Shown here: in pieces, positions 1-64,000 of the stretch
Layout of the letters: every line of letters starts with the position of its first letter
How positions within the stretch are numbered: the stretch's first letter is position 1
The notes under the pieces: model-generated
Database searches by the model: none
Told to the model about the DNA's origin: nothing
Seen by the model: the letters and a program-made list of their open reading frames with translations, nothing else
IMG/VR virus record: IMGVR_UViG_2974646641_000001
Coordinates: 1 to 64,000 of that record
DNA from: a virus
Lineage: Duplodnaviria; Caudoviricetes
Length of the DNA stretch: 64,000 nucleotides
Strand: one strand, 5' to 3'
Program-made: the position numbers and the translations under genes

Positions 1-34
1 ATAAAAAATCATTCCTTTCTTAATTTGTAACTAT

Positions 35-63
35 ATTATACAACGTAAAGTCGAGTCTGTCAA
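35..63 (-). promoter_or_regulatory. sigma70-type promoter firing leftward out of the window
   Basis: Minus strand TTGACA (63-58), 17-nt spacer, TATAAT (40-35). Confidence 0.75.
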
Positions 64-661
64 ATCTTTTTTATTTGTGTCAAAAATAAAGAATGCCGTT
101 ATATCAACGTTTCTAGCCACCTCCAAAACTTTTTAAATTAGAATTTAATGAGAGATATTTTATGTGTAGAAATTTTTATTTTTTCACAAACAGCAAACGT
201 CTGATTCACCCTCTAGTGTAACGTACGGGGCGATGAGAGGGGGACGGAGTGTTGACGAAGCTTTAGCTGAGGCAACACGTAGGCTAGGGGTGAGGGGTCT
301 GGGCTTGCCCAGCATAGTCACCTAGTAAATGGCTTGACGTGTCTGTGATGTGTCACCTAGCTTGTCACTCGGTGTGATTGATAGTTGTACATAATTAGTA
401 TGTTTGATGATAGAGTTGCTCACAGTGTGAAGCGTAAGCGAGCTACTGTGAGTTACGAAGCGAAGCGAGTTACCTTATAAGGATAAAAAGGTATGGTTTA
501 ACATATTTAAGTACCAAACTAGCCTAAAGATAAATAAAAAAATTTTTCATTAGTCACTTTATTTGTCGAAAATAAGTTTCAACAACCATCACTATTCGTC
601 TTTTTCAACCTATATTGAAAGCATATAATTTAAGTTATTTCACAAAGGAGGTTTCACGATA

Positions 662-862
662 TTGTCGAACAATCACAAATTAACTCTTATTAAAGCTATC
701 CTGTATGCGAGTGATTATGTTACAGAAGACGAAAAGCTCAATGCGATTCGCCACTTGATTCACGGCTGGGATAAAGAGCCAAATATTGAATCTCAAAAAC
801 CTTGGCTAGACGACTTATCCGTTGAAACCAGAGATATTATCAAAAGCCTATCTGACGACTAA
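662..862 (+). CDS. hypothetical protein (66 aa)
   Basis: TTG start preceded by AAAGGAGGT SD; no recognisable motif. Confidence 0.65.
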   Translation: MSNNHKLTLIKAILYASDYVTEDEKLNAIRHLIHGWDKEPNIESQKPWLDDLSVETRDIIKSLSDD

Positions 863-1075
863 ACCTCTCCTTTAATTCATTCATTTTCATTTTCCTTATT
901 CATACACTTTCCTCCTGTGAGAGATTAATTTCTCTCTACATATATACTCGGTGTGGCAGATAATTATTATCTAAAAAAACCGCTGTTCGGCGCACAACTG
1001 CGATGTCCCGCAATGTTTTCCTATGCCTTTTTCTATCGGGACTGTAAATAATAAGATTAGAGAGGAGTTTTTAAC

Positions 1076-1207
1076 ATGACACAAAACTGTCCGTCATGTT
1101 CGACTCCAGTTGAAATAGATAAAAAAGATGACTATGTTATTTGTCCGTATTGTGGTTCTCTACTTGAAGTAGACGGTGATGACCTTGAAGAATACACAAT
1201 CGGGTAG
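1076..1207 (+). CDS. small zinc-ribbon protein (43 aa, not in ORF track)
   Basis: SD AGAGGAG; MTQNCPSCSTPVEIDKKDDYVICPYCGSLLEVDGDDLEEYTIG with CxxC...CxxC. Confidence 0.7.
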   Translation: MTQNCPSCSTPVEIDKKDDYVICPYCGSLLEVDGDDLEEYTIG

Positions 1208-1211
1208 AGAT

Positions 1212-1616
1212 TTGTCCGTGTGTCCTTATTGCGGAATGATTGTTGACAAGAGTACGCATGATTGTCCTGTAAAAAGGAAACGTAACAATCATAACGCAAG
1301 GATAGCACGTCAAAATCAAACAATTACAGAAAAAGCTCTGACTTCTCAAAGATGGCGTTCTTTTAGAAAGAAAATCATTTTGAGAGATGGCGGTGAGTGT
1401 CAGCGTTGCTTAATAAAGCTACACAAGCACACGTATGATGATTTAACTGTACATCATATTCAGCCGCGTGTCAATCACCCAGAGCTGATGTATGACGAAT
1501 CAAATTGTGTTACGCTTTGTCGTGAATGCAATTTAGCCATGGGTCTAAATGGTATTGATTTCGACTGGAATTTAACAAAGACTACAATAAATTTAGATGA
1601 TACGCTTCATTTCTAA
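1212..1616 (+). CDS. HNH endonuclease, packaging-associated (HK97 gp74-like position)
   Basis: CQRC...LTVHHIQP...NCVTLCRECN; directly upstream of terS; TTG at 1212 preferred over ATG 1176, which overlaps the upstream ORF. Confidence 0.85.
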   Translation: MSVCPYCGMIVDKSTHDCPVKRKRNNHNARIARQNQTITEKALTSQRWRSFRKKIILRDGGECQRCLIKLHKHTYDDLTVHHIQPRVNHPELMYDESNCVTLCRECNLAMGLNGIDFDWNLTKTTINLDDTLHF

Positions 1617-1630
1617 AGGGAGGTGAACAC

Positions 1631-2137
1631 ATGCCTAACGCTAGAAAACCTGCGGCGCTAGTTAAGGGTCACAACGAATCAGCTTCATCTTTAAAGAAAA
1701 GAATGGAAGATGAGGAGCGACTTAAAGGTGCTACTGACGAGGTACGTGTGGCACCTGACTTTATCAAAGGGTGGGAAACTGCCGAAAAATATTATGATTA
1801 TATCTGTGACCTGTTAGAAGACTCGGATATTCTTTCTAATTTAGATAGAATGGGTGTCGGGGCGCTTGCTGAATGCCTTGCCCGAATGGAAGAATCAAAT
1901 AAGGCAATGGCAGAAGATGGTGGTAATCTTATGATTACCGTTGAAACTAAAAACGGATATAAGACAATTGAAAATCCTTATATTAAGACCCACCTTAAAT
2001 TCTTTGATAGATTCAGGGTGCTATCAACACAATATGGATTATCTCCATCAAGTCGGGCACAGCTAAGTGCGTTAACTATTGAAGATAGAAGTCAAGGTAA
2101 TAGCGCGCTTGAAAGTATTATTAACAGCGATGATTGA
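1631..2137 (+). CDS. terS: terminase small subunit (P27-like)
   Basis: MPNARKP N-terminus, ENPY...YGLSPSSRA motif, position before terL, GGGAGG SD. Confidence 0.85.
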   Translation: MPNARKPAALVKGHNESASSLKKRMEDEERLKGATDEVRVAPDFIKGWETAEKYYDYICDLLEDSDILSNLDRMGVGALAECLARMEESNKAMAEDGGNLMITVETKNGYKTIENPYIKTHLKFFDRFRVLSTQYGLSPSSRAQLSALTIEDRSQGNSALESIINSDD

Positions 2138-2232
2138 TGATATTATTTCCTAGTCTTGATTAGGCTAGGGTACATATTTAGCTCAATGAGCAATACAGCG
2201 AGGTAGTTTTCAACTCGCTTATGTTACATAGA

Positions 2233-2306
2233 CGGGATATAGGACAGCTTGGTAGTTCACTCGGTTTGGAACCGAGACGTCGCTGGTTCAAATCCAGCTA
2301 TCCTGA
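2233..2306 (+). tRNA. tRNA-Pro(TGG), CCA not encoded
   Basis: Acceptor CGGGATA/TATCCTG, anticodon arm CTCGG-TTTGGAA-CCGAG, T arm GCTGG-TTCAAAT-CCAGC. Confidence 0.9.
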
Positions 2307-2334
2307 TAGTTAGTTCATTGAAAGGAAGAAAAGT

Positions 2335-2595
2335 ATGACAAGTAATGACTTTGTTGAGAAATGTACTAAATTAGTAAGAGACTACACTAATGAGCACATG
2401 GATAAAACAGATAACACTCAAATAAGCAGCAATGACGTATTCGTAGTTTGGTATAGTAAGACGCTTCAAAACCACAAAGCGTTGCTAAGCACAACAGTAT
2501 CAGATGGAATGTACTATGAACTGACATATAATGGCGATAAAAAGGAATTGTATTTAGATGCCTATAAGAAGTTCGAAAATAGGTGTATTAAGTAG
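2335..2595 (+). CDS. conserved phage protein (DUF6275-like)
   Basis: VFVVWYSKTLQNHKALLSTTVSDGMYYELTYNGDK motif recognised from memory. Confidence 0.65.
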   Translation: MTSNDFVEKCTKLVRDYTNEHMDKTDNTQISSNDVFVVWYSKTLQNHKALLSTTVSDGMYYELTYNGDKKELYLDAYKKFENRCIK

Positions 2596-2604
2596 ATTTA
2601 AAAC

Positions 2605-2663
2605 GTGCTTGTGCCGTTAATTAGTTTGGCAGTCATGTAGGGTGCAAATCCCTACCAAGCACA
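2605..2663 (+). ncRNA. truncated tRNA-like RNA (acceptor + one hairpin + T-like arm)
   Basis: GTGCTTG/CAAGCAC 7 bp; GTAGGG-TGCAAAT-CCCTAC; a single internal hairpin TGCCG/TGGCA. Confidence 0.55.
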
Positions 2664-2736
2664 TTACAGTGAGCGACTGATGACGTGTACGTCAAAAAAC
2701 GTTAGTTACCATTAAACTAAAAATGGAAGTCGACGT

Positions 2737-2828
2737 GTGGTTGAAGCATGGCTAGATAAGTCCCCACGAAGGGCCGCCCATGTCAGGAGGCTAGATACCG
2801 CGTGTGGTTCGATTCCACACCAATCACG
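2737..2828 (+). ncRNA. tRNA-like RNA with non-canonical core
   Basis: GTGGTTG/CAATCAC 7 bp; GTGTGG-TTCGATT-CCACAC; middle does not fold as D and anticodon arms. Confidence 0.55.
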
Positions 2829-2988
2829 TTAAGTTAAACGTGCCCGCGTCTCATAAACGGGCCTTATAAACACAGCACTTTTGCATTAATATGGTTGGAG
2901 GGTCACCATATTGCCCGGCAGAGGCTTTGTATCTGGCCGCTAGTCCTGATAAGTGACGTCTACTTATCCGACCCCATACATAATCGCA

Positions 2989-3024
2989 CCCCACACACCT
3001 CTTAACAATGTGGCCCAAGTGGGG
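2989..3024 (+). ncRNA. small nested hairpin motif, possible phage sRNA
   Basis: CCCCAC/GTGGGG enclosing CACACCTCTTAACAATGTG; resembles the skipping-rope RNA motif from memory only. Confidence 0.3.
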
Positions 3025-3030
3025 ACTTAT

Positions 3031-3103
3031 GCTCCCCTAGTGTAATTGGTTAACACGCTAGGTTTCCAACCTAGTAATGTCGGTTCAAGTCCGGCCGGGA
3101 GCT
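3031..3103 (+). tRNA. tRNA-Gly(TCC), CCA not encoded
   Basis: Acceptor GCTCCCC/CGGGAGC (one mismatch), anticodon arm CTAGG-TTTCCAA-CCTAG, T arm GTCGG-TTCAAGT-CCGGC. Confidence 0.88.
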
Positions 3104-3222
3104 TGTAGCTTAATTACAATAAAGTAAAACGTTTCTTGGTGTTTTCTTTCCATGTTCTTTTAAACCAAGAGTACATAAAATGTAGATTTTACAGTCTATA
3201 TTATAGCATATAATGAGGTGAT

Positions 3223-4935
3223 ATGTTGAAAGATAAAGAAATTTTCAACCACCCAGCTTATCAATATGCTCTAAAGGTTCATAATGGCGAAACCTTAGCC
3301 AACAAAGATGTCAAACTCGTTTGCGATAGGTTTATCAGAGAAGTTGACGAGAGCCTTGCTGGTAAAGGTGACTATTATTTTGATATTAATGCACTTAATC
3401 GTGTTTCTAAGTTATTAAAATTAATTATTATGGCAACTGGCCCTAGACGAGGTCAGAGTGCATACGATTCGCTGGCTGGTTTTCAGTGGTTTTTCTTTGT
3501 CAATATCTTTTGTTGGCGCCATAAAGAGAACCATAAACTGAGAAGATACCAAACAGCAACAATGTTGATACCCAGAAAGAACGGAAAGACTTTCATATCT
3601 GCCGTTATTTTCATTTTGTTGCTTATTTTAGAGCCAAAATATTCAAAATTCTACTCCGTAGCACCAGATTTAGAGTTATCTTCAATGTTAAAGACACAAA
3701 TTGACTCACTAATTGACGGCTCTCCTGAATTAGCCCGTTTTTTCAAGGTTAATAATAAGGATATTACGTGTTTATTGACTAAAAACAGCTATAAACCACT
3801 GGCAAATAGTAATAATCGTCTTGACGCACGTGAACCAGTAGCATTTTTGGCCGATGAAGTTGGGGCCTTACCTAATAGCTACCCGATTAACGCCATGAAA
3901 TCTGGTCAAACACTGGTTGATAATCCATTAGGTATTATCATTTCAACTGCTTATGACTCTCTCGACAATCCAATGACACAGGAAATCCAACGTGCCACTG
4001 ATAAGATTACGGACGGAGAATTGTATGACCCAGCGTATTTTGCGTTGATTTATAGGCCAGATAAGCCTAAAGAGTGGGCTACGAACGATGATGAGTTGAT
4101 AAAAGTCAACCCACTATCACAAGAAATACCAAAAGTTAAAGAACGCTTATTAAACGAGCGAGAAGACGCTGTTAATTATGAAGATAAGCGTCAAAACTTC
4201 TTAACAAAGTACATGAACATCTTTGTTGATGGTGATGAGGGTGAGCAATTCACAACCGAAGATGAACTCGACAGAGCCGAATTACCACAAGGTCTTGACT
4301 GGTACGGTCGTGACGTATTTGTTGGTCTTGACTTTGCCGAAAGTCACGATAACTTTGGTTTAGCTATGGTCACTTTCGATGAAGACCATCAGAAATATGT
4401 TGCTAAAGCATGGTCGTTTTTCCCAGCAGACCGAATTGCTGTTAAGACTAAGGTTGAAGGTTGGGATTATCAACACACCGAAAATGAGGGCTGGGGATAT
4501 TCCTCTGGTCACGAAACGATTGATTATGGCTTTGTAGAAGATTTCTTTTTTAATCTCGAATCAAAGTATGGCGTTAAGATTAAAGGTTTCGGTTATGATA
4601 AGTGGAATGCGCGTTCTACGGTCGCCAAGTTCATGGCTAGTGGCTATGACGGCGTTGAAATTCCACAGAACGCACGTGGCCTATATCCGGGGACGAAGCT
4701 TCTACGTGAAGCCTTGCAAAATGGAAATTTTGCTTATGATAAAAATGATATGTTACGTCAGAACTTCTTAAATGCTAAGATGGTCACTGATAGTAACCTA
4801 TCATACTTCTTAAACAAGAAAAAGTCAAGCGGTAAAATTGATATGGCCGCCGCAGTTGTTGACGCTATGTCCCTATGGGAAATCGAGGAATTTTCCAATA
4901 TTATGGGTGGTGCAAGCAACATCACATTACTTTAA
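3223..4935 (+). CDS. terL: terminase large subunit
   Basis: Walker A IPRKNGKT, Walker B FLADEV, C-terminal nuclease GLDFA...YDKWN...KIDMAAA. Confidence 0.95.
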   Translation: MLKDKEIFNHPAYQYALKVHNGETLANKDVKLVCDRFIREVDESLAGKGDYYFDINALNRVSKLLKLIIMATGPRRGQSAYDSLAGFQWFFFVNIFCWRHKENHKLRRYQTATMLIPRKNGKTFISAVIFILLLILEPKYSKFYSVAPDLELSSMLKTQIDSLIDGSPELARFFKVNNKDITCLLTKNSYKPLANSNNRLDAREPVAFLADEVGALPNSYPINAMKSGQTLVDNPLGIIISTAYDSLDNPMTQEIQRATDKITDGELYDPAYFALIYRPDKPKEWATNDDELIKVNPLSQEIPKVKERLLNEREDAVNYEDKRQNFLTKYMNIFVDGDEGEQFTTEDELDRAELPQGLDWYGRDVFVGLDFAESHDNFGLAMVTFDEDHQKYVAKAWSFFPADRIAVKTKVEGWDYQHTENEGWGYSSGHETIDYGFVEDFFFNLESKYGVKIKGFGYDKWNARSTVAKFMASGYDGVEIPQNARGLYPGTKLLREALQNGNFAYDKNDMLRQNFLNAKMVTDSNLSYFLNKKKSSGKIDMAAAVVDAMSLWEIEEFSNIMGGASNITLL

Positions 4936-4950
4936 AAGGAGGGATTCAAA

Positions 4951-6405
4951 ATCGCTGATACAAAAAACAAATGGTCTTTAAAAAACATTTTTAAGATTCC
5001 ATTTAGCCAACAACAGCCGGGACAAGACAGTCGTGGCGGTACTTTTGTGCGGTCACAGACTGGTACAGGGCCGTTATCTTTCACTGGCGATGATAGACCT
5101 ATCACCGAAGATACGGTTATGGAAATTCCGGCATTCAGTGCGGCGTTAGCGTTGGTTGCTGATACGGTAGCTTCTCTTGATATTTTATTGATGAAGACAG
5201 GCGACCAAGGTGTCCCACTTCCTGTTAAAGATGACGAACGAATCGCAATGCTTAATAAGCAAGCGAATGAGGAAATGTCTGCTTTCACGTATAAACGTTC
5301 AGTTGTTAAAGACTTGCTGTTGTATGGTCGCTCGTTGACTTATATTGAGCGAACAAGCGATGGTAAAATTAATGCTATCTATCCTCTGGCTTCTCGTTAT
5401 ATGACTACCGAGGTTTATACTTACGGTGGTTACAAATATTATGGTGTTTATACCTATAATTCAGAAGCTGGTTCATTTGAGTACGATGAAGAAGATTTGA
5501 TGAACGTTATTTCTGATTCGCAAGATGGTATTACAGCAGACGGTATTATGGCAAACTATACTGGAACACTCCAACTAGCGTTAGCACAGCGTGATTATGA
5601 AAAGAACCTGTTATCTAACGGTGCGGTTCCTGTTGGCGCTGTACGTTCTGATAGAGCAGTTGCACCAGAAGTTCTAGCTAGATTAAAGCAACAGTTCGCT
5701 TCGACTTACGCCGGAGCTGGTAATTCTGGTAAGACGCTATTTTTGGAAGGTGGATTATCTTACCAACAAATCAGTACGAATCCAGATAACATGCAATTGG
5801 ACTCCAGTAAGAAAAGCATGTTGGGTGAGATTGCCCGCATGTTTAATCTGCCAGAAACACTTATCAACGCTGGTGCCAATAAGTATAATTCTAATGAGCA
5901 AAATAACCTACAATTTTTCCAGTATTGTCTAAAGCCTATTTTAGCAAGTTTTGAAGCCGCAATCAACAAGGAATTGTTGTTAGAATCTGAAAAAGAGCAA
6001 GGCTACTTCTTTAAGTTTGATACTGATACCATTATGCAAAACACTTTCAAAGAAAAAGTTGCCGCATATGGCGCCTTATACAAGCAAGGGCTTATCTCTT
6101 ACGATGAGTTCCGTAATAAGTTTGGCTTTAGCAATATCGAGGGTGAAGACTTCATCAACCTCAGCCTTGGTTCTGTTCTCTACTATCCTAAGACTGGTGA
6201 AATGAAGATTCCTAACTTGGGTGTCGCTGGTGGTGCTACGCAGAGTTCTGGCGACCCCACAAAGATTACTCCTAAGAATCAAACGTTAGATAACGTTGCC
6301 TCTGGGGAATCGAAAGGTATTCAAAAAGCTCCTAACCAAAAGAATCAAGATGACAGCCATCAAGCAAAGGCTGACAATAATATGTTAGGAGGTAATGACG
6401 ATTAA
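4951..6405 (+). CDS. portal protein (HK97 family); start probably ATC at 4951 rather than GTG 5047
   Basis: IPAFSAALALVADTVASL, LLYGRS...YI, LEGGLSY, EIARMFNLP motifs; SD AGGAGGG 7 nt before ATC with an open frame to 5047. Confidence 0.92.
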   Translation: MADTKNKWSLKNIFKIPFSQQQPGQDSRGGTFVRSQTGTGPLSFTGDDRPITEDTVMEIPAFSAALALVADTVASLDILLMKTGDQGVPLPVKDDERIAMLNKQANEEMSAFTYKRSVVKDLLLYGRSLTYIERTSDGKINAIYPLASRYMTTEVYTYGGYKYYGVYTYNSEAGSFEYDEEDLMNVISDSQDGITADGIMANYTGTLQLALAQRDYEKNLLSNGAVPVGAVRSDRAVAPEVLARLKQQFASTYAGAGNSGKTLFLEGGLSYQQISTNPDNMQLDSSKKSMLGEIARMFNLPETLINAGANKYNSNEQNNLQFFQYCLKPILASFEAAINKELLLESEKEQGYFFKFDTDTIMQNTFKEKVAAYGALYKQGLISYDEFRNKFGFSNIEGEDFINLSLGSVLYYPKTGEMKIPNLGVAGGATQSSGDPTKITPKNQTLDNVASGESKGIQKAPNQKNQDDSHQAKADNNMLGGNDD

Positions 6406-7615
6406 ACAAAAAGAATTACGGACACTTAGTTTTGAAACACGGGATTTATCTTTTGACGATAAATCTTTAAAGGTATCTGGTTATGTAAACAGAGCTGGCT
6501 CTTACAGCCAAGTAATGTCTGCTGATGGTGCCCCTTTCCGTGAAACTATTTTGCCGCAAGCATTTGTTGAAGCCGTTAAAACAAAAGACCCGATTGATTT
6601 TTATGCGGAGCATGACGCTCAAAAGCTACTGGCAACCACTGTTAATCATTCATTGACGCTCCGTGCAGACGATGACGGTCTGTATATGGAAGCACAAATC
6701 CTAGACACGAATGATGGTCGTGACACATACGAACTTATCAAGAGCGGTGTTATCACGAGTATGAGTTTTGGATTTATCGTCCTTGATGATGAGTGGGATA
6801 GGTCTGGTGGCCGATTTAATGACGGTATTCCGCTACGAACCGTCAAAGAAATTAGCTTAAAAGAAGTATCTGCGGTACGTTTCCCTGCTTATCTAAGTTC
6901 AAGTATTGAAGCTCGTGGCCTTAAAGAGTTAAAAGAACTTGAACATAGGGGTATTAATAGCGTATCGGAAGTTGTTAATATTAAGGAGGGAAACAACTTG
7001 GAACTACGAGATGTAGAAACCAAAGATTTATTCGCTGAATTAGAACGGCGTGCAAAGCTTCCGGCAAACGAAGTTATCGTAAAGCCTAAAAAGCGTGCAA
7101 AACTTCCAGCCAATGAAGTAATTGTGAAACCCAAAAAACGTGATGATACACCATCTGATGATGATTTAACCGATGACGGCCAAGTAGAATCAGAAGACGC
7201 ACAAGCTCCGTCACAAACTATTGACATTGATGAATTGACAGACCGTATTGTCGCTTCTATCTTGGAAGGTATTAAAACTTCGTTGGCTAAACGCGATGGT
7301 GAGGGCGATGTTCCTGAACCAGACGGTTCTGATATGCCAGATGATAACACTGAAACTGATTCAATGAAACCAGATAAGCGTGCAAAGCTTCCAGCGAATG
7401 AAGTTATTGTAAAGCCAAAAAAACGTGATGATACACCAGATAATGGTGAAAACACTGGCGAATCAGATGGCAAACCTAACGATAAATCAAAAACCGATTC
7501 TAAAGGTAACAATGAAGACGGGTCGGAAGATGACACTAGAGCTTGCAAAAACGCTGAAAAGCGCAGTATGGAAGCACGTGAATTATTAAAAGAAATTAAT
7601 GATTTGGAGGTCTAA
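6395..7615 (+). CDS. prohead maturation protease (HK97 gp4/U35) with long acidic C-terminal scaffold-like extension
   Basis: AEHD, SMSFGF, EVSAVRFPAY motifs; C-terminal half low-complexity with repeats. Confidence 0.9.
   Translation: MTIKQKELRTLSFETRDLSFDDKSLKVSGYVNRAGSYSQVMSADGAPFRETILPQAFVEAVKTKDPIDFYAEHDAQKLLATTVNHSLTLRADDDGLYMEAQILDTNDGRDTYELIKSGVITSMSFGFIVLDDEWDRSGGRFNDGIPLRTVKEISLKEVSAVRFPAYLSSSIEARGLKELKELEHRGINSVSEVVNIKEGNNLELRDVETKDLFAELERRAKLPANEVIVKPKKRAKLPANEVIVKPKKRDDTPSDDDLTDDGQVESEDAQAPSQTIDIDELTDRIVASILEGIKTSLAKRDGEGDVPEPDGSDMPDDNTETDSMKPDKRAKLPANEVIVKPKKRDDTPDNGENTGESDGKPNDKSKTDSKGNNEDGSEDDTRACKNAEKRSMEARELLKEINDLEV
7049..7440 (+). repeat. three copies of the RAKLPANEVIVKPKK(RDDTP) coding repeat
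   Basis: Copies at 7049, 7094 and 7379, identical in protein but with synonymous DNA differences. Confidence 0.9.
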
Positions 7616-7618
7616 TTA

Positions 7619-8908
7619 GTGAAAACAAAGAAAGGTCTTTTGGAAAAGCGCTCGGCTTTAAAGAGCAAGCTGAACGACTTTAAACCAGTTATTGAAGATG
7701 GCACTATTACTGACGAACAATTAGAAGAAATGCGTTCTATCAAGTCAGATATTGTTTCTATCAATGACGAAATCGCAAGTTTAGATGAACAACGCAGTAG
7801 CGCCATTCCTACACAACATAATACACGAGGAGCTGAAAAAAATATGGCAGATTTAAAGAAACTTGAAAAGCGGGCGGCCGCAGAATTATTCCGCGACAAC
7901 ATGCAAGGTAGCAAAGCGGTTCGTGACTATATTGAAGCCGTAAAAGAACATGATGAAGGTCTTGATGTAGAAGACCGTGCACTACCAGACAATGGTTTAT
8001 CATGGGGCCAAGCCGTTGACGGTCAAAAAGCCAACGGTGGTGTTCTCGTTCCTACGACCGTTGCTGATACTATTGTTGAAAAGTTACAAGAAACTTCACC
8101 AGTGTTTGCATTATCAAACAAGATTGGTTCTGTAACTGGTAACTTACGGGTTGTTCGTGAAAGTGATACTTCCGATGATGGTTTCGTTGGTGAACTTGAA
8201 GAAGTAAAAGCACAAACTCCATCATTGAAGTATGTTGAATTAACTCAAAAGCGTGTCGGTGCTTCAATGCAATTATCGAACATGATGATTAACGATGGTG
8301 CTCCTGACATTGTTAGCTACGCTGTTGGCCGTTTGGGCCGTTCATTAGCTAAGGCTATCGAACGCGCCGTATTAGTTGGTGCTAAGACTCCCGAAGCCGC
8401 TTCAAAGACTTTCCGCCCAGTTGTTGCCGCAGATAACGGCGTTCAAGTCGTTCAATTGGCCGGTGCAACTCCTACGTTGGACGAATTGATTGAATTAACA
8501 GCCTCAATTAACCCAGCATATTTAGACCGTGCCGTATTTGTAGTATCTCGTGAAGTGTTCAACGCTTTATCCAAGATGAAAGATGATGATAACGAACACT
8601 TAATCTTCAAGCCACAAATGCAAAACACTATTGCCGGCGCTGTGGCTGTTCGGCCGGGATTCTCATTCCAAGGCATTCCTGTGTTCGTATCTGACCAATT
8701 GAACGGTAACGCAGATGGTCAAATCGTTTTAGGTAACTTTAGTGCTGGTTACACTATTATGACTAAACAAGGGTTGCGTTTAACTCACGTTACTGCTGAT
8801 ACGCAACAAGCACTTGCTGGTGGTCATTTGGTTGTTCTTGACGGCTACATGGACGGTGCTGTTACTAACCCTGACGCATTCGTAGTTGCTAAGCCTGCGA
8901 GTAAGTAA
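7619..8908 (+). CDS. major capsid protein (HK97 fold, N-terminal coiled-coil delta domain)
   Basis: GGVLVPTTVADTIVEKL, FVGELEE, GIPVFVSDQL...LGNFS motifs; follows the protease. Confidence 0.93.
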   Translation: MKTKKGLLEKRSALKSKLNDFKPVIEDGTITDEQLEEMRSIKSDIVSINDEIASLDEQRSSAIPTQHNTRGAEKNMADLKKLEKRAAAELFRDNMQGSKAVRDYIEAVKEHDEGLDVEDRALPDNGLSWGQAVDGQKANGGVLVPTTVADTIVEKLQETSPVFALSNKIGSVTGNLRVVRESDTSDDGFVGELEEVKAQTPSLKYVELTQKRVGASMQLSNMMINDGAPDIVSYAVGRLGRSLAKAIERAVLVGAKTPEAASKTFRPVVAADNGVQVVQLAGATPTLDELIELTASINPAYLDRAVFVVSREVFNALSKMKDDDNEHLIFKPQMQNTIAGAVAVRPGFSFQGIPVFVSDQLNGNADGQIVLGNFSAGYTIMTKQGLRLTHVTADTQQALAGGHLVVLDGYMDGAVTNPDAFVVAKPASK

Positions 8909-9033
8909 TCCGGCTCCCGCGGTCACTGGCGTTACCCCTAACGTGAATAGCGCTACGGTGGTAGCTAAGTAATAAGCCCGATTATTAAACCTCCTCATTT
9001 GAGGAGGTGTACATATCTACATGATAGGAGGTA

Positions 9034-9495
9034 ATGTCCTTGGCAAAGAATTTTGATGTTTATGATAACACGGACAAAAAGGTCGTAACTAATCAACCGT
9101 CCCCCGTTGTTATTTCGGGACTTTCCCCAGCCACCAAGTATTCTGGTTATAAGATTGCCTACACTGGCGAAAGTGCAAAGACAACGATTGATGACTTTAC
9201 AACTACTAACCAAGTGCCCGGCAAGCCGTCATTAGCGGTTAGCGCTGGTGACGGTAAATTAGATGTCACCTTCTCTGACGGTCAGAATGTCGGCACAGCA
9301 GTCACTAAGCGCACTGTTTACTGGAAAACAGCAGATGGCCACAACGGCACTGCCGATTTCGGTACGTCATTAACCGGCTCGGTTGACGGCTTAACAAACG
9401 GCACGGAATATACATTACAAGGTATATGTACAAACGCCGCTGGCGATTCTGAAAAATCAGATGAAGTAAAAGGTACTCCAGTCGCGGCTGGATAA
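9034..9495 (+). CDS. fibronectin type III/Ig-like virion decoration protein
   Basis: VISGLSPATKY, GLTNGTEYTLQ...NAAGDSEKS FN3-like signatures. Confidence 0.7.
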   Translation: MSLAKNFDVYDNTDKKVVTNQPSPVVISGLSPATKYSGYKIAYTGESAKTTIDDFTTTNQVPGKPSLAVSAGDGKLDVTFSDGQNVGTAVTKRTVYWKTADGHNGTADFGTSLTGSVDGLTNGTEYTLQGICTNAAGDSEKSDEVKGTPVAAG

Positions 9496-9535
9496 TCCTA
9501 CCCCGTTTTTCGGGGGTACATAGGAGGTGTAATAG

Positions 9536-9823
9536 ATGTCGGTGACAATTGATGACTTTAAGAATCAAATTAACGCAGATTCTGATGAAGATGTTGATTT
9601 ATATTTTAACCATGCTGTTGATTACGTCAATTTTTACGTGTCAAGAGTCGCTGGTCAATTCGAGGGTGTTCGTGAAAAACAATTTGAGGCTATTGTAGAT
9701 AGAGCTGTATTAGAAGTTGCTACGACCCTATACTTGAAACGTGACGGAGCGCCCGTCAGTGGCACTGTTAATTCCTCCTCACTAGAAACCATTATGAATT
9801 ATGGTAGAAACTTCTCAATCTAG
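9536..9823 (+). CDS. head-tail connector (gp6-like)
   Basis: Size, position, AVLEVATTLYLKRDG motif. Confidence 0.75.
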   Translation: MSVTIDDFKNQINADSDEDVDLYFNHAVDYVNFYVSRVAGQFEGVREKQFEAIVDRAVLEVATTLYLKRDGAPVSGTVNSSSLETIMNYGRNFSI

Positions 9824-9839
9824 TTAGTGGGGTGATAAG

Positions 9840-10259
9840 ATGGCAAATAAGGTTGACCTATGGCGTTACAAAGAAAAGTTAGAACTTGGCACAAACGACT
9901 CGTGGGTAGAGCTTGACAACGGAAACATTATCAACTCTGGAGCTGATATTAATGACGATACATTTGATGTTAAGTATACTTTTCATTGCGCACAATATCG
10001 AGTATCAGATAGAAATATTACGAGTGTTGACGGAATGAATGATGAAGATACAATCGTGGTTGCCGTTAAACACAGACCAAACTTTGACTATGATAGTTAC
10101 CGAGCTAGATTTAGAAAGAAGTATTATATCGTAACCTACATCGTACCAGATACCGCCGCAATCGTATCGTATGACTTATTATCACTAAAATCAGTCATTA
10201 AGAACGGTGGTTCATCTGGTGCTTCCGATTCATTTGGGGGTGGCACATTTGGCGACTAA
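9840..10259 (+). CDS. head-tail adaptor/closure protein
   Basis: Synteny and size. Confidence 0.65.
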   Translation: MANKVDLWRYKEKLELGTNDSWVELDNGNIINSGADINDDTFDVKYTFHCAQYRVSDRNITSVDGMNDEDTIVVAVKHRPNFDYDSYRARFRKKYYIVTYIVPDTAAIVSYDLLSLKSVIKNGGSSGASDSFGGGTFGD

Positions 10260-10701
10260 AAAGCAATTAGTCACTAGCGGATTAGGTTCAATTGAGGTAA
10301 CTGGTGAAGACGAATTATTAAGGCAGTTAGATAAGCTTAAATTAACCCGTAAAGAACGTTCAGCTATTGTTGAAGCCGCTATTCCGATTGCCGAAAAACA
10401 CTTGTATGATTGCACGCCTTATGATGAATTTGAAGATATTCGTAACAAAAAACTATACGGAAAATCAATCGGGCACTTGCGTGACCATATCACACATAAA
10501 CCGAACCAATTTATTGATGGCGGCACTGAATTAGGGTTTGAGCAAAAGGCTTATCCAATTGCTGTCTGGACTGATTGGGGAACATATCGTCAGCCTGCAC
10601 AGTTCTGGTTTGAAAAGTCCGTTGAAACCATGCCATATGACCAAATCTTTGCCGCACAAACTCAAACGGCTAAGGCTATTTTAAAGGCAAAGGGGTTGTA
10701 A
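10249..10701 (+). CDS. HK97 gp10-like tail completion protein
   Basis: GHLRDHI...DWGTYRQPAQFW motif; TTG start after GGGGGTG SD. Confidence 0.75.
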   Translation: MATKKQLVTSGLGSIEVTGEDELLRQLDKLKLTRKERSAIVEAAIPIAEKHLYDCTPYDEFEDIRNKKLYGKSIGHLRDHITHKPNQFIDGGTELGFEQKAYPIAVWTDWGTYRQPAQFWFEKSVETMPYDQIFAAQTQTAKAILKAKGL

Positions 10702-10704
10702 GAT

Positions 10705-11082
10705 TTGATTTCAAATGACGTTAAACAATTAATCAGGGACGCCAACATTGATGGAATTGACTCTGACTACGTTTTTGCGTATGGTCTTCCTGACCGTGTT
10801 AAGGCGTCAGTTCAGAATAAAATAGTCATTTTAGTAAATGATATTTCACGGATTCCTAGCAAATTTGGTAGCGATGATATAATCGCTGATGATGGTACGG
10901 TACAGGTACAGTTCTTTTACCCACTAAGTATCAAGGGTGATGTCACAGCTTTATATGAGCACCCTGTTCGTAACATGCTACGACATAATGGTTGGTATCA
11001 AACAATTGGTGGCGGTGTTGACCGTGAACCAAAGACTTCACAACTTTACTCAACCTATCACTTTAAGAAAACTATTTATTAA
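10705..11082 (+). CDS. tail terminator-like protein (DUF806-like)
   Basis: VQVQFFY...GW...DREPKTSQL pattern; precedes the major tail protein. Confidence 0.65.
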   Translation: MISNDVKQLIRDANIDGIDSDYVFAYGLPDRVKASVQNKIVILVNDISRIPSKFGSDDIIADDGTVQVQFFYPLSIKGDVTALYEHPVRNMLRHNGWYQTIGGGVDREPKTSQLYSTYHFKKTIY

Positions 11083-11103
11083 AAAAGAAAGAGGTAATCA
11101 ATA

Positions 11104-11721
11104 ATGGCAAAAACCAAAGGTATTGACAGCGCTCGGCTTGCTATTTTTCAAACAGACAAGGAACAAGTTAATACGACAAACACAGCAATTGGTACGACTG
11201 GTGTATACACGTTAGACTCAACTACCGCACAAGGTATGACGGTCGGCAATATTACTGGTCTTACTCCAACGATGACTAAGATTTACGGTTCTGACATGGT
11301 TGTTGAAACGTCTGGTAAAGGTGTTGGGTCTGTTCAAGCAACTGTTGGTGCTAACGATATTCCAGAAGACATCATTGACGCTATTACTGGTGTTGACAAT
11401 GAAAAAGGTTTCTCTGTTGTTACATCAGATACTCGTGCGCCATATTCAGTTATTGAATTTATCACCCACGGCCGTTTGAACAACAAATTACACTTCGCCT
11501 TATTGAAAGGTACTTTCGGTCTGGAAGAACACAACATGCAAACGAACACCGAATCAGAACAATTGGCACCAGACTCATTGACGTTTACTGGTGTTAACCG
11601 TCAATCTGATAAGGCCGCTTATGCTAAAGGTGACGAAGCTAAGGACACTTTCAAGATTGAAGATTGGACTAACTTCGTATTTCCGGGTAATGCTGTTGCG
11701 AGTAGCGGCTCCCACGCCTAA
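11104..11721 (+). CDS. major tail protein
   Basis: NITGLTPT...IYGSD, HFALLKGTF motifs; synteny. Confidence 0.88.
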   Translation: MAKTKGIDSARLAIFQTDKEQVNTTNTAIGTTGVYTLDSTTAQGMTVGNITGLTPTMTKIYGSDMVVETSGKGVGSVQATVGANDIPEDIIDAITGVDNEKGFSVVTSDTRAPYSVIEFITHGRLNNKLHFALLKGTFGLEEHNMQTNTESEQLAPDSLTFTGVNRQSDKAAYAKGDEAKDTFKIEDWTNFVFPGNAVASSGSHA

Positions 11722-11848
11722 ATTAGCTAAGGTTACTCCTAGTGTGAGTAATGTAACAATTGAAACTGAATAATCACCTACATACCCCGTCTGGGGTGTG
11801 TGTACATATCCAAAAATAAAATATTAGATGAAAGACGAGGAGATTCAC

Positions 11849-12247
11849 ATGACTGTCAAAATCAATGCAAAAGACTTAGGTATTCGCAAGCCCGTCGAAG
11901 TAAACGAAACCAACAAAAATATCAAAAAGACGTTAAAGGTGCAAATGAAGTTGGAAGCGTTAGGTAACATTGACGCCGAAAACATGACTGATGAGGAAGC
12001 TTATAGTGTGTTCTTGAAGAACCAGTACGAAGCTAACGAAGCAACCACCGAATATATTGCTGACATGTTGCGTTTATCAGAATCACAAATTGATAAACTA
12101 GAAGACTTGGATTCAGACAAGACCGATGAGTTGTTCGCTCAAATCATTCAAAAGGTTATGCACATTGACCAGATTGTGGACGGTGACGAAGACGACAGTA
12201 CGCCCAGCGGAACCGCAGACGTTTCAGGAAACGCTGGACGAGATTAA
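11849..12247 (+). CDS. tail assembly chaperone (G-like)
   Basis: Between MTP and TMP; GAGGAG SD before ATG 11849. Confidence 0.8.
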   Translation: MTVKINAKDLGIRKPVEVNETNKNIKKTLKVQMKLEALGNIDAENMTDEEAYSVFLKNQYEANEATTEYIADMLRLSESQIDKLEDLDSDKTDELFAQIIQKVMHIDQIVDGDEDDSTPSGTADVSGNAGRD

Positions 12248-12425
12248 TCGTCTTGAAAAAGCATTAGTTGCTCAAAAGCAAGACACGTTCAACAACCTAG
12301 AGGAAACCAATTATTTTGATTTACTAGAAATGCTATCTGTTGATGATAACAGCGATGGTTCTAGTTCTGACGATGAGGTAGTTCCTTTGGGGTACTGGTT
12401 AGAAGATAACATTGCCGAGGGGTAA
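12203..12425 (+). CDS. tail assembly chaperone frameshift extension (T-like, +1 frame)
   Basis: Overlapping open frame without its own SD; LEETNYFDLLEML resembles T-type chaperone tails. Confidence 0.55.
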
Positions 12426-12455
12426 TGTTATTGTTTTTACTTATTTTTGTTGGTT

Positions 12456-12482
12456 AAGTTCGCTTTGGCGGGCTTGTTTTTT
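12456..12482 (+). terminator. intrinsic terminator-like hairpin before the tape measure gene
   Basis: AAGTTCGC-TTTG-GCGGGCTT followed by GTTTTTT. Confidence 0.55.
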
Positions 12483-12499
12483 GCAAGGAGGGTTTTTAA

Positions 12500-15400
12500 A
12501 TGAAACAGGCCGCATATGGTAGCTTAACATATAATGTTAATATTAACGATACCAAGGCTCAATCAAGCCTGCGTACGTTAAAAGGAGCTATCCGCTCCAC
12601 AGGCCACGAATGGCGCTCTAACGCTTCTGCAATGCAAGCCGCTGGTGACAGTGCAAGTGCTCTGGAAGCCAAGATAACAGGACTTAATAAAGAAATTGAG
12701 CTACAATCTGATTACAACAAGCGTTTAGCTGACGCCTTAAAACATGCCAATGCTCAAACTGACAAGGAAAAACTTGCGGTTATGCGCTGGACGAACGAAT
12801 TAACCCGAAGTAATGCGGCGTTGAAACGGCGTCAAAGCGAATTGGCAAGTGCGCGTGCCGCTGAAATCAGATTCTCAACTGGTATCGACAAGGCTAAAAC
12901 CTCACATAAAGCTTATACCAGTGCGATTGAGGCAAACGAAAAGGCTTTACTAGCAGAGGGCAAAGAGGAACAAGCAAGCGCTAAACATAAACAACTATTG
13001 GCGGCCAAGACATCTGCTTTAAAAGATGAACTCGGTCGTGAGGAAAAGGCATTCAAGGCGTTAAAATCTAGTGCTAGTTCATCTAATGTTGATATTAACA
13101 AACAGTCTGCCGTTGTATCAAAAGCTCGCGAAGCTTATGCTAGGGCCCGTGAGGAACAGCGTAAGTATTCTACCGGCTTGCACAAGATGGAACAGTATTC
13201 TAAGTCAACTGCGGAAATATCACAGTCGCTTGCTTCAAGATTGCGAGCGGAGGGTAAGGGCTACTCTGCAATGGCGGTAGAATTGAAGTCATTAATTAGT
13301 TCTCGCAAGGGCCTAATGGCTCAATACAAGGCCGAAGCGTCTGAGTTGGCGTTAGTCAAAAAACGTTCCGGCGAAACAAGTGCGGCTTATTCAACGCAAG
13401 CTAAGAAGGTCAACGAACTAGGTGCGAAAATTGGGGCAACAGAATCAAAAATCCGTTCTTTAAACAAGCGTGTTGGCCTATCTGGTACAGCGATAAATTC
13501 ATTTAGCGACAAAATTGGTGGTATGCAGAAAAAATATTCTGGTGTTGCCACTGCGATGTCTGCTGTTTCTCGTGGTACTGGTTATGCAACCTTAGGGCTT
13601 GCCGCTGTGACCAAGCAAGGCGTTTCGATGGCAACCTCTCTACAATCTTCTTTTGTGAAGACTAAAAACTTAATTGTTAAGTCTAATACAGAAGGTACTG
13701 GCGAGATTAATCGTAACCTTGCAAAGATGAAATCAAATGCTCAATCATATTCTAAGGAGTATGGATTGACACAACAAAAGATTGCCGATGGCTATCAAGA
13801 CTTAATCAAGCGTGGTTATAGTTCAGCACAAGCGTTAGGTTCAATGAAGACATTAGTTAAAGGTGCTATCGCCACTGGTGATGACTTTAATGATGTCACA
13901 GCCGTTTCTACACAGACTTTGGAATCATTCGGTCTAAGAGCTAAATCTACCGCTCAAATGGCTAAGAATACGTCTAAGGTTGTTAACGAGATGGCCTACG
14001 CCGCCGATATGACGGCTACCGATTTCCAAAGCTTGGGTAAAGGTATGGAATATGTCGGTAACACGGCCCATCAAGCAGGGTTTAGTATCTCCGAAACTGC
14101 TAGTGCCATGGGTATTTTATCGAACAACGGTTTGGAATCTGACAAAGCTGGTACTGGACTACGTAAGACGATTAACTCATTGGTATCTCCTACTGATAAC
14201 GCTACTGGCGCTTTGAAGAAATTAGGGTTATCAACAAGTAGTTTTACAGATAAGAATGGTAAGATGAAGTCGATGTCGGAAATCTTCGGCATTTTGAATC
14301 GTCACATGAAGGGCTTATCTGGTCACGACCGTACTGATGTATTCCACGCAATCTTTGGCACAACTGGTCAGCAAGCCGGTGGTATCTTAACCGATAATTA
14401 TAAATCACTTGGAAAACTTAATGACGAGGTTGCTAGGTCTGCGAAGAACGATTATATTGGTGGTTTATCTGCAAAGAACATGGAAACTGCGCAGAATCAG
14501 TTTAACAAGTTTAAGGTTACTTTTCAAGCTTTAGAGATTGAGTTTGCAAACGTATTACTTCCATATTTAACCAAAGGCGCTAAGGCGCTGACTGGATTAA
14601 TGGATAAGTTTGATAAGCTAAGTCCTTCCGCTAAAAAAGCCGCCGGAGCAACGCTTCTATTAGTTCCAGCAATTAGTGCTGTTACTGGTGTAATCGCCGC
14701 TTTCATTCGGAACTCAGGGACAATCGCGACTGTTATTTCTAAGTTGTTTAGCACGTCTAAGGTTAAAACTGCCAGTTCAAGTAAATCCGCCATAGCCGCA
14801 ATTAACGAACAAACGGCCGCTGTTAAAGCTCTTTCTGCGGCATGGGGAGAAGCTGGACGAGCCGCCGGAGCAGAAGCAGAGGAAGCCGGTGCCGGAGTTG
14901 GCGGCGGTTCTAAAGGAAAAGCTGGAAAGACAGCTTCCGAAGTGGAGTCAGTTGGCACTCGCGAAGAATATAAGGCGGCTAAGAAGTCTGGTTCCAAGAC
15001 ATCTATTCTGAAACGTATGGCCAAGGGACAGACAACCACAGAAGACGCCGAAGCCATCTCATCAAGAGTTGGCAAAATTGGCACTACTGGTTCTAAGCTA
15101 GGGAAAATAGCTAGAGGCACTGGTAGTGTTCTTAAACGTGTTCCATGGTTACAAACTGGGTTAGCCGCCATGAATCTTATCGGTATCAACAAGAAGAACG
15201 CCGGCCAGAAGGTTGGTTCCACTGCTGGTCAATTAGGTGGTACAATTGGTGGCGGTGCTATTGGTACTGGCCTTGGGGGCCTAATCGGTGGTGGACTCGG
15301 AACTTTCTTTGGCCCAGCAGGAACAGTCGCTGGTGCTAAGATTGGTTCTACTGTTGGTGGACTTGCTGGTAGCTTATTTGGTGGTTCTAAGGGCCAAGAT

Positions 15401-18163
15401 TGGGGTGGACAATTAGGTAAGAAGATTCAGAAGTCTTTAAAGAACTTCAAAATGCCTAAGATGTCAACCGTCACTAAGTCAATCGGTGATTGGTTTGGTG
15501 GTATTGGTAAGTGGATTAGTAAGCTAAAGCTACCAAGTATTAATTTTGGTAAAATGTTTAAAGGATTTAAACTTCCTAACATTGGGAAGATGTTTAAAAA
15601 CTTCAAACTGCCTAAAATTAGTGGAATTGGTAAGTGGTTTAGCGGATTGTTCAAAGGGCTTAAAATGCCTAGTTTAAGTAGTCTTGGCAAATCAATCGGT
15701 TCAGCATTTAGTAAGATGTTCTCTGGTCTTGGCAAAACAGGTATCGGAAAATCAATCTCTAAAATGCTGGCCGGTGTTGGTAAAACCATGTCAGGCTGGG
15801 CTAAGGGGATTGGTAAGTTCTTTGCCCCGGCTGTTAAGGCAATTCAAACACCTTTTAAGAAAATTGGTAAGTGGTTTAAGACCAGCCCAGTTGGTAAGTC
15901 AATTGTAACTATTGGTAAAGATATTGCCGGCGTAGTCAAGGGTATTGGTAAGTTTATTGCCGCCCTAGGAGCAATTGCCGGAAAGTTAGCCGCAATCGGT
16001 TTAGTCAAGTTATTTAAAGGAATTGGCAAGGCTCTTGGAGGCATGGGCAAAATCTTCTCTAAGGTCGGCAAGACAATTGGAAGATGGGCTAAGGGTGTTC
16101 GTAAGACCATTGACAATATGGTTAAACCAATTCAAAAAACGATGGGTAAAATCGGTAAAGGCATTTCTAAGGCATGGAGTGGCGCTTTAAAGACTGTCAC
16201 AAAATTTGTTAAGAATATGTACCACACCGCCACTAAATGGATTGGAAAATTAGTAAGTCCACTGGCTAAAACTTGGCATTCCATCTCTAAAACTGCTGAA
16301 AAATGGTGGAAGAACATATCAGGAACTGTTGGTCGCTGGGTTCATAATCTCTACAAAACTGCCACTAAATGGATTGGAAGGCTGTTAAGTCCCGTAGCTA
16401 AGGCTTGGAAGTCAATTTCCAAAACTGCTGGTAGATGGTGGAAATCTATCTCCAATGCGATTGGTAGTTGGGCTCACAAAATCTACAAAAATGTGACTAA
16501 GTGGTTCAGAAACTTGCTGTCACCAGTTGCCAGAGCATGGAAAAATGTATCTAAAACCATCGGCGGCTGGATTAAGGGTATTTGGAAAAATATCTCTAAA
16601 TTCGGTAACAATATGGCAAGCTTCTTTAAAAAGCTTCCGGGGCGGATTTCCGGCGCACTAAAAGGTGCATGGCATGGTATCTGGAACGCAATGGCCGGAA
16701 TTGTTAACAACGGTGTTATTCACCCTGTTGTTAAAGGTTGGAATGCCGTTGCCGGAGCCATTAACGGTGTCGAAAAGAAAATTGGTGTTGGCAAGAGCTT
16801 TAGACTTAGCACAGCTAGTTACGGTTCGGCTAAGCTAAGCACCTATGCCAATGGTACTCCGGGAGGGCCAGCGTTAGTAAATGACGCTAAGTCTAAATAC
16901 TGGCGCGAAGCTTACAAGCTTCCAGATGGCCGCATGGGTATGTTCCCTAATAAGCGTAACATTATAGTTAACCTTCCAAAAGGAACTGAAATTGCCAAAG
17001 GTGAGGACGCTAGAATGGTTCAGCCTTACCTAGAACACACTGGTGGTAAAATCCCGGCCTTTGCTTCTGCTACTGGCTGGTTAGATGGTATCGGCAGTGC
17101 TATCGGCGGTGCTGTGCACGGTGTCGGTAATTGGTTCTCTGGAGTTGAAACTAAGGCTTCTAAGCTTATTGATAATTTAGGCAAGATGATTAAGTCACCT
17201 GCTAAATATCTATCTGCTATGATTGCTTCACCATTAAACGCTTTAGCAAAAGGCGGTGGCATAGCCGCTAAAGCCGTTGGCATGACTGGTGACATTGTTG
17301 TCAACTCTCTTACTAGCTGGTTCAAAAAGATGTTAAAAGCAGGCCAAGATGAACAACTTGTCGGCAACGTCAAGCTTGGTGGTAGCGTTGCTTCACGTGC
17401 TCGTGCGTTAGCTAAAGCATTCAAGCAAGGTTATCCTGCTTCTAACAACGGTGGTATTGCCGGTATCTTAGGTAACTGGATTCAAGAATCTAACTTGAAC
17501 CCTTCCGCTGTCAACTCTAGTGACCATGGTACTGGTTTGGGGCAATGGACGTTCACTCGTGAAACTGGATTAAGAAATTGGTTACGTAAGCACGGTTACG
17601 CATGGAACTCCGCCGCTGGTCAAATTGGCTATGCCTTGAATGAACCCGGCGCAAACGGAATGCTAAAGGCTGTATTGAGAATGACAAATCCTACTGCCGC
17701 GGCTCAAAAGTTCTTCGCAACTTGGGAGTCTGGCGGTAACATGGACGCTTCTGGTGGTGCTCGTTTGAGTAACGCTTCTGCTGTATACCGCTACATTAAG
17801 GGTATGGAGAACGGTGGTCTTGTTGATAAAGCTCAAATGATTAACATTGCGGAACACAACAAACCAGAAATGGTTGTGTCTTTGACCAACAAAGACGCCG
17901 CAATTCGTCAATTGAAGCAATCAATTAGCTACCTTGAGAGTGGTAACACCGCCACTAACGTGAATACTCAAAATACGTCGTCTGCTGATAGTCAAGCAAT
18001 TGAACAAATTGCAACTGCTATCCAGCAAACTAACGCATTATTGCAAGCTATTCTGTCATCAAGCAATACCCCGAACGTCGCAGTTCTTGCTTCTCAAAGC
18101 GTTGTGGATTCAGTTAACAATGCTCGTCTTGCAAAAGATAGATACAACAAAATGTTGAATTAG
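12500..18163 (+). CDS. tape measure protein with C-terminal phage tail lysozyme domain
   Basis: 1887 aa; TP901-type TMP core, Trp/Phe-periodic repeats, GIAGILGNWIQESNLNP...GLGQWT lysozyme motif. Confidence 0.95.
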   Translation: MKQAAYGSLTYNVNINDTKAQSSLRTLKGAIRSTGHEWRSNASAMQAAGDSASALEAKITGLNKEIELQSDYNKRLADALKHANAQTDKEKLAVMRWTNELTRSNAALKRRQSELASARAAEIRFSTGIDKAKTSHKAYTSAIEANEKALLAEGKEEQASAKHKQLLAAKTSALKDELGREEKAFKALKSSASSSNVDINKQSAVVSKAREAYARAREEQRKYSTGLHKMEQYSKSTAEISQSLASRLRAEGKGYSAMAVELKSLISSRKGLMAQYKAEASELALVKKRSGETSAAYSTQAKKVNELGAKIGATESKIRSLNKRVGLSGTAINSFSDKIGGMQKKYSGVATAMSAVSRGTGYATLGLAAVTKQGVSMATSLQSSFVKTKNLIVKSNTEGTGEINRNLAKMKSNAQSYSKEYGLTQQKIADGYQDLIKRGYSSAQALGSMKTLVKGAIATGDDFNDVTAVSTQTLESFGLRAKSTAQMAKNTSKVVNEMAYAADMTATDFQSLGKGMEYVGNTAHQAGFSISETASAMGILSNNGLESDKAGTGLRKTINSLVSPTDNATGALKKLGLSTSSFTDKNGKMKSMSEIFGILNRHMKGLSGHDRTDVFHAIFGTTGQQAGGILTDNYKSLGKLNDEVARSAKNDYIGGLSAKNMETAQNQFNKFKVTFQALEIEFANVLLPYLTKGAKALTGLMDKFDKLSPSAKKAAGATLLLVPAISAVTGVIAAFIRNSGTIATVISKLFSTSKVKTASSSKSAIAAINEQTAAVKALSAAWGEAGRAAGAEAEEAGAGVGGGSKGKAGKTASEVESVGTREEYKAAKKSGSKTSILKRMAKGQTTTEDAEAISSRVGKIGTTGSKLGKIARGTGSVLKRVPWLQTGLAAMNLIGINKKNAGQKVGSTAGQLGGTIGGGAIGTGLGGLIGGGLGTFFGPAGTVAGAKIGSTVGGLAGSLFGGSKGQDWGGQLGKKIQKSLKNFKMPKMSTVTKSIGDWFGGIGKWISKLKLPSINFGKMFKGFKLPNIGKMFKNFKLPKISGIGKWFSGLFKGLKMPSLSSLGKSIGSAFSKMFSGLGKTGIGKSISKMLAGVGKTMSGWAKGIGKFFAPAVKAIQTPFKKIGKWFKTSPVGKSIVTIGKDIAGVVKGIGKFIAALGAIAGKLAAIGLVKLFKGIGKALGGMGKIFSKVGKTIGRWAKGVRKTIDNMVKPIQKTMGKIGKGISKAWSGALKTVTKFVKNMYHTATKWIGKLVSPLAKTWHSISKTAEKWWKNISGTVGRWVHNLYKTATKWIGRLLSPVAKAWKSISKTAGRWWKSISNAIGSWAHKIYKNVTKWFRNLLSPVARAWKNVSKTIGGWIKGIWKNISKFGNNMASFFKKLPGRISGALKGAWHGIWNAMAGIVNNGVIHPVVKGWNAVAGAINGVEKKIGVGKSFRLSTASYGSAKLSTYANGTPGGPALVNDAKSKYWREAYKLPDGRMGMFPNKRNIIVNLPKGTEIAKGEDARMVQPYLEHTGGKIPAFASATGWLDGIGSAIGGAVHGVGNWFSGVETKASKLIDNLGKMIKSPAKYLSAMIASPLNALAKGGGIAAKAVGMTGDIVVNSLTSWFKKMLKAGQDEQLVGNVKLGGSVASRARALAKAFKQGYPASNNGGIAGILGNWIQESNLNPSAVNSSDHGTGLGQWTFTRETGLRNWLRKHGYAWNSAAGQIGYALNEPGANGMLKAVLRMTNPTAAAQKFFATWESGGNMDASGGARLSNASAVYRYIKGMENGGLVDKAQMINIAEHNKPEMVVSLTNKDAAIRQLKQSISYLESGNTATNVNTQNTSSADSQAIEQIATAIQQTNALLQAILSSSNTPNVAVLASQSVVDSVNNARLAKDRYNKMLN

Positions 18164-18224
18164 CACCATATTTGGGGGCCACACCCCCAAATATACATAC
18201 ATCATTAACATAGGAGGTAATATA

Positions 18225-20009
18225 ATGGCGTTAAAGAATGATGAATTCAGTATCGGTGGATTGAACAGCCGCTCCGACTTACATGTTATTATGGGTATGG
18301 TGTTGCCACCGATTGCCCCAACAATGTCAGAGTTATCGACAGATATTCCCGCTAAATACGGTAACTATTTTGGCGGAATTGATTATACATCAAAAACAAT
18401 TAACATTCCAATTACGATAATGGCTCCACATAACTCACAATCATATATAGACTACGCGCAAACCTTGGCCGGGTTGTTATTAACAGACAATCCAGACAAC
18501 AACCAAGAATTACCATTGGTATTTGGTTTTCAACCAGATTTAACATATTGGGGGCACATCACTTCAATATCTGACCCGCAAGTGACACAGGAAGGGTCTT
18601 GGGATTCGACATCAACTATCACATTCGTAATGTCTGACCCTAGAGCAACTATGCCACAGGTAGAAATGCCATTGAAAAACGGGTTAAATGTTATAACCGT
18701 TGATGGAACTGCACAAACAGAACCAGTTATCCAAATTATTCCAAAAAGAGCGTTAAAATATGTTGGATATACTCTCAATGGCGGTAACTATGGCGTCGGC
18801 CCAGAAGACCCAATTGACCAAGATAATGCCGTTCAAGAGTGGCAAAGTGTTATTGATGACCCCATTAACTCGATGGCTTTATGGAGTAATGGAGATGACG
18901 CATTATCACCAATAAAAACTGGGACTGCGCATGTTTTTCAAGGTAGTGCTACTATTAATGAAGACTCTGGCTCAATGATTGTTAAAAAAGTCAATGGCAA
19001 AAAGGATTATGGAACAATGCCATCTAGTTTGGCAGAAAATGATAATAAGTGGCTCGGCCCCGGCTATAAGTATAATGGTATGACTCAGTCTCTTTCGGAG
19101 TGGAGAATTAAAGCAGGAATTCATCATACTAAATGGCAAGGGGCACATCGTGGAAGGGCAATTGGTCAAATTCAACTATTATGGTTAAGCCCAAACGGAG
19201 AAACAATTGGCCATTTTGGAATTTCTGACCATGCTTATGGTGCTCGCCCAGAATGTTTTTTGCAGATTACACAGCCCGGTGGGAATTTTGACGTTGGAGA
19301 TGGGACTCACAGGACTTTCTACTATGGTTATGGCCCCTCTGGGGCATTTAGCAATGATTCAGACCAATCAATTAAAATAAAAACAGGTACAAAAACAATC
19401 TCTAAGACAGTTTCCTCCCGTGCTAAGAACGGCAAAGTAACTAAGAAGACAATTAACGAAAAGGTAGATACCTACGTAACGGTTCAAAACAGGAGAGAGT
19501 ACAGTGCGTTGTCCGACGCGTGGTTATTTTTAGATTTATCATATTATGATAATGAATATCACTATTCAATTACTCAACATAATTTAGCAAACGGTCAACC
19601 ATATACAAATCCTAACAAGTATTTCATCGTCAGTTCTCAACAACCAGTAAAGACAGGCACGGCTTACGATACAGCATTAGGAGGTTTTGCGATATTCTTC
19701 GGAAAAAGACCAATCACGGAAGATGTTCAAAAAATAGACTATGATGAACCGTATATGTCGTTAACCCATTTGCAAGTATTTAAACACAATAAGGTTGATA
19801 GTAAGGATACACCAACATATATTGCGAATGCAGGATCTGAAATTATTATGGATTCAGAAGCTCAAAGAACAACGGTTGATGGGAAAATAGAATATCCTGT
19901 TTGGTCAACAAGTTATCCAAAACTAAAGCCGGGTGTTAACTCTCTTAATATTGTTGGAGATTTAGATGACGCAAAAATGGTTCTGAAATATTTACCAAAA
20001 AAGCTTTAG
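18225..20009 (+). CDS. distal tail protein (evolved Dit with internal insertion)
   Basis: Follows TMP; QPDLTYWG...TITFVMSDP N-terminus and YPKLKPGVNSL C-terminus; 594 aa implies an inserted binding module. Confidence 0.85.
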   Translation: MALKNDEFSIGGLNSRSDLHVIMGMVLPPIAPTMSELSTDIPAKYGNYFGGIDYTSKTINIPITIMAPHNSQSYIDYAQTLAGLLLTDNPDNNQELPLVFGFQPDLTYWGHITSISDPQVTQEGSWDSTSTITFVMSDPRATMPQVEMPLKNGLNVITVDGTAQTEPVIQIIPKRALKYVGYTLNGGNYGVGPEDPIDQDNAVQEWQSVIDDPINSMALWSNGDDALSPIKTGTAHVFQGSATINEDSGSMIVKKVNGKKDYGTMPSSLAENDNKWLGPGYKYNGMTQSLSEWRIKAGIHHTKWQGAHRGRAIGQIQLLWLSPNGETIGHFGISDHAYGARPECFLQITQPGGNFDVGDGTHRTFYYGYGPSGAFSNDSDQSIKIKTGTKTISKTVSSRAKNGKVTKKTINEKVDTYVTVQNRREYSALSDAWLFLDLSYYDNEYHYSITQHNLANGQPYTNPNKYFIVSSQQPVKTGTAYDTALGGFAIFFGKRPITEDVQKIDYDEPYMSLTHLQVFKHNKVDSKDTPTYIANAGSEIIMDSEAQRTTVDGKIEYPVWSTSYPKLKPGVNSLNIVGDLDDAKMVLKYLPKKL

Positions 20010-20062
20010 ACGGAACGATAGAGAACTCCTCTATCGTACATACACAAGAGGAGGTATTGTTA

Positions 20063-22441
20063 ATGGCGTTAAATAATCAATATTTAATTCTCGATTCACA
20101 TCTAAACAATATTGGTATTCTAACGGTTGATGGTGCGACTAAATTCACCAACGATTCTATATCTATGCAAATTGCTGATACAGACAATACGAATACCCAG
20201 TATGATGATGATGTTAGCGTAGGAACTGATGACAATTATCGTACAGAAATAAATTCAAATTTTCAATCTAAACACTATGACCATAGTGGAACTGTAACCG
20301 TTCCACAGGGGCAACCAGATAGTGATAAGGTAGTGGCTGGAAATTATTTAGCATATTATGATAAATTTTTAGATAGATGGTATGTTATGTATATATATAC
20401 GACCGCAGAAGAATCGACATCTACAGCTTCTGTTAATACGGTCGCATATGTATGTAATATGATGTTAAGGGACTTAGCTTTTAGCATTCCAGACGCGGCG
20501 ACCGTTAAAAACGACACCATTCAAACAGTCTTTTCACACGTTTTCCAAAATTCTGGGTGGACGGTAGAATACAACACAGGTAACACATCTATTCAAAACA
20601 GTGATTCTTTTGATGGCAAGACAAAAGCCACGGTACTGTTGCAAAGCATGTTGCAATTATTTGGAGTTGAAATTACTGCTTATGTAAAAATAAATAGCCA
20701 GGGGAAAATAACAGATAAGATAGCAGAAGTGACAGACGAACTATCTTCTGGGGTTATTTATGAAGAAGCAGTTTTTGGAAAAAATATTACAAATATAAAA
20801 AGAACAACGGTTTCTGCACCTATCACAAAGTTATACGTATATGGCCCAAACGGAACTACAATGAAGTCTAGTAATGATGGTAAAGATTATATTGTAGATG
20901 ATAATGCAAACCAATTATATAACTATGAGGGTTCACAAGCAAGTAGTTATTTAGAAGGCGTTATCGTTTCCAATCAAATTGAGTCTGCTTCTGGTCTTAA
21001 ATCTTGGGGACAGCAAATGTTAACCTTATTTAATCACCCAAGAACATTTTATGAAGTAAACGTCACCCCTGATTTTTTACCGCCATTAGGAACAACGATT
21101 AGATTTAAGGACAAATATATTTCTCCAGAATTAAATGCAACTGGTAGAGTTATCCAAAGAACTTTAAGCTTCTCAAATCCTAATAGCAATAGCATTGCTT
21201 TCGGTGAGTTTGTAACCGTTCCAGTAGCTACTCCTGCATGGTTAACAAATTATCAGTCCGCATTAGCAGACGCTGTTTCAAAAGCCATAACAGACGCTTC
21301 TGCTATTACCCCAGTATTATCTCACCCAGATGGTCTTGATTTTGCTCAAGGTGAAACATCAAAACGTCTTATATTAAGTGCATGGGTTGGAAAGCAAAAT
21401 ATTAGCACATACGTTGATAGTAAAGGGTTCGCATGGCGACATATCAACACAGACGGCTCAATTGACCCAAATTGGGAGTCAACAGGCGACCTAATCAATG
21501 TAACTCCGTCTTTAATGGGTAATATCAGGGCATACATTGATGGTGATTATATATCGACAGACCCAGAGTTCCATATTGATAATCAATCTTTCAAGCTGAT
21601 TGGAAGCTTTGACCCGAGCGACAATCCAATAGGCCGTGTCGCACAACATATGGAACCGCTTGATGACGGTACTTGGTATCAGTCTTCTGCTCATGATAAC
21701 GGGGTAGACACTAACTTTATTCTTAGAGACCGTAACCTGAATTACGTTTCAAGAATGGTTATTAAAATGGGAGGACACGGAACCTCTTTCGGAGTCAAGT
21801 ATATCAATGGTTCTCCTTGGATAATTACTGCCATGAAAAACGACGTGAACGACTGGGATATTGTAAGGTTCCAATTCAAAGCAAATGCAACACTTGGGTA
21901 CAATGATGTAGTTCATCTTTTTAATACTCATCATTATGCAAGGGTAAACTATGATAGAAAAAATGATTTGCTTGCCTATTGTGACGCCGCATTCAACTAT
22001 CGTATTGTCAACATGGAGGACGCAGAACAGGGCATTCAGACAGTTGAATATTCTATCAATTGGCTAGATTACGATTTTACTGGAGATGACCAAATTGTTC
22101 AAGGCCAAACTCTTGACTTTCCATACGTTTATTGGAATGTCGGAAACCAAGGGCTGAAAGTGTCAACTGAATTATATTGTGTAAACGCTATTCATAAAGG
22201 GGAAGTATTTCATGTCTATTACGACCCAGAGGAACAGCTCGGAATAACTAATAAGGTTATTGAACCAGAAGGGTTAGGTTTTCACAATTTTGGTGATGGT
22301 TATAAGCTGGTTCATTCATTTAATGTTACTCCAGATGGGAACCCACCAAAACGTCAGATGATTTACACATCTGATTTCGTTTACCGTGAAGAAATGCCGG
22401 TTGTCAATGGCGGCAATGATAGTAATGACAAAGACGAGTAG
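20063..22441 (+). CDS. tail-associated (Tal-like) protein with C-terminal receptor-binding-like domain
   Basis: TKLYVYG, LGTTIRFKD...GRVIQRT; C-terminal GGHGTSFGV motif seen in teichoic-acid-binding propeller RBPs. Confidence 0.75.
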   Translation: MALNNQYLILDSHLNNIGILTVDGATKFTNDSISMQIADTDNTNTQYDDDVSVGTDDNYRTEINSNFQSKHYDHSGTVTVPQGQPDSDKVVAGNYLAYYDKFLDRWYVMYIYTTAEESTSTASVNTVAYVCNMMLRDLAFSIPDAATVKNDTIQTVFSHVFQNSGWTVEYNTGNTSIQNSDSFDGKTKATVLLQSMLQLFGVEITAYVKINSQGKITDKIAEVTDELSSGVIYEEAVFGKNITNIKRTTVSAPITKLYVYGPNGTTMKSSNDGKDYIVDDNANQLYNYEGSQASSYLEGVIVSNQIESASGLKSWGQQMLTLFNHPRTFYEVNVTPDFLPPLGTTIRFKDKYISPELNATGRVIQRTLSFSNPNSNSIAFGEFVTVPVATPAWLTNYQSALADAVSKAITDASAITPVLSHPDGLDFAQGETSKRLILSAWVGKQNISTYVDSKGFAWRHINTDGSIDPNWESTGDLINVTPSLMGNIRAYIDGDYISTDPEFHIDNQSFKLIGSFDPSDNPIGRVAQHMEPLDDGTWYQSSAHDNGVDTNFILRDRNLNYVSRMVIKMGGHGTSFGVKYINGSPWIITAMKNDVNDWDIVRFQFKANATLGYNDVVHLFNTHHYARVNYDRKNDLLAYCDAAFNYRIVNMEDAEQGIQTVEYSINWLDYDFTGDDQIVQGQTLDFPYVYWNVGNQGLKVSTELYCVNAIHKGEVFHVYYDPEEQLGITNKVIEPEGLGFHNFGDGYKLVHSFNVTPDGNPPKRQMIYTSDFVYREEMPVVNGGNDSNDKDE

Positions 22442-22452
22442 GAGGTTATAGA

Positions 22453-25400
22453 ATGGCAAGAAGTGCATTTGTCGAAGTTAATATTACCAACCCTACTAAA
22501 CTAGCACAAGATTCACAGGACACTGCCAACAACGCGGTTAAGGGTGTCACAGACTTAAATGACCCTAATTTAATGTCCGTGATTGAGAAGCAAAACAACG
22601 TTGTGCAGTTCGCTGGTTTAACATCTCAATATAACGTTCTCGTACAGAACGCTAAAGATGAGGGGATTGACACAACCGCTGTAACTACGGCGTATAACAA
22701 CTTGAACAAATTCATGGCTGACGTTTTAGCAGACCCTGACCATGCTAGTGATGTTGACCGTGTGACATATAAGAAATATCAGGACGCTTACAACGAAGAA
22801 TTAGCAAAGCTTCAAAACGCTCTACAAAATAATGCCAACAATAAATTTGATAGTGCCGCCAGTGCCACAAGTCAGGCGGCTTCAACAGCTAGTCAAGCGG
22901 CTAGTCAAGCACAGTCTGCTGTTGATTATACTAATGGTCAAATTGCTTCACAAGCGAGTGCCGTTTCAGAAGCTTCTAAGAATGCTTCCGAAGCTTCATC
23001 AAAAGCCAACAGTGCTCTTGACGCGGCTAGTGGTGCTAACGCTGAAATTACTAAGCTAAAAGGTGGTTCAACCTTAACCATCGCAGAGCTAGAAGATGGT
23101 CTAGGTACAAAAGTTTCTAATGATACATTCACGACATATCAAACACAAACTGCTAGTCAGTTCGCAGAAACAGTTAAAGAAGCTGACTTTACAACTTACC
23201 AAACTCAAACCAGCAAGTTAATCGAATCTAAAGTTGATAACGGAACTTACCAGACAGATAAGACACAAACAGCTAAAGATATCGCTTCAAAAGTTTCTTC
23301 TAGCGATTTTGAGACTTATCAAACGCAAACAGACGGCATGATTGCCAGTAAGGTTTCTAAGAAAGACGCTAATAATGTCAACTTAATACCTTACTCTAGC
23401 AACTTTTCAGATTCATTAGAAGGTTGGCAATTAATGGCATGGGGTGCAACTGATAGAAAACTATTGGTAACTACTCACAGTTTCTATAAAAATGGAACTG
23501 GGAAGTTATTATACCTAAATACAGCACAGAACGCAACTTCTGCCGCTGGTTCATTACGTTTCTCGGTATTACCAAACACTAAATACACGTTCCAATTTAA
23601 GGCGTTTGCTTCATCTAACGTTGTTGGAGCTAATGTGTATTTCTTGTCACGTGCTTATGGTTCGACCAGTGATTACGACACAGCTCATGGCCTATTTAAT
23701 AATCTGGTAACTTCTCCATCACATATTGACCAGTATACGGTTACATTTACAACTGGAGCCAATGATAATGAAGGTTATATCAGAGTTGATAATATAGGTT
23801 CTAATAATGGAGCTTCTTCTGGTTTGTTCTTTACTGAACTCAAAATGGAGCCGGGTGATACCGCAACGAACTATATTTATGGTGGTCAAGATTCTATGAT
23901 TTCTCAAATGTCTAACGACATCATTCTAAGAGTAACCAAAGATGGCTTGATTGACCAAATTAATATTCAGGCTGGTAATACCTTAATTTCATCTAGTGGT
24001 CAACTAACATTGTCTGGTAAAAGTGTCTTCCTTGACAGTGTTGACCCCGTTATCATGAAAAGTGCTAATATTGACACGCTCCTTGTTGGTAAAAAACTGA
24101 CGGCGGCTGATATTGCGGCCAATACCTTCACAACTAATAACGGGACTTTCACAGTAGACAAGAATGGTCTTGTTACGGCGACGAGCCTAATTATTCGTGG
24201 CTCTACAAACCTAGTTTATAACGCGTCATTATCCGGTGGTAATGGCTCATATATTCCGGGGTGGAATATGAACGGTGAAGGCTATTATTCTAACGCTGTT
24301 TTGTATGATGGTGTGCCGGCTTTAGTTTGGGCGGGTACAACCGCAAGCGGTGTTTGGGATAATTACGCAACAACCTATTATCAACCTGTAACACAAACCG
24401 GCATTCCATATAGTGCTTCTGGGACTTTCAGAGATTATGGTTCTGCTAGTGGAATGATGTTTCAATGCACTTTAGCATTCTTTACTGATAAAGCCACAGC
24501 TTCACGTATTAACGGTTATAAGGCATTCAATTATACCGCAACTGGTGGAGATAGTGGTAGTATTTACTTCACTATTGACAATGTAGTTGCACCAAGCAAT
24601 GCTAAGTATGTGGCTTTACAGTTCTGGGCTTATAACGGCAAAGGACATGCCGCATGGAGCCAGCCGATGTTAACACAGACTGCAAAAGCTACTGGTTATC
24701 AACCAGATACGGGCAATATTATCAGCGCTGGTACGGTAATTGGTACAAACATTAGCGCTTCTATTATTAGCGGGACAACGATTCATGCTGGAGATATTAT
24801 TAATAGCACCAATAATACTGCTAATTTTTATCCATTAACAATTGATTCTAATGGTTTCATACAATCATACCATATTGACGATAATTTTGCAAACTCTGCT
24901 AAATTATACACTGGAAATTTGGTTATTAGCAACCGTAATATGTCAGCCAATGCTGGGTCTAATAATTTTGCCGGTGAAACTGCTGTTCTAGGTGGTTCTT
25001 CTTTAACATTGTCATCTGGATATACAGTCGGGAAAGATACCGATTTTACAAAAACCTTAATATCAGAAGGTCAGCCGGGGACGACTAAACTTACACTTTC
25101 GGGTATCACTGGCATTACCTTAAAAGGCGACGACCAAAAGATTCACTTTCACGGCATGTATTCAGACTCTCAGCCTAAAGGAATAACATTCACACCATAT
25201 GGGAACATAAATGGTGACGAGGGTAGAACGACTGGTAATTGGTACGTTGGTTATAATTTAGCTAATATGACTGCGCAGTTTGGGATAGATAATCTCAATA
25301 AAAATACCATTGAATTTTATCGTCCAACCTTTGTTGATGAAATTGGCGCTATGGGTAATCGCTTAGATAACGGCAGATTATTGCTACACGCTGTTGATGG

Positions 25401-25872
25401 AAATGCCCAAATGTACCTTTTAAATGATGGTTCGCCAGCGGTTGCGTCACCGACAGTTTATAACCGAACGTATTCTAACGGTGCAAATGTGTTTGTCACC
25501 TCATATGGTCGTATCGGTAGGTCAACCTCGGCAAGTAAGTACAAACTAGCTATCGCCAGAAGCGATGATACATTGCAAGCTGACCGTTTAATGACTCTAA
25601 AACCAGCAAGCTGGAATGACAAAGTAGCTACGGAAAAAATGGCTGAATCATTGTCAAATGGTGAAATACCAGTAGAAGCAGAAATAAATCTAAGACGACA
25701 TTACGGCTTAATTGCCGAGGATTTACGAGACGCTGGACTAGATGAGTTCTTAATCACTGGTAAAGATGGTCAAATTGAAGGTATTGAATACGACCGTTTA
25801 TGGACGGTACTAATTCCTAAAATTAAACAGCTAAATAATAGAATTAACGAACTTGAAAGGAAGACCCTATAA
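22453..25872 (+). CDS. tail fibre/spike with two CBM-like modules and C-terminal intramolecular chaperone (S74-like)
   Basis: Coiled-coil and TYQTQT repeats, NLIPYSSNF and NLVYNASL CBM starts, STSASKYK...RHYGLIAEDL...IEYDRL. Confidence 0.82.
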   Translation: MARSAFVEVNITNPTKLAQDSQDTANNAVKGVTDLNDPNLMSVIEKQNNVVQFAGLTSQYNVLVQNAKDEGIDTTAVTTAYNNLNKFMADVLADPDHASDVDRVTYKKYQDAYNEELAKLQNALQNNANNKFDSAASATSQAASTASQAASQAQSAVDYTNGQIASQASAVSEASKNASEASSKANSALDAASGANAEITKLKGGSTLTIAELEDGLGTKVSNDTFTTYQTQTASQFAETVKEADFTTYQTQTSKLIESKVDNGTYQTDKTQTAKDIASKVSSSDFETYQTQTDGMIASKVSKKDANNVNLIPYSSNFSDSLEGWQLMAWGATDRKLLVTTHSFYKNGTGKLLYLNTAQNATSAAGSLRFSVLPNTKYTFQFKAFASSNVVGANVYFLSRAYGSTSDYDTAHGLFNNLVTSPSHIDQYTVTFTTGANDNEGYIRVDNIGSNNGASSGLFFTELKMEPGDTATNYIYGGQDSMISQMSNDIILRVTKDGLIDQINIQAGNTLISSSGQLTLSGKSVFLDSVDPVIMKSANIDTLLVGKKLTAADIAANTFTTNNGTFTVDKNGLVTATSLIIRGSTNLVYNASLSGGNGSYIPGWNMNGEGYYSNAVLYDGVPALVWAGTTASGVWDNYATTYYQPVTQTGIPYSASGTFRDYGSASGMMFQCTLAFFTDKATASRINGYKAFNYTATGGDSGSIYFTIDNVVAPSNAKYVALQFWAYNGKGHAAWSQPMLTQTAKATGYQPDTGNIISAGTVIGTNISASIISGTTIHAGDIINSTNNTANFYPLTIDSNGFIQSYHIDDNFANSAKLYTGNLVISNRNMSANAGSNNFAGETAVLGGSSLTLSSGYTVGKDTDFTKTLISEGQPGTTKLTLSGITGITLKGDDQKIHFHGMYSDSQPKGITFTPYGNINGDEGRTTGNWYVGYNLANMTAQFGIDNLNKNTIEFYRPTFVDEIGAMGNRLDNGRLLLHAVDGNAQMYLLNDGSPAVASPTVYNRTYSNGANVFVTSYGRIGRSTSASKYKLAIARSDDTLQADRLMTLKPASWNDKVATEKMAESLSNGEIPVEAEINLRRHYGLIAEDLRDAGLDEFLITGKDGQIEGIEYDRLWTVLIPKIKQLNNRINELERKTL

Positions 25873-26114
25873 TGGAAAACATTAATATTACAACTGTATC
25901 AGTTCAGCCGGATAGTGTTTTTAAAATCAACTTTTCGGCAACGTATGAATCATCGTCACATATCGAGGGCTTTGTTCTTATGAAAGCAGAAGATTATCGT
26001 TCTAAGACAGGTGACGAACAAGTAGCATTCATTAAGCAAACTATTGCAGATAATTTGGCTGGCAAGATTACACCAGTATCTCAATTAGCTACTAACGATT
26101 CTAATAAGATTTAA
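25872..26114 (+). CDS. hypothetical tail-associated protein
   Basis: Translationally coupled to the fibre gene. Confidence 0.6.
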   Translation: MENINITTVSVQPDSVFKINFSATYESSSHIEGFVLMKAEDYRSKTGDEQVAFIKQTIADNLAGKITPVSQLATNDSNKI

Positions 26115-26131
26115 TATGGAGGATTTAAATT

Positions 26132-26554
26132 ATGAAATTTGAATTACAAAACCAATTTGTTGCACCATCAATTGAATTTCTAAAGAGGTTGTCACTTGCT
26201 GGCTACCAATCAATTGCTCGGACACGCTTAATTAAAATGTTATCTGATAAAAATGATGAAATTGTTGGTCTTCAAAAAGACCTAATTAAAGAATACGCCG
26301 ATAAAGACGATAAAGGTGAATTGATTGTCAAAGACGGTCAATACAGCTTTACACCTGAAAATGATGTAGCTTTCAGAAAAGCGTATTTTGAATTAATGAT
26401 GGAAAATGGCGAAATTGAAAAGGCCACCTATTCACACCACAAAGAAGACTGTCAAGACTTCTTATTAAATGCAGACATTAATGTATCTGGCGATGAAGCA
26501 ACGTGTTATGACGCGTTATGTATTGCATTAGATGTTGATTTCGATAAGCGATAG
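26132..26554 (+). CDS. DUF1617-like phage protein
   Basis: GGAGG SD; SIARTRLIKML...YADKDDKGELI pattern. Confidence 0.6.
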   Translation: MKFELQNQFVAPSIEFLKRLSLAGYQSIARTRLIKMLSDKNDEIVGLQKDLIKEYADKDDKGELIVKDGQYSFTPENDVAFRKAYFELMMENGEIEKATYSHHKEDCQDFLLNADINVSGDEATCYDALCIALDVDFDKR

Positions 26555-26570
26555 AAAGGAATGATTTAGT

Positions 26571-27683
26571 TTGGCAAAGACATTAGAATATGCCGACACT
26601 TCTGCTCAAACCGTAAAAATTGGCGATACGACTACCAGTTTCACAATGGTATTGGGCGAAGATAGCAACCCCATTGACCTTACTAACGCAACAAGCATTA
26701 TTGCCAAGATAGGTAATAGCACCGGCTACCTAAAAGAGCAAACAGTCACTTCTGATAATATCCCAGACCCTTTGTCTGGTCAAGTAATTATTAAATTTGA
26801 TTCTGAATTTATGAATGGACTTCCAGCGGGTTCTTACTTGTTAGAAGTTTGGGTGACTTATGATAGCGGAGTTGCTATCTATCCTAGTGGTGCTTTAACA
26901 GGATTTACAATTAATAATAACATTGAAGCTAGTGGTGGTTCAACCATCACAACTATCACATTCGATGATTTCGTAGATAAGTTTAATGAAATCGCGGCAA
27001 ACGCACTACCGGGGACAACTGACACTACTAACTTTCAGAAACGAAAAATTACGAACGATGATGGTAGTTTTTATTTAAGCATTCCTAATGCAACTGGCGT
27101 TGATGTGACGGATAAATTACTTTCTTTGCCAAGTGGTTTATACACCTGCTATATTCAGGTCGGTGCAAAGAATAACCCAAGCAATGATTCGCTAAGAGGA
27201 ATTGTTTGGGTTTCTGCTGGTTATGGGGGTGGCATTTTTGGCACAAACACTACTGGTGGGTATACATCGTATAGACTATTTATAGAAGGCTCATCTTTAC
27301 AGTGGAAAAAATACCCCGCTCAAACGTCTGGTACTTTAGATGTTGAGCCGGCATTTTATATGACTGGTACAACAAGTAGTGAAAAAGCCTTGAACTATGT
27401 GCTAACTGGAAATGTATTGCACGTCAGTGGTATTGTTGTCCCAAGTTCTGAAATAGCGGCAGGAGGTACTGCTGTATTATTCAACTTACCATCTTCAATT
27501 GGTACCATAAGCGAATACAGAACCGCTGTACAGCAAAGCTCTAGCTATAACTTGTATTGTTTGAATTGGAAGCCAAATGGCCCCGTTTCAGTGATTAAAC
27601 ATAATACTGCTGGAACCGCAACAGCTATCACAACATCAACAGAATTGCAGGTATGCGTTGATATTGTTATTAACCCTAGTTAG
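26571..27683 (+). CDS. BppU-like baseplate/receptor-binding protein
   Basis: TVKIGDTTTSF...GSYLLEVWV...AIYPS N-terminus. Confidence 0.7.
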   Translation: MAKTLEYADTSAQTVKIGDTTTSFTMVLGEDSNPIDLTNATSIIAKIGNSTGYLKEQTVTSDNIPDPLSGQVIIKFDSEFMNGLPAGSYLLEVWVTYDSGVAIYPSGALTGFTINNNIEASGGSTITTITFDDFVDKFNEIAANALPGTTDTTNFQKRKITNDDGSFYLSIPNATGVDVTDKLLSLPSGLYTCYIQVGAKNNPSNDSLRGIVWVSAGYGGGIFGTNTTGGYTSYRLFIEGSSLQWKKYPAQTSGTLDVEPAFYMTGTTSSEKALNYVLTGNVLHVSGIVVPSSEIAAGGTAVLFNLPSSIGTISEYRTAVQQSSSYNLYCLNWKPNGPVSVIKHNTAGTATAITTSTELQVCVDIVINPS

Positions 27684-27755
27684 CAATAAAATTCAAATTT
27701 TACTCTGAAAAAATTATCAAGAAGTAAACATTAACACACAAAAGGAGACATAAAG

Positions 27756-29147
27756 ATGAATAAACGACTAAAACACGTACTATACGGTACTGCATTGGCA
27801 TTATCGTTAGGATTATCTGCTTCTGCTATTAATACGCAGAATGCCAGTGCCGCTAACACCAGTGATGGTGCCGTTGTTAAAAAAGTTGTTGACATTTCAG
27901 AATGGCAAGGCAACGTTTCTTATCAGAAGGCTTTAGCTTTAAAATCTGAAACCTCATTTGTAATTGTCCGTGTTCAATACGGTTCTAATTACAAGGATAT
28001 TCAGTATAAGAACACGATTGCTAACCTCGAAAAAGCTGGGACGCCATACGGTGTTTATTCTTATTCGCGGTATGTAAATGCTTCTGACGCTAAGCAAGAA
28101 GCCAAAGACCTTTATAATCGTGCTAAGAATGCTAAGTTCTTCGTTAATGACGCAGAAGAAGTTACTACGACTAGTGGTTCTTATTCTAGTGCTGTTAAGG
28201 CTTGGGGTTCTGAAATGCAAAGCTTAACCAACAAGCCAGTTATCCTATATTCTGGTAGCTATTTCTACAACAATTATATTGGAACTATGAGCAACTATGA
28301 CGCTTTTTGGGAAGCTAACTATAGTAACCATTATCTCAAAGACCCAGCATTATGGCAGTACACGGATTCTGGTTACTCAACTAGTCTTGGTTTAGGTGTT
28401 GATACCAACAAGGTTATCACATCTAAACACCCTGTAAAGTGGTGGATTGGTTCCAGTGCCGCTGACAAGCAAAACGTAGACAAGTATCATGTTGGTGGAT
28501 TCAAGGTTGGTGACAAAGTTAAGATTAACTCTAACGTTGCTAAATGGGACGATGGCGATACTAAGACCCCAATTGATAGTTCCGTATTGAAGAAGACTTA
28601 CACTGTTGGTCAAATCAAGCAAGTAACGGAAGGCAAATCTAACCAAATGCTCTTACTAAAGAGCGGTAACACCGTTGTTGGTTGGACGTTAGCTGAACAT
28701 GTTACGAAGCAAGGTTCTAGTTCGAATTCCAGCTCATCTAACAGCAACAAAGCTTCTAACCAAACCTATAACCAAAACGGGACATTCTACCCAAACACCA
28801 CTCTTAATGTTCGTACTGGAGCTGGCACCAACTACTCCAAGGTAGCCACTTATTACAGTGGTGAAAGCGTTAAGTATAACCAAGTAATCATTAAATCTGA
28901 TTATGTCTGGGCTAGATATTTACGCTCTAACGGTTATTACGGGTATATTGCTCTAGGTGTAAATGGTGGTGAAAGCTACGGTAAGCGTATTGTCGGTGCT
29001 TCTCATACCTATTATACAGTTAAATCTGGTGATAGTCTATGGAAGATTGCCAACGACCACGGAACTACTATTAGCAATTTAACTAGCCTTAATGGTATCT
29101 CGATGTATAGCACTATCTATCCAAACCAACGACTAATTATTAGCTGA
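27756..29147 (+). CDS. endolysin: signal peptide + GH25 muramidase + SH3b + LysM
   Basis: VVDISEWQG, FVNDAEE, ALWQYTD; C-terminal YYTVKSGDSLWKIA...IYPNQRL LysM. Confidence 0.92.
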   Translation: MNKRLKHVLYGTALALSLGLSASAINTQNASAANTSDGAVVKKVVDISEWQGNVSYQKALALKSETSFVIVRVQYGSNYKDIQYKNTIANLEKAGTPYGVYSYSRYVNASDAKQEAKDLYNRAKNAKFFVNDAEEVTTTSGSYSSAVKAWGSEMQSLTNKPVILYSGSYFYNNYIGTMSNYDAFWEANYSNHYLKDPALWQYTDSGYSTSLGLGVDTNKVITSKHPVKWWIGSSAADKQNVDKYHVGGFKVGDKVKINSNVAKWDDGDTKTPIDSSVLKKTYTVGQIKQVTEGKSNQMLLLKSGNTVVGWTLAEHVTKQGSSSNSSSSNSNKASNQTYNQNGTFYPNTTLNVRTGAGTNYSKVATYYSGESVKYNQVIIKSDYVWARYLRSNGYYGYIALGVNGGESYGKRIVGASHTYYTVKSGDSLWKIANDHGTTISNLTSLNGISMYSTIYPNQRLIIS

Positions 29148-29164
29148 TAAGGGAGGTTCACCAC

Positions 29165-29494
29165 ATGGTATTAAGTAACATTATTGCCGCCGTTCCACCT
29201 CATTATTTCTTTGGATATAATCTTAGTGAATGGACGGAACTGATTGCCATTGTGAGTGCTTTTTTATCACTAGTTTCTTGGTTGTTCAAACGAGTTATTA
29301 TTGACCCGTTGATGGAAAAGATTAGTGACTTAGGTGATAGTATTAAGCAATTGTCTGCTACGCAGAATGAAGATTCTAACACATTTATGCAAACGCTAGA
29401 GAAGCACACCGAAGAACTTGGAGAAGTTAAGATTACGATGGCAAGGCACGACGAAGAATTAAGGTCTCTCTGGAAGGGGAAGAATAGAACATGA
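29165..29494 (+). CDS. lysis-cassette membrane protein (one TM helix + coiled coil)
   Basis: Hydrophobic segment ELIAIVSAFLSLVSWLF; position. Confidence 0.6.
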   Translation: MVLSNIIAAVPPHYFFGYNLSEWTELIAIVSAFLSLVSWLFKRVIIDPLMEKISDLGDSIKQLSATQNEDSNTFMQTLEKHTEELGEVKITMARHDEELRSLWKGKNRT

Positions 29495-30087
29495 ACAAAA
29501 TTAAAACTGCATTTAACAACTTTATTTCTCAATTCGTAAAAACATTTGAAACTAACAAGACTAAGCCTAGCTACTGGTTACAAATTATCGGTTCTGTTTT
29601 AATCATCGGATTAGCTGTTGGTTCAGCATTCTTTGGTCTAAAGATTGACCGTAGTGATGTCCTTATGGTATTTACGGTTATTGGTTCAGTGCTTGCGTTC
29701 GTAGGTACTGTAACGGATAATTCTATCCTTGAAAATGTTGGTAACGGTATTAAAAACGATTCTGATAGTTTAACGAGTAGTGAACAAGACGTTCTCAACA
29801 AACTTGTCGAAGCTCAAAAGGCGATTGAAAATGCAAAGACACCAACTGAGCAAGCACAATTAGCATTAAGTGCCGCTAATGAAGCTCAATCTGTTGCAGA
29901 TAGCTTAGCAAATAAACTATCTAAAGAAGCCGTTTCAGACGCAGTCGTTAGTACGCAGGAAGTAGCACAGGTCGTAACCAGTGAATCAACAAGTGTCGCA
30001 GAGCCAGCTAGTGCTGTATCAGAAGTACCAGTAAGCGAAGCTACGTCAGAAGCTCCTACTAGCGAAACTCCTACTAGCGAAGCTTAG
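29491..30087 (+). CDS. holin-like protein with Ser/Glu/Thr-rich tail
   Basis: Two TM segments, then low-complexity SEA/PTSE repeats. Confidence 0.65.
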   Translation: MNKIKTAFNNFISQFVKTFETNKTKPSYWLQIIGSVLIIGLAVGSAFFGLKIDRSDVLMVFTVIGSVLAFVGTVTDNSILENVGNGIKNDSDSLTSSEQDVLNKLVEAQKAIENAKTPTEQAQLALSAANEAQSVADSLANKLSKEAVSDAVVSTQEVAQVVTSESTSVAEPASAVSEVPVSEATSEAPTSETPTSEA

Positions 30088-30148
30088 TATTAATCCTCAC
30101 AGTTATGTGAGGGTACATAAAATACAAAAAAAGGAATGGTGAGATACA

Positions 30149-31120
30149 ATGGAACTATTTAATCAAGAAGTCTGGGACACAAAAGTCAAAGATGAAGATA
30201 AAGAAGCCTTAGAAGATTACTTATTAGAGCTTGAAGCCAACGGTCGGGCCGTTAAGACTCGTTATCAGTATAAGGCAGATATTCGTGGATTCTTATGCTA
30301 TTCAAATAAGAAATATCCAAACAAAACTGTCACACAATTAAAGCGTAAAGATTTTCGTAATTTCTTCTTATTAATGCAACGTGATGGAACCAGCCATGCA
30401 CGTATTAATCGTTTTCAAAGTAGTATTAGAAATTTTCTGGAATATCTGACAATCAGTGAAGACTACGATTACGAAGTAAACCAAATGCACGCCATTAAGG
30501 GTCTTATCAAAGAACCTGTTAAAACACACACTTATTTAACAGATGGCGAAGTTAACATGTTGCTAGATTATTTAATTCGCCATAAGAAATACGAAAAGGC
30601 TTTATTTGTTAGCCTTGCTTATGAATCATGCGGTCGGCGGAATGAAATTCTACAAGTTAAAAAGGATAAATTCGTGGAATCAAATCAAACAAACACCGTT
30701 ATTGGTAAGCGTGCAAAACGCTTTAAATTAATCTATTTCAAGCGTACTCAACAAATCGCTGACCTTTATTTAAAGCAACGGGGCGATGATGACATTGATA
30801 GTTTATGGATTTCAGACTACGGTGACGAACGCCACGCAATTAACTACTCCGTGTTCTATGAATGGTGCAACCAATTCGGTCGTATTTTAACAAAACTCAC
30901 TGGTCATGAGGTTGCTGTTCACCCTCACGATTTCAGACGTACTGGTCTTGAAAACTACTCTACTGGTGTTCATCACGTATTAAAGGAAGCAGACAAGGAC
31001 GCATTACCTTTGGAAGTGCTGAAACTGGTTGCTCATCATTCAAGTTCTGAAACTACGCAAGGTTATCTACAAGACCATGATGATGACAAATTGAGTGACG
31101 CATTCGGAATTGAAATTTAA
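30149..31120 (+). CDS. tyrosine recombinase (integrase/Xer family)
   Basis: SAM-like N-domain; catalytic R (CGRRNE), HDFR, AHH, TQGY. Confidence 0.88.
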   Translation: MELFNQEVWDTKVKDEDKEALEDYLLELEANGRAVKTRYQYKADIRGFLCYSNKKYPNKTVTQLKRKDFRNFFLLMQRDGTSHARINRFQSSIRNFLEYLTISEDYDYEVNQMHAIKGLIKEPVKTHTYLTDGEVNMLLDYLIRHKKYEKALFVSLAYESCGRRNEILQVKKDKFVESNQTNTVIGKRAKRFKLIYFKRTQQIADLYLKQRGDDDIDSLWISDYGDERHAINYSVFYEWCNQFGRILTKLTGHEVAVHPHDFRRTGLENYSTGVHHVLKEADKDALPLEVLKLVAHHSSSETTQGYLQDHDDDKLSDAFGIEI

Positions 31121-31137
31121 TAAAGGGGTTTTAAACT

Positions 31138-31386
31138 ATGAATACAGTAGAAGTACAAGATGGCGAAGCAACTTTAACACGGGCAGTCCTATTCGATTGT
31201 CGAGCGAAAGGTATGTCAGCATTCCTCACGAAGCGTGACTTGGACGACTACCTTGAATTACTATACTATAAAGCCAACAAAGATGACAATAAGATTAATA
31301 AGCGAAAATACAACGCAATGGTTAAAAAGATGGATATTACTGAATATGATTATTATGGCGTAAAAATCGGTTATCTAGTAAAATAA
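31138..31386 (+). CDS. hypothetical protein
   Basis: ORF with AAGGGG SD. Confidence 0.6.
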   Translation: MNTVEVQDGEATLTRAVLFDCRAKGMSAFLTKRDLDDYLELLYYKANKDDNKINKRKYNAMVKKMDITEYDYYGVKIGYLVK

Positions 31387-31392
31387 TCAAAC

Positions 31393-31425
31393 AAAAAGGG
31401 CACCCGAAATTGGGTGTCCTTTTTT
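31393..31425. terminator. bidirectional terminator between convergent blocks
   Basis: AAAAAGGGCACCC-GAAATT-GGGTGTCCTTTTTT. Confidence 0.85.
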
Positions 31426-34400
31426 ATTTGTCGAAAACCAATCTTACTTTACTACCATATCCGTTAATCAACATTGCCGTTGTGCTAAGGTTATGGTCAC
31501 GTCTTAATCTAAACGAATCTTGCTGACGATAGCCGGTTACTACCAACTTATTACCTCTTTCCAGCCAACTGTCTGAAACACAATGACGGTTCTTACCTTG
31601 GCCGACCATTTCTTTTTTACCAAGTTTTGCGTACAATTGACGTCCTAAGGACACAATTGCTAAACCATCTGGTGTTAATAGGCTAACCGTTGATTTGATA
31701 TTATTCTTTGCCACAATGGTTCCTGCAATAATATGATTTTCATAGATTGAGAACTTGCGTCCGTTCCGGCTAGTCACTTCTTTAATGACTTTTGGTTCTG
31801 GTTCTAACTCATTAAACGCTTGATAATTGAGCATTGTTCCAAGCGTTGACACTTCAAGTTCATGCTTTTCAGGGTAGAAGTTTAACGCCTCAAAAGCCCA
31901 GTGTTCTGGATTCCCTTTGCATTCCTTAGTCCATAATTCAGCACAACGTTTTTTCCGCTCAATTTCAACCGCCTCTGGAGTTTTCAGCCACTCTTTTAAT
32001 GGTTTTGCAAACACATTAAACCATTTGTTATAACGTTTTGTATCAATGACAAGACGTTCATCATCAATGCTCCATAAGCTATCCTCTGGGGTCTTCTTTA
32101 ATCCGTTCTCGTATTCTACGATTAAAGGTTCAACGGTATTGAGGAACCAGCGACCAATCGGGCTATCAAGTTTAACGTCATTGTCCTTTACATGCTTTTT
32201 CATTAGATAAGCATTCTTTTGTAGCTCATATTCCTCTGGAATCTTATCTTTAATCTTTTTAATCTGAACTGTGGTTAGTTTTGCTTTTGGTTCTGTTACT
32301 TCGGAAATATAATCAATCATGAGCTTTCTACGGTCATTTTCAAAATAATTGAACGCTCCAGATTTGATTAGTAGAATCATCTTCTTAATTGAGAAGACTT
32401 CTTTATTCTTATCAATGAAGTCGTCTAGCGAATCATAGGGGCGATTGTCCATGATACTTTCAATTTCATTAGTGCCGATACCAGATATGGCATTTAGTCC
32501 CAGCAAAATATTTTTAGATTGTTCGGTAATCTTAGGGACGAATCCTACCTCACTACGGTTAATATCTGGATAGGTCACTAATCCTTTTGGAAGCTGGCCA
32601 ATCGCCGTTGCAAGCTTATTGTAGTCTGGATTTGCCATTTCATCACCATATGTCTTGGCATTGACCGATAATACAGCGGTTTGCCAATAAATTGGGTCGA
32701 ATCGGTAGCAGATATTCATTTCAACCATCAAAATCAATGTATATGGTAGTGAGTGACTAACCGAAAACGCGTACCCCGATTGAATAGAGATTTGTTCGTC
32801 CCAGACGTATTTTGCAAACTCATCTCTAAGACCGTGTTCCTTAGCTTTTTTCAAAAAGAATACGTGTTGTTCCTCTTGCTTCTTTTTGTCCTTTTTAGCA
32901 ATTGACTTCCGTAACTTGTTTGCCTCTTGCAATGAGTAGTCAGCAATCTTTAACACCATTTGCATTAGACGTTCCTGTGAGTTGTTTACCCCTTTATAAT
33001 CATCAAGCAGTTCGTGCATTAATTTCTTTTCATTGTCATTAAGCCCAGCATGGTTCATATCCATATCCCAGTCGCTAGGGTTGTTCTGATAGCGAATAAA
33101 ACGGTCAAGCGCTAGTTCATCGCTGTCACCACCGGTCAGTCGCATAAGACCATTGGCAGATACCAAAGCCATATAATCACGAGCGTTTAGCTTACGCAAC
33201 GTCTTATAACCAACTGATGAACTAAATTCAAAAGCGTCAATGACTTTCCCGTCAAACAGCATTTTGTACATTTCAGGATTAGTCATGTCCAGTGCTTCTG
33301 GGCCAAAATATTTCATATAGGTTTCACGCAACGTATCTTGTTTATTAACTAGACCATCTTTAATCAGCATATCAATCGCACAATGAACTTTATCCAAGGC
33401 TGATAATGATAGGAAGTCGAACTTAATCATGCCGGCATATTCAGAGTCGTCAGCGTCAAATTGAGTAACGGCAATTCCGTTTGGCGTGAGCATTGCGGCA
33501 TTATGTTCTGTATAGCCGTTGTTGGCAACCAACACACCAGAAGCATGTTCGCTACGGCCGACAACCAATCCGAATAAACCGATAATTGTTTCTTTCATAT
33601 TAGGGTATTTGTTTACTTCTGATAACAGTTTATTAGATGGTTTACGACCCTTTTTCTCATTACCAAGCAAAGCGTCTGTAATCGGCCACTCATCATGTCC
33701 GTCTGCTGGTAGCAAGGAAACAATATAATTAACTTCGTTGTTATCAATCCCTAAGCCACGTCCGGCGTACTTGATGGCCGCACGTGTTCCAATTGTCGTG
33801 AAAGTTGCAAAGTTAAGAACCTTATCTTTTCCGTATACTTCTTTAACTTTGTCAATAATTTTTTCGCGCTTCGAGGCTTCCGTATCTGTATCAATATCTG
33901 GATAGTTAGAAGCAGTGTTTTCCGTAACACGTTCGGCTGAAAGAAAACGGTAATGCGGTAAGTCATATTTTAAGGCGTCAACTTGCGTCAAACCAATCAA
34001 GTAGTTCAATAACCAGCATGATGAACTCCCACGGCCGGGGCCAACTAAGCTTTGGCTCCACATAATATCAACAAAGTCATGCTGTGCAATAAAATAAGAA
34101 CTCATTGGCTGGCCGATATTTTCAGTGATTTTGACAAGTTCTCCGACTTCCAAATCAAGGCGCTTTAGATAATCATTCTTATCCAACAGTCCGTGTTTTT
34201 TAAGGCCATCGAGAGCTAACTTCATCAAATAACCATCAGTTTCGTGTTCACTCTCAACCATAACCTTAATGTTTGGCAAGTCTTCACCGTGGTAGAAGTC
34301 TTCGTAAGTTGGTTTCTCAAACTCTGGAATGTGTCCCTTTGGAACAATTGGCGTATGTTCTAACGAATAATCCTGAACACGTTCAATGATTGAATGCAAG

Positions 34401-35284
34401 GCCGTGAACGCCTTTGTCAATGTATCATCATCAAAGAACTCAAATAGCTCCTCTACGCTGAATAAGTGCGCCGTATCGTAAACTGATAAATCTCTTTCTT
34501 GGTTTCGAGATAATAATAGGGCACCGTGTACAGGCCGTTGTGATTCATTCAAATAATGAGAATCGGTTGTAATAATAAATGGAACGCCAAGCGATTTGCT
34601 AATTCTCTTTAGCCAATTGTTGACCACCAGTTGTTCTTTGTTGTGACTTGGCATTAATTCAAGAAAGAAGTTGTCTTTACCGAACACTTTAATCGCCCAG
34701 TCAATCATGGCTTTTACTTTGTTAAGATGAACCTTGTCACCATCATCTTCGTAAGCTAGAAGCTCCTGTGCTACATATCCTCCAAGACAAGCTGTGCTTG
34801 CAATGACATGGCCTTTGTAATCACCGCTTTTCATAAGTGCTTCTATTTCACCGTAGAAGCTTGGAACACGTTCAGCACCATGATATACGTGATAATGGCT
34901 CCAAGCAAGTGAAGACTGCTTTTGAAGGAACTCGTGACCTTTCTTATCAAGAGCATTTAATAGGAAGTGGTTGAACTTGAAAGGCTCGTTAGCTTCCTCT
35001 GCCTTTTCCATCTCACTTTGGTCAACTAAGTAAATTTCGTTGCCTAAAACCAGTTTAATGTCCTTGAATTTATCTTGATTATCATGATAGTAGCGCTCGG
35101 CCTTAATGTGGTCGCTAAGAGATTCATGTCCCGTGAACGACACTGCTTTTAAACCGATTTTATTGGCGTAATCTAGCATTTCTTTTATGGTAATTGTACT
35201 ATCCAGAAAACGTAGGTTACTGCTAAGGTCTGTGTGGCCATGTAGATTGCCATATTTGTAAGCTATCAACTCATTTTTATCCAT
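31424..35284 (-). CDS. dnaE: DNA polymerase III alpha subunit (C family)
   Basis: PHP domain LHGHT, GPGRGSS, YPDIDTD, KFDFLSL, GYAFSVSHS, C-terminal OB fold. Confidence 0.95.
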   Translation of the reverse strand: MDKNELIAYKYGNLHGHTDLSSNLRFLDSTITIKEMLDYANKIGLKAVSFTGHESLSDHIKAERYYHDNQDKFKDIKLVLGNEIYLVDQSEMEKAEEANEPFKFNHFLLNALDKKGHEFLQKQSSLAWSHYHVYHGAERVPSFYGEIEALMKSGDYKGHVIASTACLGGYVAQELLAYEDDGDKVHLNKVKAMIDWAIKVFGKDNFFLELMPSHNKEQLVVNNWLKRISKSLGVPFIITTDSHYLNESQRPVHGALLLSRNQERDLSVYDTAHLFSVEELFEFFDDDTLTKAFTALHSIIERVQDYSLEHTPIVPKGHIPEFEKPTYEDFYHGEDLPNIKVMVESEHETDGYLMKLALDGLKKHGLLDKNDYLKRLDLEVGELVKITENIGQPMSSYFIAQHDFVDIMWSQSLVGPGRGSSSCWLLNYLIGLTQVDALKYDLPHYRFLSAERVTENTASNYPDIDTDTEASKREKIIDKVKEVYGKDKVLNFATFTTIGTRAAIKYAGRGLGIDNNEVNYIVSLLPADGHDEWPITDALLGNEKKGRKPSNKLLSEVNKYPNMKETIIGLFGLVVGRSEHASGVLVANNGYTEHNAAMLTPNGIAVTQFDADDSEYAGMIKFDFLSLSALDKVHCAIDMLIKDGLVNKQDTLRETYMKYFGPEALDMTNPEMYKMLFDGKVIDAFEFSSSVGYKTLRKLNARDYMALVSANGLMRLTGGDSDELALDRFIRYQNNPSDWDMDMNHAGLNDNEKKLMHELLDDYKGVNNSQERLMQMVLKIADYSLQEANKLRKSIAKKDKKKQEEQHVFFLKKAKEHGLRDEFAKYVWDEQISIQSGYAFSVSHSLPYTLILMVEMNICYRFDPIYWQTAVLSVNAKTYGDEMANPDYNKLATAIGQLPKGLVTYPDINRSEVGFVPKITEQSKNILLGLNAISGIGTNEIESIMDNRPYDSLDDFIDKNKEVFSIKKMILLIKSGAFNYFENDRRKLMIDYISEVTEPKAKLTTVQIKKIKDKIPEEYELQKNAYLMKKHVKDNDVKLDSPIGRWFLNTVEPLIVEYENGLKKTPEDSLWSIDDERLVIDTKRYNKWFNVFAKPLKEWLKTPEAVEIERKKRCAELWTKECKGNPEHWAFEALNFYPEKHELEVSTLGTMLNYQAFNELEPEPKVIKEVTSRNGRKFSIYENHIIAGTIVAKNNIKSTVSLLTPDGLAIVSLGRQLYAKLGKKEMVGQGKNRHCVSDSWLERGNKLVVTGYRQQDSFRLRRDHNLSTTAMLINGYGSKVRLVFDK

Positions 35285-35305
35285 TTTATTATCTTTCCTC
35301 TCGTA

Positions 35306-35950
35306 CTAATTATAGTCCTGTTCACCCATTAGTTGCTCAACTTTACGAGCTAACTCATCACCAAATTTATCTTTAATATTTTTTATCGCATTTTCATCTG
35401 CATAAGTTAGCCAGAAACCGCTTGTCTGATTGAGCTTACCTTTGAGAATACTATTAATGTTTCCGTGGCTAACTCCAAGTGACCTGCCAGCTTCACGTTG
35501 CGATTCAAAATGCAATACTTTCAATGTGCCTAATTTAACTGCAATTACAGGCGATTTAGGTGCATTATTTTTGTAATTTGTATGACCTAATTTATCCCGA
35601 TATGCAATGTTTTGTTTACGTGTACACCATTCCAAATTCTCAACATAATTATTAGCTGGGTTACAATCCCTGTGAATAACTTCTGGTAAATTGTCTGGAT
35701 TCGGCAAGAAACAAGTAGCGATTACTCTATGAACTAGTCGGTAGACTTTCTCCCCGTTTACGCTGAATTGTGCTATCATATAACCACACTTGTCGCAGTA
35801 TGGCTTCAAGACACGCCCCTTTATGAAGCACTTTCTGCCATTTTTTCGTATAACAATTCTATCGACCGTCCTAACACGCCCTAAATTACTCGCCTGAATA
35901 AAGTCAAATTCAGGGTAAGTTTTCCAAATCTCTTTTTCACTTTTATCCAT
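35306..35950 (-). CDS. NUMOD4-HNH homing endonuclease
   Basis: EIWK...ASNLGRVR, VHRVIA...EVIHRD...NLEWCT. Confidence 0.88.
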   Translation of the reverse strand: MDKSEKEIWKTYPEFDFIQASNLGRVRTVDRIVIRKNGRKCFIKGRVLKPYCDKCGYMIAQFSVNGEKVYRLVHRVIATCFLPNPDNLPEVIHRDCNPANNYVENLEWCTRKQNIAYRDKLGHTNYKNNAPKSPVIAVKLGTLKVLHFESQREAGRSLGVSHGNINSILKGKLNQTSGFWLTYADENAIKNIKDKFGDELARKVEQLMGEQDYN

Positions 35951-36019
35951 TGTTGTTTCCTCCTTTTTTCGATATTATTATAGTACCACACTCTGTTAAG
36001 TTTTGCAACCCTATAAACG

Positions 36020-36053
36020 CAAAAAACAGCCACCTTTTATAGTGGCTGTAATT
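36020..36053 (-). terminator. intrinsic terminator
   Basis: ACAGCCAC/GTGGCTGT stem with a T-run on the minus strand. Confidence 0.65.
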
Positions 36054-36419
36054 TTATTGTGGCTGTGTGAGCTTCTTCATATGTTCATCAATAATGTGGC
36101 TGACCTCATCGTTGTTGAAACCGACAGCTTGTAATACTGCATAAATGGCAAGTACATCTTTCTCGGCATATGATTTAATAGGTGTTTCTGTACCCGCAAC
36201 TGAAAATCCTTGCCCTAAATCAACGGCAATTGCACTAAATTTAGGGCTGTTGTAGAACGTGGCAAAGCTCTCGCCAGTCGGAACCTTGTGATTACCGTGG
36301 GCGTGGTTCCATCGGCTACGGGGTTGGTCGCCGTGAAAGACGGCGTAGTAACGTTTATAGATATTATTTGTCGGTGTCTTCATTGGACGTTTCGTAATAC
36401 TTTTGTGCTTCTTTAACAT
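36054..36419 (-). CDS. hypothetical protein
   Basis: ORF in operon; true start may be internal. Confidence 0.55.
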   Translation of the reverse strand: MLKKHKSITKRPMKTPTNNIYKRYYAVFHGDQPRSRWNHAHGNHKVPTGESFATFYNSPKFSAIAVDLGQGFSVAGTETPIKSYAEKDVLAIYAVLQAVGFNNDEVSHIIDEHMKKLTQPQ

Positions 36420-36675
36420 TTTTAGTGGCCTCCTCTAAGATTGAATCAAATTCATCAAGATATTCACGAACAGTTGTAACTTTCTTTTCGTTTTTATTAA
36501 TGACGGTTTGAGCATAATATTTCAGTGCGTAAATAACGTCTTTGTGGTAAGTTCGTTCAAATCGCGGTTTCCGTCCTTTTTTCTGGATTTTGTGAATTAA
36601 TATCACACCAGAAACAGAATATTCATTATTGATTAACAGCCAAGACGGCGATAGTTTAATTTCTAAAGACATCAT
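36364..36675 (-). CDS. hypothetical protein
   Basis: ORF coupled to the upstream HNH gene. Confidence 0.6.
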   Translation of the reverse strand: MMSLEIKLSPSWLLINNEYSVSGVILIHKIQKKGRKPRFERTYHKDVIYALKYYAQTVINKNEKKVTTVREYLDEFDSILEEATKNVKEAQKYYETSNEDTDK

Positions 36676-37298
36676 TGCACCTCCATTATTTTTGCGACTT
36701 TTTCAGCAACATAGTTACCAAACTTGGTTCTGGTATTCTCTACGGAATTATTATCAGCGTTTGTAAACCAGAAGTTGTGATGTTGTTTGTAGCGACCTTT
36801 GGTAACGTCTTTAATGGCTGGCTGATAAGCCCCTAACCGTCTGGCGGCTTCATGTTGTGATGGAAACCGCAAAACTTCTAACGTTTTTAAATTAACTGCA
36901 ATTACAGGCTTCTTTGGTTTGTTGTGGCGAGCTGTGTGACCTAATTTATCCCGATATGCAATGTTATCTTGGCGAGTGACCCACTCTAGGTTCTCTACTC
37001 GATTGTCGGTGCGAACGGCGTTCTTGTGGTTCACCTCTGGCAAGTCATCAGGATTGTCCAAAAAGCAACCTGCAATGATTCGATGGACTTTTTTGGTAAC
37101 TTGTTTGCCATCTGCACTAAAACACACATACATGTAACCACTTTTATCACGTTGTGGTTTCAAAATCCTCCCTTTAATCAACCGCTTGCCATTCTTGACT
37201 TTGACATATCTTTCAACCGTTCTAACTCTGCCAAAATCGCTTCCCTGAATAAAGCCAAACTCTGGATAAGTCCTCCAAATCTCTTTTTCCCTATCCAT
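36672..37298 (-). CDS. NUMOD4-HNH homing endonuclease
   Basis: EIWR...SDFGRVR, VHRIIA...EVNHKN...NLEWVT; own promoter TTGACT-17-TATAAT upstream. Confidence 0.9.
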   Translation of the reverse strand: MDREKEIWRTYPEFGFIQGSDFGRVRTVERYVKVKNGKRLIKGRILKPQRDKSGYMYVCFSADGKQVTKKVHRIIAGCFLDNPDDLPEVNHKNAVRTDNRVENLEWVTRQDNIAYRDKLGHTARHNKPKKPVIAVNLKTLEVLRFPSQHEAARRLGAYQPAIKDVTKGRYKQHHNFWFTNADNNSVENTRTKFGNYVAEKVAKIMEVQ

Positions 37299-37538
37299 AA
37301 AAATTCCTCCTTTTCAACTATGGCTCTATTATAAATCATCTCTGTCCAAAAGTCAACCATTTTTGAATAAAATCGGGATTTTACTCACAATTTTTGACCT
37401 GATAATCGCTATAATCCAATATACGCCTGTCAGACGGCTTCTAGGATATTTTACTAGGCGTCTGGTATAATAAGCCATGAGTTTTTCCAAAACAGCTCTG
37501 ACGGACTCTCACAAGACTATTTTTTCAGAACCGCCATT

Positions 37539-37853
37539 TTAGCGGCTGATTTTTGGTGGTTTTGGCAGATTACTTCTAAATAATCTAACTCTACACCAAC
37601 TCCGACCAAAAGAAATGTAATAGCCAAGTTTACTAAAGTATTGCTCAATTGCTTCTGCTCTATCGTCATCGGTACGTGTCCAGAAGTGGATATAAACATA
37701 ATCTTCACCATTTCTGACAGTCTTTTCAATTTCTCTCTTAATGACTTGTACCTTTTTATCATGTTCAATATCTTCAAGATAATATTCAACACGTGCTTCC
37801 TTATTCTCACGACTTAGTTCCTGTGCTTCTTTTGCGCTCATAAATTTCATCAT
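37539..37853 (-). CDS. hypothetical protein
   Basis: ORF in operon. Confidence 0.55.
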   Translation of the reverse strand: MMKFMSAKEAQELSRENKEARVEYYLEDIEHDKKVQVIKREIEKTVRNGEDYVYIHFWTRTDDDRAEAIEQYFSKLGYYISFGRSWCRVRLFRSNLPKPPKISR

Positions 37854-38206
37854 GCTTCGCCCCAATCAATTTTTACGTGCACTTCTTTAAAAAATCCGCC
37901 CCTATCCACGAACGGGTCTGCTGGCAGAGGAATGACCTTTGTAGTAATATTAAGTATCAAATTGTTCTTTCGTAAGTTTACCGCATATAATTCTTGATTG
38001 TAAAGCATATCCTCCAGCATTTTGGTTGGCTTATCATACGGTTCTTTACCATCAAACAGTCGACCGTACATTTCCAAACAATAATGACCATTTGACGCAG
38101 AACCACGCAAGGCTTCAACCAACGTGTCCCAGTAATCTGGTTTACCTTTTTCCTCAATTGCTTTTCTAGCTGATTCACGCAACTCTTTAAACAAATCTTT
38201 TTCCAT
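37850..38206 (-). CDS. hypothetical protein
   Basis: AAGGAG SD, promoter TTGACA...TATTAT upstream. Confidence 0.6.
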   Translation of the reverse strand: MEKDLFKELRESARKAIEEKGKPDYWDTLVEALRGSASNGHYCLEMYGRLFDGKEPYDKPTKMLEDMLYNQELYAVNLRKNNLILNITTKVIPLPADPFVDRGGFFKEVHVKIDWGEA

Positions 38207-38259
38207 TTCTATCATCTCCTTGCAATTATAATACCACATTCTAGTCAAGATGTCAATAA

Positions 38260-38290
38260 TAAAAAAAGAGGTGCATTACACACCTCTTTT
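38260..38290. terminator. bidirectional terminator-like hairpin
   Basis: AAAAAAAGAGGTG-CATTACA-CACCTCTTTT. Confidence 0.7.
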
Positions 38291-38294
38291 AATC

Positions 38295-39023
38295 TTACCA
38301 AGCGGTTGCTTGCCAAGCAACGATTCCTTGTTTGCGATATAATTGAGCGGCCTCGTTAATTTGTGTACCGACATTGCCGTGACTGGAACGCATTAACTGG
38401 AACAAGCCATGAGCACCGCTTCCTTCTGAATTATAAACGCCAACATTACCACGGCTTTCTCGATTGATAATCATACTCCAAGTCGAAGCAGATTCACCAG
38501 TTCGTGAACTCATCTCTGCGGCCACTTGATTAATTTCCGCTTGTGACAATTGACCAGAAGTCTTTGACATTAATCCTTGGCTACTTTGCTGTGGTTGCGT
38601 TTGCTGTGGTTGAACTTTTTGTGACTGTGTTTGTTGTTGTTGTGAGCTCTGCTGTGGTTGTGAACTCTGTTGAGGTTGAACTTTTTGTGGCTGAACCTGA
38701 TTTTGAGTTGTTGGAACTGAATAGCTAGGTGCCTTACTTGTCACCGCTGGTTGTTGTACCTTTGGTTGCGTTACTGCTGGGGCTTGCGTGTAAGTCGAAT
38801 GGTTAACTGCTGGTGCGCTGATTTCCAACTTGTCGCCAATATAAATCAGGTCTGGGTTGCTTAAATGGTTCTGTGTAACAATATCATTAATAGTCGTCCC
38901 ATGCTGATAAGCAATTTGACTAACAGTATCTCCAGCTTGAACAGTGTAAGTGTCCGCGTTGGCCGCTTGAACTCCGAGCGCTAAACCTAGTGCCATTGAA
39001 CTTGCTACCAATGCTTTTTTCAT
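38295..39023 (-). CDS. secreted LysM + lytic transglycosylase-like protein
   Basis: Signal peptide MKKALVASSMALGLALGVQAANA, LysM YTVQAGDTVSQIA, Gln-rich linker, IINRESRGN...GAHGLFQ. Confidence 0.82.
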   Translation of the reverse strand: MKKALVASSMALGLALGVQAANADTYTVQAGDTVSQIAYQHGTTINDIVTQNHLSNPDLIYIGDKLEISAPAVNHSTYTQAPAVTQPKVQQPAVTSKAPSYSVPTTQNQVQPQKVQPQQSSQPQQSSQQQQTQSQKVQPQQTQPQQSSQGLMSKTSGQLSQAEINQVAAEMSSRTGESASTWSMIINRESRGNVGVYNSEGSGAHGLFQLMRSSHGNVGTQINEAAQLYRKQGIVAWQATAW

Positions 39024-39107
39024 AAATAAAAAACCTCTTTCTTTATTTGATAACCATATTATAACATATAATTGTTTCAAAACAGTTACAGCGAAATTAC
39101 TTATTCT

Positions 39108-39929
39108 TTACAAAGTACGTTTTATCAATTTTGCGGCCTTGCTTGCCACACTGTCACCGAATTTTTCTCTGGTAAGACTTACTGCGTTTGAGTCTGCTTT
39201 AGTAAACCAATAACCACCGAAATTGGCGCATTCACCTCTAATAACCATGCTAATTCCTCCTCGGCCAACCCTTAACTGACGAGCGGCCTCACGTTGAGAT
39301 TTAAAGCATAGTGGCTCTTTGTTTTCTAGGTTGATTGCAATTACAAAACATTTTAAAATGCTAGACTTAATTTCTTGTAACTTCTCTTTAGTAATCTCAT
39401 TTTTGGATTCCGTAAAATAGTAACCACCTGCCTGTTGATATTCACCTTTTAAAACTTTATTAATGTTTCCCTGTCCGACTAACGTCTGTCGTTCGGCTTC
39501 ACGCTGTGAGTGAAAATATTGCTTTTTAAATGTCTTCAAATCGTATGCTGTTAAAGGGCGCCCCTTTGCCTCACCGTGCCTCTCCGTATACTGGCGATTA
39601 TAAGAAGCAGTGCACCATTCAAGGTTATCAACACGATTATCGGTTCTAATGCAATTTTTATGGTTAACTTGCGGTAGGCTATCAGAATTCGGAATGAAAG
39701 TTTCTGCCACCAATCGGTGAACTTTTTTCGATTGCCATTTACCATTGTAAAAAACGTTCGCCGTTAAATAACTATGACTATTGTCATATTGTGGTCTAAT
39801 CCCACCTTTAATATATCGTTCACCATTCTCATCGCAAATCACCATATCCAGCATATTAATTCTTCCACGAGAACTCGCTTCTACGCCGAGTACACTGGGA
39901 ACTGGTTTCCAAATTTCCGTTTCATTCAT
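39108..39929 (-). CDS. NUMOD4-HNH homing endonuclease with duplicated C-terminal DNA-binding module
   Basis: EIWKP, VHRLVAE...QVNHKN...NLEWCT; two FxSQREA repeats. Confidence 0.88.
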   Translation of the reverse strand: MNETEIWKPVPSVLGVEASSRGRINMLDMVICDENGERYIKGGIRPQYDNSHSYLTANVFYNGKWQSKKVHRLVAETFIPNSDSLPQVNHKNCIRTDNRVDNLEWCTASYNRQYTERHGEAKGRPLTAYDLKTFKKQYFHSQREAERQTLVGQGNINKVLKGEYQQAGGYYFTESKNEITKEKLQEIKSSILKCFVIAINLENKEPLCFKSQREAARQLRVGRGGISMVIRGECANFGGYWFTKADSNAVSLTREKFGDSVASKAAKLIKRTL

Positions 39930-40005
39930 TTTTAACCCTCATATTCTTTATTTTATATACTGATTATAGCACAACATTGTTACAAAACCTATACAATGAT
40001 ATTAC

Positions 40006-40539
40006 TTATTGTTTACAAAACATGTTTCTTGTAATCTTCACTAATTCTTGCTTGTTATTTAATTCAATAGCTAGTGCCATCTCAACCTTTTCAATCTCGT
40101 CTTCTTGTGCCAAATAATAATCTGTGCGTTTTGTAATGTTATGAATCTGTTGAAGATTATTTAACGCCTTGGTGATTTCGTTAATTTTCTTATTTTGTTT
40201 GCGAAGTAATCTATCGAATGTTTCAGTCAAACCGCCAATAATCTCATTAATCACATCTTTATTCACTATTTCGCTATTGGAACGTTTCGCAAGCCAAACA
40301 CAATCATGTAAACTATATACGGTGATGAGATTTCTATTATGAACGTCAACTACGACACGAATTTCATCAACGTCTAAGAACCAAATACCGTCTTGATTCG
40401 TCTTGCTGAAAGTGCCGTGAGAAACAATATTAAGCAACCAAGGTTGCATAAGCGATTTGGAAATTCCAAATCTCTGACGTGCTCTTTTCTTAAAATGCTC
40501 ACTTCTTGAATAAGCCAAGATTTCGTTCCGATTAATCAT
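40006..40539 (-). CDS. hypothetical protein
   Basis: SEHFKKRARQRFGI N-terminus, coiled-coil C-terminus. Confidence 0.6.
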   Translation of the reverse strand: MINRNEILAYSRSEHFKKRARQRFGISKSLMQPWLLNIVSHGTFSKTNQDGIWFLDVDEIRVVVDVHNRNLITVYSLHDCVWLAKRSNSEIVNKDVINEIIGGLTETFDRLLRKQNKKINEITKALNNLQQIHNITKRTDYYLAQEDEIEKVEMALAIELNNKQELVKITRNMFCKQ

Positions 40540-40861
40540 TATAATTCTCCTTTTTTGTCAGTGCTACTTGAAGTTTAATGAAAATATCACGTGCTTGTTC
40601 GCTATCATATCTTCCAATGAACGACACATTGTCTGTATCTTTCATTTTCTGCATAATTCTAATCATCTTTTGATTATTTGAGATGATGAAGATTTTCTCA
40701 TCACTCTTATCTGCAAAGCTCATAATATAATTAAGGACATCTTTTTCAGTGTTACTCTTATCGAATCTCCTAAAATAGAAGTTCACCCAGTAATCACTTG
40801 CACAGGCATATGCAACTCTAACACCATCACTCGCTTTATAATAAGTAAGATAGACTTTCAT
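40532..40861 (-). CDS. hypothetical protein
   Basis: Overlaps the mazF-like stop; GGTGG SD. Confidence 0.6.
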   Translation of the reverse strand: MKVYLTYYKASDGVRVAYACASDYWVNFYFRRFDKSNTEKDVLNYIMSFADKSDEKIFIISNNQKMIRIMQKMKDTDNVSFIGRYDSEQARDIFIKLQVALTKKENYND

Positions 40862-41220
40862 AGCGATAATGCCACCACCAAACACTTATTGACTTCTTTC
40901 ATAATATCATCGTCCAAACTACCAATCTTGAAATAAAGTTGGTCTACGTTAATTGTACGAACCTGCTCACATAGTGCAGTGTTTGAAACAACTTCACCGT
41001 GATTTGGCAATCCAAATTCGATATGAGTTGGTAAATGGTGTTTGTTACGAGTAGTTAGTGGTACAATCGTAATTGCTGGTGAGTATTTGTTTGCCAAGTT
41101 ATTTGATACAACCAACACTGGTCTTTTTCCACGTTGCACTGCGTCACGTGAACTTTGCCGTTCACCCAAATCTGCATAGTATACATTTCCTCGTTCAATT
41201 CTCTCATTATTTACTAACAT
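40858..41220 (-). CDS. mazF: MazF/PemK-family endoribonuclease (EndoA-like), no cognate antitoxin evident
   Basis: RGNVYYADL...KRPVLVVSN...SPAITIVPLTT...LPTHIE...CEQVRTI...KIGSL aligns by eye with B. subtilis EndoA; catalytic Arg and Thr present. Confidence 0.9.
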   Translation of the reverse strand: MLVNNERIERGNVYYADLGERQSSRDAVQRGKRPVLVVSNNLANKYSPAITIVPLTTRNKHHLPTHIEFGLPNHGEVVSNTALCEQVRTINVDQLYFKIGSLDDDIMKEVNKCLVVALSL

Positions 41221-41253
41221 CGTAATAATTCCTCCTTGATATTTTGTAATTAC

Positions 41254-41282
41254 ATTATACGTCCAGAAACAACTTTTGTCAA
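41254..41282 (-). promoter_or_regulatory. consensus promoter of the mazF-like operon
   Basis: TTGACA-17-TATAAT, then AAGGAGG SD. Confidence 0.85.
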
Positions 41283-41403
41283 GCTAAAAAATACATTTTT
41301 TTGATTTGCGTGTTTGGTCTTTTCAAATCTTTCAATCGTTTTATAGTTGTTCTTCTAAAGTTTCCTTCATATAAATATCCTTCTTTCTTTTTTCTATGTA
41401 AAA

Positions 41404-41432
41404 AGCATACCATTTCTGATATGCTTTGTCAA
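41404..41432 (-). promoter_or_regulatory. promoter driving a 9-codon minigene (41341-41370)
   Basis: TTGACA-17-TG-TATGCT; AGAAGG SD; MKETLEEQL*. Confidence 0.6.
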
Positions 41433-41464
41433 GTATTATTATTAGTGTTACTATTGATGATTAT

Positions 41465-42079
41465 CTACTTTAGCAATGTATTGGTCGTATAAATAGTATA
41501 ATCACAACGATAAATAAATAATCGCTTGCCATCAATCAAAAGTGACGTGCTACTAGGAACCTGTGTTGACTTATAACTAACTGTATCACCAGCGAAAGTA
41601 GCAATTGGCTGTCCGGCTTGTGAGCGAATAAGAACAACCTTACTAGAACCTGTAAAATAGTTCTGATACTTGTTTACAAAGCGGTTCATAAATGGAACTG
41701 AACTATTATTGTTAGTGACATTATATCGCTTTGGATATTTATCAAGTACGTTAGTCAATCCATCTTGGTAGGCGATTAAACTACTGCCTACGTGAGTGAT
41801 TTGTTTTCCGCCTAATGTAATATTAAGCACAGATGAAGCCTTAGATGTTTCGCCATTTTCATTTACTTGGTCAAACTCTTTATCTCGTGCAATCGACAAT
41901 GATTTCCCGTGTATAGTGTCAATTTTTTGTGCATTGTAGTCATATGTTTGTACCGTCATAGGTAATCCATATGTTTGTTGCTCAAAGTCTGAAAACCAGC
42001 TATCTACAAATTGACAGCCCCCTAAAACAACCGTAAGCGATAGCGTAAGCGCTACAAGCAATAGTTTCTTTTTATTCAT
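41465..42079 (-). CDS. lipoprotein (DUF5052-like)
   Basis: Lipobox VLGGC after a basic/hydrophobic signal peptide. Confidence 0.7.
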   Translation of the reverse strand: MNKKKLLLVALTLSLTVVLGGCQFVDSWFSDFEQQTYGLPMTVQTYDYNAQKIDTIHGKSLSIARDKEFDQVNENGETSKASSVLNITLGGKQITHVGSSLIAYQDGLTNVLDKYPKRYNVTNNNSSVPFMNRFVNKYQNYFTGSSKVVLIRSQAGQPIATFAGDTVSYKSTQVPSSTSLLIDGKRLFIYRCDYTIYTTNTLLK

Positions 42080-42090
42080 TGTATACCACC

Positions 42091-42435
42091 TTATTTTTCA
42101 TCGTTGTCTTGCCCAAACTCTTCGCTAAATTGCATTAAGGCATAGATACTTGGAATAGTCCCGTATTTTATGAAATTCTGATATTCGTCAGTCACCGAAT
42201 CTACTGATGAACTTCCCTCTGTTAATCGTGCAATCGTCATCAGCGTTGTACCATCTTTGAACGTCAAATCATCATCTGTTAAAGATTCCACGTCCTTAAC
42301 AAATAAGTCTGCGTCTTGTTTGGAAATGATTACAGAAATTAGTTTGTTATATCCCGGCTTGTTTAACACAACAACGAAGTCGCCATCACCGGCAATATCA
42401 TCAAAATTATCTAACAAATAATCTTTCACGCTCAT
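42091..42435 (-). CDS. hypothetical protein
   Basis: ORF in operon. Confidence 0.6.
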   Translation of the reverse strand: MSVKDYLLDNFDDIAGDGDFVVVLNKPGYNKLISVIISKQDADLFVKDVESLTDDDLTFKDGTTLMTIARLTEGSSSVDSVTDEYQNFIKYGTIPSIYALMQFSEEFGQDNDEK

Positions 42436-42755
42436 TGTTCTTCCACCGCCTTATTACGTTTAGTACCATATAGGACTGCTAACTTTTTAATTGCGTCTGG
42501 TTGGAAACCTCCCCACATACCAGTCTGTGACCACCGAGCACTCTTGCCAGTTTCCAAATAACGAAATGAAACAATAGGAGCCTGCCAGAATCCCTCGTCC
42601 TTTAAGTTGTTAATTTCATCTTCTGACAAGGCTGAAATGTCGGTTTCAAAGTAAGCAATATCGTAGTGGTCGAGAAGTTTCTTTGTCATTCGACATTGAC
42701 CGCAGTTTTTCTTAGTGTATAAATCTACTCGAATTTGTTTTTTATTATTTGCCAT
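42432..42755 (-). CDS. nrdH: NrdH-like glutaredoxin
   Basis: LYTKKNCGQCRMTKKLL...QAPIV...WGGFQPD. Confidence 0.85.
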   Translation of the reverse strand: MANNKKQIRVDLYTKKNCGQCRMTKKLLDHYDIAYFETDISALSEDEINNLKDEGFWQAPIVSFRYLETGKSARWSQTGMWGGFQPDAIKKLAVLYGTKRNKAVEEQ

Positions 42756-42900
42756 TTTTATCACCTTTCATTAATTCATATAACTCATAACGCAAGTCGT
42801 CATTTTCTAATTTAAGCTCATCTAATTGTTCCTCTAGTTCAGCAACTCTGTCTTGATAATACCATAGCTGTTGAGCTAATTCAAACCTACTGTCTTCCAT
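42745..42900 (-). CDS. small coiled-coil protein (51 aa, not in ORF track)
   Basis: GAGGTG SD; MEDSRFELAQQLWYYQDRVAELEEQLDELKLENDDLRYELYELMKGDKNGK. Confidence 0.6.
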   Translation of the reverse strand: MEDSRFELAQQLWYYQDRVAELEEQLDELKLENDDLRYELYELMKGDKNGK

Positions 42901-42913
42901 GTAAGCCACCTCT

Positions 42914-43267
42914 TTAATAATCTAACCCGTAAATTGGCCCCTTGATAGAATATTCGGTTGACAGCATATCGGCAATACGTTTGAAATCACCTGCCGTAAT
43001 ACCATTGCCAATCAGCTTATGAATCTTATCAATAATTTCATACGCGGTGCGGTTATCGCTGTTAGCCAATTCATTATATTCACGATATAAGTCATCATAG
43101 TCTTGGCCAAGAAGTTCGTAAGCCACGCTCAATGCTTGATTGTCTTTTTCGATATCTTCAACTTCGCCTTGTAGTTCCTCGTTTTGTTCTTCGAGAATCT
43201 TATTATCTATCACGGCGTCTTCCAATTTTTTCTGTAATTCTACAATTCGTTCTTTATCAGTCATCAT
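42914..43267 (-). CDS. coiled-coil protein, paralogue A
   Basis: Acidic heptads + IGNGI...IADMLS..YSIK.PI.GLDY. Confidence 0.65.
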   Translation of the reverse strand: MMTDKERIVELQKKLEDAVIDNKILEEQNEELQGEVEDIEKDNQALSVAYELLGQDYDDLYREYNELANSDNRTAYEIIDKIHKLIGNGITAGDFKRIADMLSTEYSIKGPIYGLDY

Positions 43268-43336
43268 AAAACACTTCCCTTTCTTTTCAAACATTATTCT
43301 TATTGCGAATACATTTTAACACGATTAACGTCTGTA

Positions 43337-43678
43337 TTATTCGCCATAATCCAAACCAAATATTGGCTCCTTAATAGAATACTTAATTGATAACATATCT
43401 GCAATCTTCTTAAATTCTGCGGAAGAAATACCATTACCAATCATAGAATGAATATCATTGATAATTTCAGGTACATTAGAGTTTTCAAGCCTTTTTCTTA
43501 ATTCACCATTTTCCTTATATAAATCATCATAGTCTTGTTCAAGGGAATCATATTCTCGTGATAATTCTTGGTTGTCAAACTCGCTATTATCAAGTTCAGT
43601 GCCAAGCGAATCATTTTCAGCTTCGAGGTCTTCAACCTGTTGTTCTAGTTCTCTAATATATTCTTCTTCATTGTCCAT
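43337..43678 (-). CDS. coiled-coil protein, paralogue B
   Basis: Same C-terminal motif as 42914-43267; own promoter TTGACT-17-TATAAT. Confidence 0.65.
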   Translation of the reverse strand: MDNEEEYIRELEQQVEDLEAENDSLGTELDNSEFDNQELSREYDSLEQDYDDLYKENGELRKRLENSNVPEIINDIHSMIGNGISSAEFKKIADMLSIKYSIKEPIFGLDYGE

Positions 43679-43770
43679 TACAATCACTTTCCTTTCCTTT
43701 TTAAATCCTTATTACATCTGTAATTATATCATGATTTGTGCTTATAGTCAAGCCCATAATTAAATTATTT

Positions 43771-44286
43771 TTATTTCTTGTTGCACTCGCAAAAGTGATA
43801 CCCACCATGTGTATTTCTTCTACCTCTCAAACAAGCACTTATTTTTGAGGCGCTAAGTCCAAGTCTTCTTGCACAATCATTAACCCCAGAATATTTCATT
43901 TTTCTATTATCTTTGATTGCATATATTTCTCTTTGTGGGAATGTCTTGTTTTTCTCTTGTTCTAGCCTGCTCGCCCACCTAAGATTGGACGCCCTGTTAT
44001 TATCTTTATTTCTATCAATATGGTCAACAGTTTCCTTATTGTCTGGGTTATCAATAAAAGCCAGAGCTACTTGTCTATGAACAGATACATTTTTTGGCAC
44101 GCCATTTTTATATAGCGTCACCATATGATACCTTCCAGTTGTGTCTTGTGAGAGTATTTTAGACTTGACGGTTCTGGTTCCGTTTCCTCTTGTTTTAACT
44201 TTTCTAGTAATTGACCTAACCCTACCAAGGCTAGATACTTCATAATTAGGATAACCCAATATTGGCTTCCAAACTTCTTTTTCCAT
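43771..44286 (-). CDS. NUMOD4-HNH homing endonuclease
   Basis: EVWKPILGYPNYEVSSLGRVRS, VHRQVA...TVDHID...NLRWAS. Confidence 0.9.
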   Translation of the reverse strand: MEKEVWKPILGYPNYEVSSLGRVRSITRKVKTRGNGTRTVKSKILSQDTTGRYHMVTLYKNGVPKNVSVHRQVALAFIDNPDNKETVDHIDRNKDNNRASNLRWASRLEQEKNKTFPQREIYAIKDNRKMKYSGVNDCARRLGLSASKISACLRGRRNTHGGYHFCECNKK

Positions 44287-44371
44287 ACAAAAAACCTCCT
44301 CATCTTTAATGTAACTATATTATACATCAGATAAGGAGGTTTTACAACCACAATTATTCAATTTTTATTTT

Positions 44372-45109
44372 TTATTTTTTCTTTGCAAACCACTTGCTAT
44401 CAAAGAATGCCACAAGGTCGTTCATAATATATAGCATGTAGGTAAAGAACAGAACCCAAACAGCTTCTCCTTGCATAGCAGTTACTAACCACAATACGAT
44501 GGAACTAAGACCTTGTGCAAACCAGAAGTAGTAAGAAGCACGGAAACGGCGAACGGTTAAGATTGCCCCCGTAAGACCGATAGTAGCGGCAAATGCGTCA
44601 ATAAACGGACGGGGACTCGTTAAGATAACCGTATCAAGACCGTATGTCACGATAAAGAAGCCAACGAAAGTTAATGCCGTCTGCAAAGCGAACTTGGAGT
44701 TCATCTTACGAGGTTCTAAATCTTTACCATTATTCCAAGTCTTATTAAATAGCACCGGCAAGTCCAACAGGAAGATATAGAAGCCTTGCATAACAATATC
44801 AGAGAAGTTCCCTGTCTTTAACGCCACGTAAATCAGCATAGCCGCAGAAACGAAGCCTAGAACACCGTTGATAGGACGTCCGTTCGTGATACTTAACGTA
44901 CAAGTAAAACCAATCAACCCGGCAATCGTTGAAGTTACTCCCAAACCAGTAATTCCATTACTAAGACCAACGTATAACAGGAACAGCCAACCAATTACCA
45001 GCAAGACATAGCTGGACTTTGTCCAGCCAGTCATCTGGTCTTTGTACCAACGCCAATTGAACACTCGACTAGCAGATTCTGGATTGTAACCTAAGCTTGT
45101 ATTTTGCAA
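44372..45109 (-). CDS. pnuC: PnuC-family nucleoside/nicotinamide riboside transporter
   Basis: Multi-TM; RPFIDAFAATIGLTGAILTVRRFRASYYFW motif. Confidence 0.85.
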   Translation of the reverse strand: MQNTSLGYNPESASRVFNWRWYKDQMTGWTKSSYVLLVIGWLFLLYVGLSNGITGLGVTSTIAGLIGFTCTLSITNGRPINGVLGFVSAAMLIYVALKTGNFSDIVMQGFYIFLLDLPVLFNKTWNNGKDLEPRKMNSKFALQTALTFVGFFIVTYGLDTVILTSPRPFIDAFAATIGLTGAILTVRRFRASYYFWFAQGLSSIVLWLVTAMQGEAVWVLFFTYMLYIMNDLVAFFDSKWFAKKK

Positions 45110-45153
45110 AATTATGATACCTCTTTCTATTTTTGTTTAAGTTCTATCAGTTT

Positions 45154-46386
45154 TTATAAGATAACTGGTAACGGAGTAACCGTTCCATCACTACTTACAT
45201 CTAACATAACTTGTGAGCGTGAGGCTCGATAGTGTAGTCGTTCTGAATAACTCGTAGGGCCAATGACGCTACCAGATTGAATAACTAGCCCAGATTCCTC
45301 ACGTATTGACATACTGTGGAAGTGTCCGCCTAAAATTGCGTCATATAACATGCTGTCGAACTGTGAAGCTGTTGCCAATGTTTCAGCTTTAGATAGGTTG
45401 TGTAAGTCGCCGTGTACGAACTTGATATTGTTTCCATTGACACTCAAATGGTCTTCGGTGGCTTTATCAGGTTCTTTTACGGTAATATCATAAGAAGTTT
45501 GTTCTGCAATCAGCTTAATAGCCTCATTCAGCACTGTTGAAAAGCCATCATCAGGTAAGTTATCCTTTTTATTACCGTTGGCACGGTCGTGATTGCCCAA
45601 GATACCCGAATAAATAACTGGAATGCCAGTGTTCTTAGCGATATTGACAACAAATTCTGAAACCAATTTAATCGCCGTGTTAATTTGTTCAGACAGCTTC
45701 ATCGTAATTTCGTATGATTGATTGTTTCTCATGTAGGCACCTTCGATAGAATCGCCTAAGTTCTCAATGTAAATCGCACCGAACTTAGAAAAACTTGCAT
45801 ATCGAATTACCTTGTCTGCATATTCAGATAATTTATCTTTAGCAATGTCTTCATCGTATTTGTAGCCATCGACATCAACCTTAGCTCCGATATGGAGGTC
45901 TGACAACGCAACAATTAATACGCTTCCGTCACTTAGCGGTTTTACAACAGGGTAATCAAGTTCGTTAGGAACGACTGTAATGCCATCTTTCAATGACCGC
46001 TTTACATCACGCTTGAATAATTCCATATCAGCGTAGTCACGGCGACTCTTGTTAAATTCACGCCGCATTAATTGTAATTCGCGCTTTTCCAGCAACATTT
46101 CATCAATTTCTTTATCAAGAGCATTGCGTTTGTGGTCTAATTCCAAGGAACGTTGCTCCTTAGATGACTTTAATACGCCGGTCTTACGTTGATATTTCTT
46201 TACCAGTTGTCGCAACCCTTCGCATTGCTTTGCGTCATAACCATCTTGTCGTAACAAACGGGCTACTTTGCCCCAGTTAGCCCGTCCGTTTTCACGTTGT
46301 AATTCAGTCTTATAACGAGAGGCTGTTTCCAGCCCAATATCATCAATTTCATGAGTTTTTCCTTTGTTGTCCGTGTAAGTTGCCAT
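45154..46386 (-). CDS. calcineurin-like metallophosphoesterase
   Basis: DLHIG, GDSIEG, GNHD, HGD, GHFH motifs. Confidence 0.85.
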   Translation of the reverse strand: MATYTDNKGKTHEIDDIGLETASRYKTELQRENGRANWGKVARLLRQDGYDAKQCEGLRQLVKKYQRKTGVLKSSKEQRSLELDHKRNALDKEIDEMLLEKRELQLMRREFNKSRRDYADMELFKRDVKRSLKDGITVVPNELDYPVVKPLSDGSVLIVALSDLHIGAKVDVDGYKYDEDIAKDKLSEYADKVIRYASFSKFGAIYIENLGDSIEGAYMRNNQSYEITMKLSEQINTAIKLVSEFVVNIAKNTGIPVIYSGILGNHDRANGNKKDNLPDDGFSTVLNEAIKLIAEQTSYDITVKEPDKATEDHLSVNGNNIKFVHGDLHNLSKAETLATASQFDSMLYDAILGGHFHSMSIREESGLVIQSGSVIGPTSYSERLHYRASRSQVMLDVSSDGTVTPLPVIL

Positions 46387-46392
46387 TGGTTT

Positions 46393-47436
46393 TTAATATC
46401 CTTTCTTTTCTGCGGCTTCGGTCAAGTCTGCCAAGATGATTGCTAGGTCTTCAACACGACCCTCGTTTAAATCATTAACCTTGTTGCCATTGCCTAAGGT
46501 CTTTTCAACAATTGTAGTTAACGTCTTAATGTCATTGTTCTTTTGGAACAAAATTGCGACTTCTTTGGTCTTTTCTAGCAAGTCATCAAAGTCATATTCA
46601 ACGTCCTTGGTGTCAGCGTGCAAAACTTTCTTATCAGTCGTCTTTTCATAGTTACCGCCAAGAACCCGTTTAACTTCTTCTTTATACGATTCGGCAGTGA
46701 ATGGAATAATCGGTTTAACACCTTTGAATGTCGTACCAGCTTCATATTGAAGCGTTCCACGTAAGTGCAATACCCGTTGTTCCTTACCGTTTACTAAGTT
46801 GTTTTCAGCATACAAGACGTTATCAACCATCTTAGTAACTGGCCCTAGTGCCTTTTCTTTTAAGTCAGGAACAATCTTTGTAAACTCTACCATTTCTGTT
46901 CCATCGCTTTCTTGTGATACGACAGCGTCAGGAATTGAATTAAATTCAGCAGAGTTGATATACGGCATTTTTACAATCTTTTCAATTGAGTGCGAAACAA
47001 AGATATTCGTGTAAGGTAATGACTCTAATTCTTTCAAGCCACGGAACCAAACCTCATTTAGACGTGTATGGTCACGTCCATATCCAACGTTACCATCACC
47101 AACACTAAATTCATCAAATTGAGAAGCCGTGAATTTATCTGCATAGCGGTATAGGTTTTCGATTGTGTCAATTGAGATAGCGTCAAACATTGATTGAACT
47201 TCTTTTCGCTTTAACTGCGATAGCACTTGTTTAAATTCACTCCAGCTAGACACGTATTGAACCATCGCACCGTCTAAAGCGCCGTAACGCTTTTCAGTCA
47301 TGATATGAAGCACTTTCGGGAACAGCTCTTGCACAAAGGTCGTCTTACCAATCTTAGACGGCCCATACAGCAATAGGCTGTAACTTGAAGGGTCGGTAGA
47401 AACTTTGTTCGGTTCAATCTTTGTTAAATCAATCAT
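46393..47436 (-). CDS. Sak4/AAA_24-like ATPase (recombinase)
   Basis: LLYGPSKIGKTT, ISIDTIE, IFVSHS. Confidence 0.8.
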   Translation of the reverse strand: MIDLTKIEPNKVSTDPSSYSLLLYGPSKIGKTTFVQELFPKVLHIMTEKRYGALDGAMVQYVSSWSEFKQVLSQLKRKEVQSMFDAISIDTIENLYRYADKFTASQFDEFSVGDGNVGYGRDHTRLNEVWFRGLKELESLPYTNIFVSHSIEKIVKMPYINSAEFNSIPDAVVSQESDGTEMVEFTKIVPDLKEKALGPVTKMVDNVLYAENNLVNGKEQRVLHLRGTLQYEAGTTFKGVKPIIPFTAESYKEEVKRVLGGNYEKTTDKKVLHADTKDVEYDFDDLLEKTKEVAILFQKNNDIKTLTTIVEKTLGNGNKVNDLNEGRVEDLAIILADLTEAAEKKGY

Positions 47437-47495
47437 TATCGTGTTTTCCTCCTATTTTAAAAACCATGCTTGTACATTAACGTTGTAATCAAATC

Positions 47496-48479
47496 TTAGA
47501 ATGGTAAGTCATCGTCAGAAATTTCTAATCCTGCACCACTGTTAGCAAACGGGTTTGATTCATTCTTTACTGCGCTACCAAATCCGCCTTGACGAGCTTG
47601 TTGAGCATTTTTAACAGGAGCAGTTTGCTTGTTGTTTGCACGTGAAATTGCTTCTGTACGTTGTTTGCGTAATTCCTCGTGAGCCTTTTGGATTTGGTCT
47701 TCCGTAAGTGACAATTCATCGTTTTCTAGCGGTGCACCACCAACGATTAACAGTTGACGAACATAAGAATTTGATTTAACAACTGCATGAATTTGTCCAA
47801 ATGAACCACCACCAGCATTGTCAACATTTTGCTTCTTAACGACAACATAGTTCAAAATATTGTAGTAAAGTACGCCGGTAGTTCCTTCTGGTAACGCACC
47901 TTGCATTTCAGACGCCAATTCACTAGCAATCTTTAAGTCCATTACACGACCAACTCGACCATTATAGCCAACAGTGAGTGCTTTAACTTTCCATAAACCA
48001 GTTGGATTTCCGTCCTTGTCAATGTCTTCGTCATAGCTTTCAATAACTGCTGGAATGCTACCGTAAGTGTCGTCTTCTAAGTCTTGACCATTTACACGGT
48101 GAACGGTAGTTGCACGGAAACGATTTGATTCTTGAACAGTTTCACCATCTGATGAATAGATATTGTATGATAGGTCGCCAAGTACGTTTACTCGGTCTGC
48201 CCGTTCTTCGTCACCGTTGACATCTTGTAACGAAACATAGTCTTTCATAACAGTTGCGAATCCTTTGAACAATTTATTTTCTTTGCCAGATTTAGTGAAC
48301 TTCCGGTTATAGGCGTTGAACGTTACCATGTTTACCTTGTCGTTTTGCTTTACTTGAACACGAATATACCCTTTGATAATTTCATTACCATCACGGTCTG
48401 TCGCAAATTCTAAGGATTTTTCAGCTAAAGTACCAGTTACTGAAAGTTGATTTCCTTTTAATTCTTTAAGTTCAGTCAT
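47496..48479 (-). CDS. single-stranded DNA-binding protein
   Basis: Tandem OB-like beta content, acidic EISDDDLPF tail, next to the Sak4-like gene. Confidence 0.75.
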   Translation of the reverse strand: MTELKELKGNQLSVTGTLAEKSLEFATDRDGNEIIKGYIRVQVKQNDKVNMVTFNAYNRKFTKSGKENKLFKGFATVMKDYVSLQDVNGDEERADRVNVLGDLSYNIYSSDGETVQESNRFRATTVHRVNGQDLEDDTYGSIPAVIESYDEDIDKDGNPTGLWKVKALTVGYNGRVGRVMDLKIASELASEMQGALPEGTTGVLYYNILNYVVVKKQNVDNAGGGSFGQIHAVVKSNSYVRQLLIVGGAPLENDELSLTEDQIQKAHEELRKQRTEAISRANNKQTAPVKNAQQARQGGFGSAVKNESNPFANSGAGLEISDDDLPF

Positions 48480-48685
48480 ATAAAATTCCTCCTAATATTT
48501 TTTCTTATTCAACTTTACTTCATAATTATAACATTGATTAAAATATAAGTCAAGCACTTTTTAAATTTATTTTCCGACTAACCAATTATCAAGCTTTTAA
48601 GCAACAGGTTCTTTAATCATCACTCCTTATATTTATCTTGTTATGATTATATATTAACACTTTCTTGTTGAAAAGTCAACCATTT

Positions 48686-49003
48686 TTACAAATTTCTTGT
48701 AAATAATTCTTTATCCAAAGGATAATCTTCACTATCACCTAAAATAATGTAGGTCGCTACAACCTCTAGGAAGTGAGAAACATTGTCGTTTTCAGACTCA
48801 ACTTGGTCTTTAGGGGTTGTTACTAAGAATTGAGAGCCGAAATATTCACCGAAAAATCCATTGCTTTGTTCTTCAAGGAACTTCTTGCAGTCATCAACAC
48901 GCTGTTCTGCGTTATGAGATTGGTCATAGTAGTTTTCAAAGAAAATCTTTTTTAAGTCAAATAAAGTGACGCCGTTTAGCGCCCCTTCAAATCGTCTAAA
49001 CAT
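48686..49003 (-). CDS. hypothetical protein
   Basis: ORF in operon. Confidence 0.55.
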   Translation of the reverse strand: MFRRFEGALNGVTLFDLKKIFFENYYDQSHNAEQRVDDCKKFLEEQSNGFFGEYFGSQFLVTTPKDQVESENDNVSHFLEVVATYIILGDSEDYPLDKELFTRNL

Positions 49004-49005
49004 TT

Positions 49006-49440
49006 TTATTCGCTCCAGTCGTATTTTATATTTTCGTGAATCTGAATATCATATTTTTTAGTTGTACCAAGAACCTTTGTTTTAAAGTCATGTTTCCTTA
49101 CAACAACAACTTCAACAGGAATACCATATTGCTTGGCGAACAGCTTGAATACAATTCCAGCTCCACGGTCAATCGCATAAGGCGTGAATCCGTTCTTTAC
49201 GTCATATACGTGTTTAATAATTCCTTTATCTCGTACCACGAAATCTGGTCGGTAGGTAATACCGCGTAATGTGATTTTGTCGTTAATAACGTTCTTTTCT
49301 AATAAATTAAACTTCTCATGGATAGTGATTGATTCAACATCAGAGTTCCTCAAAAACCTGTCATAGAAGTCATATTCTTTTTGAGAATCAAACGTAATAC
49401 CGTTTTCTTTTATTTTTTTACCATAATGTTGTAAACCCAA
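49006..49440 (-). CDS. PD-(D/E)XK nuclease (DUF1064-like)
   Basis: GITFDSQKE, ITYRPDF...VYDVKNG. Confidence 0.78.
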   Translation of the reverse strand: MGLQHYGKKIKENGITFDSQKEYDFYDRFLRNSDVESITIHEKFNLLEKNVINDKITLRGITYRPDFVVRDKGIIKHVYDVKNGFTPYAIDRGAGIVFKLFAKQYGIPVEVVVVRKHDFKTKVLGTTKKYDIQIHENIKYDWSE

Positions 49441-49441
49441 A

Positions 49442-49684
49442 TTACCAATCCTCCCGTTCTACCGTGTTCCATTTACTTGTCACGACAGACAGATGAGAAC
49501 CTTTCTGTGGAACAACATCAGTGGTATTAACCATATCCCAGCATTCATCACGGCTTCCGATAAAGTCGAACCATTGCGTTATTAAAATCGGAATATCATC
49601 ACTAACTGACACTACCTGACACAAATCTGATAAACACAATTCTTTATCTCCAATGTGTACAGTATTATTCTTAATTTCTCTCAT
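49442..49684 (-). CDS. hypothetical protein
   Basis: AAGGA SD; promoter TTGACA-17-TATAAT upstream. Confidence 0.6.
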   Translation of the reverse strand: MREIKNNTVHIGDKELCLSDLCQVVSVSDDIPILITQWFDFIGSRDECWDMVNTTDVVPQKGSHLSVVTSKWNTVEREDW

Positions 49685-49758
49685 TGAATTTCAGTTCCTT
49701 TCCTTTAACTATAACTACATTATATAACAAATTGTGCTATTTGTCAATCTTTTTAAAA

Positions 49759-49941
49759 CTATTCTGGCAATATTTTTTCAACACTGCTTCGCTCGAATAA
49801 CTTGGTTTCGGTTGAGTCAGTAATTGAAACAACTAACATATCGTCTGTTCGTTGAGCCATGTCAAAAACATTAATTAATGCGACCACAACACCATAGATG
49901 TTTGTTCCTTTAATCTTAACAAAATCTCCGACAGAAAACAT
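49759..49941 (-). CDS. hypothetical protein (KOW/SH3-like start MFSVGDFVKI)
   Basis: GAGGAGG SD. Confidence 0.55.
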   Translation of the reverse strand: MFSVGDFVKIKGTNIYGVVVALINVFDMAQRTDDMLVVSITDSTETKLFERSSVEKILPE

Positions 49942-49944
49942 TGA

Positions 49945-50556
49945 TTAGTCCTCCTCATTTAGTAGTTTTTCAACTTTACGAGCTACGCTGTCGCCAAACT
50001 TGGTTCTGACGGATTCCGAGGCTTGGCTATTATAACAGGCGAACCAAAAGCCGTGATGTGATTTTCGTTTGCATTTGATAACATCGGTAATGTGTTGTTG
50101 ATAGGCCCCAAGCTGTCTAGCCGCTTCCATTCGTGACGGGAAACATAAGATTTCACACGTTGTTAAATTGATTGCAATTACACGCTGTCCCCGTGACTTG
50201 CCATATTTTTCAACATATTGCTGATTGTAGAAACCATCGCACCACTCCAAATTATCAACCAGATTGTTGGCTGGATTGCAATCAATATGATTAACTTGCG
50301 GTAGGCTGTCTGGATTATCAATAAAGCAACTTGCAACAACACGATGAACAAGCGCGTGAACTATTTTTCCGCCTGTCCTAAACGACACATACATGTAACC
50401 ATTTTTATGTCGGTGTTGCTTCAACACACGACCCTTAATCAATTGCTTGCGGCCGTCCTTACCTGTCACGTAGTGGTCGAGTGTCCTCACCCTACCTAAA
50501 TTACTACCTTGCAACCACTCAATTTCTGGATAAGTCTTCCAAATTTCATTTTCCAT
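49945..50556 (-). CDS. NUMOD4-HNH homing endonuclease
   Basis: EIWKTYP...SNLGRVR, VHRVVA...QVNHID...NLEWCD; promoter TTGACA(50626-21)-17-TACAAT. Confidence 0.9.
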   Translation of the reverse strand: MENEIWKTYPEIEWLQGSNLGRVRTLDHYVTGKDGRKQLIKGRVLKQHRHKNGYMYVSFRTGGKIVHALVHRVVASCFIDNPDSLPQVNHIDCNPANNLVDNLEWCDGFYNQQYVEKYGKSRGQRVIAINLTTCEILCFPSRMEAARQLGAYQQHITDVIKCKRKSHHGFWFACYNSQASESVRTKFGDSVARKVEKLLNEED

Positions 50557-50649
50557 TCTTAAAATCCTCCTTAATTTATATTTCTTGATATGATTCAATT
50601 GTAACATTGTCTGAATATTTTGTCAACCACTTCTTTGTAATTTGTTGTT

Positions 50650-51465
50650 AATAAATAGAGAAATCATACGTGTTTCTATGTTTATGGAAAAATTTCTCGC
50701 CTTAGAAACCGGCTCTGTGTGCATATCAACTAATAACAACCAATCTGACGAACTGGTCTGTTTCTCAACGAGTTGGATTCAACGTGACGTCTAGTATATG
50801 AAAAACACCTTAGTTTAGCTTAGCCCGGCACTCACATAATCGTGCCCCAACCATAAAAACCCAAAACCAATTAATATTTAGATTGATTCTGGTTTGTTTA
50901 GTTAGATGTAACTTTAATTTAACACAAGACTAGAACCACCGCTGTTTGTAATGCGATTTGTTGAGCTGAACAGTCCTTTGCCTTAGCTCATATAAAAAAG
51001 TGCAGACTAATACACTGACTAAGAAACAAAGGATTGTGAGTTGTTCGCAACGCTGATAGTGTCGCCTCACGGGAGATTTATCCTTGATTAGTATTTCAAC
51101 TAATCACTAGCTTTCTACTACTACGTCATCTGTCCAAGTAGCTTAGCTTTCGCATATCTTCTAGTTTGCCTTACAGAGTGAGTTGAGTCTAATCGCCATA
51201 TTAATAGTAAATAACAGAACTCATATCTGCCAGTGACTAGCTTAGTACGATTAGCGAACTTTGGCCCTTTTCCATTCCGTCTTTAGCATATCCATTTCAT
51301 AAGGACTTAGCTTTCATCATACGATTAGAGGCTTCGGAAATTTTACCCCTTGACGCAACCAGCACCACTTCAAATCTCCTAAAGCAATACCGGCACTTAC
51401 CTATTTGTTAGTAACGCAGTAGGTTTTCTGCGCTGAATATTTGGTGCTTATTAAGTTTTCGTTAT
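50650..51465 (-). ncRNA. candidate large structured non-coding RNA (~800 nt)
   Basis: No ORF >=60 aa; two upstream minus-strand promoters; many hairpins and GAAA/CGAA-type loops. Confidence 0.5.
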
Positions 51466-51476
51466 TTTATGTCTAT

Positions 51477-51576
51477 ATAATAGCACATTTTTTTCAAGCT
51501 TGTCAATAGTTTTTACTAACTTTTTAAACTCTTTGTGCTACGGTATCATCTTATCACAATGGCCTTTTATTGTCAA
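51477..51576 (-). promoter_or_regulatory. tandem promoters firing into the ORF-free locus
   Basis: TTGACA(51506-01)-18-TG-TATTAT and TTGACA(51576-71)-17-TG-TAAGAT. Confidence 0.75.
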
Positions 51577-51612
51577 CTAAAAAAATATTTTTATCTTTTT
51601 TGTAATTTACTA

Positions 51613-51641
51613 TTGACTTTGTGTTGGAATCATGCTATTAT
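51613..51641 (+). promoter_or_regulatory. divergent promoter of the replication block
   Basis: TTGACT-17-TG-TATTAT then AAAGGAGG SD. Confidence 0.8.
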
Positions 51642-51672
51642 ATAGTCACATTCAAAAAAGGAGGAAATAGCG

Positions 51673-51957
51673 ATGGAAAGGCGAATCATTATGAGTCCAG
51701 ACGAATATGAGGAATTAGAAGCAGATTCAAACCGTCTTGAATACTTTATGTCGCTTTTTAAGGTTGATGGACAAGATGTAATTCTGAATAAAACTTCAAT
51801 TTTATCCCTAGTATTATCGAAGCAATTGGTCGATGAGGGCTACGAACGGGTAACAACTATCTATGGGAGTGGTAAGGCAATTGCACTAGAAGGATTTAAA
51901 GAAGACGGTCAGACTAAAGAAATGGGGTTGGACGATTATGAAATTAAAATTCAGTAA
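51673..51957 (+). CDS. hypothetical protein
   Basis: Strong SD. Confidence 0.65.
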   Translation: MERRIIMSPDEYEELEADSNRLEYFMSLFKVDGQDVILNKTSILSLVLSKQLVDEGYERVTTIYGSGKAIALEGFKEDGQTKEMGLDDYEIKIQ

Positions 51958-52435
51958 AGAAAGTGCGGTTCCAGAACACTATCAAAAAGATGGTCAGGAC
52001 TTGTTGTCACACCTTGAACATATCTTACCGGAAGACGAAATGCGTGGCGCTTACCGTTTTAACGTTATGAAGTACGCTACCAGAGCTGGACGTAAAGATG
52101 ACATTATTTTAGAACTTGACAAAATTACCCAGTATGCTGAACGCTGGAAGCAATTTGAACAGTCATTAAGAAAACAAGATGGTTTTGACCGTATGCTTCA
52201 ATTCAAACAACGTTATTACGATGGTCAGCAGATTGCAATGTATGTTGATGAGGCTGTACAAGATAGCGATACGTGTCGTTTAACCTTAGATGGCGTTCCG
52301 GCATATATTAATTCACTAAACTTTATTGTTTGCACTGACCAGCCTGTTTGCTATTCTAAGAAGCAATTGATGAAGTTCTTTAACACATGCAGTAATGATA
52401 AGTTTGTTAATTTGGAAATCTCAATCAAAAAATAG
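51938..52435 (+). CDS. DUF3310-like protein
   Basis: PEHY...RFNVMKYATRAGRK...ELDKITQY. Confidence 0.72.
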   Translation: MKLKFSKESAVPEHYQKDGQDLLSHLEHILPEDEMRGAYRFNVMKYATRAGRKDDIILELDKITQYAERWKQFEQSLRKQDGFDRMLQFKQRYYDGQQIAMYVDEAVQDSDTCRLTLDGVPAYINSLNFIVCTDQPVCYSKKQLMKFFNTCSNDKFVNLEISIKK

Positions 52436-52453
52436 AAAGGACAGGAAATCAAT

Positions 52454-53161
52454 TTGTTAATCAATATTATGGCCTCGTTTGGGGCTGGCAAAAGCTCGTT
52501 GGTAAAAATTTTAGGTGGGGATTTGAATGCGAAAGAATATTTGGAAGACCCGTATGCTATTCCGATTCTAAAGGATTATTATTCTGGTGGTAAGGAAACT
52601 CGTAAAAAGTACGGATTCCCTTTGCAAATCGCATGGCTAGATGAACGTTTCTCACAACTGCGAGAAGCTGTCGTACAAGACCGTGCTGTCATGGATTCCA
52701 ATTTGGTTGCAGATTCGATTGTCTACAAAGTTATTCACGACCGTGGCGAAACGACAGACCAAGAATATTTCTTATATTTGAAGTTATTGCGCCATATGTT
52801 AGATTCAGTTAGTGCAGAACCAAAAGGACATTATCCAGACTTATATGTGTTCTTAGATATTTCCCCAGAGAATGAGATTAAGAGTATCTTAGAACGCAAT
52901 CGTGCAATGGAAACGACCGACCCGGCATTGATTGAATACTATCACTCAATTAATGATGGTTTTAAGAACTGGGCTGATTCTTACAGTGAAGCACCAATTG
53001 TTAGAATCGACAGAAACAAATATGACTTTGTGAACAGTACCGAAGATAGGATTGTTGTTTTAGACACAATTGAAAAAGCGTTGGTCGATTTAGGTTACTT
53101 GACTGATTCAGAATTTGACGAAATTAAAAATACACGAGAGAAGCGAGGAGTTTTAAAATAA
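52454..53161 (+). CDS. deoxynucleoside kinase
   Basis: ASFGAGKSS P-loop, FPLQIAWLDERF, PDLYVFLD...ILERNR. Confidence 0.88.
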   Translation: MLINIMASFGAGKSSLVKILGGDLNAKEYLEDPYAIPILKDYYSGGKETRKKYGFPLQIAWLDERFSQLREAVVQDRAVMDSNLVADSIVYKVIHDRGETTDQEYFLYLKLLRHMLDSVSAEPKGHYPDLYVFLDISPENEIKSILERNRAMETTDPALIEYYHSINDGFKNWADSYSEAPIVRIDRNKYDFVNSTEDRIVVLDTIEKALVDLGYLTDSEFDEIKNTREKRGVLK

Positions 53162-53361
53162 TGGACACTTTAATTAATATTTTGACTTTCTTATTGGTAG
53201 CGGCATTGATGGTAGTATTCTACGGTATCGTAGCGGCAGTGCTTGGCGCATTGTGGGGCTTTAATGTTTCACTTGCTCTAGCACTCCGAGCTGGAGTCAC
53301 TGGTTATATCCTGTCGATTGTGGCTCCAATGATTTTCTGTTCACCATCATCAGACGAATAG
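53161..53361 (+). CDS. small membrane protein
   Basis: Two hydrophobic helices. Confidence 0.55.
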   Translation: MDTLINILTFLLVAALMVVFYGIVAAVLGALWGFNVSLALALRAGVTGYILSIVAPMIFCSPSSDE

Positions 53362-53375
53362 AATTAAAAAGTTTG

Positions 53376-53413
53376 AAAACACGCTTGCAAGGCGTGTTTT
53401 TTTGTGCTATAAT
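53376..53413 (+). promoter_or_regulatory. terminator hairpin overlapping a promoter
   Basis: AAAACACGC-TTGCAAG-GCGTGTTTT+TTT; loop TTGCAA lies 17 nt before TG-TATAAT. Confidence 0.65.
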
Positions 53414-53445
53414 ACTTGTATAGTAAGAGAAAGGATTGATGGTAC

Positions 53446-53919
53446 ATGAGATTAATAACTTGCTACGGGCCTAATTGCTACAAGCAAGGAATTAAACACC
53501 CTAAAGACGAATTAACAGAGTTCCACGGCAAAAACTATTGTAATAAATGTTTAAATGAAGTGATGAGTGATTATGAGTTCAGAACGTCACTAACAATATT
53601 ATTGCTGGGCGATTATAAGGGAAGCCCTTATCTTCCGTCAATGGTTGAAAACCAAATCAAGAAATATCTTAAAATGGGTATGACCTATGAGGGTATGTAT
53701 CGTACAGCAACATGGCTTAAAAGGGAAAAAGGAATTGTATTTGAAAGAAAATATGGAATTGGCCTGATTAGGCATTACTATGACAGTTATTCTAGCTATA
53801 AAGAAGATAACAAGAATGACAATCAAGCAACCGGGAGAGAAGCGGTCGTGGTAATAGCTAAGCCAGAACGCAGACATAAGCAAATCAAGGAAATAAATGG
53901 AGATGATTTATTTGATTAA
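53446..53919 (+). CDS. zinc-finger protein upstream of the helicase
   Basis: CYGPNC...YCNKC. Confidence 0.6.
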   Translation: MRLITCYGPNCYKQGIKHPKDELTEFHGKNYCNKCLNEVMSDYEFRTSLTILLLGDYKGSPYLPSMVENQIKKYLKMGMTYEGMYRTATWLKREKGIVFERKYGIGLIRHYYDSYSSYKEDNKNDNQATGREAVVVIAKPERRHKQIKEINGDDLFD

Positions 53920-55501
53920 CCAAAACGAATTAAAGGCATTAATCCCACAAAGCCAGATTTTTGGAGTGTTAGGTGTTCTATTAAATAACCCGGAAAAATT
54001 ACTTTCAGATAACGTATGCTTGGACAAAGAAGATTTTCAGAACAAGGTTCACCGCATTATCTTCTTTGCAATCAACAACATTATTAAAGAATCGCAACAC
54101 TTAAAAGAAATATCAGCAATTGACGTTGACACATATCTAACGCAGTTTGAGCAGTATCATTCAATCTTTGCTTCTGCCAAAGGAATTGATTACATTCAAT
54201 CAGCAAAAGACAACGCCAACGTTGGTACGTTTAACTCAAACTACCATTATCTAAAGAAGATGACGGTGCTTCGTAAGTTTGCAGAAAAGGGTATCGACAT
54301 TAGCGATATTTATGATATTCACACCGAGGACGTTAAGCTGTTGGAAGACCAACAAAAACGGCTTAGCCAATTATCGGAGGAAGACATTGTCAACCACTTT
54401 ACTCAAATCGTCAGTGGTATTAGAAATGAAGTTTCAGATTGGCAAAATAATTCATCGTCTTTCTCTGCTGGTGATGATATTGAGGACTTTATTGAACATA
54501 TCAATGACGCCCCTCAGTATGGATATGGATTTAAAGATAGCTTCATGAACTCGTTAACGGGTGGTATGCAATTCGGAAAGCTATTCTTACGTTCAATGAA
54601 AACCGGTGGTGGGAAGACTCGTTTAGGACTTTTAGACTTGATTAACGTGTCTATCACAGAACAGTACAACTGGCATACTAAAAAGTGGGTTAAAAATGAT
54701 GATGTTGAGCCATCTTTATTTATCTCAACAGAGCTGGATAAACATGAAATTCAAATGATTCTGTTGTCAGCAATCACTAATTTAACACCAGAAATCATTC
54801 GGCGTGGGAACTACGACCCAGCAACAAAGAAGACTATTGCTCATGCCGCAGAGGTTTTGCACGATTCGCCAATGCACTTCAAGGAAATCCAAGATTTCAG
54901 TATTGACGATGTCATGTCAATCATTGACGAATATGTTTTTAATTATGACGTGAAATACGTCAACTTCGATTATATTCAAGCAGTACCGAAGCTATTGCGA
55001 ACTGGTTCTGAACTTTACGGCGGACGTGATATTCGTGACGACCGTATCTTGTTAGCCTTGACCGACAAGCTTCGTAACAAGGCCAAGGAACTCGATATTT
55101 TCATTCAGTCAGCAACGCAGATTTCACCATCTGGTGAACTTGATTATGAATACAGCCGCACTGAACGTGCCTTACGTGACTCTAAATCAATCGCTGATAA
55201 GATTGACGTTGGCGTAATTTCAGCCGAAGTTAATGGAAAAGACTTGAAGAATTTGGAAAACTTAATTAATAACGCTGACGTTAACCCCTATGGTCTGGAA
55301 CCTAACATGGGTCACTTCATTTATAAGAACCGTCTTGGAAAGAAATCGGTAGTTATTTGGACGTACACAAACCTAGGTACACTGTATAGCTATCCTTTGT
55401 TCGTGACCGATTACAACTACAACTTAGTTGATGTACCGAGAACTAAAATTACAGTTGGCAGTGATGGAAAATTTGGTGTTGATGAAGATTTAGTTTTTTA
55501 G
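53897..55501 (+). CDS. dnaB: replicative DNA helicase (DnaB-like)
   Basis: DnaB N-domain pattern, TGGGKT, ISTE, FDYIQ, ATQ, SKSIADKID. Confidence 0.88.
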   Translation: MEMIYLINQNELKALIPQSQIFGVLGVLLNNPEKLLSDNVCLDKEDFQNKVHRIIFFAINNIIKESQHLKEISAIDVDTYLTQFEQYHSIFASAKGIDYIQSAKDNANVGTFNSNYHYLKKMTVLRKFAEKGIDISDIYDIHTEDVKLLEDQQKRLSQLSEEDIVNHFTQIVSGIRNEVSDWQNNSSSFSAGDDIEDFIEHINDAPQYGYGFKDSFMNSLTGGMQFGKLFLRSMKTGGGKTRLGLLDLINVSITEQYNWHTKKWVKNDDVEPSLFISTELDKHEIQMILLSAITNLTPEIIRRGNYDPATKKTIAHAAEVLHDSPMHFKEIQDFSIDDVMSIIDEYVFNYDVKYVNFDYIQAVPKLLRTGSELYGGRDIRDDRILLALTDKLRNKAKELDIFIQSATQISPSGELDYEYSRTERALRDSKSIADKIDVGVISAEVNGKDLKNLENLINNADVNPYGLEPNMGHFIYKNRLGKKSVVIWTYTNLGTLYSYPLFVTDYNYNLVDVPRTKITVGSDGKFGVDEDLVF

Positions 55502-55513
55502 AGGTATGGGAAA

Positions 55514-56551
55514 ATGAAATATTATAAGAGTGATTTAAACAAAGTTATTGATTATTATGGTTTTGATTATCGGGAGGGAAATGGAAATTGTCAATTAAGA
55601 ACTTACTGTCACCACCACGATGGTGACGGAAACTACAAACTATATGCTTATTTTGATGACGATGAATCAGTTCATCTCTATTGTTATTCGAGTTGTGGTT
55701 CTATGGACTTGGTCGGCTTCATCATGCACTACAAAGATTGCAATTACTACACAGCCCAGAATGAAATCGACATGATTGTTGGCAGGCGCCATCAAGTCGG
55801 TTTTGTGGCACAGGAGTTATATAATCCAGCAAAGCAACTTGAAAAGAGGCATGAGAATAAAAGCTCTGCTGACATAAAAAGGTTGAGTGCCGAGATTTTA
55901 AGTTCTTATAGCAATTATGCCTACGAGGGCTGGGTGAATGAGGGGATTAGCACTGAAACGCAAGCGAAGTTCGGCATTCGGTTCTCAATCCCTGATAATA
56001 AAGTGATAATTCCGCAAGTCGATAAAGATGGTGAATTGATTGGGGTTCGTGGTCGTAGCTTAGACCAGTATGAAGTTGAAACTTACGGCAAGTATCGGCC
56101 AGTGACATTCAGAGGCCAGACGCTATCGTTCCCGACCAGCTTGAACTGGTATGGCCTATACCAGAACAAAGAAATAATCATGAAGACGAAACAGGTGATT
56201 ATCTTTGAATCTGAAAAGTCGGTTATGCAGTTAGATACGATGATGAACGGACACGGTAATGGTTTGGCACTTTCTGGTTCAAGTATTTCTGATTGGCAGA
56301 TAAGAGAGCTGATGAATCTGGATATAAATGAGGTTGTTGTTGGTCTTGATAAAGACTATAAAGATGAGGCCGGTTATAATCTTCATGCCAACTTGATTGT
56401 GAAGATGTTTAGCAAACTACTACTTAGATTCAATGTGACAGTTATATTTGATGATGTGGACGGTTTGCTTGGCTATAAGGACAGCCCCACTGATTGTGGT
56501 AAAGAAACATTTCTAAAACTAATGAAAACTAGGAAGGTAATGAGTTTATGA
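55514..56551 (+). CDS. dnaG: DNA primase (zinc-binding + TOPRIM)
   Basis: CHH...CYSSCG, GVRGRSL, IFESEKS, GLDKD. Confidence 0.85.
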   Translation: MKYYKSDLNKVIDYYGFDYREGNGNCQLRTYCHHHDGDGNYKLYAYFDDDESVHLYCYSSCGSMDLVGFIMHYKDCNYYTAQNEIDMIVGRRHQVGFVAQELYNPAKQLEKRHENKSSADIKRLSAEILSSYSNYAYEGWVNEGISTETQAKFGIRFSIPDNKVIIPQVDKDGELIGVRGRSLDQYEVETYGKYRPVTFRGQTLSFPTSLNWYGLYQNKEIIMKTKQVIIFESEKSVMQLDTMMNGHGNGLALSGSSISDWQIRELMNLDINEVVVGLDKDYKDEAGYNLHANLIVKMFSKLLLRFNVTVIFDDVDGLLGYKDSPTDCGKETFLKLMKTRKVMSL

Positions 56552-58290
56552 GAATTGTAAAAAGTGACGAAGATTTAGCGAACGACCAGATTGACGGGTT
56601 CAATATTAATATTTTGCCAAAGACTGTGGGGAATATGGTCGAGCAAGCGATTGAATATCGAAAACATCACGTCTGGGACACGAGTGATGGCTCTATTGAT
56701 GTTGATGATTTGCCGTATAAGTCCGAGTTGAACAGGATAGCTGATGACTTACACGAAAACAACCGTAGAATCGCTATCCTAGTCGATGTCGATGTGGACG
56801 GTTATTGTTCGTCAGCCATCATCTATAAGGCGTTGAAAGCCGTTAACGAGAAGCTGGATATTGATACTTTGCTTCCGAATGCTAAGTTGCACGGTATCAA
56901 AGCCAACATTGACTTGGTCAAGAAGGATTATGATTATCTATTCTTGCCTGATAGTTCAGCTAACGACTTGCACACGATTGCAGAGCTGGAAAAGAGCGGA
57001 ACAAAATGCGTTGTTATTGACCACCATATTATTGAACAGGAACCGTATCTATTGGACAACCCCGATAAGTTCTTGATTTGTAGCAATCAATATCAAGATT
57101 CAGAACTAGACCGTAACTTGACTGGTGCGGGTATGGCATTACTGGTTACTAAACTCTGGAAGCAGAAGTACGATATTGAGCTTAATTATGACTTGGCGGC
57201 CTTGGGACAGATTGCAGATATGAGTAATCTGGACGATAAAGACATTTGGGAAATTGTTCAAAAAGGGTTAGCGAATATGAACAGCAAAATGTTGACGACT
57301 TTCTTTGAAGATGACCTAGAACTTCTCACGGTTAAACACTTGCAATTTAGTTTAATACCCCGTATCAATGCTGTGTCACGAATTGGTGAACACGAAGACC
57401 GCGAACTTATCTTTGACGCTTTGATTGACCAAGATGAATTAAAACCCGTGAGTGTTCGTCATAAAGGACAAGACGGTAAATTTCACACGGAAACCGTCAA
57501 AATGGACGTTTACAGCCGTGCAAAACGAACACTGGATAAAGTAAAAGGACGTCAAGATAGACTGGTTAAAAAGGCTCTAAAGGACGTTGAGTTTCTCACT
57601 AACAGAAATGATAATTTCAACGTAGCTGTACTAGACAAGAAATACGACAAAGGGATTTCGGGTTTAGTCGCGAACAAAATGCTCGGCAATACTAAGCAAC
57701 CAACATTGGTAGTAAAACGAAACGGTGAGCGCCTAGACGGTTCTGGACGCTTTCCAGTGACAATTAATGGATTGCAACTGTTACAAGGCGTTAATGCTTT
57801 CGCCGCAGGTCATGAGCAGGCATTCGGTGTTGGTTTTAAGGCTAACCAGTTTGACGATGTTTCAGAAGCGATTGGAATAGCCGTCAATGACGCTCCTGAT
57901 TATGTTTATCGTGTTGATGAAGCGTTAGTTAACGAATTGCCAAGTGTAGCAGAAATTAGAGCAATCTATCAAAGTTCCAAAACGTTCCGTGGCGCAAAAG
58001 ACGAGCCACTTATAGCTGTGCTCGGACTAAAGGTTGAGAAACGAAACATCACATTGAAGAATAATTGGCTAAAAATCACATTAGGAGATATTATAGTTAA
58101 CGACTTTAATGCGACAGACGACATTAAACGCTACGTTGAGTCTGGCTTCGGCGACAAATGTTTTAGTTTTGTTTGTTCGGCAGGGTTTAATTTCTGGACT
58201 GGGCGACCGATTCCGACATTAACTGTTGAGAAATTAGTTAAAAGTGATGGTGTTGAGGTCGGGGTTACTAAGGATAACTTCATCTTCTAA
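56548..58290 (+). CDS. recJ: RecJ-like ssDNA exonuclease (DHH)
   Basis: DVDVDG, IDHH, LTGAG, IADM, PRINA, GSGR, GHEQAFG. Confidence 0.9.
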   Translation: MRIVKSDEDLANDQIDGFNINILPKTVGNMVEQAIEYRKHHVWDTSDGSIDVDDLPYKSELNRIADDLHENNRRIAILVDVDVDGYCSSAIIYKALKAVNEKLDIDTLLPNAKLHGIKANIDLVKKDYDYLFLPDSSANDLHTIAELEKSGTKCVVIDHHIIEQEPYLLDNPDKFLICSNQYQDSELDRNLTGAGMALLVTKLWKQKYDIELNYDLAALGQIADMSNLDDKDIWEIVQKGLANMNSKMLTTFFEDDLELLTVKHLQFSLIPRINAVSRIGEHEDRELIFDALIDQDELKPVSVRHKGQDGKFHTETVKMDVYSRAKRTLDKVKGRQDRLVKKALKDVEFLTNRNDNFNVAVLDKKYDKGISGLVANKMLGNTKQPTLVVKRNGERLDGSGRFPVTINGLQLLQGVNAFAAGHEQAFGVGFKANQFDDVSEAIGIAVNDAPDYVYRVDEALVNELPSVAEIRAIYQSSKTFRGAKDEPLIAVLGLKVEKRNITLKNNWLKITLGDIIVNDFNATDDIKRYVESGFGDKCFSFVCSAGFNFWTGRPIPTLTVEKLVKSDGVEVGVTKDNFIF

Positions 58291-58295
58291 AATTA

Positions 58296-58322
58296 AGAGC
58301 AGAAATGCTCTTTTTTATTTTT
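58296..58322 (+). terminator. intrinsic terminator
   Basis: AAGAGCA-GAAA-TGCTCTT followed by a T-run. Confidence 0.8.
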
Positions 58323-58340
58323 GCGTTTTTTTAAGAAGTG

Positions 58341-58461
58341 TTGACATTTGGTAGAATACGCAGTATAATTGATTCATAAATTAAAGGGAAGAGGTAATAT
58401 GAATGAAAAATCAAGATTATTTTAAATGATGGTTGACATAGACGATGTATTCTGGTAAAAT
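58341..58461 (+). promoter_or_regulatory. tandem promoters flanking an 8-codon minigene (58399-58425)
   Basis: TTGACA-17-TATAAT (58341-69) and TTGACA-17-TAAAAT (58433-61). Confidence 0.75.
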
Positions 58462-58494
58462 ACAGAGTGTGATAAGAAAAAAGGAGTGATAGTA

Positions 58495-58815
58495 ATGCGA
58501 GAGCTAACACAAGCAGAGGCTTACGAATTATCTGTTAGAAGTAAAGCAACCAAAAGCAATCTAGGTAGCCTAGACGATGATAAACAAAAGGTAATGAGGG
58601 ATATTCTTTCACTGACTGGTTTTGGTTTTGATGTCACAATTTCTGTCTACAAAAACCAAGATTGTCGAGGATATTTTGAGCCAGAAGATTTACTGTTGAA
58701 GAACTACAAGGGAATCAAAAAGTGGTTAAAATCACTTGGCTATAAGGTCGAATTATTTCCGGCCGCTTGGATTCCTTGCGAACAACACTTTTTAACTGTT
58801 GATTGGAGGAAATAA
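58495..58815 (+). CDS. hypothetical protein
   Basis: AAGGAG SD. Confidence 0.6.
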   Translation: MRELTQAEAYELSVRSKATKSNLGSLDDDKQKVMRDILSLTGFGFDVTISVYKNQDCRGYFEPEDLLLKNYKGIKKWLKSLGYKVELFPAAWIPCEQHFLTVDWRK

Positions 58816-58818
58816 ATC

Positions 58819-58992
58819 ATGAAATTTAGGAAACCAACAAAATTACACAAACACCATTGGGTTTTGGTAACTGACCAGCCTTGGCTAAAAACATTCGGAG
58901 GTTTATCAGTTTTGCACTGTTCTATCTGTGGTCAGGTTACGAACGTCCCGAAAGATTGTGTAGACAAAATTGAAGCTAAAACACGTTTATAG
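58819..58992 (+). CDS. small HxH/CxxC protein (57 aa, not in ORF track)
   Basis: GGAGG SD; MKFRKPTKLHKHHW...LHCSICGQ. Confidence 0.6.
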   Translation: MKFRKPTKLHKHHWVLVTDQPWLKTFGGLSVLHCSICGQVTNVPKDCVDKIEAKTRL

Positions 58993-59004
58993 GAGGAATT
59001 GAAA

Positions 59005-59385
59005 ATGAAGATTAAAAAGTATCTAAGCACGGTATTTGATGATACCAACCGAAAAGTTTATTTATTTAATCCACGAACAGGTAAGACGAAATCAGCACCA
59101 TCAGGGCTATCTTTCACGGTTACATTATTTGGGCCAATTGCTCCGTTATTCCGAGGTGATTTTCTAGGGTTCCTATTAATTTTAGCGATTTACGTTTTTA
59201 CTGGTTTTAATCCATTTATTAATATCTTGGGAATTTTGTTAACCTCGGTTTTCTATAATTACTTTTACATCTCACACAAAATCAACAGTGGCTACACAGT
59301 AATGTCAGACGAAGGTAAGAAAATGCTGTTAGACCACGGCTATGACGTTAATACGACTATCTATCGAGGTGATTACCATGAATAA
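59005..59385 (+). CDS. membrane protein
   Basis: GLSFTVTLFGPIAPLFRGD + TM helices. Confidence 0.6.
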   Translation: MKIKKYLSTVFDDTNRKVYLFNPRTGKTKSAPSGLSFTVTLFGPIAPLFRGDFLGFLLILAIYVFTGFNPFINILGILLTSVFYNYFYISHKINSGYTVMSDEGKKMLLDHGYDVNTTIYRGDYHE

Positions 59386-59710
59386 ACTATTAAAAATGAT
59401 TGCACTACTTGCTTCTTACTGGATTGTGTTGTACACTGTATATCAATATACTGATATTCTAAAAGGCCCCGGATTTAAGCACGCAGTGTTCATGATTGTC
59501 TTGACAACACTGTACACGTATTTGTTGTCGGCCATCAATAAAGAAACGTTCAGTTTGACTTTCAGCATTCCAGCCATGATTTTCTATGTAATTGGGGTTG
59601 CTGGTTACGTCATCTGTGCAGGTGCAGGGTTTGGTAATGGTGCCGCTTGGTTAGTATCAATCGTGGCGACAGCATTCCTAATTACTGGGGTAGTGGAATT
59701 TAATGAATGA
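59378..59710 (+). CDS. four-TM membrane protein
   Basis: Hydrophobic helices; GAGGTG SD. Confidence 0.6.
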   Translation: MNKLLKMIALLASYWIVLYTVYQYTDILKGPGFKHAVFMIVLTTLYTYLLSAINKETFSLTFSIPAMIFYVIGVAGYVICAGAGFGNGAAWLVSIVATAFLITGVVEFNE

Positions 59711-59945
59711 AGCAAAAAAGTTCCGCACACTCGGCGCTTCTATGGCATTCGCACAGGCTAATCGCTTAGTGTGGTATACTAATTGTTGGAAATATTGCAA
59801 TTATGACCCTATCGCTGGTTTAAAAGCTAAAGCTGGTGACGATGTAAAATACGTTGTTACAGAAGTTGGGGAAACATATCAAATTTTCTATGAAAAGAAA
59901 GGGGAAACAAAAAATGAATGGTTACGCAAAAAGAAAAAACGGTAA
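59703..59945 (+). CDS. hypothetical protein
   Basis: Coupled ORF. Confidence 0.55.
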   Translation: MNEAKKFRTLGASMAFAQANRLVWYTNCWKYCNYDPIAGLKAKAGDDVKYVVTEVGETYQIFYEKKGETKNEWLRKKKKR

Positions 59946-60360
59946 GGTATTATCATACTGCGACATTAAAACTTTTTATGAGTTTTATTTCCAAACAAGT
60001 ATGGCTCACAAAATTATTAAGCTAGATGATACGCATTATTATTTAACTGACACTGGCTTTAAACATGTAGAATCTGACAGCATTGTTATCTTTGATAAAA
60101 ATGAAGACCACTGGACAAAATACAATGACGTGATTTCTAAAAAGGAATTTGATAGCGAACTTGCTATCATTGAAGCTCCATGGATTCCACCGTTCCTAAT
60201 GAGCTTTCGATTCCATATGAGATTCGACCAGATGATTGCAGTGTTTACGACCATGTTAGATGAGTTCAACGCAGACGACACTGACGACACTGACAATTTA
60301 AAAGACCAATTAGAGTGGATTTTGAAGAACCAAGATGTATTTAAGTATATTTTGGGATAG
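59914..60360 (+). CDS. hypothetical protein
   Basis: GGGG SD before ATG 59914. Confidence 0.55.
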   Translation: MNGYAKRKNGKVLSYCDIKTFYEFYFQTSMAHKIIKLDDTHYYLTDTGFKHVESDSIVIFDKNEDHWTKYNDVISKKEFDSELAIIEAPWIPPFLMSFRFHMRFDQMIAVFTTMLDEFNADDTDDTDNLKDQLEWILKNQDVFKYILG

Positions 60361-60459
60361 GGTTTAAGCCCTATTTTTCGTTGTTTTGTATTTCTAAAAA
60401 ATACTTGCATTACCCTATGATTGGTGTTATAATTGATTTATCAAATAAGGGGAAATAAT

Positions 60460-60714
60460 ATGAGAAAAATTGTGCGATTATATGCCGTTAGTGATGAGGA
60501 TTACGCTGTACAGCATTTCTACACGGAGAAAATCTTTGACGCCGGTTTTGATGTTCGGTATAAGTTAGACAAAGATGGTGAAAAAGCAAGTTATTTAGTG
60601 GATTTCGACTTACGTGATTTACCTAAGCTGATGAAAGCTGTTGACGAGGAGATAATTATATCTTATGACAATAATGAATTGGCAATCACAATCTATGATA
60701 TGCCATTTTGCTAA
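60460..60714 (+). CDS. hypothetical protein
   Basis: Promoter TTGCAT-17-TATAAT and AAGGGG SD. Confidence 0.6.
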   Translation: MRKIVRLYAVSDEDYAVQHFYTEKIFDAGFDVRYKLDKDGEKASYLVDFDLRDLPKLMKAVDEEIIISYDNNELAITIYDMPFC

Positions 60715-60731
60715 TTAAAGGAGGAATAATT

Positions 60732-61127
60732 ATGGACTTTACTGAAATGACTAAGAAACTGTTTGCTGGAGAGCTGGTAAGACGGGTTGATTGGAAGCTA
60801 GACTATCACATTTTTATCGCTCCAGACAGTGTTATTGTTGACGAAGACGGGTTCCCTTATAGTTTTTCCAGATATGATTACGAAGCTGAATGGGAAGTCT
60901 ATTCTCCGGCTACCGAAGACCATGAAGCCGGAACAATATTGTCTTACATCACCTTAGATGGTGATAAGAAGCTTTGCGTGTTGGTTGAGGATAGTGACGA
61001 TAATAGCTACGTTATTGTGGATATGAGCGACTGGAGTATTTACGCGAAACACATTAGAAAAGACGACTTAGATATTTTCCTTGACGCATATAGCTTGAAA
61101 AAAGAAAAGAAAACGGAGGACAAATAA
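60732..61127 (+). CDS. hypothetical protein
   Basis: AAAGGAGG SD. Confidence 0.6.
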   Translation: MDFTEMTKKLFAGELVRRVDWKLDYHIFIAPDSVIVDEDGFPYSFSRYDYEAEWEVYSPATEDHEAGTILSYITLDGDKKLCVLVEDSDDNSYVIVDMSDWSIYAKHIRKDDLDIFLDAYSLKKEKKTEDK

Positions 61128-61435
61128 TGATGGATATGATTGAAGCAATTGAAGGCTGGGCTAAGGAACGTGGACTTGACAAATCAGATAGTAATAAACA
61201 GCTCATTAAGTTGGTAGAAGAGGTGGGAGAACTAAGCGAGGCGCATAATAAGGGCTGGGAAGCTGAACGAGCTGACAGCCTCGGTGACATGTTTGTCGTA
61301 ATGGTAATTTATGCCATGCAAAACAATCTGCACATGGAATATTGTATTGATAAAGCCTACGAAACCATCAAGAACCGTAAAGGTAAGACTGTTAATGGCG
61401 TGTTCATTAAAGACCAAGATTTAAAGGAGGATTGA
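61127..61435 (+). CDS. MazG-like nucleotide pyrophosphohydrolase
   Basis: QLIKLVEEVGELSEA...DSLGDMFVV. Confidence 0.85.
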   Translation: MMDMIEAIEGWAKERGLDKSDSNKQLIKLVEEVGELSEAHNKGWEAERADSLGDMFVVMVIYAMQNNLHMEYCIDKAYETIKNRKGKTVNGVFIKDQDLKED

Positions 61436-61437
61436 TA

Positions 61438-61719
61438 ATGGCTGACAGAGTATTTGATTTCATTACAAAGGAAAACAAGCCGGGTAAGATTAATCACAAA
61501 TATGTCAAAGAGTCGAGCGTAGAAAAAGCAATTGAAGTTCACCATATAGATATTAATAAGTATGTTGTCACAGAATTGACGCTGGACGAATTTGTATCTA
61601 TCAGCGACCGATTCGATGAATATTTCGGCCATGAGCGCAAGTCGTTAGATGAACGAAAGAAAAACCTAAAGGATTATCAAGGCGTCTTGCTTGTGACTAA
61701 TGTATCTCTATGGCCCTAA
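61438..61719 (+). CDS. hypothetical protein
   Basis: AAGGAGG SD. Confidence 0.6.
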   Translation: MADRVFDFITKENKPGKINHKYVKESSVEKAIEVHHIDINKYVVTELTLDEFVSISDRFDEYFGHERKSLDERKKNLKDYQGVLLVTNVSLWP

Positions 61720-61820
61720 TCGCTAAAAATAACGAATAAAATGGTAATTTTACCAAGAAAACAGTTGACAAAAGCGTGCCAGTTTGGTACGCTGTACATA
61801 CAATAAAGGAGGAATGTGAT

Positions 61821-62252
61821 ATGGATATTGGTTTTGCGGCTGGTACTAAGGTGCTAATCAAAAAAGGACAAAAGAATATTGAGAGTGTCACGACCAGAGA
61901 TGAAGTCTTGACAGCCAACGGCACCTATCGGAAAGTGTCACAAAAGATGACTGACAAGTCGGACGATATTTATGAACTGAAAATTCTGTTTCAACCTGAC
62001 ACTAAAGTCACTGGAAACCAACGCTACTGTATTAGGCGAAAAATGGAAGATGGTTATTCACTGTCGAGGTGGGTGCCAGTCAATGACGTTAATGTTGGTG
62101 ATTTGGTAATTGTCTATGTGTTGGACGACACAGCCCCTGTTCATAGACCAGTTAAAGGTATTAAAAAACTGAACGAGGGGCAAAAAGTTTATAGCTTAAA
62201 AACCAATGAAAAACACAGCTTTACAGCCAATGGCGCTGTGGTTCATGATTAA
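61821..62252 (+). CDS. free-standing Hint (intein-like) domain protein with substituted catalytic residues
   Basis: GFAAGTKVL (block A), TGNQRY (block B), VYSLKTNEKHSFTANGAVVHD* (blocks F/G); AAGGAGG SD. Confidence 0.8.
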   Translation: MDIGFAAGTKVLIKKGQKNIESVTTRDEVLTANGTYRKVSQKMTDKSDDIYELKILFQPDTKVTGNQRYCIRRKMEDGYSLSRWVPVNDVNVGDLVIVYVLDDTAPVHRPVKGIKKLNEGQKVYSLKTNEKHSFTANGAVVHD

Positions 62253-62263
62253 AGGAGGAAATA

Positions 62264-62635
62264 ATGGATAATTTAAAGTTTCGTGCATGGATTAAAAAGG
62301 CCGATGGTACTTGCGACAAAGTTAGCCCTATGACAATTCAACAGATGTTACGGCAAGAAACGGCACTTGGATTAGTGTCTTTAGGGGTAACGGATTTAGA
62401 GCAATCAACTAACATTAAAGATAAGAACGGAGAAATTATTTTTGACGGTGACATTGTTCATTTATCAACTCACGATGGATATAAACGAACTGGTCAGGTT
62501 GAGGTTGAAAATGGCCGAGTTAGGATTGTTAGCGAATTAGATTCTTATTCTTTCAGCCGAACTGGTTCCGAAAGTGATACCTTGGAAGTCGTTGGTAATG
62601 TACACGAGGACAAAGAATTATTGGAGAAGGAATAA
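62264..62635 (+). CDS. YopX-family protein
   Basis: KFRAW...QSTNIKDKNGEIIFDGDIV...EVVGNVHE. Confidence 0.8.
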   Translation: MDNLKFRAWIKKADGTCDKVSPMTIQQMLRQETALGLVSLGVTDLEQSTNIKDKNGEIIFDGDIVHLSTHDGYKRTGQVEVENGRVRIVSELDSYSFSRTGSESDTLEVVGNVHEDKELLEKE

Positions 62636-62637
62636 AA

Positions 62638-62916
62638 ATGGACGATGATTTTGAATATGCTGACGCTGTGCTTGTCCAAGTCGACTCAAATGGTAAGGCA
62701 GAAGAATTATGGCTACTGTCAGACGAAGATTTCTTAGACTATATTATTAAAAATGGCATTGATTGTGACTATGCTGTCAAAGGGTTTAAGGCGTGGACAA
62801 TTGCCAAAAGAATTAAGCGTAATGGGTGGCGTCCTACTCTAAAGCAAAGAACCGCAATCACTAACGTGTTCTGTTTTACTCTATATGGAGTGACGCCAAA
62901 TTGGTTAATAAATTAA
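62638..62916 (+). CDS. hypothetical protein
   Basis: GAAGG SD. Confidence 0.6.
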   Translation: MDDDFEYADAVLVQVDSNGKAEELWLLSDEDFLDYIIKNGIDCDYAVKGFKAWTIAKRIKRNGWRPTLKQRTAITNVFCFTLYGVTPNWLIN

Positions 62917-62932
62917 TTAAGGAGGAAAACTT

Positions 62933-63412
62933 ATGATTAAGTTTAGAGCGTGGGACAAGAGAATCGAAGCTTATCTTTATAATGTACAAGACGCTTATGA
63001 CACGTTGAGCGGCTTCGTAAAATATGACGATGGTGAAGACGCTGACTATGATGAGGATTGCTTTGGAGCATTCTTAGATAATAAACGGTATGACGTTGAG
63101 CAGTTTACCGGATTGAAAGACGTGAACGGTAAGGAAATCTATGTTGGCGATATTATCCAGTATAACGAACATTACTACGCATATTCTATGGGTGGAGTAA
63201 CAAATATCAAAACTGAATATATTGGAATTGTTGTTAAAAATAATTGGTCTTTAGGGATTTTAATTAATAAAGTTATCCATACAGACGCGCATATCAATCA
63301 TTATAATACTAAAGAATTTGTGCCGTTTCGTGATTTTGAAGACCCAGAGGCAGATGTGTTGTTAAAGGGCAACGTTCACGCTAACCCAGAGCTATTGGAG
63401 GAAGACGAATGA
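62933..63412 (+). CDS. YopX-family protein
   Basis: IKFRAWD...QFTGLKDVNGKEIYVGDII...KGNVHANPELL. Confidence 0.85.
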   Translation: MIKFRAWDKRIEAYLYNVQDAYDTLSGFVKYDDGEDADYDEDCFGAFLDNKRYDVEQFTGLKDVNGKEIYVGDIIQYNEHYYAYSMGGVTNIKTEYIGIVVKNNWSLGILINKVIHTDAHINHYNTKEFVPFRDFEDPEADVLLKGNVHANPELLEEDE

Positions 63413-63816
63413 TTAAAGTTTATCGTAAAACAGCCACTATCAAGGCCGAACAGTTTGATAATAGTAGAGAGATGGCTAAAAAGTATCATGTTGAATATGA
63501 TGGAGCATACATTTTACCTTTCAGAATTGAAACCAAGAATGGGTGGCTAGGAATGAAAGTTGGTGACTGGATTTTAACTGATACAGACGGAAAGCACTGG
63601 CCGATTGCAGATGACGTATTCAAAAAGACGTATGACGAACTGCCAGTGATTCCTAAAGAGGTAGCGGATTATCTTGAAGTTGTCAGACAGGAAGAAACAC
63701 TGTTTGGTGTTTTAGATGAGGCACTAGCAGGGGTTAGCGACTTATCTCTGTGGATTGCTGAGAACCAAGATAATTTTGCCCGTGCGTGGCTAGACGGTTA
63801 TACGGTGGAGGAATAA
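63409..63816 (+). CDS. phage protein with DUF1642-like C-terminus
   Basis: PVIPKEVADYL...FARAWLDGYTVE. Confidence 0.65.
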   Translation: MIKVYRKTATIKAEQFDNSREMAKKYHVEYDGAYILPFRIETKNGWLGMKVGDWILTDTDGKHWPIADDVFKKTYDELPVIPKEVADYLEVVRQEETLFGVLDEALAGVSDLSLWIAENQDNFARAWLDGYTVEE

Positions 63817-63819
63817 AAA

Positions 63820-64000
63820 ATGAAAGTATATCTTAAACGGCCATTTCAGGCCGAAAAATTTGATGGTAGTGAAGAAATGAGAGAAAAATATCATATTGCT
63901 ATTGGAAGCGGCTGGGTAGCCCCTTATCGAATTAATACTCTTGAAGGCTGGGTGGGAGTACAAATTAACTCTTGGATTGCAACTGGTATTGATGGTGAGC
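63820..64000 (+). CDS. partial paralogue of the 63409 N-terminal domain (runs off window)
   Basis: MKVYLKRPFQAEKFDGSEEMREKYHI vs IKVYRKTATIKAEQFDNSREMAKKYHV. Confidence 0.65.
   Translation, partial: MKVYLKRPFQAEKFDGSEEMREKYHIAIGSGWVAPYRINTLEGWVGVQINSWIATGIDGE

Follow-up and report, generated by a model that had tools for sequence, protein, structure and literature searches.

Very few large, intricately folded RNAs are known from bacteria and phages, and most of them have a mysterious function. A motif of immediate relevance here is GEBRO (Rfam RF02988), a GC-enriched motif located between the predicted single-strand origin (SSO) and double-strand origin (DSO) of the plasmid pUA140 (Weinberg et al. 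2017, PMC5737381). Those authors proposed that GEBRO may help or regulate rolling-circle replication, possibly as single-stranded DNA (ssDNA); our literature search found no paper on the GEBRO RNA beyond theirs. The 5.6-kb plasmids of S. mutans belong to the pT181 family, with an SSO at about 4998-5174, a nick site at 296-319 and the start of rep at 398 (PMC3547324). When GEBRO (5167-5510) is placed on this map, it adjoins the predicted SSO and closely precedes rep, in the same orientation. The plasmids pUA140 of S. mutans and pSt0 of S. thermophilus encode Rep proteins that are 24% identical and Mob proteins that are 29% identical, and their genuine GEBROs score 347 and 290 bits, respectively, against the Rfam model.

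Two larger RNAs also invite comparison. ROOL (about 600 nt) is multi-pseudoknotted and occurs in phages and prophages of Lactobacillales (PMC12286853). GOLLD (about 800 nt) is phage-borne and often lies near tRNAs. It has a conserved part and a more variable part, the latter located 5' (PMC12286853). In both, helices that covariation had suggested were “pseudoknots” turned out to link separate molecules (PMC12286853).

Here, we describe a locus in a 73.8-kb record of a Lactiplantibacillus phage, studied within a window of 64,000 nucleotides (the whole stretch of DNA that was analysed). It is a new, uncatalogued RNA, an expanded, phage-borne relative of GEBRO with a core of about 530 nt that grows to about 770 nt with its 3' extension. 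That the locus is a structured RNA gene related to GEBRO we consider highly probable. Its features are collected in Table 1.

Table 1. Features of the RNA locus and its immediate surroundings, in order of transcription from the minus strand (positions are those of the 64-kb window).
Feature	Position	Strand	Description
Upstream promoter P-a	51548-51576	-	TTGACA-17-TAAGAT, TG-extended; 10 of 12 in consensus scan
Proximal promoter P-b	51477-51506	-	TTGACA-18-TATTAT, TG-extended; 11 of 12 in consensus scan
Conserved RNA core	50943-51470	-	About 527 nt; 19 nested helices and 2 pseudoknots; alignment of 14 distinct sequences
P1 hairpin	51416-51431	-	GCAG...CUGC; 2 of 4 pairs compensatory
P3 hairpin	51358-51394	-	6 compensatory pairs; loop forms the PK1 5' strand
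PK1 5' strand	51372-51379	-	GGAGAUUU; in the P3 loop
P4 hairpin	51327-51350	-	3 compensatory pairs; loop forms the PK2 5' strand
PK2 5' strand	51336-51340	-	UUUCC; in the P4 loop
P6/P7 hairpin	51286-51311	-	CUAAG/UAUG internal loop; helices covary
PK2 3' strand	51274-51279	-	CGGAAU; after the receptor-like hairpin P6/P7
P8-P13 domain	51175-51267	-	About 90 nt; P9-P13 covary; largely an insertion relative to GEBRO
P14/P15/P16 three-way junction, P17 and PK1 strand	51070-51175	-	GEBRO-homologous 3' module; P15 has a GAAA tetraloop, P17 the loop UUGAAAUA
PK1 3' strand	51072-51079	-	AAAUCUCC; directly after hairpin P17
P18 and long-range helix P19	50974-51064	-	P19 encloses a variable U-rich apical region
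3' extension	50660-50942	-	About 280 nt; mosaic of conserved blocks; includes a hairpin at 50827-50846
U-rich block	50701-50710	-	GGUUUCUAAG; conserved; follows a weak hairpin; best terminator candidate
Next promoter, 3' of the gap	50598-50626	-	Near-consensus, TG-extended sigma-A; serves the HNH gene; outside the RNA
HNH homing-endonuclease gene	49945-50607	-	Pfam NUMOD4, I-HmuI NUMOD-like; outside the RNA

A first-pass annotation of this DNA had drawn attention to the locus as the largest non-coding gap in the genome, entered by two near-consensus minus-strand promoters and ending before a third. This description was borne out. In the ORF list of the 64-kb window, the longest stretch devoid of ORFs of at least 60 amino acids is 50608-51672 (1,065 nt), and all three promoters are present, each with an extended -10 element. 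P-a also appears in the aligned sequence of phage Satyr, and the position of P-b would put the transcription start at about 51470. In LP65, SA-C12 and Lenus, the copies that were checked, a promoter invariably stops 7-8 nt short of the conserved 5' end of the RNA. Promoter-like sites in the region number 13, not above the 10 +/- 3.2 expected by chance; the weight therefore lies on the quality and conservation of the promoters.

The locus is flanked by genes for a DnaB helicase, a deoxynucleoside kinase and a DUF1064 protein. The HNH gene and the distal part of the 3' extension (49941-50828) stand where Satyr has a different segment of 365 nt. In the Tybeckvirinae, the RNA heads a gene arm, and the gene on its other side carries the annotation of a replication protein in ATCC 8014-B2. 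In LP65, by contrast, the RNA has tRNAs, a nucleoside transporter gene and NadR-like genes for neighbours, with no replication genes among them. The GC content of the RNA (0.36-0.39) is the same as that of its flanks. The GC skew switches sign at 51.0-51.5 kb. This switch coincides with the switch in gene orientation, and orientation could itself cause the skew to flip.

Searches of phage genomes with blastn showed that eight isolated phages carry the region. Seven are Tybeckvirinae (Satyr, Maenad, Gut-P1, SA-C12, Nyseid, Lenus and ATCC 8014-B2), and the eighth, LP65, belongs to the Herelleviridae; their hosts are L. plantarum and L. brevis. In all eight, the RNA sits in a gap that holds no genuine coding sequence. 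SA-C12 alone has two short annotated ORFs in the gap, and these are kept in no homologue. Pattern scans contributed three contigs from IMG/VR and four from metagenomes, and six of these seven are distinct; a further contig from these scans, L039, proved to be a random match and not the RNA. Across a core of about 540 nt, pairwise identity among the 14 distinct sequences is 61-97%. No copy was found by pattern in 185,579 bacterial species genomes. In IMG/VR, a loose 23-mer pattern yielded extra matches that were all random, and a pattern bridging GEBRO and the phage RNA returned known phages only. Two papers on these phages (PMC6669764 and PMC10269749) do not mention the region, and a literature search on the origin of these phages found nothing.

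The copy in LP65 is instructive. It is 80% identical to that of ATCC 8014-B2 over 709 nt, and the flanks of the two are dissimilar. Thus, the RNA unit itself, some 710 nt in length, has moved between unrelated phages of the same host.

Evidence for the fold comes from the alignment of the 14 sequences. RNAalifold proposes 97 pairs in 19 helices, 41 of which show compensatory changes. Over the 97 nested pairs, 97.9% of the alignment cells are paired, compared with 33-44% when the partners are slid by 1-3 columns, and the 41 compensatory pairs compare with 1-10 in the slid controls. None of 500 shuffles reached the observed values for pairing or compensation. Further, G-U combinations (212 cells) far outnumber A-C combinations (5 cells), which identifies the structured strand as the minus strand, the one that the promoters would transcribe. 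A conserved ORF was sought across the homologues and none was found: the longest ORFs in the core have 25-76 codons' worth of amino acids, their strand and position vary from one homologue to another, and the maximum in LP65 is 25 amino acids.

The folding energy of the single sequence is within chance (z = -1.41 for the core and -0.10 for the 3' part), so the case for structure rests on covariation and not on helices read from one sequence. The first-pass description of the locus as “highly structured” is accordingly upheld by covariation across 14 homologues and gains nothing from single-sequence energy. The helices that had been read from the one sequence fared unevenly. Compensatory changes occur in GCGCAG/CTGCGT (P1), TGATTAGT-TGAAAT-ACTAATCA (P17), GC-GAAA-GC (P15) and CTAATCG/CGATTAG (P10-11), and GGCAC/GTGCC appears supported when the alignment is inspected by eye. 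The helices GTTG-CGAA-CAAC and TGAGCT/AGCTCA are not conserved in the homologues, nor is AGCACCA/TGGTGCT; in P3, the partner of TGGTGCT is GCCGGTA. Of the recurring words, neither GTRAGTGCCGG nor the first CTAATCGTA is conserved. Among the elements that the alignment brings out, an extension of P19 reads CUUAG/CUAAG in some homologues and CCUGU/ACAGG in others (by eye). The closing helix P2 (51395-51401 with 50943-50949) is treated as tentative, because it is paired in only 88% of cells and shows no compensatory change.

The core also contains two pseudoknots, which were found by a scan of all pairs of alignment columns and then confirmed by pair counting. PK1 joins the loop of P3 to the strand that follows P17; its 8 bp are paired in 100% of cases across the 14 sequences, and 5 positions have changed on both sides. 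PK2 (6 bp, 3 compensatory positions) joins the loop of P4 to the strand that follows the P6/P7 hairpin. Taken together, the two are 99% paired, with 8 compensatory positions. Two further elements suggest how the fold might be made compact. The GAAA tetraloop of P15 is invariant among the homologues, and in 8 of the 14 members the internal loop of P6/P7 reads CUAAG/UAUG, which we take to be the sequence of the classic 11-nt GAAA-tetraloop receptor, making this hairpin a candidate receptor. Judging from these motifs, the tetraloop and the receptor-like hairpin probably add a further tertiary contact.

Of the interval 50650-51465 that had been put forward as a noncoding RNA, the part corresponding to 50943-51470 is well supported, whereas 50650-50942 is conserved as a mosaic only, and RNAalifold finds no consensus structure in this 3' extension. 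The extension is present in 11 of the 14 homologues, among which two or three sequence types make up the mosaic; it is missing from the Lenus group, where a short covarying hairpin directly follows the core and is itself followed by the next promoter. The core and the extension have entered LP65 together, which makes the extension a probable part of the unit, and it probably belongs to the same transcript. A convincing intrinsic terminator was sought at the locus and none was found; the SA-C12 equivalent of the conserved U-rich block was flagged as terminator-like. The RNA is therefore at least about 530 nt long, and at most about 770 nt with its 3' extension.

Two fermentation metatranscriptomes offer a weak hint that the RNA is made. 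Over 5 kb, their contigs cover only 51048-51322, a stretch within the core, bar two small, poorly matching pieces from run X19 near 49082-49164; the runs had themselves been selected by means of this stretch, and DNA may be present in them. Run X5 probably consists of DNA, and the uncovered parts in runs X18-X20 are uninformative; the contigs are silent on the ends, strand and abundance of any RNA.

How does this RNA relate to those already described? The first-pass annotation had named GOLLD, ROOL and the group I/II introns as families to be compared, and none of these models matches in the locus. At gathering scores, the 4,227 models of Rfam 15 find only two tRNAs in the 64-kb window, both elsewhere, and at E<=10 no family is found in 50400-51750. 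Against the whole phage record, the ROOL model (RF03087) has no match at E<=10. Thus, the expectation of a large, ornate, promoter-driven noncoding RNA that is neither GOLLD nor ROOL was sound: covariation is strong, the search with the ROOL model is null, and no Rfam family reaches its threshold.

The relationship to GEBRO emerged from the homologues. When eight homologous loci were scanned with Rfam, GEBRO was the sole significant match inside the RNA; one other match was at chance level (E = 4.1). The GEBRO model matches contig L028 with 42 bits (E = 3e-10). In the LP65 RNA it has three collinear matches, at model positions 26-98, 165-223 and 259-316 (E = 2.5, 0.5 and 3.4e-4), the best of which scores 18 bits, and LP65 has about 80 extra nucleotides between the second and the third. 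The gathering score of GEBRO (284.7 bits) is not reached by these best homologues. The model has no match in the whole record of the source phage, and the copy in the window gives none even at E<=10.

The match also holds in the reverse comparison. A covariance model of 105 positions (R1) was made from 13 phage sequences, with L028 left out. Applied to the GEBROs of pUA140 and pSt0, R1 matches over its full length with 42 bits (E ~4e-8), exactly at their 3' ends, where each plasmid sequence is 78-82% identical to the GEBRO consensus fragment. R1 has no match in six control loci, and in the 64-kb window it finds the RNA itself only. All 22 pairs of R1 form in the plasmid GEBROs, 5-6 of them as compensatory pair types that are absent from the phages. 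The 3' module of the core is therefore homologous to GEBRO, in both directions of search, at E ~1e-8 to 1e-10. Searches with blastn for the phage RNA in plasmids and for GEBRO in phages gave no real match.

The resemblance extends to the topology of the fold. In both families, the strand after the UUGAAAUA hairpin pairs with an upstream segment to form a terminal pseudoknot, as judged by covariation in the phages and by the Rfam consensus for GEBRO. By inspection, this segment lies in a hairpin loop in both, and the hairpin is CCUG/CAGG in pUA140 and CUCG/CGAG in pSt0, and a second hairpin is AGGU/ACCU in the former and GGGU/ACCC in the latter. The loop of this second hairpin pairs downstream of the CUAAG/UAUG hairpin (UCGC/GCGA in pUA140, GGUG/CACC in pSt0). 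The helices equivalent to P3/PK1 and to P4/PK2 covary between the two plasmids. The CUAAG/UAUG hairpin of the phage RNA is also found in the GEBRO of pUA140. For this middle part, LP65 has a collinear but weak match to the GEBRO model (E = 0.5). A second model, R2, built on the P4-P7 part, scores 12.6 bits on the plasmids (E = 2.7), which is not significant; full-length homology is thus likely, and homology is proven for the 3' module only.

The phage RNA and GEBRO therefore share a 3' module of about 105 nt, consisting of a three-way junction with a GAAA hairpin, a hairpin with the UUGAAAUA loop and a pseudoknot strand. Both also reside in mobile elements of Lactobacillales, where each precedes replication genes that run in its direction. 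The double-pseudoknot topology, in which the loop of P3 pairs with a 3' strand and that of P4 with a strand after the receptor-like hairpin, appears to be common to the two, the P4 part by inspection. They differ in size, the phage RNA being larger by a factor of 1.5 to 2.2 through the addition of P1, P8-P13, P18-P19 and the 3' extension. It occurs in virulent phages instead of the SSO-DSO interval of rolling-circle plasmids, and, whereas the motif is GC-enriched in plasmids, the phage RNA is not GC-enriched relative to its surroundings. The earlier suggestion that the RNA may be a new class must accordingly be modified, since about 105 nt of the core are homologous to a known motif, and the double-pseudoknot topology, judged in part by inspection, corresponds to that motif as well.

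Other structured elements also bear comparison. ColE1 RNA II and the SSOs of rolling-circle plasmids are also structured elements of a few hundred nucleotides that sit at replication origins and employ host enzymes only. As described, they are simple stem-loops that lack conserved pseudoknots and tetraloop-receptor modules, and are set apart from the phage RNA by that description. With GOLLD, the phage RNA shares carriage by phages, a similar size and a division into a conserved and a more variable part, the latter located 3' and not 5'; no match to GOLLD was found among the 4,227 Rfam families. With ROOL, it shares large size, multiple pseudoknots and a home in phages of Lactobacillales, and no shared module was found. 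Among known families, GEBRO and not ROOL stands nearest to it.

These likenesses raise the question of whether the same RNA gene might work as GOLLD and ROOL do, as an abundant, self-assembling, RNA-only multimer or particle with a role outside replication (counter-defence, encapsulation or host takeover, for example). In that case PK1 or PK2 would bridge separate molecules instead of folding a single one, as the covarying “pseudoknots” of GOLLD and ROOL turned out to do. A large, multi-pseudoknotted, phage-borne RNA that varies both within the conserved helix P19 and in its 3' part would suit such a role, as would horizontal movement between unrelated phages of one host, and the LP65 copy adjoins a cluster of tRNAs, a frequent location of GOLLD and ROOL. 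Nevertheless, we regard this reading as unlikely. The ROOL model is null, GOLLD is absent from the whole-library scans, and GEBRO is the sole meaningful match in the homologues. The only demonstrable relative is a plasmid motif located between replication origins. Further, we noticed no self-complementary loop that would be fit for symmetric kissing.

We favor a reading in which the RNA serves its element's replication. The locus would be a stand-alone, minus-strand noncoding RNA gene, transcribed by the host sigma-A RNA polymerase from tandem promoters with a start near 51470. The core of about 527 nt would fold compactly, the loop of P3 being engaged with the strand after P17 and that of P4 with the strand after the receptor-like hairpin. 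We suggest that the RNA would be a self-sufficient fold that acts in trans, working with a host factor common to Lactobacillales, and that the process it serves would most likely be the establishment or control of the element's replication. The absence of shared proteins bears on the first of these suggestions. When the Rep, Mob and other proteins of the plasmids were compared with the phage loci by tblastn, no homologue emerged, and no rolling-circle Rep is encoded nearby. The module thus occurs in replicons that have no proteins in common (two plasmid lineages and two unrelated phage families), which argues that it acts alone or with a host factor available to all of them. The suggestion of a replication role is positional: GEBRO lies between SSO and DSO, upstream of rep, and the phage copy heads a replication arm at the skew switch, which makes replication the most likely process. 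The first-pass annotation had offered, as its alternative to an RNA, a replication origin at the point of divergence; such an origin may be present, possibly linked to the RNA. We judge the whole statement, that of a GEBRO-related RNA gene that is also linked to replication, to be evenly balanced between right and wrong.

A bolder version may be entertained, in which GEBRO-type RNAs are an RNA-based replication device that is passed among the mobile elements of Lactobacillales. In it, a self-folding RNA, possibly one that is catalytic or that specifically recruits a host enzyme, would start or license the DNA synthesis of rolling-circle plasmids and of virulent phages from unrelated families, with no partner protein encoded by the element. 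We consider this generalization decidedly doubtful.

A role in replication could also be played by DNA. The fold might act as ssDNA, as a single-strand origin or primosome-assembly-type site on the lagging-strand template next to an origin, where it would prime the complementary strand; GEBRO may do likewise on the displaced plasmid strand. Weinberg et al. raised an ssDNA function for GEBRO (PMC5737381), which adjoins the predicted SSO (PMC3547324). To judge from the GC skew, a phage origin at the divergence point would make the structured strand the lagging-strand template of the leftward fork, and G-T wobbles are tolerated in DNA too. All the same, each phage copy that was checked has a strong promoter precisely at the conserved 5' boundary, and 19 helices and two pseudoknots far exceed the known single-strand origins. 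The GAAA tetraloop and the motif resembling the 11-nt receptor are RNA tertiary modules, the contacts of which depend on 2'-OH groups. The core fragments in the metatranscriptome assemblies weigh slightly in the same direction. We thus find an ssDNA function very improbable.

Least of all do we expect an action in cis, either as an extended, structured leader (or processed 5' portion) of the mRNA for the early and replication genes downstream, or as an RNA II-like pre-primer with a 3' end that is used at an adjacent origin: no terminator separates the core from the downstream genes, the RNA and the gene arm that follows it invariably run in the same direction, GEBRO likewise precedes rep and shares its orientation, and ColE1 RNA II is of similar length, but the downstream genes vary (the HNH gene is present or absent, and those of LP65 are entirely different) and have their own near-consensus promoter, the Lenus group has a new promoter directly after the core, and the horizontally transferred unit is the RNA alone.

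The finding joins GEBRO, hitherto an orphan plasmid motif, to a phage RNA. This link narrows the search for a function to those host-dependent processes that are common to plasmids and lytic phages, among which replication leads. Structural biology gains a new RNA with multiple pseudoknots, of which nature offers both a minimal version (GEBRO, about 300 nt) and an enlarged one (about 530-770 nt). Because the RNA has good support from covariation and resides in cultivable phages of a tractable, food-grade host, these ideas are directly testable. For the biology of the mobile elements of Lactobacillales, the implication is that plasmids and phages may share an RNA device, perhaps one for replication.

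Beyond the main architecture of the large structured RNA, a relative of GEBRO, several features of the RNA and its surroundings stand out (see table). The sequence AGGCAAA occurs in two copies (columns 316-322 and 516-523 of the alignment of 14 homologues), each complementary to one common CUUUG segment. The second copy is the one used in P19, the long-range helix of the core. The first could perhaps pair with the CUUUG segment instead, in which case a conformational switch between the two would be possible.

Genuine GEBRO RNAs of two streptococcal rolling-circle plasmids, pUA140 and pSt0, contain two hairpins that covary between the plasmids and are missing from the Rfam consensus structure (L037 5270-5400 in pUA140; L038 7660-7780 in pSt0). 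The loops of these omitted hairpins form the annotated long-range GEBRO pairings.

Three Lenus-type copies (L006, L030 and L032) lack the 3' extension, the looser part that follows the core. In its place, the core is followed directly by a short hairpin (at 3035-3060 in L006, for instance) that displays compensatory changes (UGCAUG/CGUGCA, UGCACG/CGUGCA, UGUCG/CGACA); no U-tract follows it in any of the three. In phage SA-C12, two annotated genes for hypothetical proteins are both located inside the conserved RNA. Because neither is conserved in any homologue, we regard them as probably spurious gene calls.

Features of the RNA and its surroundings
Feature	Position	Sequence or strand	Basis or remark
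AGGCAAA copies and shared CUUUG partner	window 50974-50982, 51025-51033, about 51165-51171		
tRNA genes (two)	window 2233-2306 and 3031-3103		Rfam
HNH homing-endonuclease gene	window 49945-50607		NUMOD4 and I-HmuI-like
SAC12_087 and SAC12_088, hypothetical proteins	L003 (SA-C12) 2560-2766 and 2786-2971	opposite strands	annotation
First omitted GEBRO hairpin		CCUG/CAGG vs CUCG/CGAG	covaries between the two plasmids
Second omitted GEBRO hairpin		AGGU/ACCU vs GGGU/ACCC	covaries between the two plasmids
Promoter-like site, pUA140	L037 5198-5225	TTAACA-16-TAAGAT	inside 5' part of GEBRO model

The two tRNA genes are the window's only Rfam matches at gathering score. Phage LP65 carries a cluster of four tRNA genes (L004 75-937) about 1.5 kb from its RNA; the tRNA model matches the strand opposite to the record annotation as shown in the locus.

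The sign of the GC skew flips within 51000-51500 of the window, and the cumulative skew is lowest near 51.5 kb, where the divergent promoters lie. Either an origin or simply the change of gene direction would account for this pattern.

Positions 49941-50828, about 890 nt, form a block that holds the HNH gene with its promoter as well as the distal portion of the 3' extension of the RNA. Satyr, elsewhere 92-94% identical to the window, has a different 365-nt segment in its place, and the breakpoint (50829) falls within a hairpin (50827-50846). Further, HNH genes of this type flank the RNA on both sides in Gut-P1, and none lies beside it in Satyr, Maenad or Lenus. This pattern resembles a homing event in which part of the RNA gene was co-converted.

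Follow-up and report, generated by a model that had tools for sequence, protein, structure and literature searches.

Inteins are usually regarded as selfish elements, with a splicing domain that is useful only in cis. To our knowledge, the yeast HO endonuclease is the one well-known domestication, and there it was the endonuclease domain that was kept, not the splicing domain alone. BIL and PT-HINT domains lie in larger, variable proteins and cleave via Cys1 and/or His-Asn. The HO and WHO endonucleases of budding yeasts are domesticated, extein-less relatives of inteins that perform no protein splicing (Coughlan et al. 2020, PMC7282813). Our literature search found no description of extein-less mini-Hint proteins of phages.

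Here we analysed a 64,000-nt stretch of phage DNA (the window; positions 1 to 64,000 of IMG/VR record IMGVR_UViG_2974646641_000001). Among the relatives of the source phage are the Lactiplantibacillus plantarum siphophages Maenad and Satyr (Tybeckvirinae). Near the end of the window lies a gene that was predicted, from the letters alone, to encode a solitary Hint domain with no exteins and with all key splicing residues substituted. Its 143-aa product is 100% identical to A0A1S5RCV4, an uncharacterised protein of Lactobacillus phage P1, and is labelled as of unknown function in both UniProt and PHROGs. The evidence set out below suggests that a self-splicing fold has probably been put to a new, non-splicing use.

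Table 1. Features of the Hint gene, its leader and the genes that follow it, in window coordinates
Feature	Position	Strand	Details
Promoter-like block: TTGACA (61765-61770), 17-nt spacer, TACGCT (61788-61793)	61765..61793	+	Direct reading
TACATA in the leader, between the -10 and the RBS of the Hint gene	61795..61800	+	Conserved in Maenad and Satyr
Shine-Dalgarno AAAGGAGG, 8 nt before the ATG	61805..61812	+	Identical in Maenad and Satyr
CDS, free-standing Hint protein (P0001)	61821..62252	+	ATG 61821, TAA 62250-62252; 143 aa
Gly4 (GGT), intein position 1	61830..61832	+	Cys in nearly all of ~80 canonical domains (one Ser); Gly in 31/31 variants
Block B, T64-G-N-Q67 (ACT GGA AAC CAA)	62010..62021	+	Gln for catalytic His; Q67 in 31/31 variants
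Block F region, V123-Y-S-L-K-T...H132-S-F-T-A-N-G	62184..62234	+	Alignment
Block G end, H142 (CAT), D143 (GAT), TAA replacing the +1 nucleophile	62244..62252	+	Direct reading, alignment
YopX	62264-62635	+	Apparently co-transcribed with the Hint gene
orf92	62638-62916	+	Apparently co-transcribed with the Hint gene
YopX, second	62933-63412	+	Apparently co-transcribed with the Hint gene
DUF1642 protein	63409-63816	+	Apparently co-transcribed with the Hint gene

An exhaustive phmmer search returned 349 matches at E ≤ 1e-3 and, besides five other representatives of the same family (142-144 aa), almost all of these are canonical inteins. The best match outside the family is to two mini-inteins in a radical-SAM protein (37% identity, E 3e-33), and many of the other matched inteins interrupt Dcm methyltransferases and a DnaE-like polymerase. 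An AF2 model based on an alignment of 24 sequences has a pLDDT of 95.2 and a pTM of 0.87; the ESM Atlas's own model of the protein has a pTM of 0.86. Foldseek searches with the AF2 model (TM 0.75-0.82, E 4e-9 to 1e-6) matched a BIL domain, the gp41-1, Prp8, RecA and NpuDnaB inteins and a Hedgehog Hint domain, the top match being the BIL domain of C. thermocellum. All Pfam matches fall within the Hint clan, every one of them under its gathering score, including a match to PT-HINT over residues 13-138 (22.4 bits versus a cut-off of 27.7). Once Hint families were excluded, no resemblance to any family was found. The 143-aa protein is a true homologue of class-1 mini-inteins and a member of the Hint superfamily, with the horseshoe-shaped all-beta fold and blocks A, B, F and G, and the original prediction of a mini-intein-sized Hint fold is borne out.

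The protein matches phrog_21587, and we considered whether this is a sign of a 706-aa parent. This was rejected, as only profile positions 534-706 match in the source phage, Maenad and Satyr. The length of the profile reflects other, intein-containing members, because the control genomes that match it are those of intein-bearing archaea.

Is the protein, then, an intein? Residues were mapped by aligning it with ~80 canonical intein domains, and a family set of 31 distinct variants, all 142-144 aa long, was gathered via cluster look-ups. Nearly all canonical relatives have Cys at position 1, T-x-x-H in block B, and H-N followed by Cys; the family pattern is Gly, (T/A)-G-(N/S)-Q and, mostly, (H/D)-D followed by a stop. 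The alignment confirms the Gly at position 1, the TGNQ form of block B and the HD-stop ending that had been read from this copy alone. Cys1, the block-B His, the terminal Asn and the +1 residue have all been lost, yet T64, H132 and H142 are retained here, and the broader statement that all key splicing residues are substituted goes slightly too far for this copy. Across the family, position 64 (block B, canonical Thr) is Thr in 15 variants and Ala in 16, position 132 (block F, canonical His) is His in 15, Gly in 12 and Ser in four, and the penultimate position 142 (canonical His) is His in 17, Asp in 12, Tyr in one and Asn in one. The terminal position 143, canonically Asn, is Asp in 30 variants and Asn in one. 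The C-terminal ends are HD, DD, YD or ND, once HN, and then a stop. S125 occupies a site that holds N or D in canonical relatives. Constraint on the helper catalytic residues is thus relaxed, and the replacements at position 1 and in block B are fixed. The codons involved lie close to their canonical counterparts: GGT is one base from TGT, CAA one base from CAY and GAT one base from AAT.

The predicted lack of exteins extends to all members: only three to five residues (three in this protein) stand ahead of position 1, and the stop codon comes straight after the last residue. A word-based search among longer proteins, which is weak evidence, found no longer or fused family members. Read-through or fusion of the Hint gene with the next gene was rejected, given two in-frame stops and a next ATG in another frame.

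Fold and homology apart, none of the features that define inteins was found. Relative to class 1, the protein lacks exteins, a Cys, Ser or Thr at position 1, a block-B Thr-x-x-His, and a His-Asn with Cys, Ser or Thr at +1. Relative to class 3, block F is without Cys, there is no WCT-type motif, and the sole Cys (C70) is not conserved. Assignment to class 2, class 3 or the split inteins was rejected on residues. Nor is it a BIL or PT-HINT domain, being stand-alone at 143 aa, devoid of the catalytic residues and below the PT-HINT cut-off. A length of 143 aa leaves no room for an endonuclease of the HO/WHO type, and Pfam finds no nuclease or zinc finger.

With no nucleophile at position 1, no +1 residue and no block-F Cys, the protein should be unable to splice or to cleave itself at its N or C terminus. 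All three known splicing mechanisms, as well as simple N- and C-terminal cleavage, would be impossible under established intein chemistry (e.g., PMC7765530). Residual or new chemistry, acting in trans or via non-canonical residues, strikes us as very unlikely. Class-2 and class-3 inteins show that a nucleophile is not required at position 1 (PMC2807308), and Gln67 and Asp143 of the phage family are strongly conserved. However, the protein has no +1 residue and neither a block-F Cys nor a WCT-type motif, its single Cys is not conserved, and the family can dispense with His at both the penultimate and the block-F position.

Selection on the gene was assessed with four DNA sequences. Relative to the Maenad allele, amino-acid identity is 59%, with pS 0.74 (saturated), pN 0.24 and a pN/pS of 0.32; the Maenad and contig L010 alleles compared with one another give a pN/pS of 0.18. 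When the 148 observed substitutions were placed randomly in a neutral simulation of 20000 runs, the frame was open in 57 (0.3%), and simulated amino-acid identity had a mean of 38% and a maximum of 49%, versus the 59% observed. The Hint gene is kept by selection and is not decaying. The earlier argument that it is not a pseudogene thus holds, given this pN/pS at saturated pS, the 31 intact variants and the rarity of open frames under neutrality.

These results bear directly on the idea that the gene is a functionless relic, an intein stranded by deletion of its host gene that persists because it is young or by hitch-hiking with the operon promoter. As such a relic might display, one base change suffices for each of the three key replacements (C to G, H to Q and N to D), the helper catalytic residues drift and amino-acid divergence is high compared with the neighbours. 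Yet the frame is open despite saturated synonymous sites and encodes far more of the same amino acids than neutral change would leave, every one of the 31 distinct variants falls within 142-144 aa with Gly1 and Gln67 invariant, and the RBS and promoter are conserved. We consider a relic improbable.

Constraint on the protein is only moderate, since its pN lies far above that of the neighbouring MazG at a similar pS: MazG has pS 0.59 and pN 0.04, and the Hint gene evolves about six times faster non-synonymously. Non-synonymous change is the main reason why nucleotide identity in the Hint gene is low. Genes upstream have also diverged synonymously (pS 0.59-1.0), and those downstream were recently shared (pS 0.15-0.23). 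The upstream genes are therefore old, and the 3' end of the Hint gene marks a recombination boundary; a swapped cassette within identical flanks was rejected, as the upstream genes are synonymously diverged too. The pI varies by allele, from 9.3 here to 5.2-5.7 in others. There is thus no common electrostatic surface, and nucleic-acid binding via a basic surface was rejected given this range of 5.2 to 9.3.

The gene carries its own predicted expression signals. The predicted 143-aa ORF is real, although 61765, given as its beginning, is the first base of the -35 hexamer and the ORF starts at the ATG at 61821. Upstream of the promoter-like block is an A/T-rich stretch. The -10 hexamer TACGCT matches the consensus at 3/6 positions, and for this reason the promoter is absent from the list produced by a consensus scan. 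The RBS is strong, and the promoter-like block, RBS and first nine Hint codons are 87-95% identical in Maenad and Satyr, with DNA further upstream unalignable. The TACATA of the leader belongs to a hexamer that is under-represented in the window (27 sites versus 44.6 expected); no further sense-strand copy follows it in the window, and it is the sole one in the plus-strand early region after 34777. The site could serve to separate off transcripts that read through from the MazG genes upstream.

A longer start at GTG 61776 would parallel the 169-aa annotation in Maenad and Satyr. It was rejected: it crosses the promoter and RBS, and independent gene calls pick the ATG. The deposited 169-aa coding sequences, Maenad gp028 (L001 3920-4429) and Satyr gp031 (L002 3920-4429), begin 81 nt upstream of an RBS-preceded ATG and overrun the promoter-like block, and the true product is probably 142 aa in each. 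This upstream extension has also found its way into the phrog_21587 profile (positions 534-571).

The promoter elements, TACATA and Shine-Dalgarno sequence of the original prediction are all present, but the gene is not a solitary transcription unit. The next gene, a YopX gene, begins 12 nt past the Hint stop, and no terminator-like site was found after the Hint gene or between the downstream operon genes; the Hint gene is therefore the first of an operon. The order Hint, YopX, orf92, YopX, DUF1642 is common to Maenad, Satyr and the metagenome contig L010. The operon includes two YopX-family paralogues, followed by a further related pair, the DUF1642-type gene and a partial ORF from 63820, and this part of it therefore consists of small duplicated accessory genes. 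In Satyr, a free-standing HNH endonuclease gene (L002 4799-5344) lies between the YopX gene and orf92, and is absent from the window and from Maenad. Among the neighbours of the Hint gene, only MazG has an assigned function. Two genes upstream, a 139-aa ORF (60708-61127) assigned to phrog_6670, a group of unknown function, has a weak, sub-threshold match to the Tad2-like domain of Thoeris anti-defence (E 0.003, 18.5 bits versus a cut-off of 25).

Such a setting raises the question of whether the protein takes part in anti-defence or host takeover, as a decoy or trans-inhibitor that docks early in infection on host Hint proteins (polymorphic toxins, inteins) or on some other target. The gene sits in an early accessory region behind its own promoter-like block, its neighbours include a MazG-like protein and the weak Tad2-like match, its evolution is fast but constrained, and its structural neighbours include PT-HINT toxins of Bacillota. 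However, no PADLOC matches were found at E ≤ 0.1, a weak test given that PADLOC covers defence systems and not anti-defence, and the literature search turned up no known anti-defence protein of Hint fold. The phage itself has no other Hint domain anywhere in its 73.8-kb genome, which also led us to reject the protein as an inhibitor of the phage's own inteins. The original proposal of a decoy or trans-inhibitor of host Hint toxins or defence proteins therefore found no support, and we judge an anti-defence role unlikely.

Do other phages carry such proteins? Within the species collection, no bacterial genome carries the family. Searches for solitary Hint homologues, which had been proposed with the original prediction, recovered the 31 family variants; a profile search restricted to short proteins added a second phage family without exteins, ~159 aa long (P0147, P0156-P0166). 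Its members occur on viral metagenome contigs of up to about 50 kb, with up to 70 contigs for one cluster. They start with MEKVLNNS-Y/F-F, their position 1 is Tyr or Phe, their block B reads T-x-N-Q, and they feature a conserved DGSGHIY insert and a tail of x-D-N-S plus seven residues. No loci of this family were found in IMG/VR, and its only phage-database matches sit inside a 565-aa protein. The ESM Atlas holds several viral clusters of Hint-only size, and BFVD a few 144-172-aa phage proteins named "Hint module".

Some larger proteins depart from the canonical intein layout as well. P0103 (318 aa) looks like a free-standing relative of a full-length intein, with a central insert, Tyr at position 1, T-L-N-Q in block B and no visible exteins, a layout that resembles HO. 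Five proteins (P0023, P0050, P0135, P0139 and P0060) have three or four tandem Hint domains, each ending in His-Asn-Lys, an arrangement that is polyprotein-like and unlike ordinary inteins. At locus L009, two adjoining phage proteins (5980-7950, 656 aa; 8131-9486, 451 aa) have N-terminal Hint domains with Gly1 and a block-B Gln. Both domains keep His-Asn (VHN), followed by long low-complexity cargo, and this design would permit only C-terminal self-cleavage. The 656-aa protein also has a second domain at its C-terminal end, either a Cys1-type Hint or a Vint-like one.

The L009 proteins suggest another origin for the 143-aa family, as the remnant of a self-cleaving N-terminal pro-domain that descended from a Gly1/Gln-type Hint ancestor and whose cargo was separated or lost. 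The 143-aa family, the ~159-aa family and the L009 domains each form a monophyletic group in a tree built from 83 Hint domains. Trees that join these groups are not rejected (AU p 0.47 and 0.65), the higher value being for the tree that unites the 143-aa family with L009. The G1, block-B Q and VHN-then-cargo layout of the L009 proteins, the start of the next gene only 12 nt past the Hint stop and the one variant that still ends in HN also accord with this origin. But canonical inteins (37% identity) resemble the family more than the L009 domains do (26-29%), the word-based search turned up no Hint-YopX fusions, and such a history accounts for the origin of the gene, not for the retention of a solo gene. 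We regard it as doubtful, to about the same degree as the relic.

On balance, we lean towards the view that the protein is an exapted, catalytically dead mini-intein that acts non-catalytically, most likely by binding a partner. A class-1 mini-intein may have shed both exteins to become an independent gene, and the resulting gene would have come to head a promoter-led accessory operon in Maenad/P1-like L. plantarum siphophages. Given the loss of catalysis, its product presumably acts by contact with a partner. Contact would be made through the rigid horseshoe, probably at the cleft that blocks A, B, F and G form and in which inteins accommodate their two splice junctions. This cleft is suggested because the backbone motifs of the blocks, together with Gly1 and the block-B Gln, are fixed while the helper catalytic residues drift, although conservation of the block motifs could reflect fold stability alone.

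Should a dead splicing domain indeed have been selected in a virulent phage, the Hint fold would be re-usable as a non-catalytic module, and the 143-aa protein, for which a laboratory phage and host are at hand, would be small and tractable for learning what such a module does. Whether solo Hints form a recurrent, unrecognised class of phage accessory proteins is a more tentative matter; we see it as less likely than not that the splicing domain was re-used at least two or three times (143-aa, ~159-aa and L009-type). If so, the non-nucleophile at position 1 and the block-B Gln that appear each time might indicate that the former active-site cleft has taken on the same new activity in all of them, possibly the clamping of a host or phage peptide in early infection. 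The combination of Gly or Tyr at position 1 with a block-B Gln, seen across several phage lineages, offers a simple signature for finding more proteins of this kind.

How does the protein compare with what has been described? No described system works as it does. The class-1 mini-inteins that phages and Bacillota carry (with Dcm, radical-SAM and DnaE-like hosts) are homologous to it over the full length and share its blocks A, B, F and G, its fold and its size (~135-145 aa). It differs from them in having no exteins and in the substitution of Gly for Cys1, Gln for the block-B His, Asp for Asn and a stop for the +1 Cys. BIL and PT-HINT domains have the same Hint fold, whereas the phage protein lacks both their larger protein context and their cleavage residues. 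The ~159-aa family and the L009 domains resemble the 143-aa protein in being short viral Hint proteins that have no nucleophile at position 1 and a Gln where block B normally has His. Their identity to it is only 22-32%; the former differs by the DGSGHIY insert and an eight-residue tail after D-N, the latter by His-Asn and the long cargo. The nearest precedent is HO/WHO, likewise stand-alone, intein-derived genes that lack exteins, do not splice and were retained for a new role. However, HO and WHO cut DNA with a retained LAGLIDADG endonuclease and have gained a zinc finger, the parts in which the job of HO resides, whereas the phage protein is the bare splicing domain and belongs to a separate lineage.
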